A stretch of DNA of 64,000 bases from Podarcis erhardii (Eukaryota): assembly GCA_964252035.1 (NCBI GenBank), contig OZ176209.1. One strand, written 5' to 3'. The first letter of the stretch is position 1, and each line of letters begins with the position of its first letter. Below are positions 1-64,000 of this stretch, piece by piece. The notes beneath the pieces were generated by a model. It saw only the letters and a list, made by a program, of their open reading frames with translations. It ran no database searches and was not told the origin of the DNA. A program made the position numbers and the translations under genes.

Positions 1-311
1 GGTCAAATCAAAAACCTTCTCTAATTTGAAGATGGGTTAGCAGGGGCTGATGGGAAATGTGGTCCAAAACAGCAGGTAGGCACTAGGCAGGTGAAGGCAG
101 GGCCAGGTGGTAGACAATTCAGCTTTATGTTGTTGTTTCCTGTACCACAAGAGGAGCAAACCAAAAGTCACACACTCCGAACTATAATCCCCGCACTGAG
201 AGATCTGTGAAAGTCACACCCCCCCCCCCGCCAAAATACATACGTGAATACAGAATGACTAAACATCAGGAAGAACTTTCTGACAGTAAGAGCTGTTTAA
301 CAGTGAAACAG

Positions 312-464
312 GCTCCCTCAGAATATGGTGGACTCACTTTCATTGGAGGTTTTAAGCAGAAGTTGGATGGCCATCTGTCAGGGATGCACTAGTTGAGATT
401 CCTGCATTGCAGAGGGTTGGGTTTGATGACTCTTAGGATCCCTTCCAACTCTACGATTCTATGA
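312..464 (+). mobile_element. CR1 LINE 3' end fragment
   Basis: Ends in GATCCCTTCCAACTCTACGATTCTATGA, the CR1-type tail; the same sequence occurs inverted at 54019-54200. Confidence 0.7.
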
Positions 465-1294
465 CAGAAATGGTGTAAAAGTGAAGGACTGGAATATGCT
501 GTTGCCTAAGCACACAGCGTCAACTGCTTGCTGTCAGACATGGTATAGATTTAAAGACTGCTTTTGTGTTTTTACTACATTTCATAAATTGGGGGTCTCC
601 AAATACTTTCTCATTCGCTGACAGAACTCATAGCAAGGCCTGAAGGAAGCCATTTCCCACCTAAAGGGAAAACATGGGGGTGTTTGTTTGTTTGTTCAAC
701 AACTCAGTTGTTTACACCCACCAATCTGTCACTTCTTTCTAATTAATTGTAATTTTTTGGCATCTGCATTGCAGTTTTGCATTTGCCTGCGTGTGTTCAA
801 ATTCTACGGGGCAGAAAAATCTCACTAGCCGTTTTGTGAAAGCAAACACTAAAGTAGTATTGAAAAAGGATATCCAGGGACCTTCTTGTGCAGCAAACGT
901 TGCCATATTGTTAAATCAGCCCTGCTTTAGTAGATGATTGCACAAGCTTCCTCTGGTTTAGTAGAAGTGATAAAGATATACCTCATATCCCAAATGGACT
1001 TTTCTATTTTAGATGTACCACTGGGGGAAGGCATCCATTTGGGGGGAAAACCAGACTAGCAGGATTTTCCAAACAAAACTCCACTTTGAAAGAACCAATT
1101 AAATGTCCCACCACAAAAACCCCTCTTAGGAGCTTAATGTTGTTAAATAGACTCTGAAGCCTGATTACATCATAGCAAAGGAAGGAAACCTTTTGTTTTC
1201 ATTTATTCACTCTTCTGGAAAGGACATTTTAACAAGAAAAACATTTCAGTGATGGTATTGATATCCAACTGAAGGAAAGGGCTAGAATCTGCAG

Positions 1295-1380
1295 GACAGG
1301 CACCTGAAAGAACAGGATGCAGGATGCTAAACGGGCCACTGGCCTGATCCAGCAACCTCTCCTGACCTGAAATATATGTT
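1295..1380 (+). mobile_element. Degenerate CR1-type LINE 3' remnant
   Basis: AACAGGATGC...GGGCCACTGGCCTGATCCAGCA resembles the reverse complement of the element at 57724-58075. Confidence 0.45.
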
Positions 1381-1447
1381 GCCATTGTAAACGTAGTGAA
1401 TACCTTGATAAACTAGAACAAATGTAGCACATTTTCTCATATTCCAG

Positions 1448-1630
1448 GCAACGACCGAGAAGGAAATTCAAAGTTGGGAGAGGAAACTCAGCTAAACAGG
1501 AGATGGGGAAGAGCAGGACTCGTTTTGGGAAAATGAAGCACAATCGCAGGCTTCAATATCGCACCTCTGCCCTCTACAGTTGCGCGTACCCTGGGGCTCT
1601 GGCAGGATGCAGTAACCAGGGATTCCAAAG
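1448..1630 (+). CDS. Candidate internal exon of an unidentified plus-strand gene (183 nt, phase 2-2)
   Basis: Acceptor CATTTTCTCATATTCCAG (AG 1446-1447), donor AAAG|GTATTC. Open frame QRPRRKFKVGRGNSAKQEMGK...SNQGFQR; CpG-retaining, GC-elevated patch. No homolog recognised. Confidence 0.35.
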
Positions 1631-3225
1631 GTATTCCATGCCTGTACCCTGCAGTCAATTCTCCCCCTTAGGGTGGCCGCGGGCTCCACTTACAGAGCAC
1701 AGCTGTCTATTTGGAGGGCTGGCAGTAAACCATCTGATGGGCTGTCTGGTCTCAACCTGGTTTAAGAATGAAGAACCATAAGAAGGGAGGACAGGATCCA
1801 GCCCCTACACAGCAGGACGCAAACAGGTCGCCTAGCCAGGCTTTCCTAGTACAGTATGGTGAGCTGGAGTGTGCTTGTGCGTGCACACATGGACATTTCG
1901 TGCAAACATTGGCTGACTTTTGTGGGAGTGCATTTCATTTTAGTGGGGGGTGGGATGTAATATACAAGTGTTTACCCTATCTTGCCTAGAAGCTTACACT
2001 GCATTAGTGAAACTGCTCTGCATGTTGAAAGCTACTATCACCAATTGATGCTGTACTCACTCCCCTTCCTTTATCCACCACAAAGCATTACAATCCTAAT
2101 ACGAGTCCCTCTTGGATCTACTAAGGACTCCTTCACTCAGCCCAGGCCTGTCTCTACTGTATTTTCTCAAGTAGACAAGTTTAAACTATCTGACCTGCTG
2201 AAGTTTTTCAAACCTTGTCTTGTATTACCATATTGATGTAGAAAAGAAATGCGAATTAAAATTTCAGAAAACAATCTTCGGCAGTTGTTCATTCTAGAGA
2301 CTGACCATGAAGGAATCAAGTGATAGGATTAAGATCTTGAAAGTAGGTGTTCTTCCTAGTCTTTGTCCAATATTTAAGATCCTTCCATGGGAGATATCAA
2401 TGAGAATATTATTACTTTAATTCTATTCCAAATTATCAGAAGCAAGTTATGCCTTTGACTTTCTTTTCTCCAGACCATGGTTGGTATAACTCAAAGAAAA
2501 TTCTTCTTCCATCTAAATCCAAGTGACTGTTCTTGCCTTATCCAAGAAATCATTGCTTAAAAGGATGGGTTGTTTGGTAACTAGTCCACAGCTGGAGCAC
2601 TGCTAGCTGAAACAACTCTTTAATGTTTGACATAATTCAGTGCATGCTAAACTGTAACCAGATTTGTTAAACATTTCAGGGTTGTTTAAAAAAGAGAGAG
2701 AGAGATATTTCCTTGCATATAGACACAGAAAGACAGATAGACAAGTTCTGTCTCAGTCTTGCACAGAAGATGAAGAGGAGCATATTGGCTTAAACCTTCT
2801 ATGACTGCTGAGGGCTCTTCAGTTATCATAACCCTCAAATTATATTGTAAAAAGCTACTTTTCTTGTAATTTCACCTATTCACTGTTCAGCTGTATTGCG
2901 AGGGACCTATTATACAGAAGGGTGCTCTCAGGAGGATTTGAGAGTGCCTGGCACAATAGCCAGGAAATCTTATGGGAACAGTGTTGATCCCTGTTTACCC
3001 ACAGCACACAGACCAACAATATCAACAAATGGGGCACAGCTAAAATTATATAAAATCAGTTAAATCATGCCAAGCTCCCAATACTAAAAGCACTTCTTAT
3101 TTTGAGCTACATAGCTGGAAAAGCAGCTATCTAGGATATGGCATGGCTTGATCCTCTTCTCTGTATGTCTTAACCAAGGTTTTGAATATGTAGGAGGGAT
3201 TCACCAGATGAGAGTAAGGGGATCC

Positions 3226-3316
3226 TTCCAGATGTTGTAGGACTCCAACTCCCACCAGCCGCAGCTGGTACAGCCAAGGGCGAGGGATGATGAGAGGTGA
3301 AGTCCAACATCTGGAG
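3226..3316. mobile_element. Palindromic hAT-derived MITE, degenerate copy
   Basis: CCAGATGTTGTAGGACTCCAACTCCCA ... GAAGTCCAACATCTGG inverted arms; same family as 14470 and 51928. Confidence 0.6.
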
Positions 3317-3322
3317 GACTAA

Positions 3323-3440
3323 AGCACAGTGCTGAGAACACCAAGCTGGCAGGTTCGATTCTCATATGGGACAGATGCATATTCCTGCATTGCAGGACTA
3401 GATGATCCGCAGGGTCCCTTCCAACTCTACGATTCTATGA
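3323..3440 (+). mobile_element. tRNA-derived SINE with CR1-type tail
   Basis: B-box GGTTCGATTC followed by CCTGCATTGCAGG...GGTCCCTTCCAACTCTACGATTCTATGA. Confidence 0.7.
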
Positions 3441-3642
3441 TCCACACAGCAGGTGATTCAAATGTTCTTCTAAGCAGCAAATGACACTTTCACAGACTGG
3501 AGAGAGTGAAATTCATAATGTCACAAAAGCATGATCATTATGTTCCAGTGGCCCTTTAGTCTTAGAACATTTTGTTCAGAGCGATTTTGATTACTGCCCA
3601 ACACCTCTCACCATCTCTTTTACTGTGTTCCATTTCTAATAG

Positions 3643-3898
3643 GAGCCAGGAGAATCTGCAGAAATGGGCACCGCAAAGCTTATGCTCCGAAATCCACATC
3701 TTCCCGCAGGTTGTTCTGAAGCCAGGAACTGCCCCATCTGCCTCGATGTTCGTTCATTTGCTTCAGAAACCAGGAGACGCCCCCTTGAATGTGAAACCTT
3801 GCCATCGCAATCTCCCCCAAGCCTTGCCTTCTGTTTATTACAGAAGATCTGAAGGACTGAACCCTTTGAATAAGACAGCACTTTGGAATCCGAGATAA
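3643..3898 (+). CDS. Candidate terminal coding exon of an unidentified plus-strand gene
   Basis: Strong acceptor CTCTTTTACTGTGTTCCATTTCTAATAG (AG 3641-3642). The phase-2 frame is open to TAA at 3898 (SQENLQKWAPQ...KTALWNPR*) and fits exon 1448-1630; the phase-0 frame is also open to 3852. AATAAA follows at 4226. Confidence 0.45.
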
Positions 3899-4225
3899 AT
3901 CGCTTTGTAATGAACCAACAGCAATGCACTCATGGAAGTTTGTGGGAACTGACTTCTTGCTCTTTTATCGCAATCTGTCATTATAGGTCAGTTTATGTAA
4001 AACACAATAGAGAAAACATGTATAATCTGAAGCATGCAACCCTATGATATAGGCTGCTTGTTCAAAATTGAAACATACTACTGAAAATGTACCATCTATT
4101 CGGGTAACAGTGGGAGCTCTAAAAAGGAAAATGAGTTTTAACATTTATTTTATTTCAAGGCATAGGTTCATAGTACTATTATTTAGTAAAGTGTTTCTTC
4201 TGTAGCCAGGTGGACAACTTGACAG

Positions 4226-4231
4226 AATAAA
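4226..4231 (+). terminator. Candidate poly(A) signal of the plus-strand gene
   Basis: AATAAA ~330 nt after the candidate stop, followed by T-rich sequence. Confidence 0.4.
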
Positions 4232-4469
4232 GCCACAACCTTTTATGTCATCTCTAGTCTTATTCACTGAGGAAGTAGGAAACAGATTGAATGTTATTTC
4301 TCCACAGAATACATGACTAGATCTACAGAATTCCTATACAAAGTGATTTATTGAGAAGTAATACCACGGGGCAGTATGCAACTAAATACTTCTCCTAGTG
4401 CAAGCACGTCTGACTGGGCAATGGAAGTTCATCTTCTTCTCCTTCCGCTGTGTACCCCCTAAATATGTA

Positions 4470-4669
4470 CAGTGGTACCTTGGAAGTCGAATGGAATCTG
4501 TTCCGGAACTCCGTTCGGAAAACATTGGCTCCTGCAGCCAATTGGAAGCTGCGTCGGATGGTCAGGTTCCAAAGAACGTTCACAAACCGGAAGACTCACT
4601 TCCAGGTTTGTGGCATTTGGGAGCCCAAACAGTGAACTCGCAAGGCATTTGGGATCCAAGGTACAACTG
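4470..4669. mobile_element. Tc1/mariner (Tigger-like) MITE
   Basis: TA|CAGTGGTACCTTGG ... CCAAGGTACAACTG|TA: terminal inverted repeats with TA duplication. Confidence 0.8.
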
Positions 4670-5721
4670 TATTGGAGACCGGATTTATGGGGTACAAAAG
4701 GGGCAAATGGAGATGGGAGAGTGAGGGGCAATTCTGTTGCATAGTTAAAAGTGAAAAACTATAGCTGCCCTGTTTAGCTTGATACCACTCGATGGTTTAG
4801 TAATACCGGTGACTGCAAGCCATATGACAAACACAAGATGTGTCTAAGTTCAGACATACTCATTCTTAGATTTGTGACCAGCAACAGGTTAAGTGGTATT
4901 ATTACGCCTCAGTTGCTAGTTTCTCTTGATATCTGGCTTCTCAGTCACTTACATTATGCTGGGATTATGTTGTCTCACCTGGCGCATACAAGTGAGGCCA
5001 CTCCTAGGGATCCTGACAACATTGCTGCAGATATGCATCAGCATCTGGGCTGCCCCACAGAATTGTCACCACCAAGGGAACTCTGAGACTGATTAGTACT
5101 TTATCTTCTGCCTTCCTCCTCCCAAAAATGAATGTAAAAACTGGGGCTCAAGGGTGCTACAAGGGAACTGCACATACCAAAATGCTGCCAAACCTTGTAA
5201 TTCCATACTCCCATAAAATGGGGCATGTCATTGATTTCCTCTCCCCACCCTCAGCAAAACAACATAACTAGCCAAGTAAACCATAAAAAGAAACCAGGGA
5301 GGGGTGTCTACAAATTTGCACAAAACCAGATAGCTGTGTTGGTCTATTGGAGGCAAAACCAAAAGACACAGAAGCTACCTTATTTAGGATCAACCAAAAT
5401 ATCAAACTCATAAGTAGTATTTCAAGTTCTCCAGATCTCTTATTCAGGCGGGAATTTTAAATAAAAGGGTGGGGAGGAGAAAATGTAGGGCAAATTGTTA
5501 TGGCCCAAAGTCATAAGATGGGGACAGGAAAAGACGTACAGACAGATTAGTTTCTGCTATGTATTGATTCAGGCTGCACCAAGGACAACTGGGAGAAAGT
5601 GGTAATAATGACTGTGGCCCAGTGACATTTCACTAAAAGCAGAAACGTAACTGGTATAAGAATTAGCGTGGTACCTTGCCACATCCTCAAGGAAAGTCCC
5701 TATTGAGATCATCTGCTAAAG

Positions 5722-5786
5722 AAGGGGTGGGGACATTATCACCCTCTAGATGTTGGTGAACAACAACTCCCATCATCCCTGAGCAT
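5722..5786. mobile_element. Half copy of the palindromic hAT MITE
   Basis: CTCTAGATGTTGGTGAACAACAACTCCCATCATCCCTGA matches the left arm of the 51928 family. Confidence 0.5.
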
Positions 5787-6204
5787 CCCTTAGCATTCCT
5801 AAGCAGTGCACACGAAAATGAACCATACACAAAACAAATTCAACCAGCAAAAACCTGAACACTTATGATGCCCGCTGTAAAAAGAAAGTCTTTGTTACAT
5901 GTCTGAAGTTCAGTAAGGAGCGTGTCTTTCTAATCTCAGTAGGGAGAGGCTGCCAAAGCTTGCACTGACAACGCTCAATGTTTGCTGTGTTGTGCTTACT
6001 GGGGCTAAATGGAGTTTTAGTTCAGCAACATTAGGAGGGCCAAAAGTATCCCACTCCTTAACTAGAGATCACTTAAAACCAGAGATGGTAATAATGGTAA
6101 TGTATTTATATTCAAGATGATGGATCTGATTGGGTACATTTGCTAGAGTTAGAAAAACTGCATTTGAGACACACAGTCCAAGACATCCCTATTGCTGGAG
6201 AATA

Positions 6205-6559
6205 CAGTGGTGCCCCGCAAGACGAACGCCTCGCAAGACGGAAAACCCGCTAGACGAAAGGGTTTTCCGTTTTGGAGGCGCTTCGCAAAATGAATTTCCC
6301 TATGGGCTTGCTTTGCAAGACGAAATGTCTTGCGAGTTCCTGCGGGGGTTTTTCCCCTTTTCCCCCCTTTTCCTAAGCCGCTAAGCCGCTTATCAGCTGT
6401 TCCGCTGATAAGCCGCTTAACAGCTGATCGCTAAAAGCCGCTAAACCGCTAATAGCGCTAATCCGCTAAGCTGTCAATGGGCTTGCTTCGCAAGACGAAA
6501 AAACCGCTATACGAAGAGCCTAACGGAACGGATTAATTTCATCTTGCGAGGCACCACTG
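6205..6559. mobile_element. Young CpG-rich Tc1/mariner (Tigger-like) MITE
   Basis: TA|CAGTGGTGCCCCGCAAGA ... TCTTGCGAGGCACCACTG|TA; internal GCAAGACG motif repeats and CCGCTAA-like tandem units. Confidence 0.85.
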
Positions 6560-9026
6560 TACAGCACCTCACTAGCAGCAAGCTCAGAGCAAGTTTAAAC
6601 ACAGAGAGAATCCAGGCGTGTGGAGAGCCTTCCTTTCACACACTTCAACTGGCAGGGGAGAAGGCGATTTTCAACAGCAACTTGGAACTTATCTACATTT
6701 GCCGAATGCAAGCTATATACAACACATGAAGCAACCTTTTGTGAGGAGTCACATCTACACAAAGTGACTAAGCATTTGCCTTAGGCAGCAAAAATTATCT
6801 AGGATGCAGCTGAATAGGTCCCTGCATGTCAACCCTTTCAGACACAGAATTTGAAATTCTGAAATTCACATTATATTAATGCAATAGAATGTTTATCATT
6901 TATGTTAACACATTTCACTTGGTTACTTTTTAATCTCTGGACCCAGAAAACAACTCGTACCAAACCATGCATTGCGAGCAACAAGTGGAATTGTAGGACT
7001 TGGTTAAATACCTATATTTTCCAGAGTGATGTGGAATCCATTCATCATCTACTGGATGTACCACCATCTTGCTATAATTGTTAGGAAGAGAATGTAAACT
7101 GAACAGAAGAACTAAAACGGGTGTCATCCATTCCTTTCAAATCTATATATAGATATGCATCAAAGTCGGAGAAGATGTACATCCTAAATTTATGCATAAA
7201 GCAATAAACAAAAGCAGGGGCTAAAAAATAATAATTCTGGTAATACCAAGCAAGTCAATTGGTGTGTAAATCAACTACAGCTAAACAAACATGGAAGTTG
7301 TTATACACAGTATGTATCAAATGCTTATGCATTCATTATGCAAGGATTATTTTATATAAACTCGGTTTTCTATTAAATTCTGTTGTCAGTGCTAGTTCAT
7401 TAGTAAGCTAAGATTACATGGCTTTTTCTAAGCATCTTCAATGGCTCTATGGCTGCAAGCACAAGTGACCATACTGGATAAAATGTTTTGGAATTCATGT
7501 AAAGAAAACTTGCTTTGAATATCCAGTATATTTGCTAATTATATAGATAGTAGCTTATATCAAAGCTTGAATAGGAAAGACTGTATGTGGACATTCACAC
7601 ACACAAAAATTTTAAGTGCCCAAATGCTTCACACATTCTCAGTAGTCTTTACAACAGGCTGAGAACTTTGAGAATTATCCCCATTATAGAAGATGGAATC
7701 AGATGCTAATGCCTAACAGCTTGTTTTAAGTCCACACAAAGTGTTTCGTGGCTGAAAATCTGATCTGAACCAGACTTTCTTTAACTTCTGGCCTGTGCTA
7801 TTCAACACTGTACATGCACAGAGATAGAATACTGTATTCAAGAAAAATGTTCATAAAAATGAATGTCATTACAAAAGTTAGACCTCCTGTATATAAATTG
7901 TGTAGACCAAATTAAAAATGTAAACAACAGAAATGCCTGGGTTTTAAATGTTAACTTTTCCCAAAAAGGCACACAATATGAAAATCTTATTTGCACACGG
8001 TGAGTACATACCAACTTTAAACTTTGCCATAACTAGAGGTAGCCCTCATCTTAGAGGTGGATGATGGTGGCATGTCCTATAGAGCTCTAACTATGCTCTA
8101 TGGGGCATGCCATCCTGATATAAAATATAATCCTCATAACAGAAAGGCTGGGCTGACTCCAAGGTAAGATTTCAGTCTTTAGTGAGAATTAAGTGGGTGC
8201 CTAAATGCAAGATGTATATTTTTATGTAGGATTATCAGACACATATGCAATCTCACTTTAGAATCTATGGATTAAAACAATACATAAAACTGCTTCACTC
8301 TTGCTTTCTCCTGGGGTGAAACTGGAAGCATAAAACATGGTTTATTTGGCCTTGAAACAAGCTATATAGATTCCTTGTGCTGCCTTCAAGTCCTTCCCCT
8401 TCCATCCTGCTTTCTGGGTTTGGAGAGAACCCTTTAAACAGAATTTCCTGGTTTGGAAGTTGTGGTTTAAGCAGCCTACATTATCAGACCAGGATTATGT
8501 CTGAACCAGGCTGCTGTGATGGAAGGCATTATTTTATTGTTTACAGCACAAAGGGTACACTGATTTTCTGAGCTCAAATAACCAGAAATTGAACTTTCTC
8601 CTGAATATATTAACCCTATTTCTCAGTGTATTTTAAATGCATATGTGCAGTTCCATGTAATAATCAACAGTCAGCAGTGTGCAAAAAGTGGGAATATGCA
8701 GAACATAGTCTAGTAAGTATTTTTGGTCTATGTAAGCCCCCATATGCAATATACACTAAACAATTTTGTAATCTGCTTTGGAAATTCCCCTAAATTTAAA
8801 AAACTCTGGAGACAGCATTGGCAAAAAGCAGGGTGTTAACTGAGGAAAATACAGTAAAGCTGGGCAAGATATGGCACAGAAAAGCTAACATTGGCACTAG
8901 GGCAGAAAGGGCAACAGTCCAATGGGGCATGCACAGTTTTCTGCCAAACCCATCACATGAACTGACAAAAATGAGCACAAAATCAAAGAAGGAGAACTCA
9001 CAAAAAGCTGTCATCAAGTTTTCTGT

Positions 9027-9032
9027 TTTATT
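9027..9032 (-). terminator. Distal CNOT4 poly(A) signal
   Basis: TTTATT on plus = AATAAA on minus, followed on minus by a U/GU-rich tract (CTTTTTGTGAGTTCTCCTTCTTTGATTTTGTG). Confidence 0.7.
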
Positions 9033-9499
9033 TAAGATTTTAGTTTTAATTCTGAAGAAAGAGGTACATTTCCTTGTTTTTAGTTTTAGAGTCAGGTTAT
9101 AACCATGTTTAATTTTATCTGTTTCTCTTTTCCTGTCTTTCAATACTGCACAAACGTCCAGAAACTACAAGGTTAAGTAAAAGCTGCAGGCAGAGGTCGT
9201 CAAAGGTTGCGCTCCTGATGGTGATCATGTGGCCCCAATGCAGTGCTATCCCAGAGTGCCTTAATCAGGTGATTTTTTAAAGAAAAGAAAAGGAAAAAAA
9301 AGAAAGAGAGACTGACAAGGAGACAGAAAGACTGAAGTAAATATCACTCGTGTTTCAGCTGCTTATAATTATATCATGTATATGCTAGGTATTAAATCTG
9401 TGAATATTTTTAAAACATTACGTTTACTTGAAATCTAAAGCCAAAATTTTAAAATATCCCTCTGTTAAACCACTTCTTAGGAACAAGGCAACATGTCAG

Positions 9500-9505
9500 T
9501 TTATT
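9500..9505 (-). terminator. Candidate proximal poly(A) signal in the CNOT4 3'UTR
   Basis: AATAAA on the minus strand. Confidence 0.4.
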
Positions 9506-10075
9506 TCAACAGGCAAACTGTCCTTCAACCCACTTCATGACAAATCTTACTGACAATACTGTCCCACCCTCCCAAACAGAGGGTGGGGGGCTATCTCCCT
9601 GCATACTGACACACAGAGTGCAAAATAACTGCCAGGCCACTGGTTTTTTCCCTATACCTTGAATCTCTCATTTATATTAAACTGCTTTTACATCGCTGCA
9701 TTTGATTCTGAATTTTATATTATTTTCCCCTACTTGACATTTTCTGCTAGGCTAAAGTAATTCCGTGCAAAAGATTTATGAAAATAATATTTTCCTTTTT
9801 ATGCACTTTTGATTTCTCTCTCTCTTTTTTCTTTGTGTGTTTAAAGAAATTTCATCAGTGTATTTCAAACACTGGCTTAGCAGAATCTTAAAATAAAATA
9901 AAATAAAGAGATATGGTTATGACCCTGTGATTGCATTGCATTTGGAGGCTGGTGGGGAAGAGTTTTGATCAGGAACTGGATTCTTCAGAAAGAAAGATGT
10001 GGAGGAGGGACCATGGGTGGGTGTAGGAAGTCTGGGTGGGGCAATTCCTGCATTTCTAATGTTTTTGAACTTTTC

Positions 10076-10377
10076 CTAATGACGATCCAGCGCTGAGCTC
10101 TGTAGTAGATCTGTGGGGGGTTTACTGGGGGGTCTGAAAGCTGTCTGGAAGCCTGGGGGAGGAGAGTGAAAACTGGCGGGGTTTGAAGGTGGGGAGTAAG
10201 GATTCCAACTGGCTCTGTGCAGAGGAATCTGTGTGCTGAAGGGGTTACTGTGGGGGGTCTGTGTCGGGGCAGCACTGGGGCCATCCATCTCTGTGAGAGC
10301 CTGAAGAGATTTTAGCCAGTGTGGTGGATTGTCGTCTTGAAGGGTGTCTAAACTGTTTCCAGCGGAGGCTGGGATAC
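10076..10377 (-). CDS. CNOT4: CNOT4 last coding exon (exon 12)
   Basis: Acceptor TTCTCTTCTTCCTAG; (G)IPASAGNSLDTLQDDNPPHWLKSLQALTEMDG...LLQSSALDRH*; TAG at 10076-10078. Confidence 0.96.
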
Positions 10378-11079
10378 CTAGGAAGAAGAGAAAACATAGG
10401 AGGAGAAAGAGGTTAAGTCAGAGCAAGCAAGAATTTCAAATGTGAAGTAGGTCAGCTTAAACCTAACCAGTGGCAATGGTAAGAAAACATTATTAGTTGG
10501 TACAAAGGACTGTTATAACCGTGTTCCAGACAAAACAGTAGTTGAGCTTTCACAAGAAACATTTGCCCCTTGGAGAACTTTTCACACTTTCTACAACATT
10601 TGTCCAGAGATTTATTCACAATCTAGCTCTACCAGATAACATATGCTCCTCTACCTTTTTCCAAATCATGCTTTAGCCTTTAAAAGGGAAACACAAATAG
10701 CCTTATAAGAGAGCTTTATAAACAAGTGGAGTATGTTCCTTTTTAATGAAAAAGAGTCCAGTTAATGTATCAGTGCCTAAGGAGTTTCATTGCACAGAAC
10801 TGGCAAGCCATTAGATCACAGGGCAACCTACTAAAGTCTAAAGATGTATTGGGAAGACGCTGAACATGCAACGGATATTGGGATGGAGGGGGCTAATGCC
10901 TGGTTTCCCCCCCAAAAAAGATGCTTGAACCTCTAGAAAGTTTGGTGGATGGAAGCTGGAAGAGACCACCGCATAGAGTTGCTTTTTCTTTCTTCCTTTC
11001 GAAAAAAGGCATTGATTAATTTGTGCAAAATATGCACTTTGTAATTCTCAGTGGAGCTGAAGGAGCGAGAAATTGTTAC

Positions 11080-11292
11080 CTGTGATGATTGCGGGGTCCA
11101 TCCAGCTGCCAGGGCTGTCCCAATTCAGGCTGTCGGTGGTGGCAGTGTTGGATGTTGGTACACTGTGGTTGGCGTTGGAGGGGGAAGTAGCATTGGGCAG
11201 TCCACCAAAGTTGATGTTAATGTTCGGTAGAAGTGCCCTTAGCCCGTCCTGCCATTCCTTCATATTTAAACTCTCTACAGAACTGTTGTTGT
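11080..11292 (-). CDS. CNOT4: CNOT4 exon 11 (213 nt, symmetric phase 1)
   Basis: CCCAG|(D)NNSSVESLNMKEWQDGLRALLPNININFGG...DPAIIT|GTAACA. Confidence 0.95.
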
Positions 11293-14200
11293 CTGGGAGA
11301 TTTATCAACAAAAAAGAAAAAAGAAAATGAAAGATAGAAAATAAAAAGCTGAAGTTAGAAACAGATGCTGTTTTTAGTGAAAGATGGTGGTTCTCTAAGC
11401 ATTTAACACTGATTCCCTATCAAGAGAATGGGGCAGTGATGATAAATCAAGATGAAGCTTGAATGTTGGGCTGCCACAGTACGCACTATTACTTAAGCAT
11501 GTAATGGAGAAAAATCCTTCCCCATGAAAATCAGGGTTGAAACCACAATGGTTAAAACACACTGATTTTCATTACTAGCAAGAAAAAACACAACATCTTC
11601 AGATGAAAGCTCCCATTGCCCAATGACAAGATCTCTTTAGATTTACCAAAGAAGTTCTAACAGCTTCCTACTGAAGAAGATGCAAGACAATGCTACAGAA
11701 TCTGAACAGGGTTAGAGAATTGTGAAAACTTTATACATCACTTGTATTTTGTCAGAGGTAGGGAGAACCTGTTTTAGCACAGAGACTCTGAAGAAAAAGG
11801 AAATCCCTAAGTCTTTTCAGATGAATTCCAACCTGCTCTGAAGTTATGAACGACACACTAAAGAACCACACTCATATACATGACTACTAGCTTCAGTCTC
11901 TCTAAGGGAAGAGAAATGACCAGTACTAAATCGTTACTCTACTAATATTAGAAATATTAGGAATATTTGTATGGCATTCTTTGAACTCCAGTCAAACACA
12001 CAACTAAGACTTCAAGTCTTAGAGAATTCATAACCGGAAGATATGACTAGTTCACATTTACAAAGGACCAGGCAAAGTTTATGGAGAATAGGCCTATCAA
12101 CAGTTGCTAGTTGTGATAACTAAATGGCACTTTGATGTCCGGTGGCAGTACCCCTCTGAGTATTAGATCCTGGAAGCATTAGATTCAGAGGTAACTAGGC
12201 AGACACTGTTAACAAAAGAATGCTTGACTACATGAATCCTAGGACACAGCAGCTTATTCCCATTATAAAATTATGTTTTTAAAAACTGTTGATTACACAT
12301 CCAAATTCTATAAATGGTTTAATCAACAAAAAAGTTAAGCTGGACATGACACGTGTATTTAGAAAAACAGAATGTTGAAAAATTTTTGCAAGGAGAAATA
12401 TGATCATTTGATTTGTGAATTTCCATACAGAGACTAAGATGGTCATATATTGTTCAACTACCACTAATTCCCAATTTATTTGAGCTTTCTTGTTCTGCTG
12501 ATCTCTGTAGGTATGTTATTTCAGTTCTATGTTTAAACACCTACAAGTGACTGAGATGGGTTTCATCTGCTGGTGAAACACGAGAAAGTAACTTGTTGAT
12601 TCCCCTTTGGCCTGAAGGCTCCAGCACCACCTCCCATGCTGTTCCGGAGGGTTCTCCAACCACATGGAGCAGGTGTTTTTTTTGTTTTTTTGGAGGACAC
12701 AAGCAGCTGAAGGGGAAGCAGGCAACTGAAAAGTCATCTCCCCCTCTTCCACCAGAAGAAATGTCTTGTGAGTGGGACTCTGCTTAGGTTTTGTGGGTCT
12801 TGCAGGCATTAGCCAAGTCTGGATCCAAACCAGAATTTGAAAATAAAATAAATGCTGCAACTGTTTTTAAGTTGTCATATTTGTTTGGATACTTAAAGTG
12901 ACAAATCCTCATCTTTGGTAAGACAGATTTTTTTTTGGGGGGGGGAATACAAAGTAAGGATTAATTACTTGACAATACTTTCTAGAACTAGTGATCCAGA
13001 GTCACCTTTCTTCTCTTGTGAACAGCATTTGGACAGAGTATACAGCCGTTCTATAACTGTTTGAACATCCTCAAGAATCATGAGACAGATTTCAATCTAT
13101 ATCTGTAAAAAGGTCCACTATTATGAGCATTAACCCAAGCTATGTCTGACAAGAAGACTGTCTATATTCCTTTTTAGGGAGGGGGGTCTAACTATGTACC
13201 GATGAGCACATGCTCATGAAGGCCTTTCCAGATATACAGTTAAGAACTGATCTGAAATGGGAGTCAAGAGAGAAATGGGAAAAGAGCAAACAAGCAAGAG
13301 GAGCATTGTTTCTCACTCACCGCCCATTGAAGTTACAACTATTGCAGCCTTCAAATCACAAACCAAGGGTACATAACTGCCCTTCCTCAAGAAGCAAACT
13401 TTAAAAGCAAAACCTGAAAGGTGATGTGGGGTATTGTGAAAATTACCACAGTTTAGAGTCAAATCAAGTGCAAAATAAGTGAAAATGGTCTGCCATAGGC
13501 AGCGTATTACTGTGTGGACAGTAATTTATTTAAATGGGGACAATATTTAACAAAGAAGTTACCCTGGAGGCTGTTCAAGTCATGGGAAAGAAGAAGTGGA
13601 CTACCAAGCACTGAAAGGCAAACGGCACCCATCTCAGAGAGTGAAATAATTTGGGTTGCTCAATATTTGTTGTTAGTAAACCAATGAAAGCTATTTTAGC
13701 TTAGTATCAGTGTGTAAGAGTAAGCACAAAAATTGTGACCTCTCAGCTACCGCTGCAAAGGAACTGTTGCGTGAAACAGGTGGTCTACACTACTTATCAC
13801 TTCAGGGCTAAACCAAAGCAGTAAGGTTGTCCTCAACTACTGACAAATACTTCTCAAATACTGAAAAGTGCTCAAAAAAGCAGTCTCTAGGCTTTGAGAG
13901 ATGCACTGTGCACTCAACTAGGTATCTGGTGTAGATATAATACTCCCGGTTTGCTATCTACCATTAACCAAATAAGGAGTGGGCAGGCAGGTTCTGTCTC
14001 CCCTCTCCATCCTTTCCTTCTGGAGCATGAATTCCCTTTGTCCTTCCCCTGCTGACCTTAACCACATTAATTCAGCAGAAACATTAATTGCTACACAGGA
14101 ATATGGTTTCAGGCTCAGAATTTAGCTTACTGAGAACCTTGGCGTCTTTGTTTTTACCGCAAGGGTTGGAGCATATGTGATAAATGACTTGTGAAAGCTC

Positions 14201-14469
14201 AGAAGCCAAATATAGTATTATGTTTAATTTCTTTTTTCTACACCTCTTCACAAAGGAGCCCAGGGTGACAATATGGCTGCATAATATTTCTAGTGAGGTA
14301 GAGTGGGGGCTTGAGGGCTCCTCGCTGGTCCTGGCCTCTCCTCAAATGGTTAGGAGCAGATAAATGATAGAAACGAAACAAGATGAAAGGGAAATGCATA
14401 ATAGAGGTTGTAGAATTCAGAAAGGGTTACCCTAGTTCAGCAACTTTTTTTCTTCTTAAGTATTTAAGA

Positions 14470-14572
14470 CAGGCCTCCCCAAACTCCCTGACCACTGGTC
14501 CTGTTACTGTAGATAGGGATGATGGGAGTTGTAGTCCCAAAACAGCTGGAGGGCTGAGTTTGGGAATGCCTG
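14470..14572. mobile_element. Palindromic hAT MITE with perfect 8-bp TSD (left arm internally deleted)
   Basis: ATTTAAGA|CAGGCCTCCCCAAACT ... AGTTTGGGAATGCCTG|ATTTAAGA. Confidence 0.85.
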
Positions 14573-16094
14573 ATTTAAGAGTACATATAGCCCTGTGCTC
14601 GAGTACTCTGGGATTGGCTAACTCAGGCACAGTCCTCCTTGAAATCTCAACTACACAAGAGATAGTGTTATCACGGCTTCCTTCCCACAAAAACCTACAT
14701 GCAGTTGAAATACAGGTGTCAGTAGGATATTAAGGTGAGGGACTTCCACATATTGTTGGACTCAAACAGGCCAAGCAGTCAGGGATGGTGAGACTGTCTT
14801 CTGTTAACCTGTTCTGTGTAATACTAAGAAACTGTCATAAGGAAAGGCCATACTGCCTATATGGAATAGCTTTTGTTTATCAGCCAAGTTCAATATTGCA
14901 AAAGGCAAAAAATACATAGTGAGGCTTTGGTATTATTCAAATATATTTTATTAACCTGCATTCTAAGTACTGAACTAAAAAAATATTTAACTGGATTATC
15001 TTTGACTTTAAGCAATATTGTCCTTAAATATTAACTCTGCCCCCAGTGTTTGTTCTTCCCCTTCTCCCGAGGTAAGTAAAAAGAAAGGGGGTGTTCAAAT
15101 TTTAGTAAGAGGGGAGTTATATTCCTTTATAAACCAGAATGGAATCTGAGCCACAATGCAGAATAGGTGCTATTTAGGGCAGCTCAACTTTTAAACAGCA
15201 CGAAGTACTGTCAATTTTGTATTTACTCTTATGAAATGGGTGTGATGTGAGAAATGTGTAATCCACACATGCATGATGTGATACTGCTTTGTCACTTTTG
15301 CAACTGCTAAGCAAAAATGTTTTTTCTAGCAGTGTCTCTGTAATTTGTCACTTGTTCAGAAACCACCTATGTTACAGGAATACCGCATGAATTTCAGGCA
15401 GATGCGCACCACCAACTTTCAAAAAATGTATCTGCTATAAAGTGATGAATATAAGAAAAGGCAATGGGCTAAATTAAGGAATCCTTGCTAATATGATCGC
15501 AGAACAAGTTTAATAATAGAAAGTAGCTGTTGACACACAAAATGGTGGTGTTCTAACATCACAACAACATGGTTTATTGTGACATGAATGAGCCAGAAAA
15601 GTCTTGGAAAACATTTACCTTTAACTAGTCACAAATTCCTAATTCATCTGAACCAAGGAATACCAGTTTAACACAAACTATGGTCAGTTGCAAAACCACC
15701 CAATTTCAAACCATGTGTTATGATGCTAGCTTATTTAAATTATAGTTACTTTAAATGGGAGAGACAGAGGATAAATACTTTAATGAATGAAATCCATTTT
15801 GCATCAATGAAAACACAAAGAAATGAAAGACGGCAAATGTTTTGTTTCCTTGTAAATTAGGCTTAAGGAAGAAATGTACAATCTTGAAAATGAATATGAG
15901 TACCTGAACTACAATAAGTGAAATCAAAACTTATTACTGAAATATTTTAAAACTAAATGCTTCCTGTGTTTTAACAAACTGTTCTTGATCAAGTAGTTAA
16001 GAAATTAAGCTGATGCAATTAATTAAATGAAGATAGCAACAGTGGTTTTTATATTGTTATAAAATTGACATTTAACCAAGTCATTCTCAGAGTA

Positions 16095-16155
16095 GACTCA
16101 CTGACATGGATATGACTAACCTAAGTCCACTGATTTCAGTGGGTCTGAGTATGAC
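16095..16155. repeat. Degenerate palindromic repeat (AAGTCCACTGATTTCAGTGGG core); related copy near 45200-45295
   Basis: Self-complementary core with loosely complementary flanks; family assignment uncertain. Confidence 0.35.
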
Positions 16156-19100
16156 TTAATCTGATACCATCCTATTTTTAGAATACTTAAATTTCCTTTG
16201 ACTAATTGTATCTTTAATAAACATCATTCAAACATAATCTGCACCTCAGCTGTGGTGAATAAAAGGAGAAATAAAAACCTCCTTCTCACAAAGATCCAAA
16301 TTCTGTGAATTTCCAAGAACTATGGCAGAAATTTATAGGGGAAAGCTAAATATTACAAAAGAGCATTTTCAACTATAGTCTCAGTTTTCACATGAACAAA
16401 ATATTATTCAAAGCATCTTTTGAAGAATTGCATGCTCCTGTTGAGGCTGTCAGCAGCTTGGAACTGGCACAAAACCCCAATCTTGAAGCATTAATCTAAA
16501 GACACTGAGCTTCAACTGGTGTGTCGGGAGACACCAGTAAGTTGTGGCCCGATCCGAGGTAGGTTGCAACAGAAGCACGACCATTATGCAAATATATGGT
16601 AAAAAATTAAGTAATGGATGCCAAAATGCGTGTTTGAGTTAAAAGTAGATCCTGGGTTTGAAAGGGTTGAAGATAGCTGATCTAAGATACTAGACTCATA
16701 TTTATATCACAGGTAGCAATTCTCTGCTTTTCCACCACTAGATGGAGATGAAAACCCAGACATGAGGTGATACATTATGACATACCGAAATCCAGCAGAC
16801 TGGAGCAGTCTAGTTCAAATAAATTCAAACACAGATTCATAGGAGAATGGACTTTAGTAAACCCTTCTCTAGCACACATTCAGGACTTCTGAATACATGA
16901 CAAACTATCAAACTCTCTGCTTCGAAGCTCTTCACTGTCAGACGCTTTATACCAAAGCCAGATGGTGGGACACAGTAATCCTGCAACACCTAAGACTTGA
17001 TTCTAAGAAACAGCAAATTAGGTGGCTAATCTGTGTCTCAACTGTACATTTCAGACAGCAGATATAAGCTTGCTGAAACAATTGCTCCCCCATGCAAAAA
17101 AGTCTCTGCACACAAAACTAGGTGCCAGAGAGATGGGCTCTAAGTCAGCCTTCTCCCCAAAAGGCATATGAATTTTCCATGGGGGAATCTTACCTCCCCC
17201 CCCCCCCCATCATGCACAATCAGAGATAATGAAGGACAGACACAGGTTTATCACAATCCATCACCAACATTTATACTCCATCCAAAGCCAGCTAAACGTA
17301 TGAAGTGGCTATAGTGTCCCCTGCAATGGCCATACCCTTGATGGACTTATTGACAGGGATGTCCAGAGTTGCAGCAGAGGCATCAACAGCAGTGGTGGCT
17401 CAGAGAGGAGAACCAGGTATGCAGTGTGAAGCTGTTATTGTGCATTTCTCTACGACCCCAATGTAGTATTGCTCCAGAGAGCTGCTATATGGGACACAAA
17501 ACAGACAGCTCATTTGTTCTTCTAGACTGCTAGGCACTCCCCCAGAGCAAGCAAATCTTTAAAGGGTCCCTATACAGCCCAGGTGGGCCATTTAAGCATT
17601 CCTCTCCCTCCATTCCGCTCAGTGGTGAGAGGAGTTATGAACAACTGCGATAAGTCAGGAAGCTGTCTGTTTAATCCCCTCCCAAAGTCCCTGACATAGC
17701 ATCACTGGGAATCAACACAGTATCAGGGACATGGGAAAGCAATTAAACTGGCTCCTTTGCTGCAACTGCTCAGAGCTCCTTAGCACTGAAAAGCAAAGGA
17801 TGAGTGGAATTATGAGTCTGCTTAGTTAAGAACTTTCCTTGCTGCTTGGTGCAGATAGAAGTAGAGTGACTGCAGAGAGCGCTGAAGTCTATTTTAATTC
17901 CTCACCCATTTTCCTGTTATGGCATTATTCTGAAGCAATACTACTTTGAGAGCGCTGACAGTATATAGCCATTGCTCCAGCTCCTCAGCAGTGCAGAATG
18001 GCAAAACGGAATACCTTTGCCCAGCCCAGAGCATCAGTGGACTCAGCTGGGGCCCTTTGGGCTCCAGCATCGGACTGACCACATCATGTGCTGATGCCAG
18101 GCCCAACTTTCTATAAAATATTCAAGGCACTTAACCATCTCATCTGCTATCTGAAGTCTATAATTCACCTGTGCAGTGTAATGCCAGAGGGAATATAGAA
18201 GTCTTTTTAAAAAATAAAATGAAAAAAATATATGCTAAAGGGGCTGTGATCTCGTGGTCTACCTTGAGTAAGTTAGAATGTGTACACCGCTCAATAAGCC
18301 TTAGCTTATTTTAAGATTCAGCTGTGAAGTATTCCTCCAAGTTAAAATGATTATCGTCATCTCTTAAAGCATCTATTTTTATCTTGTGAATCACACTGAG
18401 GTCCTTTGATGAAAGACGGTATATAAATCTAATAAATAATAATAAAATATAATAAAATAAAAATAACCCAAGAGCTTTGGAAAGGAGGCATCACAACAGA
18501 AGCTGTTACTACTGGTGGAAGTTAACACTAGTTAGCAATGCCTTATTCAAACTGACTTCTGTAAAAATGAGAAATATAGGAGTTACACCGGTCTGGCACA
18601 CAGTGAAAAGACCGAAAGGGTTCTGGTTCATTCACACTCCCTATGCATACTACCTCTGATGGCTCTAGATTCACCACGTAAACTGGCCAGATGAAAATTT
18701 TAGCCTCTGCAGAAATTGGCATTTCACACTCATGGCCAGCGTTATGCTTCATTCCACACTTCTTGACAATGCACATGTAACTTTTCCAGTTGTTTAACCA
18801 TAGTCAATTGGTATGAATAGGGTAAGAGATCATGCTCTCCTTTGTCTCCTACCTTCTGGAGGATGACTGAGCCCCACCTTTTATTGCTGCTGAGTAAGTA
18901 TTCCTGCAAAGAGGGGAATGCAGCTCATGATAAGTGATTCTAGGAACAGTTCTTTTGTTTAGCCATGGTTAAACCATCCGGAACATCATGTGTCCATAGG
19001 CTCCTACTCTCGACTAGTTTTCTCCTCTAGAGCTCAAGTTCTACTGATTTTACAATGCTTGCTCTGTGCACTGAGTAGTTTCAGTTAAAAACATTCCAGA

Positions 19101-19421
19101 AACAATTACATTTCAAACACTCTTCCACCCAATGATCCTGGGGTTAGATGGTGTTTAACACCTGATGTCTTCACCCTACAGACCAGGGCTGACTATTCCG
19201 CCAAGAACATACCATTATTAAACATACCAAGAACACATCATACCATTAAATATGGTACATACCATACTGTACATGGAAACTCCTTTGATAATAAGCAGGT
19301 TTTGCATGGCCAGTTATTTTGTAGGACTAAGACTATGAACCAATGAACGGGAAGTGACTGGTCCAAAGGAAAGGAAAATCTAGTATGACGCCCTGTATTC
19401 TGCCATGCCCAGGGAGAGCCA

Positions 19422-19565
19422 GGGGCCGTAGTATAGGACTTGCTTTGCAATGCAGAAGGTTCAATCCCCAACATCTCAAGGAACTCAGACTGCAGAGCTG
19501 AGAAAACACTGCCCTGGAGAGATGCTGCTGCTAATACTGAATGAGATAAACCAGCAGTATAGAGC
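19422..19565 (+). mobile_element. Degenerate tRNA-derived SINE (squamate family)
   Basis: GGGGCCGTAG...GCAGAAGGTTCAATCCC head and GCCCTGGAGAGATGCTGC body; similar to 50834-51015. Confidence 0.55.
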
Positions 19566-22500
19566 AAAGTGGTATGCTCACACAGAGAAAAGGGTTTAAT
19601 ACTCAGCAGGTTCTGGTTTTTGCATCTGGGAGAGCTTTAAAGTTTTTTTTCTGGAATAACTGAATAATTTAAAAATATTTCCCTTCAATATTACTATTTC
19701 AATGACAACTAATGCATCAACATAGGAAAAACGGACAAGGCACTGGCAGTCCAGCACTGGTGGTTTGTGCAATCTTTTCAAACAAAACAAAACAATCTTT
19801 TCAAACAAAACAAAAAATGTATCTTAGCAATTATAAATCCCCTCAGCAGATATGAAGACAAAGGAGACTTTTAATGTAAAGTACATTTGTACTAAATTCT
19901 GAAAGCTGCTCCACAAGTTACATTGTAGAAAACACAGCACTTGTTTTCTGCTGCTATGTACGTGTAGCAAGCAGCCATCACCATTTTTGGATAGCTATTC
20001 TGCATTTCATGGCTCTCTTTTTGAAGTGTTTTGCCCTTCAATTCTCATGGTAAATGTAGACATTTAATTCTGGGACCTGTTCCCAGGTAGTCTTTGAGCT
20101 TTATATTTGGTAAGAACATAATTAGATAACAAAAGCATTTTGACATCTAAAATGATAAAAAAGACAATTCAATTCTGTAAGTTACTCTACAGTGTAACAT
20201 AGCTAAACGGTCTTACCTGTGTCACCTTTCACTTTAAACTAGGATGAATAAAACACAACATGATGCTGGCTTACAGGAAGATATCCCAATAGGTAAGAGC
20301 GTCACAATAAAAGCTTACATGGCTCCAGAACCAAACTCCTCCATGGTAGTATAGCAACCTGGATGTACTAACATAAGCAGACCTTTGAAATGGGGTTTGA
20401 GTTTAGTTTAGCAAAAGTGTAAAGTACATGCTCTGGGTGTAGAAAGCCCCAAATCTGATATTCTAGCTCTCTACTTCAGAATTTGTCAGGCAGCTGGATA
20501 GTGGGACACTTCTCCAGCACCTTACAGAGCAGGTCTACAACCTAGGTGCCCCTTAGAACTAACCTGACCAAAGCTGAATTCAGATGTACACTTCTCTTTC
20601 AGTGAGTGATGCACAAAATACTGTTAATTCTCTTAGACTCACATTTCAGCATCATTTTGAGTAAGATTATCAAATAAGGAAATCCTCCTTACTATATATT
20701 TCTCTATGAAACCGAGTCACACAAGTGAAATCCCCTAAAAGCCCCTAAGCATCATCAAGACAAAATAAAGATGCCATTTCATATTCATATAGAAAATGTC
20801 TTCACTTTTGAGCTTGAGCCAGCAATCATGCCATTGTAATTTTCCTTTGTTAGACTACCTCCTTATAAATCTTAATATCAGCAATGTTGACATCTAATAA
20901 TATTGAAGTAGCTATGAACTGTCAACTCATATGGAATTTGGTATTTATACAGCATAAGCAGCAGCTATTAACAAGGTCTGAAAAGATATGCCGGGAAAAG
21001 TGAAAAGGCCTTGAATGCAGATATCTTTATATACACATACTTTCCTGGGATTGGGCAGTCTGTCCAAAACGCAACTGTGGCCCATCAACTGCCCATCTCT
21101 AGTTTAGGATTTAGTTATACTGAAGTTCAAATGAGTAATCTGAGATACCGTTGTATATGTACAAGACTTGGAAACTATACAGGTTGCTTAATATAAAAAA
21201 GCAGCTTAGAGAACAGGAAAAGCAAAGCATCTCACTTAAAAAACCCAAATGCACTGGAGCAGAAATAAATATTTTTTCATACCACAGTTTAGTTGCATCA
21301 TCACAGTTACTCTGTAAACCAATGAACATGCCCTTAAATATGTCATTCTGTTTTTATGTTGTGTTTTACATTTATTACGATTCAAACTGAAGAGTTTCAG
21401 AAAAGGGGAAGAGTTTCGGGGGGGGGGATTACATTCCCTGCAAATTCTAAATTAAGGTTGTGATCCAAGTCAAATATGGACAGGATACATACACACCCCT
21501 AACTACATATGTTGTGTGTTACAAATGCTGTTAGAGCATTTAAACTTTAAGTGTGTTTAGAAACAAGTTACGTGCTTTGGCATGAGAGCAACTGAAATAG
21601 GACCTTGGAGAAACGCTGAAGAGATCTTAGAAATACATCCCAACTTTGCAGAAATGGTTTTTAAGTAAAGCAAGGGGAGTACTTGAAAGGGAAACTTAGA
21701 AAGTAAGTCAATTGTGCATGCAGCTCTGGATCATGACCGAAGCCTTCAGGGACTTGTAAATAAAGTGGCCTAAACACTACTGTGTGCTTAGTAACAATTA
21801 TTAAGCCATTATGCAGAGCAGCAGACCACTGCGCTTTGTAAGCAAAGACTGGAATCCAGATTCCGCTTTTCATATGGTCAGATAAACAGAACATGGACGA
21901 TAAAGAATAGAACACAGAATTTTGCTTTTGCTTTTTTCGCTATTGGGAGGTAATCAATTCCCATTTTTATACCTTACATTTGATAGAAATAGAGCAGAGT
22001 AAAATGAGTGATCTCTCCATTAACATCTCTATGTGCTGGTAACTAGATTTACTAGCTAGTTCTATTCTAAAGCTCTGCTGTAATATCTTAATTTTTAAGC
22101 ATTGCTCTTGATCTGCAATGCCCCCATAGTGACAGGACTTTCTTGACAGGTACTGCCACATTCATAAGATATGGACACATACCAGCAAATAAATCAACAT
22201 TCTGTGGGAGAAAACAGGAAAGTCGTGAGAATAAAAGATCCTCACTGATTGCCCTCTTGTGGGTTAGCTATCTGTTTGAACACAGTAATTTTCCTAACAG
22301 CAATAATTAAATTAAATGTTTGCTAAGTATACTGGCAATGGAGAAATGGTAGAAACAGACAAGAGTGAGCATGACAAGGTATCAACACAAAAGGTCATAA
22401 AATGAACAAGTATGATGGTGATGATCCTCGTGAACTGTCATACTAGAGATAAAACTATGTGCTTAGGGAAGCCCTCTTCTTGTTCAGCTCAGAATTTTAA

Positions 22501-23419
22501 TGCTTTAATATTACTTAGACTCGTTGAACACAATAATCTAATTTTCACTTTTATTTTAGTTTGGCAGAAATGATGATAGTGAGAAGATACAGAAAAACGG
22601 GAAATAAAATATATTTATGTAAGAACTTGGGCCTCATCTTCACTGGAGTTCTTTCCTTCTCCCTACCTTCTTGGTCCCTCAATGGAAATGAAATCAAGAA
22701 AGCCTGCTGGAGTATCTAATATTTGCAATAAATTCAGATCCTAAGCATATGTTAAAGATGCAAATGCAAACCATGGCAATGTGAATCACCTTAAAGTCTT
22801 TGAATAGAATAATCTTGTGTTAACTTAACAGGAAAGGAAGATAAACAGAGATAAATAGTCTAATGTAATAGTCTAATAACAGAGATAAATAGTCTAATGT
22901 AAAATGAATGCAAGGTCCAGCGCATATACTTTACTGGACAATACATGACAGACCCAGCTCACCTTTGGAGGTCCAAACAATATGCCACCATCCCCTCTAT
23001 TACTAGAGGTCATGACATATAATGGCATTGTGTCTATAACCTGCTGCAATGTCTTCTGCAAACATCCAACCCTGCACATATGAAGCGTACACTGAGGTTG
23101 GAACATGCCCGCCAGGCTATTAACAGATGTTAACTAGGAAGGCTTCCAATCAAGCGTCAGAACTCAGAACAGAAGCTTGAAAAATATGAAAAACAAAATG
23201 TCTCTAGTGGACTTTGCTGAGTTTCAGTCACTGGAAACCAAGTTCATTTCTAATCTGTTAATAGGCAAGCTATTCCACTGAAGGTCCCTGAAGTGTAGTA
23301 AAGCAAGCTCACAATAACATAAGAGTTACATATTGATACCAAATACATGGGCCAGTTGCTTTGACATCTAAAAAGTGATCAAAACATTCCCTCCTTGTCC
23401 TTTTGTGTTGTATCATTCG

Positions 23420-23510
23420 GATTGTAAGCCTGTGGGCAGCAAATGCCTTGCTTGTTACTCTGGGAGCTTTTACGGCTGAAGAGCGGGGTACAAATGTGTT
23501 ATACATATGA
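23420..23510 (+). mobile_element. L2-type 3' tail fragment
   Basis: GATTGTAAGCCTGTGGGCAG ... GGCTGAAGAGCGGGGTACAAAT. Confidence 0.45.
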
Positions 23511-23934
23511 ATATTTAAAAAAACAGGTAAAACTATAAAACTCTATTTACATATATATACATAATACAAACTGACAAAACAAAATACCCAATACTTCCTT
23601 TAGTCATTCCTTTGGAAGAAAAGCTGCACTCAAGAACAACAAGGAAGTCGCATCATATTCTACATGAGGAGCTCCATAGGGGTGAGTTGCAAGACTGATG
23701 CCATTTAATTATCTTCTGAAGCGGTCCACACATTTCACAAAAGTCAATGATGATACAACACTGGAAGAGCCTAGAAACATAATGGGCTAATTTTCTGGGA
23801 AGGTGGTGCCAAAGGCTGTGGCAGAGCAACTCCCAAGTATTCCTGAATGATACTGATTATCTGGATTCACTTCAATCAGTGTCCCCTGCTTCTAAAACTG
23901 AATTGTCCTGATTTATGGTCTTTATCAAGAGAAG

Positions 23935-24945
23935 GACAAGGAAGTGTGACCCTTATTACTCTTACTAGATCTCTCCATGGCTTTTGACACCATTGAGCAG
24001 GATGAGTATCAAAAGGCATTGTATTACAATGGTTTCGTTCCTACCTGAATGGTCAAATCTAGAAATGAACTGGGGAGTGGGGGGAGAGTTACTTGGCCTC
24101 CTAGCACTTATGCGATAGGATTCCACCAGGCACTGCTTTGTCCCTGGAGGGCAGGGTTTGCATTCCCTTTGATGGAGCAGGCACATAGATTGGAGGTACA
24201 GCTGAATACATCTTTGTCAACCAAAGTCTAAGTTTCCTTTTTTGCTTGGAGGGCTTTTTACCAGCTTCACCTGCTCAACTACAGCCATATCTGGATGGGG
24301 ATAACCTGGCCATCATAGACCATGCACTCAAGACTAGATTACTGAAATGCACTCTATGTGGGGCCACCCTTGGGATTGATCCAGAAGCTCCAGCTAGGGC
24401 AGAACACAGCACCTAAGATAGTTGATGTGAAGAGATGGTGGGCAACATGTAATACTGCTGCTAAAATATCTGCTCTGGCTGCCATGTTACAGGGCAAGGC
24501 TCAAGCCTCTTATATTAATATAGAAGGCCTTGAACAACTTGGATTCTGAGTACCTTAAGATATTGAAAGGGCTGCCTGAGTTCTTATATGCCAGTTTGAT
24601 CATTGAGATCTGGAGGAGTGATGTTAGTTGTCCCCCATGTTTCAATAGCCCGACTGCTTTTGATGAGACGTTAGGCATCTAGTGCTGTTGGTCCCCTACT
24701 GGAGAATTCTCTTCCAGCAGATGTGGCAGGAATCCTCACTTCTAAGTTTCAGACATCCTCTTGAAGATTTTTATGTGTTGCCAGTCCTATTCAATGGTTT
24801 ACACTTTTACGAGGCAGTCATTTTTACAATTATTCTGTATTGCTGTTAATTGTATTTTATATATTTTGTAGATCCTGCTGTACACCGCACTGAAATTTTG
24901 CATGTGAGTGGTATATAAATATTTTTAATAAATAAAATTAAAATG
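23935..24945 (+). mobile_element. Degenerate L2-clade LINE fragment (RT region to 3' tail)
   Basis: LLLDLSMAFDTI RT motif at 23959-23994, decayed ORF2 downstream, AT-rich tail ending AATAAATAAAATT. Confidence 0.75.
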
Positions 24946-26306
24946 TAATGTAACAACATTGAGACTTCACTAGCATATACTATGCAACTTGCCAACATAA
25001 AATTCAACAGCAAATTCAAAAAAATTCCTTCTTTCTGCATATTGACCCTGAACTAGCAGGTAAAATCCCCACACTAATATAAAAAACCCTTGCAACTCCT
25101 AATTATATTATGACATAATTTAGATAACATATTCAGTGTATTTGGCCTTGTAATCAAGTTTAGCCCTGCTGAAAACAGTATTTCCACTGGGAAATACTGT
25201 TCCTATGATTTAAAAAGCAGTCAATAATTACTAAAATATTTGTTAAACTATCTGAAAATAGCTTTCTCACATTGATGGCTAAGTCAGTGAAGCCTGATGT
25301 CCACCATTTGTAAATAAAAGATATAGTTTAGTTAAAAAAGTAAGTACCTCAAAGACCAATCTTAAAGCCAAGAAAGATTTTTCATCCAATAAGAAAGGTG
25401 CAAAATTCAGGAAAAGGTAAAAGAAAAAAACATTTCATGCATATTATGCCTCAGAAAGGTAGAAGCTCTGTCAGAGATGACATAATTATTTAAGGACATC
25501 TGTCTTCTCCTAAAATGGGGAGCATAAATGGAAAACTAATAGGCACATACATCATAACGCCATGACATTTCTTCAAGAGAGTCAAGGGAAAGGTTAATAC
25601 AATATGCAGAAAGTTAAGCTATTGAAAGCTGCTAGAATGCGCATTAGAGACAATGATTTCAACATCAAAATATCCATAACCTAGCAAGGAATGGTAACTT
25701 GTCACAACCTCCAAGTTGCCTTAGCAATTACTACACTTAATTGGAAATTCCAGGCTTTTCCTTTTTTGATAAACTTTTCACATGCACGCAGAAAGAGATG
25801 AATGCTTTTCAGCACAAGCTTTTTATCCCATACAACCAACTTGCCTGTCCTTGGTACAACTTACTGCAGAAGCTTTATATTTCATAATATTACTTGAATT
25901 GTTTTAGTCTTCTGGCATCCATAAAGCAGCTATGACCACTACTACAATAAAGAGCTTCAAAGATCTATTTTTGAATCAAGCCTCTGAATAGCACAGGCTA
26001 AGAATCTAAGTAAGTAAATTAGCAAACACTGTTTTCTGTAGGTTGTGTTCAGAGTTCCTAAAGTGTTTGTGTGGTGTAGTCAAAGCATTGCAGTAGGTTC
26101 AAATCCTTACTCATCTGTGAAGCTTACTGGACCAGTCTTTCTCAGCCCACAGAGGTGTTGCAAGGAAAAACATGGGAGTGAAAGGAACAAATTTTACAAG
26201 TAGCATAATGTTTACTAAATCAAAGGGGGAGGAAACATATTTCATTCAACTACACTACAACACTCTACTTCAGAATATACCACGTATTTAGAAGGTGGTT
26301 TTGACT

Positions 26307-26647
26307 CATTGCTCTCAAACTTTTTTCTCAGGACCACAACTTTCAAAATAAAAATTTGCTCACGCCATACTGATTTTTTTTATTGATAAGAAATAAATTG
26401 GAGAACAAAAAGAAGCAACTCCTGGCAGTGCTTGATTTTGAAAAGGTATCTTTTTTGATGCCTTTTTTGATACCTTTGATTTTGAAAAGGTATCTATCTA
26501 TTTTGAAAAGGTATCCATATTCTGCAAATAAATAAATAAATAAATAAATAAATAAAGAAAGAAAGAAAGCCCTTGAATCTTCCTACAACCCTTGCCATCT
26601 TCTCTGGCCACACCAGTGTAATGTGCCACACCCTTTGAGAACCACTG
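26307..26647. mobile_element. hAT-Charlie-like non-autonomous element with internal simple repeats
   Basis: Right end TTTGAGAACCACTG, degenerate left end CATTGCTCTCAAAC; internal triple TTTTGAAAAGGTATC; TSD not recovered. Confidence 0.55.
26526..26569. repeat. (AAAT)n(AAAG)n microsatellite
   Basis: Direct reading. Confidence 0.95.
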
Positions 26648-28264
26648 CTCTAGAGTTCTCTTCTACTGAAGAGAAGGAAATGGATTTTTCAGGCTAGGCC
26701 AGAGTTCAGAGACTTCACACATTCAAACATCATTTCCACACTAACACACCTGATTGTTAAGTTCAGTGATAGCCCCTTTTATCTAATGGAATATGAATGG
26801 GAGAGCCCTTAGCAGACATCTTTTCTGGGTCACATGGAGAATCTGAAATGCTTCTCTGCATGTTTTTATATCCTGACATAATTACTAGCTTTTTCCATGT
26901 TCAAACTATATATCTAAGCCAGAGTCAAAGCTAAGACTAAAGTGCCAAAGAAATGCTTTTGTAACCAGAATGAAGAGACAGGTGTTGTGACCATGTTACA
27001 GATTTTATGATAAGCTGCAAATCCTCTGGATTCCCAAAATACTAACATAAGCAGTCACTATCAGTAAGAAATGGATGGTTTATAAATGTTTTAAGTGAAT
27101 CATAATGAGAACAGAAAAAAAAACAATAATTGTTACAGCAGCCAAGAAAAATAAAGCACAGGAAAACTAGTTTACAGAAATAAAAAGGTGCTATTACTGA
27201 ACAATATTATCTACACTGTTTAAGATATGGTCTGTAAACCCAAAACATCCCAAGGAGAAGACCACTGCAAGTTAAGATGGAAGGAACGGGTTACTTGAAG
27301 TTTGCTCTGAAATTCCAAAAGGTATTATCACGAAGCGATGCTTGCTATGCCATAAAGACTTATGTGTGTCAGCTACGAAGTGCACTCTTCCAGCGGGAAA
27401 CAATAATGCCAGCTGGAGTGAAATGTTACAAAAATGAAGGGCAAGGGATTAAAGTGAATAGTATTGGTGTCAGATGGCTTCATATACGGGATCAAAAAGA
27501 ATATTTTTTGCACAATTTTAAATTCACTGGCTCATCAATCTAAGATTTCAGATACAATTGAAGATACTAGAGTTCAAATGGCAATGGAGAGAAAAGATAT
27601 AGCTATTGCATTGGCAGCACACTGGTTGATAAATTCCCTCCCCAGTGAAGTTCATCTGGTGCCTACACTGTTGTTTTTCAGACATCTGGTTGGGGCATTT
27701 TTATACTCTCAGGCATTTTAAATTATTTTAAAAAAATATTTGAGTGAAAAGGAAACTGAATTTTACTGAGTTATCCATTCTGCTGACTTTGGAAAGTGCA
27801 AGTACCCTGGAATAGATATTGTATGAAAGCAGTATACAAATACTCAAAAAATAAATAAAAAATAGCTTTTTCCTGCCATATATGCCAAGCATCATGAACT
27901 GGGACTGAAGAATTCATTTTTTAAAAAGAGTTAAAATGTAATCTACTTATGCAATGAAGTATTCTATATATTTAAAATAAAGATCAACTCCACAGCATGA
28001 TCAAGACTGTCAATGTAAATCATAAAATCACTTTTGAAATAAGGATGATTGGACATATGATACTCCACTTTCCTTATAAAGCTCATTATAAGGCTAAATT
28101 CCAAGCTAAACATTTCATTTTCAAAATGCATAAAAACACATTTCCATCATGATAGTTACATTATCAATTCCAGTACCAAATACCATCAACCCCTTCTCGC
28201 TACTCTGATTTAGAGAAGCTGAAGGCATGAACAAGGCTCACTGATGCTTTCTCAGCGCACTTAC

Positions 28265-28762
28265 CTGCTATAGGGATCCCTCCTAGACCTGTGCTGTGTT
28301 GTGGTGGGAGGTTTAAGTCCAAGAAATTACTATTTGAAGGGGGATTTGCTGTGTGGTTCAAGTGCATGATGTTATTGCGTGGGAAGGCCATCCAAGGATA
28401 GCGAGCGGCTTGGCCTGGAAAACTGAAGGAGTTGTAAACTGCTCGATGCTGTTGAAATTGCGGGAACCTCTGTGGCAAGACTGAAAATGTGCTATTGAGA
28501 GAGTTGGCATTTGCGGGCACAGCAGGATGCAGAAATCCAGAGCCTGACCCTTTGGCGGTTGTAGTGTGTGGGGAAGGGTTCTGGAGAGACGTGGGCGAGA
28601 GGGAGGGTTGGTCTTGGACCGACAGTTCCTTCTCGATCAGGTCTGCTAAGGCTTTGCGGGTGATATCAAAGGGATCAAACCCCAAGTCATCTTCTTGCTG
28701 TTTGGAAGAACCAAATCCAAACGCCGCTTGCCAGTCTGTAGATGAGGATACTGGGATGGTTT
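28265..28762 (-). CDS. CNOT4: CNOT4 exon 10 (498 nt), includes the CAF40-binding motif
   Basis: CCCACAG|(E)TIPVSSSTDWQAAFGFGSSKQQEDDLGFDPFDITRKALADLIEKEL...GGIPIA|GTAAGT. Confidence 0.97.
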
Positions 28763-28875
28763 CTGTGGGATTTAAAACAGGTTATTAAAGACAAAGTTGC
28801 ATTTCCCCAGCTTAATATGAGTTAAAATACTGACCGATTTCCCTTTCCAATAATTGGTTATTCTCATTCCTATGG

Positions 28876-28981
28876 CAGTTTTCCCCAGCCTGGTACTTTC
28901 CAGATGTTTTGGATTATAATTCCCATTGGTCCTTGGAGTTGTAGTCCAAAATATCTGGAGAGTAACAGGTTGGGAAATCCT
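28876..28981. mobile_element. Palindromic hAT MITE copy
   Basis: TCCAGATGTTTTGGATTATAATTCCCA ... TGGAGTTGTAGTCCAAAATATCTGGA inverted arms. Confidence 0.7.
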
Positions 28982-29762
28982 CTTCTAGGGTCAACTGGTT
29001 TTTAGATTAAAGCTCACAATATCCTTTATGTTCTAGTGGTGTACAGTTACCAAGAAAGCAACTTTCTTTATCTTTGCATTTTTCTTCCCTATAGTTCTAA
29101 ACTGATCCTCTACTTGGGATTTTCACATGTCTGTCTCACCTGAAAAGCTGCTCCCGAAGGTAACAAGCTCCTTCAGAAAATTGAGGTGGAGGCTGTGTGG
29201 GCCTACTAGGGAAGTTGGTGAAAAATCTGGCAGAAGCACCTCATGGTTTTCAAGATCCAACCCTATGAATTTCCCATCCACCTTCTGCAACACATTACAG
29301 TAGCACTTCTTCATCTTTTAAATGTAAGAAGCCACTCTTTCCACTGCATGTATTCCTTGCTAGAAGCTAGATAATTCAAGAGATATCCTACATGACAAAA
29401 CTTGATTGAGAAGCACTGTTCAGTTACTAATGAAAATGTCTCACTGCTTGTAATTTTAAGCAAAATGTTCTTATTGGTCTCATTGCTCATTAGCATCAAT
29501 GACCATATGCATACAAGCACAAAGTATGATTTATGTAAGGTTTTCTTTATTTTGAATCTTTATTTTGAATCTACATTTCCACCAGCTATGAAAAAAGTAA
29601 AGCACTTTACAAAATAATAATTGTAACATATTCACAAGTTCTTTAAACTGGAGTAGTACTGAGCAGCACAGTCAAGTTCATGCTAAACTATAAGTAAATG
29701 TAAGAGCCTGAAGATATTATCTCAAGCTACTGCGTGCATGGGTTGTCTAACTAATACTATAC

Positions 29763-30012
29763 CTGATGTGAAGAGGCTCTGTGGCTCTGGTGCCATCGGC
29801 CAGTCATTTGAAGTCTGTGGGGAGCTGGGAAATGGAGGGAGTCCACTTGGAATAGGGTTGGGGTGCCGGAAGTTGTCCGAGAAGAGAGACTGTGACTCTG
29901 TTATAGCCCCTTCAAAGGGAGACCGTGCACTGTGATTGGATGAACTGATGGGGATGACTGAATTGGATTTTGATAAGCCGGGTGGTGGTGAAGGTGTGTC
30001 ACTATTTGATAT
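29763..30012 (-). CDS. CNOT4: CNOT4 exon 9 (250 nt)
   Basis: TTTTTAG|ISNSDTPSPPPGLSKSNSVIPISSSNHSARSPFEG...EPQSLFTS|GTATAG. Confidence 0.96.
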
Positions 30013-30275
30013 CTAAAAAGAAAAAGAAAACAGTTTTACAATTGTATAGTAAAAACAGTTTCTTCTTTTAACAACAATTTGGTCATTTCCAAATAACATG
30101 TGTTTTTACAGCTAGTATAAAGTTTTAATCAAGCAACCATCTTATGCAGCTGATAGGCAGGAAAGTATATTTAAGATTATGGCAAATAAATATTTCAACA
30201 CACAATATAGTCCTTTTGCAAATATAAGGGTATGCAGTTAACAAGAGTTAAGAAGCGTTGGTTCTCAAATCTTAC

Positions 30276-30333
30276 CTGCTGCGAGTTATCACAGTTTCCT
30301 ATACTGAGAGAATCTGAAGGTTTGTCGATAGTG
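30276..30333 (-). CDS. CNOT4: CNOT4 exon 8 (58 nt)
   Basis: CTCTCTAG|TIDKPSDSLSIGNCDNSQQ|GTAAGA. Confidence 0.95.
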
Positions 30334-31529
30334 CTAGAGAGAAAGAAAAACTATTAGGCAAATGTATAAGACACAGCCTGATGGCATGAAACTGTAGGAA
30401 TTAATTTAAAAAGTAATTTTAGAAAACCTAGTTCATGGAGATAACTGACAACAAGCTGATTAGCTCCATCTTGCACATTCTGCTTGTTCATTGTTACTCA
30501 GTGTAACCTCACAGCAATCAAAGTTTGTCTATTGCCCCTACTATCAGCCCCCGACATTAAACTGGTGTCCATGAAGCAGGCACCATATCTATTTATAAGA
30601 GCTTTGTGCTCAACTTGAGATTGATGGAGCCCAGAGGACTCCCCAATTTAGATTTCAGTACACTGAGTTGTAAAGAGAGGAGACACATTAAAGAAAGAGA
30701 AGAGGCAAAAGGAATAAAGGTAAAAGAGAAAGTGAATGAACCAATATTATTATTCACTACAGCAGAAAAGCTCACTTCTCCTTTGTGCTGCTTCAGTTTC
30801 AAGACAATCGGAATGCTGTCACAACCTCTCACTTAAACACAACAGGAGACAAAACTGAAGCTCCAGCCGCTCATGCATCCACTCACCCAAAATCAGAACA
30901 GCAGAGCAACAGGAAGAGCCAGGAAAGGACAAGACAAAACTTGGAATAAGATCAGCAATTACAAACACCATGAAAAGAATGAGTTGAGAAAGGAATGGTG
31001 ACAGCAGGACAAGGAGAGATACCAGATCAGGTGCTGTCAAAAGCTAAGTGAGTGAAGGGGATCAGGCCAGGCATGCATGATGGAAGGTGCACCGGCTGGG
31101 TTCAGGCTGCAAATGTATGCTAGCACAACCTGCAGTATTAAGTAAGGCTAACATTTGAGACACTAGAAGAAAGCAAGATGCTAGAAAATGAATTGGCTGA
31201 TATGGCAGTACAACTGGAAAATAATATACTGTCACTATCTTGTTGACAAACCCAGCAGGTGTTGCAGTAAGCCACTGGACATCAACTGATGGACAAATGC
31301 AAATAATTCAGAAAATATCTGCCTGCTATGTGACCTTAAGACTGAAAGTGTCTCACAGCCAATGACCAAAGCATCTGGGTTACACAAGTGAGCTTCCTCA
31401 GTGGTTCAAATGTGAAATTGCTGATCTTCTAATATAAATAAAATCAGCCTCCATACTAGAGGACTGGAAACTGCTCAATGTAGCTAGCACCTATTGTTTA
31501 AAAAGAACAATAGGACTTGGAACATTATA

Positions 31530-32240
31530 GGCAGCTTAACTTAACATCTAGTCTAGTAAAACTGGTGGGCAGAATTATTAAAAATTGAATTACCAAACAT
31601 GCAGAAGAGCAAGTCAGGCTGAAGCAAAAGCAGCATGGCTTCCACAAGGGTATGTCCTGTCTCACCAACCCATTGAAGTTCTTTGAGGGTGTCAACAAGC
31701 ATGTAAGTAGAGGTATCCAAGTTGACATTGCATACTTGAGACTCTCAAAAAGTTTTTGATAAATTCTCTCACCAAAAGAACCTAGAACAAGTTTAGCAGT
31801 CATAGGAAAAGAAGACAGGTCCTCTTATGGATGAGCAACTGGTTAAGTAATAGAAAGCAGGAATAAATAGACAGTTCTTCCTCTATAGGGAATGCAAAAA
31901 TCAGTACTGTAACCAGTGCTTTTTTAACTTGTTCATAAATGACCTGGAGTTAGGGGCAAGTACAGAAGTAACCTGGTTTGCTGATGACACTAAGTTGTTC
32001 AGAGTATTAAAAACATAAAGAAATTGCAAGGAGATCCAAAAGGGTATATTGAAACTAGGTGAATGGACATTAAAATGGGAAATGTAGATTGATGTGAGCA
32101 AGTGTAAAGTGATGCATAGTGGAGCAAAAACCCCTAACTTTACATATACACTCATGGGGTCCAAACTGGTTGTGACTGATCAGGAAGGAGATCTTGGGGT
32201 CAAATTGGATAGCTCAATTAAGATGTCAACCAAGTGAGCA
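31530..32240 (+). mobile_element. Decayed CR1 LINE ORF2 (reverse transcriptase) fragment
   Basis: QHGFHKGMSCLTN-like segment and FADDTKL at 31977-31997; multiple frameshifts and stops. Confidence 0.9.
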
Positions 32241-34881
32241 TCTATTAAAATAGTCATACATAAAACAATAAATATATTTTCTTTTTCTGCACTAGTTAAA
32301 CATAAAAAATTCAAACACCCTAAAACATAAGACTGATAAGCAAAGACATTGGAATTTATTACAGTATTTGACAAAACAAAACCAATTTCCTCTCCTTTTT
32401 TCTCAAACTTGTTAGTTTTGCCCCAAGTGCATATTCCCACACTTGCTCTATCCAATCTCCTGCATATGGTATACTTCGAAGCCTCCAGTACTTGGTGTAA
32501 AGTGCTCTGGCTGCAGACACCATAATGCCGTATGCAACTGAATGACAACATAATCCTAACAGTTTAAAAGGTAACAAAGAAAAAAGAGGGAGCGTCAAGC
32601 AGGCAAGTAAATCATTTGCTGATTTTATCTCAGCCATTGAGTGTAAATGAGCAGAATCACTTCCTGCTTTTAAGATTGATACTTATGAGGTGTGACCCTG
32701 AATTTTGTGATCTATTCAAAGCTATACTGGTCATTCCCAAACTCTTCCTACAATAAAGTCTAATTCTAAGCACATGGACATATGTCTGTTTTCACGTGTC
32801 TGTGGATGATATTGGACTGGATAACCAAGACTATATACAGTCTCATCTGAATCAATTACAGAAGCAGGAAGTCAACACAAGAAAGTATTCTAAAAAGAAT
32901 TTGTTTGTTAAGTCATACAAACTCAAAAATCAAACAAGCACTATACTCCAGCTATAGCCTACATTTTAGAGGTTTTGGCAGAACACTACTCTTTCAATAT
33001 CTGTTGAATTATCTTAAGTCCACAGGCAAAGAGGGAAACATAAATGTATATATTACATTGTTTCAGCCTACTTAACACTATATATATTTTTAAGCAAAGC
33101 ATGGAGTAAAACTAGGTGAAACGGACTGTTTTTTCTTTGTGTAAAACTATTTAACACTCATAATGAACTGAAACTTTTAAATTAATTATTCAAACACAAA
33201 ATTTAATTATTTCCTCATTATTAGAAATATTGCAGTCTTTCAGTCCTGCGGCCAGAAACACAGCTGTTTCATAGAAGTTTCCAGATGTTCAAAACCCCTT
33301 TACTAATAAATAGGCTTGAGTTCCTGTTAAGTCTGTGATAGCATGCCTCTGAAAATATTGATATCTGGATTAGACCTATGATCCACTTAGAGGAAGCGCT
33401 GAATATGGTTTGAAAAGTCCCAAATCAGGAGATTTTAGGCATAAGACTAGCCACAGGCGAAGGCTGGAACCAAAAGATTCTTAAGGTAAGAGTAAAAAGC
33501 TCTTCCACTCACAGAGGAAAGGTTGCCAATTTTTTATTTCAACTGTAGTCCTTTTGTACCATGTTAAATCTTGCTCTGAAATGTTTTCTAACCTTCAGGA
33601 GTTGTTGTGGGATGGTGGTGGAGGAAGATGAGATAGTGGGGAAAGATGAGAAAGTCCTATTCATTGTGTGGACTTTTGGATCCTGGTCAGCTGAACCAGT
33701 ACTACAGATGTGTAGAACATTTTCAGATCATTTTTTCAGGCTCATAACTAAAAAAGAGCCTAAGAGCTGCTTAGCTTCATATAAAGCATTACTACAACAT
33801 TTCCATAGTGCTATGGTAATCCACAATGGAATATCTAAAGCAGATCACTTTCTTCTCAGCAGGACAGCTTCAAAATTAGGTAATGGGATGTTTTTCTAAA
33901 TAGAAAAGCTCTTCTATTGACATTCTACTTCCAAAAGTGCTGATGTCTGCAATGATTTCTAGTGATGAAGTCTGAAATATTAGGTCAATGTTAGAACAAG
34001 AATACAAGGTATTCAGTGAGTTTACCCTATTTCCTAATAAGCTTCTTAGGCCCAGCTCACACATTACTGGTGCAACATGGAAGTAACCTCTTGTGTTCTG
34101 GTGCCTCATTAACACTAGAACACTAGAACAAGAAACAATGGAGTCAGGCAACTTATATGGCCACTTTCCCGCACCTCAACCTATTACAGGTGGGAAACTA
34201 GAGCCTAAGAAAGCAGTTTCCACACTGCAACAGTACACATCAGTATTCCCAATTCAAAAGCATAATATGTTGTGCTATGCAACTTGCATTTTTAATCCAA
34301 CTTGTTAAAAGCCCCACAATGATGCTTATGATGCAAGGGACATATTGCAGTATTAAACACAAATTCAAGTAGTCTTAGTAGTCTAAAGGGAGGGGAAAGC
34401 TGATGGATCTCAATCCAGTGCCATACTTGCTTAACAAAATGCCTGGGTGAAGAGTGTAATGTACTTCGATCTGCCAACTGAGATCAGAGTATTCAAGACA
34501 ATTAATTAAATGACTCTTACCTAAAAGATGAGAGTTCCTACTATGCAACTTTTTCTCTTAAAGAACATTAAAAATTGTTTGCTGAAGTGAGGTACGTGGT
34601 TTGCTAGGACACAGACGCAGAAGGAAACTTGTTTCAAAATGCCTTGCCTTTTCCACAACCCTTACCTTTAAAAATCATCTTCTGGCCTAGACACAGACTT
34701 CTCCTGAACAAACTGCCCATTGCAAAATAATGTGCAGCCCCCCCACCTAGGCATCACCTAGTGGTTCAGGCCAACCATTTTAACTTGAATCCAGCTCTCT
34801 TGACAGAGGCTAGAGAATCATCCCTCCACATCAGTGAGAGAGAAAGAAAGCTAACTAAAGTATAAAAGGCAGCACAATTAC

Positions 34882-35037
34882 CCGAAATCTGAATCTGGAC
34901 CATCTGGAGTCATGTGTTCTGAGTCTGTGCCATTTTCTAAAATAGGAGGCGTTTTCCTGTGTTCCATAGTTAAGCCGTTGACTGATTTACTTGAACTCTG
35001 TAATGATGGCCAGGCATCTTTGTTATTACTGTTGGGT
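34882..35037 (-). CDS. CNOT4: CNOT4 additional cassette exon (156 nt, symmetric phase 2) between exons 7 and 8
   Basis: Acceptor CTCTCTTTTACTTTCACCTCTTTCCAG, donor GG|GTAATT; in frame with both neighbours: (R)PNSNNKDAWPSLQSSSKSVNGLTMEHRKTPPILENGTDSEHMTPDGPDSDF(G). Confidence 0.85.
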
Positions 35038-37937
35038 CTGGAAAGAGGTGAAAGTAAAAGAGAGTTCAAGTTATGTAGAAAATCTTAATAGTGAAACACT
35101 GGGAAAATTATTCCTCATGCCATATACTGTGCAGAGGAATATGGAGGTCTTCAACAGAAAAGTTAATGTCTGCTATTAAGACTGTAGAAAGAAACTGTTT
35201 TCTTGCACCAGGCAGGCTGTTTACACTTATAGTTGTTGTTTTTTTAATTAGGTGAATCCCACCAAGACATGTGGTCCTTAAACTGTTCTTTCATCCCAAC
35301 ATTCTCCAGTTTTATGAGTAATGTTACCCCTACCCTTCATATGCTATATCCAAGCTTTGTCCTTGAGGATTTCCCCCATGTGACCGGCATTATACACTTC
35401 TGAAATATCACTGTACCGGTGCTGGTAAGTTCTAAGTTACCCAATTTGTCTCGTTTCAAATACTGATTCCCAAAGTTTCAAAACTCAGGCTAATATAAGC
35501 ATAGATCATTAAATAAGGTTCTTTTGGTGTGTAAAATTATTTGAGAGGATGAATAAAGGTAAACTGAAGCAGGGAATCACATCTTTAAACAGACATTCCC
35601 TGCTGGGTTTTGTATGTATATGCAAATAAATATTAATATTTATCATCAACATAATTATAAATGTTTCTTTCTCCTAATTAGTCCTTCAGTTTCACCCTAT
35701 TTTTAAAATCACCATCCCAGGAAAGAATGAAGGATATTTAGAACTGTAACTTATAATGATTATGTTTAGAGACCTGTGCTCTTTTCAAAATGTGTATCTT
35801 GTCTTGCCATTCATTCCTTGAAATGCAATAAATTTATGAGTTCTCAAAATGAATGTGGAACAGACACACCCTGCTTTTTAAAACCAAGCGTCACTGATCT
35901 AACAAAAATTGATTGCATTTTCAATTTTTATATTGATTCCTCATCTTTCCATGCATTTCAGAATTGGTTCCATAAAGCAGACACTACAAGAAGGTAAATA
36001 TGGCACTGTCAGTTCCATTTATCAAGTTGAAAATTAGTCTGCCATGTAATTCTTATCTGCTTGCCTACCGTGTTCTAAAGTTTACACCCACATAAAAGTT
36101 GCTTGTCTACATCTCTTCCAGATCTGAATGCTGGTAACTGATGAGTGAACTCACAAACTGGCTATTTCTGTCAGCATTTCAAGTTACTGCCCACAAGAAC
36201 TGTATGAAATCAGAAAGCAGTGGGAATCACAGCCTTTTCTCTGGACCAATGGAAGTTAAGTTTGAGCAGAAAAAATAGTAATAAAGAAATCATGAAAGAA
36301 AATCTTCATGAAGTATACAGCAGATGCATTTTCTGTTTTGAATGCAGAACCAACTTATTTGCTACTTAGATGACACTTGTTTCAGGAACAAAGCTGAACT
36401 CTATGCTTAAGAACTTAGATTCACAGCAAAGAGTGGCAAAAAACATCAAAACAGATGACAAGAGGATAGCAAGGACCTAACATTTATTCAGTTTCTTCAG
36501 CTTACTGGGATCTTATAAAATAAATCACTGGAGATGTAAGACTGCTGAGACAGCACAGACAATTCAGAATGAACCAGTAGGAAGTAAGCTTATTTCTACT
36601 TTGTTTTATGGTCCAGATAGAATGGTCATGCATACCCAATCTACCTTGGGCTATTTTGTAAGAATGGTAATTAAGTTCTTGAAAAATTCCTGCTGCAGAG
36701 ACTGGACAGAGCCAAATTTGTAGCCATTTCTAAAGACATTGTCTTCTTGCTGTTTCTTCTTGCCTTATGATGTGACTCCATCAGGTCTCAGAACACACTG
36801 TGAGAAAACATGACTTGACTCTTGCATGTTTGGTTTATTTCTTTTGATGCTCTTGAAGAAACAGTATTTCTCTCGCAAAGCTCACACTAATACAACAGCC
36901 AAGAGAGTAAGAAGGTATCATTATCCATATGAGAGGCTGGCACATGACAAAACTGATCTGATGTTCTGCCCAGAGTCAAAGTATCAACTTTCCTTAATAC
37001 AAGATTTGTCTTTTCCTTTAAGAGGCAATGCTGATCCGCTAAGATTTGACACTGGAAAAATTGTTTAAGATCCTGAGCAAGGTTGCTCTTGAAATCTTAT
37101 TGGAAAAGGATCCCCATTAAGAAGGATCTAAAGAGTGCAAATTCTTGTTCACCAATCATTTGCCATGGTCACAAAGTTCAGGTGTTCAGTCACAAATAGA
37201 TTTTCCCATTCATTTAGGTTTCCCTTATTAATAGTTCAAGAGGCTAAACCAGAGGTATTAGTAGTCTGACTACCATTCAAACTCAAGAAGTATCTTGCAA
37301 GCACAAACCTTATGTCATATTCTAAATATTAATGGTGTTTCTCTTATTAAGTAATGTAAGCTTTTCCAGAAATAGACAACCACTTAAAATTGTTACTTGG
37401 AATAGATAGGTGCTAAGTCAAAAAACCCTCAGCAACCTTTCATTAAACAGACATATAAATCTATGTTACTCTGTCAAAGTCTGCACCCTACATATTAGCA
37501 GCCAACGTATTGAAACAAAAATCTCAACTAAGTTGCAATGAGTCAGAACATTTTACACTAACTTTGTCTTTCAGATGAGTCCTTTGTGGCATTCTCACCT
37601 TCTAAAGGCAAGGTGGACTCACACATTCATAGTAATGTTGTGTTGTACTTAAAATGAGTAAATCTTGTATTTTGTATTTCCAGTTTAATGACATGCCCTG
37701 CTATTTCACACCAAACCACACTATTTTACAATTGTAAATGATGCACTAATGCGAACATCTGCTGAAACAGTTGTTTGAAAATGCTGCATACATCTGTATA
37801 ATGATGCAAAGGAAGTAAGATGTCAAGTGTGCTGGCTTAAGCAGTAAGGCAGTGAAGCAGAGCGCTTAGAAAGAGGGGTAAAGGGGGAGGTTTGATGAAA
37901 ACTAAAGAGTACACACAGAGAACCTTTACCCTCATAC

Positions 37938-38062
37938 CTCTGTAGTGAAGTCACTTTGTTCTTGTTCTTGTCAACTGCATTTGAAGACAGCTGGAGGAAG
38001 TTGGGGTTTAACTTGTATAATTCCTGGAGTAACTTCTGTTCATATTCTTGATGCTTACCAGC
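37938..38062 (-). CDS. CNOT4: CNOT4 exon 7 (125 nt)
   Basis: TATCCCAG|AGKHQEYEQKLLQELYKLNPNFLQLSSNAVDKNKNKVTSLQ AG|GTATGA. Confidence 0.96.
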
Positions 38063-38999
38063 CTGGGATAGAAAAAAAAGTTATAAAATAATGCAACTGT
38101 CAACCTGGCAATTTGCAGTGAAATCTTTACATCAAAATTTCATTTCTCATGTTCAAATAAGAGAAGCTTGGTTATTTTAAGCTAGCCTAGTCCATGTCCC
38201 ACCAAATCACAAGACTATGACAACCATTTTGGGCTCTTTTGTAAGAATGTAAATTCACTGCTGCCTAAGGGAGTTTACTGTAAGTTGGTTAAGACCTTTC
38301 TAATTTCACTGAAAGGTAACCTCAGAACAATTCATAGTAATGATCACATTTCATAGGTGTACCCCACAATGCCCATTTCAGTTTCTTAGGTAACCTGCTC
38401 AGAAGGTGCAGAGTGATAAGTTAAAGGAAGGAGAGGTAACGTGGGGGGCCACATTTCCCATCATCCCTGACCACTGCCCATACTTATTGGGGTTGATCTG
38501 AGTTCGGAGTTCTGGCCCTTGTTCTGCAGAATAGCATTCCTGTTGAGGTACAACAAGCACCCACTATCTGCACTTTTGATAACTATTGCAGACATTTTTG
38601 TGCATTTATCCAGATGGATAAATGAATCTCTGTCATGAGTTTCTAATTTGTACTGCTTTCAGTTTTCTTTTAAATGTAGGTTTTTTTGAGTTTTTAATTT
38701 GCTGTTTTTATTGTGCATCGCCTTTAGATGATAATGTAGGAGATTTGCTATTATATTATATTTATATAATACATAACCTCTACCTTTTATTCTCAGCTCA
38801 GTTTATAGAACTTCAAATCTGCAGCAAGAATGCTTCAAAGTCTTTATATTTCCTCTCAGTCCAGTCCTGGGCATTATCTCCATTTCAAAAAGAAGGAGCA
38901 GAGAAGACAGTCAAGCCAGTTTGGACATAAATATCATGGCTGAACAACTGTCAGGCTGCCATGGTCAACCAGGGACCATCTTGGCTGTGAGACCTGGAA

Positions 39000-39355
39000 G
39001 ACCTGCTTCCTGCACTGTAGGCCTTTTCCACTTGGCCTGGGAAGTTGGGGCCCTGGCTGACTCCAGTTACAAAAGCTGAAGCTGCTGAACAGACCCTTAG
39101 GTTGGAGAATAGTGTGTGTGTGTTGGTATTGTTGCTCTTGCTGATATTAATTTTTGTATCTTTATTTTTAGATCTTATTATGATTTAAGGTGGAAATTGT
39201 TTTATTTGATTGTGCACTTCCTGGTATGTTTTATTTACTGTTTATGACTACTTTTGTTATATTTGTAACTATGTAATTGTTTTCACGTTGGAAGCCCCCT
39301 GGAGCATTGTTTGAACTATGGAAAGGTGGCATACAGATAAAATGATGCATGTATG
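39000..39355 (+). mobile_element. Degenerate L2-type 3' fragment
   Basis: T-rich tail then GGAAGCCCCCTGGAGCA...GGTGGCATACAGATAAA, typical of L2 3' ends. Confidence 0.45.
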
Positions 39356-39391
39356 CATGCTTCCCACTCTCCTCATGTGTTGCCTTAAATA

Positions 39392-40492
39392 CCGTATTTT
39401 TCGCTCTATAACACGCACCTGACCATAACACGCACATTGTTTTTAGAGGAGGAAAACAAGGGAAAAAACATTCTGAATGAAACAGTGGATGTATCATTTT
39501 TGGGCTTCATGCTGTGGCCACAGACATGTGATCTGATGGTGAATTTGGGGTGACCCAATGCCAAAATCCTGAGAATTCCTGTGGATCCATGCTTTGTAAC
39601 CACGTTTTTGCACCATTGCAGCCCCAGGCAACAGTGGGTGCGTGATTTTTTTGGTGCAGGCTGTAGCCATGGACATGCTATGTGATCTGATGGTGAATTT
39701 GGGGTGACCCAATGCAAGGATCCTGAGAATCCCTGTGGATCCATGCTTTTTAACCACGTTTTTGCACCATTGCAGCCCCAGGCAACAGTGGGTGCGTGAT
39801 TTTGGTGGGGCAGGCTGTAGCCATGGACATGCTATGTGATCTGATGGTGAATTTGGGGTGACCCAATGCAAGGATCCTGAGGATCTATGTGGATCTATGC
39901 TTTGTAACCACATTTTAAGTGGGGAGCGAAGGAAAAACAAAGAAGGGACATTAGAGGGGTGTGCAGAGAAGCAGCTGGCTAAGAATGCAGGAGAGGGATT
40001 TAACCGGTTGGAGGAAAGAAAGNNNNNNNNNNNNNNNNNNNNNNNNNNNNNNNNNNNNNNNNNNNNNNNNNNNNNNNNNNNNNNNNNNNNNNNNNNNNNN
40101 NNNNNNNNNNNNNNNNNNNNNNNNNNNNNNNNNNNNNNNNNNNNNNNNNNNNNNNNNNNNNNNNNNNNNNNNNNNNNNNNNNNNNNNNNNNNNNNNNNNN
40201 NNNNNNNNNGCACCGGAGCTTGCCTGGAGGGGAGGGGCTTTCCCTGCTCTTTGTTCCGTTTCAGCAAACACAGCAACAAAACAGAGGAGGGTGGGCAGTA
40301 AGACCCTGAGGCAGAATGCAGGAAAGCAGCCGCTTCCTCTTTTCAGGTTTCGCTTTTCCTTGAAGCGTCGCGATTTGATTTTTGCCTGGTTTTTCGGCTC
40401 CAGGGACCACACATTCGCTCTATAACACGCACAGACATTTCCCCTTCCTTTTTAGGAGAAAAAATCTGCGTGTTATAGAGGGAAAAATACGG
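39392..40492. mobile_element. Tc1/mariner (Tc2-like) non-autonomous element with internal 154-bp tandem repeat
   Basis: TA|CCGTATTTTTCGCTCTATAACACGCA ... TGCGTGTTATAGAGGGAAAAATACGG|TA (26-bp TIR, 1 mismatch); repeat units start at 39527, 39681, 39835. Confidence 0.85.
40023..40209. other. Assembly gap (187 N)
   Basis: Direct reading. Confidence 1.
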
Positions 40493-40624
40493 TACTTCGA
40501 TCGTGCATTCTCTAAACCGCATTCTGAAATCGAAACTGTAGTTTCATTTCTGATTTACTGGCTCAGATCAGAAATATGAGGCATTTAGAGTAGTATTTCA
40601 TGGTATAGGTTGCAACACACATAC

Positions 40625-40750
40625 CTGCATCTCTTCTTTTGTAAAACTGGCTGCTTCATCCCCTAATTCATGTAGATACATACAGTCTGGTTTAGGACAC
40701 TGCATATTCTTCAAAAAGTAACTGCAATATTTTGTGGTACCTAAAGACGC
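40625..40750 (-). CDS. CNOT4: CNOT4 exon 6 (CCCH zinc finger)
   Basis: CTCCAG|ASLGTTKYCSYFLKNMQCPKPDCMYLHELGDEAASFTKEEMQ|GTATGT. Confidence 0.98.
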
Positions 40751-40879
40751 CTGGAGGGGAAATGAGACATTAACTATAAAGGACAACAAACTATATACTT
40801 TAGAAGTAAGCCTGTTTTAGAATCCATCTTCTGGTATCATGGTGCTCAGTTACATGTACTGATAGACATTTGCCATTAC

Positions 40880-40880
<1 letters not shown>

Positions 40881-40938
<58 letters not shown>
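40881..40938. repeat. (TC)19(AC)10 compound microsatellite in the 231-nt intron 5
   Basis: Direct reading. Confidence 0.95.
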
Positions 40939-40939
<1 letters not shown>

Positions 40940-40981
40940 ACCTTATTCTTATATAGTTACAAACACATACATTCATATTAC

Positions 40982-41083
40982 CTTAAGTGTTCTTCCATCT
41001 ACTACCACATTATTGACACACTGTATGGCTCTGAGTGCATCTTCTGACCGGATGTAAGTTACATATGCACTTGCACTTGGACC
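40982..41083 (-). CDS. CNOT4: CNOT4 exon 5 (RRM, C-terminal part)
   Basis: TATCTAG|GPSASAYVTYIRSEDALRAIQCVNNVVVDGRTLK|GTAATA. Confidence 0.98.
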
Positions 41084-42393
41084 CTAGATAATTTAAAAAA
41101 AGTGTATGCGCATAGGTCAGTTTATTAGTCATCCTATAATGCAGCACCGAACTTCACAAAATTCTGAAGTACTTAATACATAAGAAGCCCTCGGCAAAGG
41201 ATTCATTTGCAAAAGTGGAGTAGAAATTATTACTGCAATATTTGAATAATCAGTTTAAACAGATTACAAAAGTGCCTGTGACTAATCGGACAGCAAATTT
41301 AAAACACATTTTGTCATAGAAGTACTTCTAAATACTCCACCTGGCAAGCACCATTTTAAGAGGCACTCCTATCCGTAAAACAAACACAAGGAATACTTCT
41401 AAGGCAATGTCTGCTACAACAGGAATGCAAAACCTAAATTTTAAAAAAAACAAAACTATGTTCTTTGCTTCAGAGTGAGGAAACTATGTTCGTTTCTTCA
41501 GAACATATGAGTAAAATCAGTAGAATGAAGCAACTATATACCATACAAGGTTGGGCTTGCTGAAGTTAGGTTTGAATTGATGGTTTCCCAACTCTGTACA
41601 CTGATATTCATAGCAACAAGGCTACAACAGCTTTACTCCAAAATCCTTACCATGCATTTGGATTCCCTTCTTTCTTTACAATTATGTTAACTTTTTGCCT
41701 GCTCTTTGCTCCTCTACCCATTTTGAAGCCAACTTCTAAAAACTTAAGCATTCCAAGTAACATATTCCTTTCCTACTTACAAACTTGAATGAAAAAGTAA
41801 CATATACTTTGAAATAGGAATTAATTTTTTCATTAGTATGACAATAGCATATCAACCAGATTAGGGTATAATTAAAAATCTTCACCAAGGTATAATGCAC
41901 ACCCAGAAGTCAATACAATCTTTCTATTTAGTGAAAAACTATAACATATTTTGAGTATATCAGCTTCTGCACCAGCAAAACAGCTATAGTAAATCATGGG
42001 GTGCTCCAAGTTAGAATGCAACTACATTCCTGAACAGGGGTGTACAAAGCGGCAATAATAAGGAAGGTACATTCCAGACAGAACAAATGAAAAGATCTGG
42101 ACACATGTTTGCAGGGGAATACATTCATAGGCTACACTTAACTGAAATTACATTCTAATTGTAGCAATTCAGGGGCAATTTACACCTTACTGCTGGGTAG
42201 TCTACGTTGTAGAATTAATCTGACTCTGGTTATTAGTACATGCAAACAAAAACAGAGCTGCCGAAATGTTCCTGTATGGAATGTTTTTGACCCAAGGATG
42301 TCAAAAATGAGTTGTCCATATGCAACTGAAACTGTTGGAACTCCAGCTAAACACCCACCTTTTGCCTAGGTCAAGGGGAAATCAGTATCTTAC

Positions 42394-42480
42394 CTGTGAG
42401 CCTGCATATGATGTGCTGTTGTTGATTACAACTTTGTGTATTTTACCAAATTTCCCAAAATATTCTGGCCTTTTCAAAAC
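42394..42480 (-). CDS. CNOT4: CNOT4 exon 4 (RRM)
   Basis: CAAACAG|VLKRPEYFGKFGKIHKVVINNSTSYAGSQ|GTAAGA. Confidence 0.98.
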
Positions 42481-44217
42481 CTGTTTGGAAGATTAAGTTC
42501 ACAGATATAAAAGCAATATTAAGAAGCAGCTCAGACAAAACTCAGACTACTAATGGATGCTTAACTATTTTTGCTCCCTTTGAAAAATCTTTTAACCAAA
42601 GAAAGCAATGGAAAATTGCTAAGCAGTTACAAATGAACTATACAAAACATTGGTCTTGGGCTGTCAACTGGAGCGGCGCAGGAGTCTCCACCCAGGCACG
42701 CAACTGGTACTGAGCACATACCATATTTCCTACAATTAGTGGCAGATAACTTCAATTCTCTCTCCTGAAGTCTAACAACACTGTATTATAATGAGTTCTT
42801 CTAATAGCCTGCAGTCCATAAATCACATAAAATTCCAAGTGAAGATTGAAAGGCATGCCAAGTGGGTACCAATTTAACAGGCCCACTGCCAGCAGGGACC
42901 CCAGACTATAAGCTTTCATTTAAAAAATCTAGCCCTCCTAGAAATAAACTTATAAAGCAAGATATTCAGGTACCCTACTAAGCAATGTGCTAGGCTGTCT
43001 GCTCCTATGTTTAAGTGTTTTTTAGGCAATGAATAAAGACAGAACTGTGATTGAAGAGTGCGCTTTGTGAGCCTCAAGAGAAAGAAATTCATGGGATCCT
43101 AAAGAGCTTCTGTTTTCCCCTCCCCTTTGGTGCACTTTTCCTGATTCCATCTCATTTTGTAGCACTTGGAACCTCTGTAGTATACGCTTTTTTCTTATCA
43201 ACCAGAATGCATCTTCCCTATGGTGGGTTTGTCTGAGATCAGGTAGTCCCCAGAAGTTATTTTCTGAAATACTACTACACAGTAAGCATAGGTGAATGTT
43301 AAAGAAAAGCATGGTGAATTCAAAATTTGGAGGAATTGGGCATGTCTCCTGCTGCGCACGATCTATGGTGCAAGCATTAATTAACAATTCATTGCATAGC
43401 TATCAGCAAAAGGGCACAAAAATTTGAATATGCAAATGTCCTCTTTTGTGAGTAGATCAGAGGTTCCAATACAGTGGACCAGGCCCAGAAAATCCTGATA
43501 GCACTCCTGCAGATTGAGCACCAACATAGTAATATGTCTCACTGACCAGTTTAAGATAGTCTGGTCATAGTGTCACCAACCAAAATTTCTGAAAGCTTTT
43601 AAGAGCAGCCCCATGTAAAGTCATACTACCGAAGTTGATGCTTTAGCAGGCTTCAGAATGAATTTACCATGGCCAGAATTGTCTTCTGCAAGTAAGTGCA
43701 GCTTAGTATATCAGCAAAAGTGGTCCCAGCCCAGCAACCAGAAGCTGTTCCAGATCAAAGAACACATCAAAGCTGAAAGCCTCCATTTTTAGAGCAAATG
43801 CAACCCCATCCAAGGCAGGCTATACAACAAACTCCAGATTCATTGGTTCTCACAATCAACAATATTTTTATCTTATTAGGATTGTTATTGCATATTCAAT
43901 GACACACTGCTCTCTCAAGTTCAGTGTCCACTGTCTCCCTAGGGTCTGATGAAAAAGAGTGTGTGTGCCGAGTATCATCAGCGTATGGATGACTTTTCAA
44001 CCAGGATTCCCAGACTAATGACCATGGGATATAACAGAATTCAACTGGCATCATTTTATGGGTCCGCAGCCCTGGGTTGGTGGTATTGAACACCACTGAA
44101 AAGGCCAGAAGAATCAACTAATTTGAGTAGGAATTTATTTGGCAACTATAATAACTGCAGCAAAAGTTCAGGATACACTTATTCTATAGGAAGTTCAGAT
44201 TTCTGGCAGCTGCTTAC

Positions 44218-44415
44218 CTCTGGATCTGCTAGGCGTTGGGATAACCCTACTACGAATACAAGATTCTTCTGTACAACCCGTACACTGGCCAGATGTTTAC
44301 GATTCTCTGATATCTTCTGTTTTCTTTCATTTTGCTTCTGTTTCTTTTCATTTTTTATCCTTTGCAGCTCTTCTTGGGAGAGTGGTTTATACACTGCTGG
44401 ATCTTCTGGATATGG
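44218..44415 (-). CDS. CNOT4: CNOT4 exon 3 (coiled coil and RRM start)
   Basis: TTTATTAG|PYPEDPAVYKPLSQEELQRIKNEKKQ...VVGLSQRLADPE|GTAAGC. Confidence 0.98.
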
Positions 44416-46080
44416 CTAATAAAAAGAAAAGTGAGTAAGCCTTGATTAATAATTCCCACATCATTGTTTCCTGCAAACCTCAAGCCCACTGCAATAGATG
44501 CTATATGAATGATATAGAAACAAGCAATGGCTTCAAATAAATCTGAGCCCACCAAGGAATAGGTGTGCACTTTCTGCCAGTGAGGCTTCTTAAACTTTGA
44601 TATCATCCTTTGCAAAGATGGCTGACATTTCCTCCCTTGAATTGTGCAGCAGCAGATAAAGGTAATGGTAGATACGCTGCCATTACCTGTCTTCTCATTG
44701 TGAGAAGCTTGGTGCATTTCTATAGAATACAGAAAACAGAGTATAGTGATTAGACGTAAACTTGTTTCAAAGCAGGCATCTGAAAACATAATGGTTGATA
44801 TTATATGAGTATGAGTGTCATGATAAAACACTAACAGTAACTTGTCACAAAACCACAATAAATGACAATACCATGCTGATTAATACCTTTTTTTAAAAAA
44901 ATTAAAAAATCAAAAGCTTAAAGGAATGCAAGGCAACATTCAGTTTTTTACACATGCCTCTCTTTAACCACCACTGGCACATGAAATGTGACCCACTTTA
45001 GCAGGTCAATGAGTTCAAACAGCTGGGTCATCAGAAGCATTCAAAACAAATATCCTAGTGAAGTACTTAATGAGCATCTACAGATTTCAAACACCTCACC
45101 ACATTGCAGAAAAGGTGCAAATTTAGAAAAAAGATAGAGATGATGCAATAACCAAAACACATCTGTTCATTTAAAGAAGTTAAACTGAAAACAGTTTTAG
45201 GGTGACACCTGGCTAAGTCTTACTTAGACCCACTGAAATAAATGAACTTTAGTTTATTTCAATGGATGTACACTAAGCATCACTTAACTGGATACCACAA
45301 GTATACTAGCACAAGTAGTGTGGGAATTGCTTTTTCATGAGCAAACAACATTTAAAGTGCCCCAGCTATGTTGCTAGATGCCCATCCCATGTGCTCCATC
45401 GAAGGATAAAAGTCCCTGATCCCTTGACCATATCAAGAAAACCATAAGTGGGAAGCCTCAGGCCCAGAGGCCAAGTCCTGCCTTCCAGGCTTCTCTAATC
45501 TGGTCATCAGCAGCACTCAGACACCCTTCACTGTCCCAACTCCATATTCTCCTCCAGCTCTTTTGCTTGGCTAGAATGTGTCCTTGAACAGTGGCAATGT
45601 ATCTTACTTATCTGGGTATCTTACACAGAAACCTGCTTCACTTTTTGCCTGTTGCTCTGATAACAGTTCTTATGATGAGAGGAAAGTCTTTCCATCTGTC
45701 TGACCACCCTATTCACACTTGCCCTGCCAACCAAGACACTTGTTGCAGATTTCAGAGGAGACGACTGGAAACAGCTGTGGCTGGAAGAAGTGGAGGATAC
45801 TGTATTGCCCTATGATATATGTACCACTAAACTGATGTTTACAGTGGTACTTGACTTCTGACAATTCATGAGTTCAGGAGAATACTTTGCGGAAAGTATA
45901 GAACTCAAAAGTCGAACGAAGATCAATATTTCACTTAAAAGGACTCCATATTCCTCCCTGGTTTGACAGTGAACCCCAAGATAAAAGTCTTAGGGGACAA
46001 GATACATCATGTTTAAAGCAACATTTCATATTGGTGAACCTTATTACATAACCAAATTTATTCTAATGAACTTAATATAC

Positions 46081-46254
46081 CTTTCTGCAAGCAGGGCAAA
46101 GCCCATTCTCATCAGTGCGAATACGATGCCAACAGAAGCGACAGATCTGGTAACCACAGGTGCAAGGGAAGAAGTTTATGTCATCAATTTCAAGAGGCTC
46201 CATACAAAGGGGGCATTCCACAGGGTCTTCCTTCGCATCTGGGCTGCGAGACAT
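46081..46254 (-). CDS. CNOT4: CNOT4 exon 2 coding part (C4C4 RING); whole exon spans 46081-46339
   Basis: MSRSPDAKEDPVECPLCMEPLEIDDINFFPCTCGYQICRFCWHRIRTDENGLCPACRK|GTATAT; acceptor TCTTTTTTCTTTTCCAG (AG 46340-46341). Confidence 0.99.
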
Positions 46255-48020
46255 CTCTGTTTTCGCACAGCAGCAAAAAAGTATATAATAACTTAAGGGA
46301 GGAATAGCACAGAAAACTAAAATGAAGATACTTGAAGATCTGGAAAAGAAAAAAGATGAATGAATTACTATTTAAGTCTACATTGGAGCATAACCAATTA
46401 ATTCTCTCTGAATCAAAAAGCAGTTTATAAGCTTCTTTTTTCCCCATTGCTTTTGCTTAAAATATTTCCCAGCCTCCAACTTAGTTTTCAAGGGGTATTA
46501 ACCCACAAAGTTTTCCACTCTCAATGAACTGTGAAAAAGAGTGGTATCTAACCCTTTAGTTTCCCACTGTCATTTAAGCAAACATCTCAAATTATTTTAC
46601 AACCCTTTGTTGTATAACAGCGCAATGAAGTCCTCCAAGTAAACAGCCAAAGTGAAAATTTCTTCAAATCTTTGTTCTTACATGATTCACAGAAAGCATT
46701 CTTATATGCTTTGGGGTTTGTAGCCCTCCCCCCAATCCTCAATATGTGGTGAAGACATTTACCACACTTAAAAATGAACCAATAGCCAAGCAGTATTCAA
46801 TTGAGGGCGATGAAATTCCACAGCTGAGGGCTGGCATCAAGAAAAACCTCAACATGTCCTTGGATTTATAACACATGAGTATATTCTATATCTTAGAAAT
46901 CACAATGGTATGTGGAGGTTGTATGCAAGCTCTCCAGTATAATTACTGTGATAGAAACTGGCCTGCAGCAGTCTATTCAGTGATCAACTAAATCAATAGC
47001 AGTCAAATCTGCAGCCTTTGGTTTAATATAATATAGATGGAAAGGAAAGGAAAAACACGAGGAAAATGGTGTGACAGAAAGAAAGAAAAGGGGTAGCCTG
47101 TCTCTTGCCCCACCCACTACCAGCATGCACCCCGTGTACCAACATCATCTTGGAGGCAATCTGGCCTTCAGAAAGAAGGTTCCCTGCATTTGATTCTTTG
47201 ACAAACATTGCTCAGGCAGAGTTAGAGAAGTTTTACATTTTATTCACTGAAGTGCCAGGGGTCCCTCAAACACATAAAGTCAGCTCAGAACCACCATAAA
47301 TGCCAGCCCATGTAAATAGTGTTCATCTAAGTGTGCACCATTTGCAGTACTGAAGCAAACAATTCTTGAATTGATTCAGAAAAGCACTGATATTATCAGT
47401 ATGATTATCCCAAATGACCTCAATGTTTTTTCCTCTAACACTTGCTCAATCTCCAGTGGATTCCATCAATTTGACAAGATGAAAAACTAAATCAAAAAGC
47501 TTTTTACAAACATCAGCAAGCTGCCACTACTGGTTGCAGAAAAAAATGGAACACAAGGAATAGTGACTTCTACAACAATAGGTAGCACTAGGCCACGAAT
47601 ACAAACACAAGCATCTGGGAACTACAAAATAATAGCACCATTATCTTGGTGCCCAGAAGCAGATAATATTTAGAATTTAACATGAACTGGTGTGCTAAAA
47701 GTAACCTTAGGTACTATGTTGAGAAACTATAGCTGGGATTCTCTATACATGTAAAAGACCGATTTGTCCAAGTGTTTAACAAAGTTCATGATTTGTTTGG
47801 AACAAATTGAGAGAAATAATTTTGCTTATCATACTGCACTTCAAGATTTGTAACTAACAACACAAATGATATCTGAACATCCTGTCTTCTAATTTGCCCT
47901 GCTTGTCCCTCAGTGGGCAAATACAACCAGATTCTAATCTAGAGAATGGGGTGTAGGTGTCAGCAAACACACTTAGAAATTCTTACTGAATTTCAGTGGA
48001 GTTACACTGACAGCAGAAGA

Positions 48021-48766
48021 CAGAGGTTTTCAACCTTTTCGAGTCCATGGCTCCCTTGACCAACTAAATTCTTTCTGCAGCACCACTGTGGGGATCAGGA
48101 GCCCAGTTATGTCACCCCTTGCCTGCAGAGCTGGCAGCCTCTCATCCTTTTTCGAATACCCTCCCTTGTGGAGTGTTCCCTCAGCCTCCCCTCCCCTCTC
48201 CTTGGGAGTCCTCCGGGCAGCCGCTGTCAGCGCCCCTGGTCTCTGAGCTGTCCCCCACCCACCCCAAAGAGAGGTGCCTCCCCACACTGCCCCACAGGGG
48301 CCTGGGAAAAGGATGCTCCCAGCCTTAGTGCCCCAATGGAGACTGGCCAAAGGTGAATGTGAAGTCAGCACCTTACCTTGAGAGTAAGACTCACCTTCAG
48401 TGGTGGGAACTCAGCTCCCAGGCAGGCCTTGCACACAGCAAGCACAAGAAAGGCCAGTGCACCACCTGCCTGCTTGCCTGCCTGCCTGGCTGGCTGGGCC
48501 CCTTGCCCACTTGCTTACTCAGAGGCCAGCTCAGCTCCTGGCAACCAGCACTCCCTGGCCAGCCCCAGAGAAACCATTCTCCTGCGGAACTTGTAGCCAG
48601 GGCTGCTGCAATGAAAAGCTGTGCAAGCCTTTGGGAGGCAGAGATGTGAGAGAGCATCAGAGGAGGGAGGGAAAGAAAGGGGGACAGAGACCAGTGTTGC
48701 CCGCAGCACCCCGACCATCATTCAAGGCACCCCAGGGTGCCACGGAACGCTGGTTGAAAACCACTG
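48021..48766. mobile_element. hAT-Charlie-like non-autonomous DNA transposon
   Basis: TIRs CAGAGGTTTTCAACC / GGTTGAAAACCACTG; 8-bp TSD GCAGAAGA / GCATAAGA (7/8). Confidence 0.85.
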
Positions 48767-49489
48767 GCATAAGAGTTAGGAGTGCCCTGCATAAAATATA
48801 TCTGTCTGAAAGTGCTTTAGAATGAATTAACCAATTGCTGAGCTTCTCGCCACCACATGTAAGTATATGAACTAGATCCAAAACAGAAAATTTGGAAATA
48901 CTTTATTGTACTTTTCTTTTTGAATTTGTATCCTCTACTTCCCAGAGAATCTCCAAGCAGCTAAATGGGAGCTATCTCATGCACAACCACCTTGCACGGT
49001 AAGTGGATGAAACAATATTAGTCTGGGTCATCCAGTGAGCATTACAGATCAACACGAATGTGAACTCAGGTCTCCTTGGTCTATGCCCCAAACTCTTGTT
49101 ATCACCTAGAAATTCTGCAGATGTTTAGGGCTCCAATCTGCAGAAGTCAACCACAGCTTATACCTATTCATTACTACAGCTTGCATCCTTTTAACATCCA
49201 TGGACATAGAATGCAGGCCCATATATTAGACCTGGTGAGCCTATAAGTCTCTTCTAAATGAAACTGGACACTTTAGCAAGACTTTCCTCAGTTTACTCCC
49301 CAGATACTATTTTTGGCACCCTGTTAAGTAACTGCTTTTTATACAGCAAACATCTTCTATTACAAACTACATTAACTCAGCAGTCACAGCATGAACACAT
49401 TTGCATGAAGTGTAACTACGCAAAATATATGTGCCTTCATTAAATACACAGCTCCCCAGAATTTAAGGTGGGAACTCTCTCAACTCTAC

Positions 49490-49560
49490 TTAGAGATGCA
49501 GGGGCTGGACCTAGGACCTTTTATATGCAAAGCAGATACTCTACAGCTGAGCTATGGCCC
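49490..49560 (-). mobile_element. tRNA-derived SINE 5' fragment
   Basis: Reverse complement GGGCCATAGCTCAGCTGTAGAGTATCTGCTTTGCATAT...AGGTCC, a tRNA-like head with A box. Confidence 0.65.
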
Positions 49561-50331
49561 TTCTCCACAGAAGATCGACTCCAATCTAAAAAACTTACCA
49601 CCCAGACGTACAGTTCTATTTTGTAACTCTGAAGCATCATATTGTTGTATCTATACCACAGAGAATGGACATGGGGTCCACACACTGTCTATGAGTACTT
49701 CTGTGCTGCCCAGGAGTCTAGAAAATATCAAGTACTGTAGTTTTACTGATACATGAACCACACAAGGCTAGAAACCATTTAAAATATTGCATCCTGAGTG
49801 ACTAGGGATTTATTTCTTGAAACTAGCAAGTCCACAGCCCCAGCTGATGAGTGCTGCTTGCAAGTGTACTTCTCTATAAATATGTTCATCACCCTGTTGC
49901 AAGTTCTACATTTATGTGCAGCCAGAGACAAATATGTAATCATATGACAGTCTATGTGGATTTCATACTTCCTATGCAGAGGTGTTTTTTGTGTAGTCTC
50001 TCCTGCTTCCCCCCGCCCCCATCCCAAAGTTATGGATTTTGTGGTTGGAAAAATAAGCTTGAGAACATGAGGGAAGAGTGCCCTAGAAGGTTCAGATATC
50101 AAATAAAGAAAACTGCACGCTTCCCAAGTTAATCCAATGAAGTTAAGACTTTGTCAAGAGTTAATACTGAGAAGGAAATTAAGCACTCCAACATGAAGAA
50201 AGGATCAGTTAAAAAAAAAGAAGCTTGTCAGGCTTCACTGTTTCCAACCACTTTTTCTAAAATTGTAGCATCATTAACAAAAGAGTACATAAATGTACAT
50301 AGAATTATGATCACACAGTGTTACTGTAGGT

Positions 50332-50534
50332 CAGAGCTTTCCAAACAGTGTCGCGACACATTAGTGTGTTGGCTGCAGTGTGTAGGTGTGTCACACAAAC
50401 ACTCCCCACGTTCCTTCCGGGGCTGGAAAGTGGTTAGTTTAACCTCCGGGTTGCTAGTAAAACCGAATTACTGTGTCGCAAAATGATGCATGCCTAAAAG
50501 TGTGTCACCAACATGAAAAGTCTGGAAAGCTCTG
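50332..50534. mobile_element. hAT MITE
   Basis: TIRs CAGAGCTTTCCAAAC / GTCTGGAAAGCTCTG; 8-bp TSD CTGTAGGT / CTGTAGCT (7/8). Confidence 0.85.
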
Positions 50535-50833
50535 CTGTAGCTGTATAAAATCATATGCTATAGTCAGACTTGAACATTGGTTTCAGGATTGGACAGTTCA
50601 CAAATAAGATAAAACTAAGTTGAACAAGAGAAACAGGAGAGCTAGAAGTTAGCATGGGTTAGATACAGAAAAAGACGCAGGTGAAAGCCTCTATATGGAA
50701 TGCACTACTATATACACACCCCACACATAGGTTGTCATGTAACCATCACACAGGTGTACATTTTGCTGCATGCTTGCATCCAACATATTCACAGGAGAGA
50801 ACTATCATGGGCACTACTCAACAGTTAAGGAAA

Positions 50834-51015
50834 GGGTTGCAGCTGAGTGGTGCAGCAAATGCTTTTGGTACAAAAAGTCCCAGTTCAATCCTTGGTAAGT
50901 CGAAGGAGGGCTGAGAAATATTTCTGTCTGAAACTCTCAGGAGCTGCTATCATTCAGTGTTGACAATACTGAACTAGATGAACCACTGGTCTAACTCTAC
51001 ATAAGGAAAGCCTTC
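50834..51015 (+). mobile_element. tRNA-derived SINE (squamate family), near full length, degenerate
   Basis: GCAGCTGAGTGG...AAGTCCCAGTTCAATCC head; GACAATACTGAACTAGATGAACCACTGGTCT tail. Confidence 0.65.
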
Positions 51016-51927
51016 AGTTCGCCTCTGTTACTAGATCCAAGAAGTAAATACCTAGTCACTCAGGATGAAGCAATTTAACAGTTTCAAAGGTGTCTGGCCA
51101 AAAATCAGTGAAAGCCCAGAGCTTGAAAGCAATGAGGCAAAACCTGCTGAAAATAAAAATATGCTAGTTTTACTGACTAATAACTTTTTATTTAGAAAAG
51201 TTACTGGATTTTATTCTTCAAATAGGTAAACTTTGGCAGGTTTGACTAAGAATTTACATAGGAAGCACTGGGCTGAAAAAGTCAGCTCAGCTCCACACTT
51301 ATGCAGAAAAAGCCAAATCCTATCACATGAGACTGAGCACAGCAATTAACATAATGCTATTAGCATAAGGTCATTATATCAGTCTGTAAATTGGCCACAT
51401 TTAGAATTCTGTGTATATATAATCAATGCGCCTCAAAAGAATATTATGAAAGTTAAGGAGGTACAGAAAAAGACAACTAAGATTCTTAGAAGGCTGAGAA
51501 TTTATTGGACCACTTTAACAATGTCAAAAGGCTTTGAGGTTATGGTTTTTCAATTTAGAGGGAAAGGATAGCTTAATGTGGAATCACAGTTAAGAAGCAC
51601 AAAACACAATTTCTAAAATGTAGTCTCTTATAGCTATTACAGCCACTGTGCCTTCACACAGAGTTTCTTATTTCTAACAGAGAAAGCCCTGTACTGTATG
51701 GCAGAAAAGTTCATCTATGCTTGCTAATTACATATATGCTACTCCAATAAGATTTATCATCTTACCTATTTTTCCAAGTTAACTAGAGAGATTGTCAACA
51801 GCTAAGAACCTAAATTGCTGTTCACTTTTATACTGGTAACTATTTTTGAGATAAGCCACTATCTACGCAGCAGTCCTTAGTTCAAGAGTTAGTTATGGCA
51901 ATATAGCCAGATTTCAAATATCTAGAG

Positions 51928-52063
51928 CAGGCTTCCTCAACCTCGGCCCTCCAGTTGTTTTGAGACTACAATTCCCATCATCCCTGACCACTGGTCCTGC
52001 TAGCTAGGGATCATGGGAGTAGTAGGCCAAAAACATATGGAGGGCCGAGGTTGAGGAAGCCTG
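51928..52063. mobile_element. Full-length palindromic hAT MITE
   Basis: CAGGCTTCCTCAACCTCGGCCCTCCA ... TGGAGGGCCGAGGTTGAGGAAGCCTG, near-perfect hairpin; TSD not evident. Confidence 0.85.
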
Positions 52064-52879
52064 TAGTACTTAAAAGTGACATTCAGGTGTTGTAATCTCA
52101 TTCATAAATTTCATCAAAACCCTTCAAAAGGTAATCACAATCAGTGTTACAATCATACATTTTATTTAAGATTTTTGATGGTTGCACTAAAATCATTTTT
52201 ATTGTTCTCACAAATGTAATGTTACTACACACACACTGTTATGGGCATGACCAAAACTGAAATAATTACAGGAAAAGGACATATATTAACAACGTAATGA
52301 TATGGTCCTTGGGAAGGCATCTAAGGAGCCACAGAGTGTTTTGGATCTCCCCCCTCTGAGGGTGGAGAGAGACCTCATACACCATACAACATCTAAACCT
52401 CTGTGGCCCCTGCCTTACTGACACTGGAGTTCTGACTTCTGTAGAAGAAGGGATGTGTCAAATCTGGAGAAATCTCCATTTCAGGCCAATACTGCATAGA
52501 GAAATATGCTGGGGAGAATTAAAGGCTTGTCCACACATCTGCTTGCCCTGCCACATTTCTCTGAAGAAAAAGAAAAATGCTCTTTACTGCTGAATCGGAG
52601 CAAACGCCAACTGGGTTTTCAGCAGATTAACATTTGCTCCGATTCAGTGGTAAAAGAGCTGGTTTTGCCAGGTAAAGATGTGGAACAAATGTAAAACCAC
52701 TCAGACCCATGCCTAGAAAGCACAGGACAAGCAGAAAACCTTTTGGACCACTGCTTTCAAGGAATGGGACAAGCGGACATGTGAACGAGCCCCCAGATTG
52801 AACTGACCAAGTCAATTGTCTTTTGGAACTTATGAATCATGAAATATATGCTTTAGTAAAAGTTTATTTTTGGGAGGGA

Positions 52880-53010
52880 GAATTATTACTATTTTTATTG
52901 TTCTTGTTATTATTAAAATTAGTATAGCACCCTATACCTGCAGGTCTCAGGGCAGTTCACAACATAAATCACAATATCAAAATACATAATAAAAATAAGA
53001 GCAACCTAAT
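52880..53010 (-). mobile_element. L2-type 3' tail fragment
   Basis: ATT-rich tail followed by CACCCTATACCTGCAGGTCTCAGGGCAGTTCACA. Confidence 0.45.
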
Positions 53011-53196
53011 AATCCCCCCTCCCCAAATTAATATGCAAGTTTAATACCCTTTAAAATGAAGAGAAGCAAAGCAGTTCAAAGTTCAGAAGCCTTATCCTTT
53101 GCCATAAACCAGTGAGAGAGATAGAGAGCTCAATGGTTGATTTATACATGCAACAAGGTCTTTACCTAACCTCAATGAAACCCTGATTGCTTACCC

Positions 53197-53328
53197 CAGG
53201 GTTGTCATATTTCAAAAAGTGAAAATATAATTGTTGAGCTTTTTTTTTTTCTTGCCAAAGTTGTTGAGCTTTTTATGAGGGTCAAATCCAGGCTATGTCT
53301 GGGAAATTCTGGACATACGGCAGCCCTA
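53197..53328. mobile_element. Short hAT MITE
   Basis: Ends CAGGGTTGTCATA / TACGGCAGCCCTA; 8-bp TSD GCTTACCC / GCTTACTC (7/8). Confidence 0.7.
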
Positions 53329-54018
53329 GCTTACTCTGTAATTACCACTTGGGGATACACCTAACACAAGAACGTTTTTTGAAGATGTTTCTCATGCCTA
53401 CAGGTTACTTCTCCTTATGTGAAACCAAAACATACAACTGCTGGGCATGTGCTCTAATTTAATCACAAGTGCTATGGAAGAACAATATCATGAGCGGCAC
53501 AGCGTTGGAATAGTAAATATATAAATGTATTTCTTTCATCAAGTTTCCTAGATACAGTTTCTCATCAGGGTACCTTCAAGTAGCAGACAACTCAGACAAG
53601 TTTTCTATCAGGAGTTTTAAAATCCAGTCTAGATTAGTCCAACACATCACCAAAATAGAAGCTGGTATTATTGTTTCTGAAAATGCTACAAGGATAATAA
53701 GTAAGATTATATAAACTTGAAACATATCTTTAAAGTTTAAGTTCTGGAAAAGAATAAGAGCTTGTACAATTACTTTTCTTTGCATTCAGCAGTTATATCT
53801 TGATCTGAAATAAGTTTACAAGCAGCTTCTCTTTCCTGATATAGTAAGCGGAAGGGCTTTCTTGATATAGAATATTATGAAGGAACTTCTTTTTATTAGT
53901 TACTCAGATGTCAGCTTTTCTGGGGAATGAAAAGAATGCTTCATAAAGTTTTCATATTGCTTGCCATAAAATCAGTGGACAACAGACAATTCAAGAACAG
54001 CCTATGCAAACATGTGAT

Positions 54019-54200
54019 TCATGGAATCATAAAATCGTAGAGTTGGAAGGGACCCTGAGGGTCATGTAATCCAACCCACTGCAATGCAGGAATCTCAATT
54101 AAATCATACATGACAGATGGCCATCCAACCTCTTCTTAAAACTGCCAAGGAATGAGAGTCCACCACCTCTTGCGGAAATCTGTTCCACTTCACAACAGAA
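54019..54200 (-). mobile_element. CR1 LINE 3' end fragment
   Basis: TCATAAAATCGTAGAGTTGGAAGGGACC...CAGATGGCCATCCAAC, the reverse complement of the 312-464 sequence. Confidence 0.75.
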
Positions 54201-55273
54201 GAGTCCTACCATTTAACTCTTAGCCCAAACAGTGAATAGACTCTATCAGGTGATATGAGTTAGTTCACATTTCCTTAAAATAAAGCCCATTTTCACACAT
54301 TAGGTAAAGCATTTGTAGTGACATTAGTACCCTTTCTTTTCACAAGTTCATTATTCTAGCATATGATACATATCATGTACTTGTAGAAGGCAGAGAAAAA
54401 ACCATTATCATTGATTCTTAAGAGGAACAAAGAACTAAATTCTTATTATAAGATCACAATGAGCCAGTGTAATATAACTGCAAAGATAGCTAACGAGTAC
54501 TGGAGGGTTATCCTCATGATTCACCAAAGAGAAAACCTTGATCACATTCTCTCCACTGGTACAATGATAGACCCATGCACATGAACAGAAAGCAAGATCT
54601 CTCATTAGAAACTGGAATTACTTCTGTTTTGGAATGGTAATGTGTTATGTGTAAATACTGTTCTAAGATTCCATAAAACAGTTTAGCACAATGTTGATTC
54701 TTTACTTTCTTTACCATTTACCAACTTACAAAAAGATATGCTTAAGCACCTTATGGTACAGTACATTTTAAATTAGCCAAGACTTCAGGGAACAAGACAG
54801 CCTATGAACACAAGAGACAGAGGGGGGAAAGAAGCAAGAAACTAGAGTTGGGAACTGAAGACTAATGGAATAGTATGATTTCCCACCAATTACCGTGTCC
54901 TCACAGCCACCTTATGATACAGTTGCTTGAGAGTTTCTCCCATCAAAGTCAAACCTGACAGTAAATCACACTAGGTATATCAAATTTGAAAAGAGTAGAA
55001 ATTTGGACTTTTCCATGTGTAGCCTTTAGTCCCTAACCCATAGCTCAGAGTTTTACACTGTCATTGTTCCTTCATATGCACATTATCTTGCTGTCTGAAG
55101 CCTAACAGGGGGTGGGAAGAAAAATGTAATGAAACTGATAAACTTTTCATTTGTGCAAGCTAAGCATCTGCATAGCAGATAAAAAGCAAATTTCAGGGGG
55201 ACAAGTTGGTATATAATACTGATTTATTTCAAACCTAACCTAAATTTCCTACCTTAAGCATATGAAAGGTATA

Positions 55274-55427
55274 CAGGTAACCCCGTTTTAGGTGTGACCA
55301 ATATGTGTGCAATTGCACACACACGCTGAACCTGCAAATGTCATTAAAGATGTCACTAAAAGGGTGGAACAGGGGCAAGCGTGCAATGACCAGGAAAGCA
55401 ACCCCTGCGCAAATCGGGGGTTGCCTG
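55274..55427. mobile_element. Tigger-like MITE (degenerate)
   Basis: TA|CAGGTAACCCCG ... CGGGGGTTGCCTG; right TA not intact. Confidence 0.5.
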
Positions 55428-56255
55428 CATGTATATCTTAATAGAACATTATATAATGCACTCTTGTATGTTGCTTGGAAATGCACAGCTGACAGGAGGT
55501 AAACTGACCTCTATCACTAGTCAGGTGACAATGTGTCACCGGGAGGGTGAACCACCTGACTTTCAGGAAAAATAACATGACATAGGGGAGGCCAACCAGG
55601 CCCAATTCATCAAGATGGCATGGCTGCTCCAATGCCTGAACTGCAGCTAAAATATTACATCCATTTTCCACATGGTCTAGTCCTTCCCCTGCCCATCTCC
55701 CTAATAGTCTTAAGAGGGTCTCTTCTCCAGTCTTCGAAGAGTAGCTGGAGGCACGGAGGCAGAAAAAGGTACTCCTTTCCTTCCACTCTGCAGTTTTAAT
55801 CTGAAATCTTAGGTGCAGTACTGTGCCCAGAACTCAGAAACAGCTCACACTAGTGCAAATACCTGTCGCAAAATGCGCCTTGAACAATGGGAGTTTCGAA
55901 CACTGCCTGAGACAATTTTGCTGTTTTACCGTTTTGTCTTTTGTATATCTCTGATTACTGTTTAAGTATGTATCTTACATTGTAAAGTATCTGAAGTGCA
56001 CTGGAATAAATGTGGTTTATAAACACAGTACTATTAAACATACATTCTGGTACAAGCTAAATCTACAGCTTCAAAAAAGTTAATGTCAAATCAGAAATTA
56101 ATACGCCACCATACAATGGCAGGTGTGTGGCATTTGAAGTACACCGAGGTTGTCAACTGGACATTTTTCTAGGTGACTCTTGCAGAGCACAAATAACTAG
56201 CAAGTTTTCTCAAGAACTCTCTGAAAGGTTAACACAACTACACACTGGCAATCTA

Positions 56256-56614
56256 GGTAAAGGTAAAGGTACCCCTGACCGTTAAGTCCAGTCGCAGATG
56301 ACTCTGGGGTTGAGCGCTCATCTCGCTCTATAGGCCAAGGAGCCAGCGTTTGTCCACAGACAGCTTCCGGGTCATGTGGCCAGCATGACTAAGCTGCTTC
56401 TGGAGAACCAGAGCAGCGCACAGAAACACCGTTTACCTTCCAGCCGGAGCGGGACCTATTTATCTACTTGCACTGCATACTTTCAAACTGCTAGGTGGGC
56501 AGGAGCTGGGACCGAAAAACGTGAGCTTACCCCATCACAGGGATTCGAACCGTCGACCTTCTGACTGGCAAGCCCTAGGCTCTGTGGTTTAGACCACAGC
56601 ACCACTCGCGTCCC
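56256..56614 (-). mobile_element. Sauria SINE, full length
   Basis: tRNA head at the right end (GGATTCGAACC = B box reversed), (ACCTTT)n BovB-type tail at the left; flanking direct repeat GCAATCTA at 56248-56255 and 56616-56623. Confidence 0.92.
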
Positions 56615-57361
56615 TGCAATCTACACATACAATAAATTATTTGAAAGCTAACTGCCATGGCTTAACAAGCCAACTGTTTAACAGGAATCATGTAGGTAAT
56701 GCTCTCATTGAAATTACATCATCCTTCATGAAGGCTTCTTAATTTACTTATTACAATCCATCACTCACAGGTATACTCCAAAGAGCATAATAAATATTGG
56801 TTCAATAGTTGTTGATCCAATAATTCAACAAACAAAATGGAGACCACATTGGTTTGGAACACCTGCTCACTAATATAGAAAGTCACCTTCACTGCAGCAC
56901 CATGGACAGGGTACAACAAAACCACAATTTTCCTCCAAGAAACTCAAAAGATTTGAAGTTTAGGCTTGACGTTTAAGAATTCTGCTGGGATAAACTAAAC
57001 TGGTGTCTTAAACACAGTTCAGATTGTTTTACTACAATGAAACCAGAGCTGGAAGGAAGTTCCACTGAGTACTTGCTGTCTGATCAGCCATTTGCACAGG
57101 TGGGTTTCTTGTTCCCTCACTGTGAATATATATAAAAATTAAATAAGATTGGCCTGTTGAAAATTCAAATACAATTCATGCTCATAACAATATGCCTAAG
57201 TTAATATACCTGCATCTTTTTTTTAATAGTCAAGCTTCACTACAACAGGAGCAAATTTACAATTTACAGCTTCCACCTTGCATAAGAAATGCTATTCCTA
57301 TGATTAAAATGCATTAGCCCCGCGTTCCTCAAAACATTTCTTTTAAAAATGATCTTAAATA

Positions 57362-57587
57362 CAGTGGTACCTCGGGTTACAGACACTTCAGGTTACAGAC
57401 TCTGCTAACCCAGAAATAGTACCTCGGGTTAAGAACTTTGCTTCAGGATGAGAACAGAAATTGTGCTCCAGTGGCGCAACGGCCGCAGGAGGCCCCATTA
57501 GCTAAAATGGTGCTTCAGATTAAGAACAGTTTCAGGTTAAGAACGGACCTCCGGAACAAATTAAGTACTTAACCAGAGGTACCACTG
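57362..57587. mobile_element. Tc1/mariner (Tigger-like) MITE, 226 bp
   Basis: TA|CAGTGGTACCTCGGGTTA ... GAGGTACCACTG|TA; repeated CTTCAGGTTAAGAAC motifs. Confidence 0.9.
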
Positions 57588-57723
57588 TACTGTATTTGCA
57601 ATTCTGTTGGTTTCCCTGTAACTCTCTCCAAACTTCAGGAAGGAGACTTCCATCTTGGCCAAAAATATAATATAAATATATTTAAGCCTACATGTAAACA
57701 TAGCTGCTTGTACTTAAGATGTT

Positions 57724-58075
57724 AATAAGAGCACTGCTGAATTGTACCAAAGGTCTATCTAGTCTAGCATTCTGTTCCCACAGCAGCCAACCAGGTATCT
57801 ATGGGAATCCCATAAGCAGGACATAAGCACAATAGCACTTTCCCACTCAGAGTCCCCAAGTATTCAGGTGCATACTGCATCTGACACTGGAATATACAGT
57901 CATCACAGATAGCCATTGCTACCCTTTTCTGCACCTGTACATGCCACCCTATATGCTTGGACAGCAGCAAATACTGAACATCTTGAAATATTGTATCGAT
58001 AAAATGCACATCATTCTTCCTTACTATGGCTTATCAAAGCTTGTATTTAAACCAGGGTGGTATCATGAATTAAAG
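57724..58075 (-). mobile_element. CR1-type LINE 3' fragment
   Basis: ATAAGAGCACTGCTG...CTATCTAGTCTAGCATTCTGTTCCCACAGCAGCCAACCAG, a sauropsid CR1 tail in reverse. Confidence 0.65.
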
Positions 58076-58147
58076 AGGTCAATGAGTCAGATGAAGACAC
58101 GGCTGCCTTATACCAAGTCAGCCCCAGTGTTGTCCATCTTAACTGGC

Positions 58148-58270
58148 AGTACCTCTCCCAAAGGCTCAAGCAGAGGTCGTTCCCAACCCTAAATTTAAAA
58201 GCCTTCTAACTGGAGACGTTAGGATTTAACCTGGGATGTTCTGTAGGTAAACCATGTGCTCTACCACAGA
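58148..58270 (-). mobile_element. Degenerate tRNA-derived SINE fragment
   Basis: GGATTTAACCTGGGATGTTCTG...TGTGCTCTACCAC = reversed tRNA-like head. Confidence 0.5.
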
Positions 58271-59682
58271 ATAATAACCCTTCAAGAATGAGAAAAATCC
58301 CTTGTAGAAGCCAAACAATTACTTCCAACAGGGCAGAAATAAAGTTTAAATTAAATGTACAATGATTCTTGTGACAACTTTGCTTTATCAGATTAACACC
58401 ACAGTATTTCAAGGATGGAATATTCTCAACCTGCAAATTTAAAAGTCACATTGGCAACTAATGATTGAGAGGGGCTATGTTTTGAGTCATGAAAGGACTA
58501 AAGGGCCAGCAATATTGGCTCTGTTCATACCTCACTATAATTGAAGCCAAGAAAAAGGCAAAAGGTTTATTAAGGCAAACATGCAGAATGTGGACAACAC
58601 CATATTTTGGCATCCTGCTGCTATCTCAATCCCTGACTCCCACTAATATGCCATGAATAGGCAAGTAAAAATAAGCAGCTGAATATTGTCAAAAACTCTG
58701 CTCAAAACCCAGTTGCTTTTCATATTTGAGTGTGTTACAAACTGTGTCATACAAACTGGAGAGAAGAGGGTTAACAGAGTTATTTGCCCATGTATAGAAT
58801 AATCCACATAGGTGAGCTAGTAGCTGGCCTGATAGCAGCCCTACACTACTGCCTCTTATCAGAAGCTTCTGATGCCTAGACTAGGCACCTGGAGAACAAC
58901 TGCCCACTCCTAACATTTTTTGAGCTGTTAGATGCAGTATCTTCTTCTTCTCATTATTATTATTATTATTATCTTTTCGAAACTAATTACTTTTAGTACT
59001 TCAAAGCTGCAACCACATTCTGAAGAAACCACTATTAATGAACACAACAAATAGTCTGAAGCAAAGCTTATGAACTAGGGCTCTAGCTAAGTTGTTCAGC
59101 AACTGAATGTATCAAGTACTGTAGCACATTATATCATCAACCTCTCATGTACATGAGAGATTTTAGCAAAATTGGTTTTTCTAAGCAAGCAGCTGGGCAG
59201 TTCCTCCTAATTAATTATATTAAAACATTTCAATCATGTTAGTCAACAATTCAAGATATGTACTTGAGTCATAGTTTTATGTCTATGTATTTTACTGCAA
59301 ATTAGTTCAGATTACCTAGAGAAGTACTGCTTTTCCCTTTCGCAGAAAGAGGCACCTACATTATTCCTATACCTGCAAATGAATGAATAACCCATACACC
59401 TTATGCACTAATTCTATGGCAAATAGGTTTCATGGTGACATCACTCTTCAAAATGCCCCTTCTCTTGGCAGGAAAGCATTCACTTTCCCTATAGCACCTT
59501 CTTTTTCCCATACCATCCTAAAAGAGAAATATTTGATGACTTCTCCAAATCCCAACTTTATGCCTCAATCTTCCCATCAATCAAAAGGGATAAATGCCAC
59601 ATATTATTTATGTAAGTGCTCAAGTCTACAACCCACGTAGAATTCAAGTATCCCCCACCCCCGTGGTGCACTGGAAAAAAGG

Positions 59683-59815
59683 GGGGGTAGCTCAGCCAGA
59701 AGAGCACAAGACTCTTAATCTCAGGGCTGTGGATTCGAATGCCACGTTGGGCAACAGATTCCTGCATTGCAAGGGGTTGGACTAGATGATCCTCATGGTC
59801 CCTTCCAACTCTACA
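59683..59815 (+). mobile_element. tRNA-Lys(CTT)-derived SINE with CR1-type tail
   Basis: TAGCTCAG...GAGCACAAGACTCTTAATCTCAGGG..GTGG.TTCGA..CCACGTTGGGC follows tRNA-Lys-CTT and is fused to CCTGCATTGC...GGTCCCTTCCAACTCTAC. Confidence 0.85.
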
Positions 59816-60760
59816 AAACCCAGAAAAAGTAATAGGGCTGGCCATTTGCCTTTTCTACCTGAAGAAACATTCAAGTGTGAGTTTATGGGAAAGACGCATG
59901 AGTTGAACAGCATATATACATTCTGAAAAGATTTAATAATTAAGATATTCTATTATTTTTCCATATAAACAATTGCTTCATTCCAGCAGGACATTACATA
60001 TTTGCAAATGGAATGAAAATGGTCAATAAGACCATCACCCTACAACTGAATTTGATTACTTTCTGCAGTAACTATGGATAGTAACTCAGACTTGTTCACA
60101 CTGTGCAGTTCTACTGTTTATACATTACAGCACCTGCGTCAGAAGTAATTCTGGATGGGGGCATACAAAATCTTTATGTAGTATATTTTGGATGTAACTT
60201 GTATTGTGATGCTCTGCATACATTCTTCGAATTACATTTTTAGGAGCCATATGCTTCAAGAGAAGTCTCACGTTATGCAACTTTTTAAGAAGTCAGTGAC
60301 GAGCTAAAGGATACATTGGTTATTTCACAATTATGACTGATGAGAAATGCAGAAGTTGTGTGTATTTATTCTTCTAACAAATTAGTCCAGTATGAATTGA
60401 TTAGGCTCTCCCAAGACATATGGCTCAAAGATGCCAACTTAAACAACATGATCTGATACCTTTTAGTGTGCAACACTTTCTCTTAAAGAAGCCAAGAATA
60501 ATAATGAAAATACGGAGTTATAAATGCCTTGTTCCATTCGTTGTGGCCCCTGTACCATACAGTGACAATTCTCTCTTAGAAGAAACTTTCTTTTTTTGAC
60601 AAGGCAAGAAAGTTGGTATACAAATAAAAATAGTTACAAATGTCTAACTGTCAAACATATCTAAACGGATGAATGTGTTACTTCTGTTTGGGGGATTAGA
60701 AACTAAGAACTTCAGAATGATTTAAACCTGGTATAATGTGTTTGACTATCAAACCATATA

Positions 60761-60986
60761 CAGTGGTACCTCGGGTTAAGTACTTAATTCGTTCCGGAGG
60801 TCTGTTCTTAACCTGAAACTGTTCTTAACCTGAAGCACCACTTTAGCTAATGGGGCCTCCTGCTGCTACCGCGCCACCAGAGCACGATTTCTGTTCTCAT
60901 CCTGAAGCAAAGTTCTTAACCTGAAGCACGATTTCTGGGTTAGCAGAGTCTGTAACCTGAAGCGTATGTAACCTGAGGTACCACTG
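60761..60986. mobile_element. Tc1/mariner (Tigger-like) MITE, 226 bp, same family as 57362 in opposite orientation
   Basis: TA|CAGTGGTACCTCGGGTTAAG ... CTGAGGTACCACTG|TA. Confidence 0.9.
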
Positions 60987-61863
60987 TATGAAGTTACTTG
61001 AACAAACGATTTCCTAAAACTACATGTTTTATGGGGACTGTATGAATTTGTTGAACCACAAGGAACAAGTACACCAGACATATTTAATAATTTGTTCAGT
61101 CGTTATAATTTCAAGAAATAAAGTCACGTCAATAATCATTTGCTCTTATTATTACTATCACCATGCTAACATGCCTATGGCCACAAAGGCAGTAGCTAAT
61201 ATGATCTGGATTTTTTTTTTAAAAAAAAGGTAAACACAGACAGTATTACAGCATGCACATCACCACCACTTCAATCTAAACCAATTTATTAGAAGTCACA
61301 AGCAGAACTCTTAAGCCCTTAAGTAGTGAAAGGTAGTGAAGCCAATTACATGCCAATTTCTAGAGCCCAGCTCCTGACTGCATTACTTCCTAGGCTTACA
61401 TTACATACAATGTATGTCCTACACTAGCATAGATTTTCCTCCTGAGAAACATGTTTACCTTTAGTACACAGGGTATAGAAATCTGTCAGGAATTACTACC
61501 CTAATAAAAAAGTATGTGTGGAGTGGCAGGAGGAGGCGGGGAGAGATACATGAAGGAACCATAACCTCACTTTGAAGGAAGAAAGGAAATGCAGACCATG
61601 GAAGAGAAAGCGGTGAAAGGCCTTCAACCTTACTTAATCGGAGCATCCCACAAAACATAAGGCATGAGGAACTGACTTCTGTATAACGGGAAAGCCGTAC
61701 GGGAACGTAAGAGGAAATTTTAAAAATCTAGGGAAATTCGAAATGCCCATCACAATAGGGCAAGAGGGGACACTTAACTGCCACCCACTACCAAACACAC
61801 GTGCTGCTGCTGGAGAGGCTGGATACTCCCCTCCCCACCAACCACCACCTCTTTCAATACTGT

Positions 61864-61903
61864 GGAAGGAAGGAAGGAAGGAAGGAAGGAAGGAAGGAAG
61901 GAA
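61864..61903. repeat. (GGAA)10 microsatellite
   Basis: Direct reading. Confidence 0.95.
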
Positions 61904-62428
61904 GGAGAGAGAAACCTCCTCCTGCTCAGCACCTTATCAGACCCAAAGCCTATGAGCGATAGGTTCCTCCTGAACATGCACACGCGAGAAGCGGCGGCGG
62001 AGGGGTGGGGATGGGGATGCGAAGGAGGCGCTGCCCGAGAGCCCTCCGCCTCTCTTGACTCCCCAGCCCCCGCCCTGAGCAGCCACAGCGTGGCCTCCGC
62101 CTCGCTCCGAGCCCCCTCTCCATCCAGCTGGTCCCCGGCGCGAGCGGCCAGGCGCCGGCAACCCCTCGGACCACCCTTGCGCTCCTGAGGGAGGCGAGCC
62201 GGCCCTCGCCGCCCCCGCCGCCGCCGCCGGGGCAGGGGCAGGAGCCGCCCTGGCTGGCCCCAGCCCGCCTTCCCGCCCCTCCGGCCACAGGGAGCCCCGG
62301 CGCCGGCCCAGGGTCTGGAGCAGGCGCATGAGGGATGGCCGAGGCCTGCAGGCTCCCCGCGAAGCCTCCGCTCTCTCGTAGCTAGGCAGCCCCGGCTAGC
62401 GCTCCCCGAGCCCCGGCTGCTCACTCAC

Positions 62429-62690
62429 CCGCCGCCTCGTCGTCCCTGCTCCACGGCGACCGGCTGTCTGGCGGCGGGGGCGGCGATACCCTCTCGCGCT
62501 CCCTTCCTCCCGCTCGCTCGCTCGCTCGCTCGGCTTCTATAGCAGCGGGGAAGGGGTCCGGGCGGCTCCTCCGACGACCTTTATGTGAGAGACGGGTAAT
62601 CTCCAGGCTCTGCGCGCTCCGCTGCCAGACCGGCCACCATCTTACATTAGGGAGAGACTGCTTGCCTGCCCCGGACGCTGCTTCCAAGGC
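62429..62690 (-). other. CNOT4: CNOT4 non-coding exon 1 (TSS approximate)
   Basis: Donor GCGG|GTGAGT at 62428 inside the CpG island; exon 2 begins with 5'UTR and needs an upstream exon. Confidence 0.75.
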
Positions 62691-62698
62691 GCATGCGC
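62689..62698. promoter_or_regulatory. NRF1 motif
   Basis: Perfect palindrome GCGCATGCGC at the promoter. Confidence 0.75.
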
Positions 62699-62779
62699 AC
62701 GAGCCGCCGGAGAGGCGGGTGCGGGGGAAAGGAAAAAGGTAGAAGGCGACGCGACGAGAGAGAGAGAGAGAGGGAGAGA

Positions 62780-62798
62780 GCATGACGGGAGTTGTAGT
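62780..62798 (-). promoter_or_regulatory. ZNF143/THAP11 (SBS) motif
   Basis: Reverse complement ACTACAACTCCCGTCATGC fits the ACTACAnnTCCCA..ATGC consensus, just upstream of exon 1. Confidence 0.75.
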
Positions 62799-63414
62799 CT
62801 TTACTGGCGGGGGAGGGAAATAGGGCAGCCGGCGAGCGTGTCCTTCCCCGGGTTCAAAAGGGGATGGGTTAGGCTGCTGACGAGGCGGTCACACTGTCGC
62901 CCAGGAAACAGTGATAGCGGTGGCATTTAAACCGGTTTATTCCACATCAGTCAGAGGGACTGAGCTGGTTTAACGTCAGCTAGTGGTTCGATTGAAATGC
63001 TCCCGGTTCGCTTATCCACCCCAGCCCGCTTCTTCCGGCACACATTCCTAGAGAGCGGGAGCCTGCATTTAAGAATCCCTCCCCTTTTCAAAAGGATGCA
63101 ACAGATTCCGATCATTTTAAGCACGGCCAGAGAGAGGGTCATGGAGGGATGGGGTAGGCAGTGCCATGAAGATTCATGATTCGTCGACTCTGATCGGCAA
63201 AAGCTTGTAACACAACAAAACCTGGCCCGGTGGCAAACAATATTCTTCGTTGTTCTGCTGTAACACTAACTCAGTTAACCCTCTGGGGATTTCCTAGCGG
63301 TAGTAATTCTTGTATGACACACAGATTCACCACTGAGACTTCTTCTCATATGCAACAATTACTAATTACTTAAAAATACGCACAGTATATTCAAGAGACG
63401 GGCTGTCACCCAGG

Positions 63415-63686
63415 CAGGGCCGTAGCTAGGGGGTGGTGAGGTGGGCCCCCCCCCCCCAGGGGCGCAGGCGATTGAGGGGCGCAAAATCGGCTTAAAAATA
63501 TGTCCATAAATATAAGTATCGATTATTGCCTCATAAGAAATGGTTTTAAACAGAGGGTGAATTCAGTGGGTGGGGTGCGGGGTTGGGGTTGGAGGAGAGG
63601 CGGAAAGAAGAGCTAATTTGTCCGTGGCTAGGGGCGCAATCTGGCTGGTTCTGCCAGGAGTGCAATATTACCTGTCTACAGCTCTG
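63415..63686. mobile_element. hAT (Tip100-like) non-autonomous element
   Basis: Perfect 8-bp TSD CACCCAGG at 63407-63414 and 63687-63694; ends CAGGGCCGTAG / CTACAGCTCTG. Confidence 0.8.
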
Positions 63687-64000
63687 CACCCAGGAGACGT
63701 TTTAACTGATATTGCTGTGCATTGCTCCCATTACAATATATTTACAGTACTGCTGATTTACAGTACTACTATATTTACAGTACTGGGGCTACATAGCTGG
63801 TTATGTTTGCACTGATGTAACTTTTAATTGTTTTACTTCAGGGTGCTTGCTGTGATGTATGGCTATTTTATGTTATTTTCGGTTTGTATTTATTGTTGCT
63901 AAACAACAGTTTTAACTGTGACCAGAGACAGATGCTCCTGGCGGTTTTTATAAGCACAAGAATATTTGGCTGTCTTCTGTAGCCTAAGGAATTTTAACAC

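What the first reader, a model, noticed from the sequence alone, without database searches (positions are those of the whole stretch)
34882..35037. Extra 52-codon CNOT4 cassette exon carrying a DAWPSL motif
Seen: an isolated symmetric exon with good splice sites, in frame with exons 7 and 8, adding PNSNNKDAWPSLQSSSKSVNGLTMEHRKTPPILENGTDSEHMTPDGPDSDFG (710 to 762 aa). It is absent from the main human isoforms as I recall them (exon 7 joins exon 8 directly). DAWPSL resembles the (D/E)(F/W)PxL short motifs that recur in disordered regions of ribosome/mRNP proteins such as SERBP1, and there are TP phospho-acceptor sites. Inference: a regulated interaction module retained in non-mammals and reduced in mammals.
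Basis: partly seen in the sequence, partly recalled or inferred. Interest (0 to 1): 0.7.

Follow-up and report, generated by a model that had tools for sequence, protein, structure and literature searches.

The report
Known, deeply conserved CNOT4 cassette exon
This is a real 156-base optional coding exon of a lizard's CNOT4 gene, kept almost unchanged from sharks to birds and already present in public gene models of many non-mammalian vertebrates, but its function has never been tested.

Summary
On the minus strand, 35037..34882 is a 156-nt exon with a pyrimidine tract, an AG acceptor and a GTAAT donor, in phase with CNOT4 exons 7 and 8. Splice sites plus an open frame are not beyond chance here (1,490 such candidates on this strand); homology is what proves the exon. 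All 135 CNOT4-type sequences fetched carry the peptide, mostly at residues ~272-325 of full-length proteins: sharks, bichir, sturgeon, teleosts, coelacanth, frogs, caecilians, squamates, turtles, crocodilians and birds. It is often in "isoform X1/X2" (762/765 aa). Models that skip it exist in Lacerta agilis, coelacanth and two caecilians, so it is modelled as a true cassette. It is as conserved as the neighbouring constitutive exons, with an invariant W-P-x-L core. Same-species assemblies of transcriptome size hold the exon's words without its introns, which points to inclusion in mRNA. The exon inserts at the hinge between the ribosome-binding N-terminal region and the CCR4-NOT-binding tail. 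Its role as an interaction or regulatory module is inference. No mammal appeared in the truncated lists, so loss in mammals remains untested. No paper mentions the exon. The scan had not found it before on other DNA.

The parts
34882..35037 (-). CNOT4 cassette exon, 156 nt. It encodes 51 full codons plus two split junction codons.
   Evidence: Direct reading. HMMER hits down to E 3e-20. 98% identical to the exon of Rhineura isoform X1. Same-species assemblies of transcriptome size hold its words without the flanking intron.
35038..35062 (-). Acceptor AG (35039-35038) preceded by a pyrimidine-rich tract
   Evidence: CTCTTTTACTTTCACCTCTTTCCAG|A
34874..34881 (-). Donor GT (34881-34880) in the context GG|GTAATTGT. 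In frame the intron reads G-stop, so the exon cannot extend at its 3' end.
37938..38062 (-). Upstream constitutive exon 7 (AGKHQEYEQ...VTSLQ + AG), 125 nt, donor CAG AG|gtatga
   Evidence: tblastn to squamate CNOT4
30276..30333 (-). Downstream exon 8, 58 nt. Its first base completes the junction codon.
37928..37937 (-). Site of the alternative '+9' donor that adds R-Y-D in other species. In this window the second GT lies 8 nt, not 9 nt, after the first, so using it would shift the frame.
   Evidence: One search compared with the LQRYD[V/A/T]|PNS forms
28263..28766 (-). Large exon of the C-terminal region. It holds the CAF40/CNOT9-binding motif (LGFDP plus helix), about 135 residues downstream of the cassette.
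   Evidence: motif definition from PMC6362812
46075..46254 (-). Start-codon exon encoding the RING domain (identifies the gene)
   Evidence: Pfam zf-RING_4, E 7e-21; tblastn

Best explanation
This is the lizard ortholog of an ancient, alternatively included coding exon of CNOT4, the E3 ubiquitin ligase that associates facultatively with the CCR4-NOT deadenylase. When included, it inserts 52 residues right after the folded N-terminal region (RING, basic linker, RRM, zinc finger; human residues 1-274) and before the disordered C-terminal region that binds CCR4-NOT through the CAF40-binding motif. The insert looks like a disordered linker: 51% Ser/Thr/Pro/Gly/Asn, pI 4.7, with an acidic second half. 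It carries short conserved motifs: K-[D/E]-x-W-P-x-L, N-G-L, R-K-[T/S]-P-P and T-P-D-G followed by an acidic run. Shown here: the exon is real, in frame, under purifying selection across jawed vertebrates, modelled both with and without in several lineages, and apparently present in mRNA of this species. Inferred (about 0.3): inclusion adds a docking or phospho-regulated motif at the hinge. That could change how the basic N-terminal region holds back the C-terminal region from CCR4-NOT, or it could recruit an additional partner.
For: Exon anatomy and phase. Gene identity: RING Pfam hit and the full exon map against squamate CNOT4. Homology: 13 hits in 1.84 billion representatives, including Denticeps CNOT4 and a frog protein joined to exon 8 exactly as modelled here. 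All 120 best-scoring full-length CNOT4 proteins, spanning sharks to birds, carry the exon at the same junction. Paired models with and without it exist in Lacerta agilis, Latimeria, Geotrypetes and Microcaecilia. Conservation equals or exceeds that of the adjacent constitutive disordered exon, for example shark 75-76% vs 68% and bird 94-96% vs 91-92%. Eleven columns are invariant, including W-P-x-L. RNA: runs X9-X12 and X14, carrying the same species label as the whole-genome runs, hold 0.40 of the sampled words. That equals the exon-only fraction (126/326 = 0.39), in assemblies of 85-145 M letters. Hinge position: human NTR 1-274 and CTR 275-575 (PMC7615087). NOT4-N prevents NOT4-C from binding CCR4-NOT, possibly by charge (PMC6362812). 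Charge profile.
Against: The 0.40-share runs are only guessed to be RNA. Skipping is annotated in relatives but was not shown in this species, so the exon could be constitutive here. The gene models in relatives are automatic predictions. The AlphaFold model is low-confidence throughout (mean pLDDT 34.9), so 'disordered' rests on composition and the absence of predicted secondary structure. Nothing tests any binding partner. No Pfam, PDB or literature match for the peptide.
Confidence: 0.85

Rival explanations
1. The exon is constitutive in this species, always included rather than regulated. The skipped models in relatives would then be minor or artefactual predictions.
For: Several assemblies of this species and of two related labels hold the exon's words. 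In many birds and reptiles the exon-bearing form is 'isoform X1'. No skipped transcript was seen in this species.
Against: Skipped models exist in a close lizard (Lacerta agilis X4, with the same junction as predicted here), in coelacanth and in two caecilians. Contigs show presence, not absence, so they say nothing about skipping. The symmetric phase is typical of a cassette.
Confidence: 0.15
2. One reading: DAWPSL is a SERBP1-type (D/E)(F/W)PxL motif that links CNOT4 to ribosomes or mRNPs.
For: The [D/E]-x-W-P-x-L core is invariant across 46 sequences from sharks to birds. From my own memory, SERBP1 ends in E-A-F-P-A-L-A, which resembles D-A-W-P-S-L. CNOT4 does act on ribosomes (PMC7615087).
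Against: No curated motif class or binding partner for such a motif is known to me or was found (0 papers). In the human crosslinking study, only the folded N-terminal region contacted the ribosome. The resemblance covers six residues.
Confidence: 0.08
3. The conserved Trp is a GW182-like W-motif that docks into the tryptophan pockets on the convex face of CNOT9/CAF40, while the CAF40-binding motif occupies the concave face. Inclusion would then strengthen CNOT4's facultative binding to CCR4-NOT.
For: The Trp is invariant, in a polar, Ser/Asn/Asp-rich, probably disordered context. The two CNOT9 surfaces can be bound at the same time (PMC6362812). The C-terminal region holds several other invariant Trp residues.
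Against: It is a single Trp followed by Pro, not the Gly/Ser/Thr-flanked repeats of GW182. There are no binding data, and multimer modelling is not available here.
Confidence: 0.1
4. It is a chance open frame or a decaying pseudo-exon with no coding role.
For: AG...GT open candidates are common: 1,490 on this strand of the window.
Against: E-values reach 3e-20 in an exhaustive search. The peptide sits at the same junction in every listed class of non-mammalian jawed vertebrate, with 75% shark-to-lizard identity. Its words occur without intron in small assemblies.
Confidence: 0.01

Closest known systems
CNOT4 'isoform X1/X2' models (762/765 aa) of reptiles and birds, e.g. Rhineura floridana XP_061495440.1, Crotalus tigris XP_039210039.1, Haliaeetus XP_010560240.1; also Latimeria XP_014344503.1
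   Same: Same exon at the same junction. The window's peptide matches the squamate exon at 50 of 51 residues. The same flanking exons are present.
   Different: The window has Ser where the tetrapod, coelacanth and shark sequences compared have Pro (D-S-E-H vs D-P-E-H). The +9 alternative donor that gives the 765-aa forms is out of frame in this assembly.
Human CNOT4 as studied biochemically (575 aa; NTR 1-274, CTR 275-575; Keskeny 2019 PMC6362812; Absmeier 2023 PMC7615087)
   Same: RING, basic linker, RRM, zinc finger and the LGFDP-helix CAF40-binding motif are all encoded in the window.
   Different: In those constructs the NTR runs straight into the CTR. The cassette would insert 52 residues at that boundary. 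Neither paper mentions isoforms.
Ray-finned fish and frog versions of the same exon
   Same: Same core peptide and position.
   Different: Ray-finned fishes continue into about 16-20 further residues (...A-L-S-P-F-S-S...). In genomic fragments this continuation is contiguous with the exon. Frogs have an extra ~22-residue insert after it. The lizard introns hold no relic of either.
GW182/TNRC6 W-motifs; PAM2 motifs of CCR4-NOT or PABP partners; LIR (W-x-x-L) motifs
   Same: Short aromatic motifs in disordered regions of mRNA-decay factors. W-P-S-L fits the bare [W/F/Y]-x-x-[L/I/V] pattern, and N-x-N-x-K-[D/E]-x-W-P loosely recalls L-N-P-N-A-K-E-F-x-P.
   Different: The key PAM2 hydrophobic positions (Leu, Ala, Phe) are not matched, and Pfam finds no PAM2. 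A Pro after the Trp is unfavourable for a LIR (my own knowledge). It is a single Trp rather than a repeat.

Membership tests
CNOT4 / NOT4 gene (ortholog) | N-terminal C4C4 RING domain | tested here: met
   Pfam zf-RING_4, E 7.1e-21, on window:46078-46248:-
CNOT4 / NOT4 gene (ortholog) | RRM and C3H zinc-finger exons in order, and a C-terminal LGFDP-helix CAF40-binding motif | tested here: met
   tblastn of squamate CNOT4 maps eleven collinear coding blocks at 88-98% identity (71% for one over-extended block). The LGFDP...ADLIEKE motif is read in the 28.7-kb exon. Motif definition from PMC6362812.
Alternative cassette exon | Length divisible by 3, canonical AG/GT, same phase on both sides | tested here: met
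   156 nt; junction phases read directly
Alternative cassette exon | Inclusion in mature mRNA of this species | tested here: inconclusive
   Same-species small assemblies hold 0.40 of the words, which is the exon-only fraction. The runs are only guessed to be RNA, and junction reads were unobtainable.
Alternative cassette exon | Skipping in mature mRNA of this species | not testable with these tools
   Skipped models exist only in relatives: Lacerta agilis X4, Latimeria X3/X4 and caecilian X2.
PAM2 (PABP MLLE-binding) motif | L-N-x-x-A-x-x-F-x-P hydrophobic pattern; Pfam PAM2 | tested here: not met
   No Pfam family at E <= 0.1. Leu, Ala and Phe positions are not matched on direct reading of the alignment.
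   The pattern [D/E]-x-W-P-x-L is invariant, but no curated definition or partner was found.
GW182-like W-motif | Trp in a disordered polar context that binds the CNOT9 or CNOT1 Trp pockets | not testable with these tools
   The context fits. Binding cannot be tested here.

The most novel reading that the evidence does not exclude
A roughly 450-million-year-old short-motif cassette at the hinge between the ribosome-binding and CCR4-NOT-binding halves of CNOT4 tunes the enzyme's facultative association with CCR4-NOT. It would do so through its invariant Trp docking on CNOT9, or through its acidic tail competing for the basic N-terminal region. It would have gone unnoticed because mammals, the source of all biochemical constructs, have lost it or rarely include it.
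Probability: 0.12. Interest if true: 0.55.

Novelty: already known. Interest (0 to 1): 0.27.

Why it matters
CNOT4's on-and-off association with CCR4-NOT is an open question. Published work suggests that the N-terminal region restrains the C-terminal region, without a known switch (PMC6362812). A deeply conserved optional insert at exactly that boundary is a candidate switch or docking site, and it is missing from the constructs used in the two human CNOT4 studies read here. As a discovery, though, the exon is not new: public gene models already contain it. Its value is as a pointer to an untested isoform, not as a new element.

Tried and rejected
- **Plus-strand reading:** all three frames give no CNOT4 peptide; the gene is on the minus strand.
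- **Exon-only word search with the fish protein:** only 19 candidates, all clupeiform. Too few shared words, so I widened the region.
- **Pfam on the exon:** nothing. **PDB:** nothing.
- **Papers:** four searches plus seven papers read or scanned. None mentions the exon or CNOT4 isoforms at this junction.
- **AlphaFold2 of Rhineura X1 with a 46-sequence alignment:** mean pLDDT 34.9, with even the folded domains below 50. Uninformative, apart from predicting no secondary structure in the cassette while recovering the CAF40-binding helix.
- **The look-up of encoding contigs:** I could not place the divergent fragment P0001 or fetch orthologous DNA for intron or dN/dS analysis.
- **Relics of the frog insert or fish extension in the lizard introns:** none.
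- **Joined (spliced) protein model:** All searches used single exons by reference or natural proteins returned by the tools.
- **Third word search:** not used. Ranking by similarity to a non-mammalian query would put any mammalian hit below the 120 rows shown.
- **Rejected readings:** PAM2 and LIR, on direct comparison of key positions.

Full report
**1. What is at the coordinates.**

The plus strand gives nothing recognisable. On the minus strand, 35037..34882 reads as an exon. A pyrimidine-rich tract ends in cag, followed by 156 nt and then GG|gtaattgt.

The window carries CNOT4 on the minus strand:
- The start-codon exon at ~46.2 kb hits Pfam zf-RING_4 at E 7e-21.
- A local tblastn of a full-length squamate CNOT4 maps eleven collinear coding blocks from 46254 down to 10079.

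The exon upstream of the cassette is 38062..37938 and ends CAG AG|gtatga. The exon downstream starts at 30333 with a single base that completes a codon. All three junctions share the same phase, so inclusion and skipping are both in frame.

**2. Is it more than chance?**

The minus strand of this window holds 20,020 AG...GT pairs spaced 60-300 nt in multiples of three, and 1,490 of them are open in the required phase. The exon's G+C (0.42) does not differ from its flanks (0.41).

Homology is decisive. An exhaustive HMMER scan of 1.84 billion representative proteins gave 13 hits, six of them at E <= 1e-10. They include:
- a 775-aa CNOT4 of the fish Denticeps, with the peptide at residues 273-322;
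- a partial frog protein (Engystomops) in which the peptide is joined to exon 8 exactly as modelled here.

**3. Distribution.**

I used the Denticeps protein as query and scored its zinc-finger-to-cassette region. The word search returned 1,031 CNOT4 proteins, of which the best 120 were listed. A local phmmer shows that all 135 CNOT4-type sequences fetched by then carry the exon, mostly at ~272-325 in full-length proteins. The one other protein fetched (P0012) is unrelated.

The sequences come from sharks, bichir, sturgeon, many teleosts, coelacanth, frogs, caecilians, squamates, turtles, crocodilians and birds. The junction is always ...LQR|PNS...DF|G.[I/V]DK. Squamate exons match the window at 50 of 51 residues, and the squamate-specific S-I-G-N-C-D-N downstream confirms that the window is a lizard or snake. 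Earlier notes of this scan call this genome a lizard.

The 762/765-aa exon-bearing form is 'isoform X1/X2' in many birds and reptiles, and one 90% cluster has 485 members.

Models that lack exactly this exon also exist:
- Lacerta agilis X4 (710 aa), with the same skipped junction I predict for this window;
- Latimeria X3/X4 (715/712 aa), against X1/X2 (767/764 aa);
- Geotrypetes X2 (708 aa) against X1 (760 aa);
- Microcaecilia X2 (709 aa) against X1 (761 aa).

These are automatic models, but they are built with transcript support.

**4. Conservation.**

Identity to the Rhineura X1 reference, cassette versus the next 100 residues of constitutive disordered sequence:

| Lineage | Cassette | Next 100 residues |
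|---|---|---|
| Birds | 94-96% | 91-92% |
| Turtle | 98% | 90% |
| Caecilians | 88-90% | 80% |
| Coelacanth | 84% | 83% |
| Sharks | 75-76% | 68% |
| Teleosts | 51-69% | 59-71% |

In a 46-sequence alignment the invariant cassette columns are S277, K280, W283, P284, L286, N294, L296, K302, P304, L307 and T317 (Rhineura numbering). Near-invariant columns are Q287, K291, G295, E299, H300, R301, P305, D312, H315, P318 and D322.

The conserved pieces are therefore K-[D/E]-x-W-P-x-L, N-G-L, (R)-K-[T/S]-P-P and T-P, followed by an acidic run. This is the signature of purifying selection on short linear motifs.

**5. RNA evidence.**

The look-up of sequencing runs on the exon plus 100 nt each side used 35 sampled words:
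- Four runs of ~1.26 G letters hold all the words, as whole-genome DNA would.
- Ten runs of 65-145 M letters (X5-X14) hold 0.40. The fraction expected if only the exon is present is 126/326 = 0.39.
- Five of those ten (X9-X12, X14; two studies) carry the same species label as the whole-genome runs. Sequence divergence of the introns therefore cannot explain the missing intron words; a spliced transcript can.

The runs are only guessed to be RNA, so I rate inclusion as likely rather than shown.

**6. What it probably does.**

The peptide has no Pfam family, no PDB relative even at E 10 and no mention in the paper library. It is 51% Ser/Thr/Pro/Gly/Asn and 18% hydrophobic, with pI 4.7. Its second half has six acidic and two basic residues.

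An AlphaFold2 model of Rhineura X1 is low-confidence throughout (mean pLDDT 34.9), so it proves little. It predicts no secondary structure anywhere in 248-460, yet it recovers the known CAF40-binding helix at 461-474.

Position is the most informative fact:
- Studies of human CNOT4 define the ribosome-binding N-terminal region as 1-274 and the disordered CCR4-NOT-binding C-terminal region as 275-575 (PMC7615087).
- They report that the basic linker and RRM of the N-terminal part prevent the C-terminal part from binding CCR4-NOT. The authors speculate that the acidic CAF40-binding motif is sequestered by charge (PMC6362812).
- The cassette inserts at exactly this hinge.

My best reading is that it is an optional, disordered, phospho-regulatable motif module. 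It would either alter this intramolecular restraint or add a partner contact. This step is inference; I give it about 0.3.

Specific variants I considered:
- **GW182-like Trp docking on the convex face of CNOT9:** compatible with simultaneous binding of the CAF40-binding motif.
rests on memory only.
- **PAM2:** key positions not matched, and no Pfam hit.
- **LIR:** W-P-S-L fits the bare pattern, but the Pro is unfavourable.

**7. Mammals.**

No mammal appears among the 120 listed proteins or the 15 listed members of the 485-member cluster. Both lists are truncated, and ranking favours sequences close to the query, so this is weak evidence. From memory, the main human isoforms (572-713 aa) lack the peptide. 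I could not test that here.

**8. Verdict.**

The exon is already in public annotation for many species, including other lizards, so it is not new. What is missing is any functional study. The scan's own notes held nothing on this gene apart from this same finding.

Noticed in passing
window 37928-37938 (minus strand): Many reptiles, birds, a frog and coelacanth have forms three residues longer (LQ-RYD-[V/A/T]) that use a donor 9 nt downstream of the exon 7 donor. In this window the second GT is 8 nt downstream (CAGAG gtatgagg gtaaag), so using it would shift the frame and hit a stop inside the cassette. This is either a lineage-specific loss of that donor or a one-base assembly error.
   Followed up: partly
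window ~11078-11305 (minus strand): A second optional CNOT4 exon (~75 residues...KEWQDGLRALLPNININFGG...). The 691-aa squamate isoform maps from the 28.3-kb exon straight to the last exon, while the 765-aa isoform includes this exon.
   Followed up: partly
proteins P0026, P0028, P0072, P0007 and genomic fragments P0002, P0004, P0008: In ray-finned fishes the cassette continues into about 16-20 further residues (...A-L-S-P-F-S-S-x-C-D-P...). In genomic ORF fragments this continuation is contiguous with the exon, so the fish exon uses a donor further downstream. Sharks, coelacanth and amniotes lack it.
   Followed up: partly
proteins P0127, P0079, P0074, P0081 (frogs): Frog CNOT4 models carry an extra ~22-residue insert (L-F-W-[E/D]-...-H-N-V-[A/S]-K-F-G-R-V-I-E-D-D-...) between the cassette and exon 8. 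It is absent from caecilians and all other classes. The lizard introns hold no relic of it.
   Followed up: partly
protein P0001 (Logan fragment, 72 aa, one contig): This is the most divergent tetrapod-like copy of the exon (82% identity), with changes at otherwise invariant positions. It has Thr (ACN) where nearly all other genomic fragments have Arg or Ser (AGN) from the acceptor AG, so the canonical acceptor seems lost. It may be a decaying relic in an unidentified lineage.
   Followed up: partly
window 40023-40209: A run of 187 N in the intron between the zinc-finger exon and exon 7.
   Followed up: no
window ~61700-62900 (minus strand): A G+C-rich stretch giving long Gly/Arg/Ala/Pro-rich open frames, about 15 kb upstream of the start-codon exon. 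It is probably the CpG-island promoter and 5' UTR exon of CNOT4.
   Followed up: no
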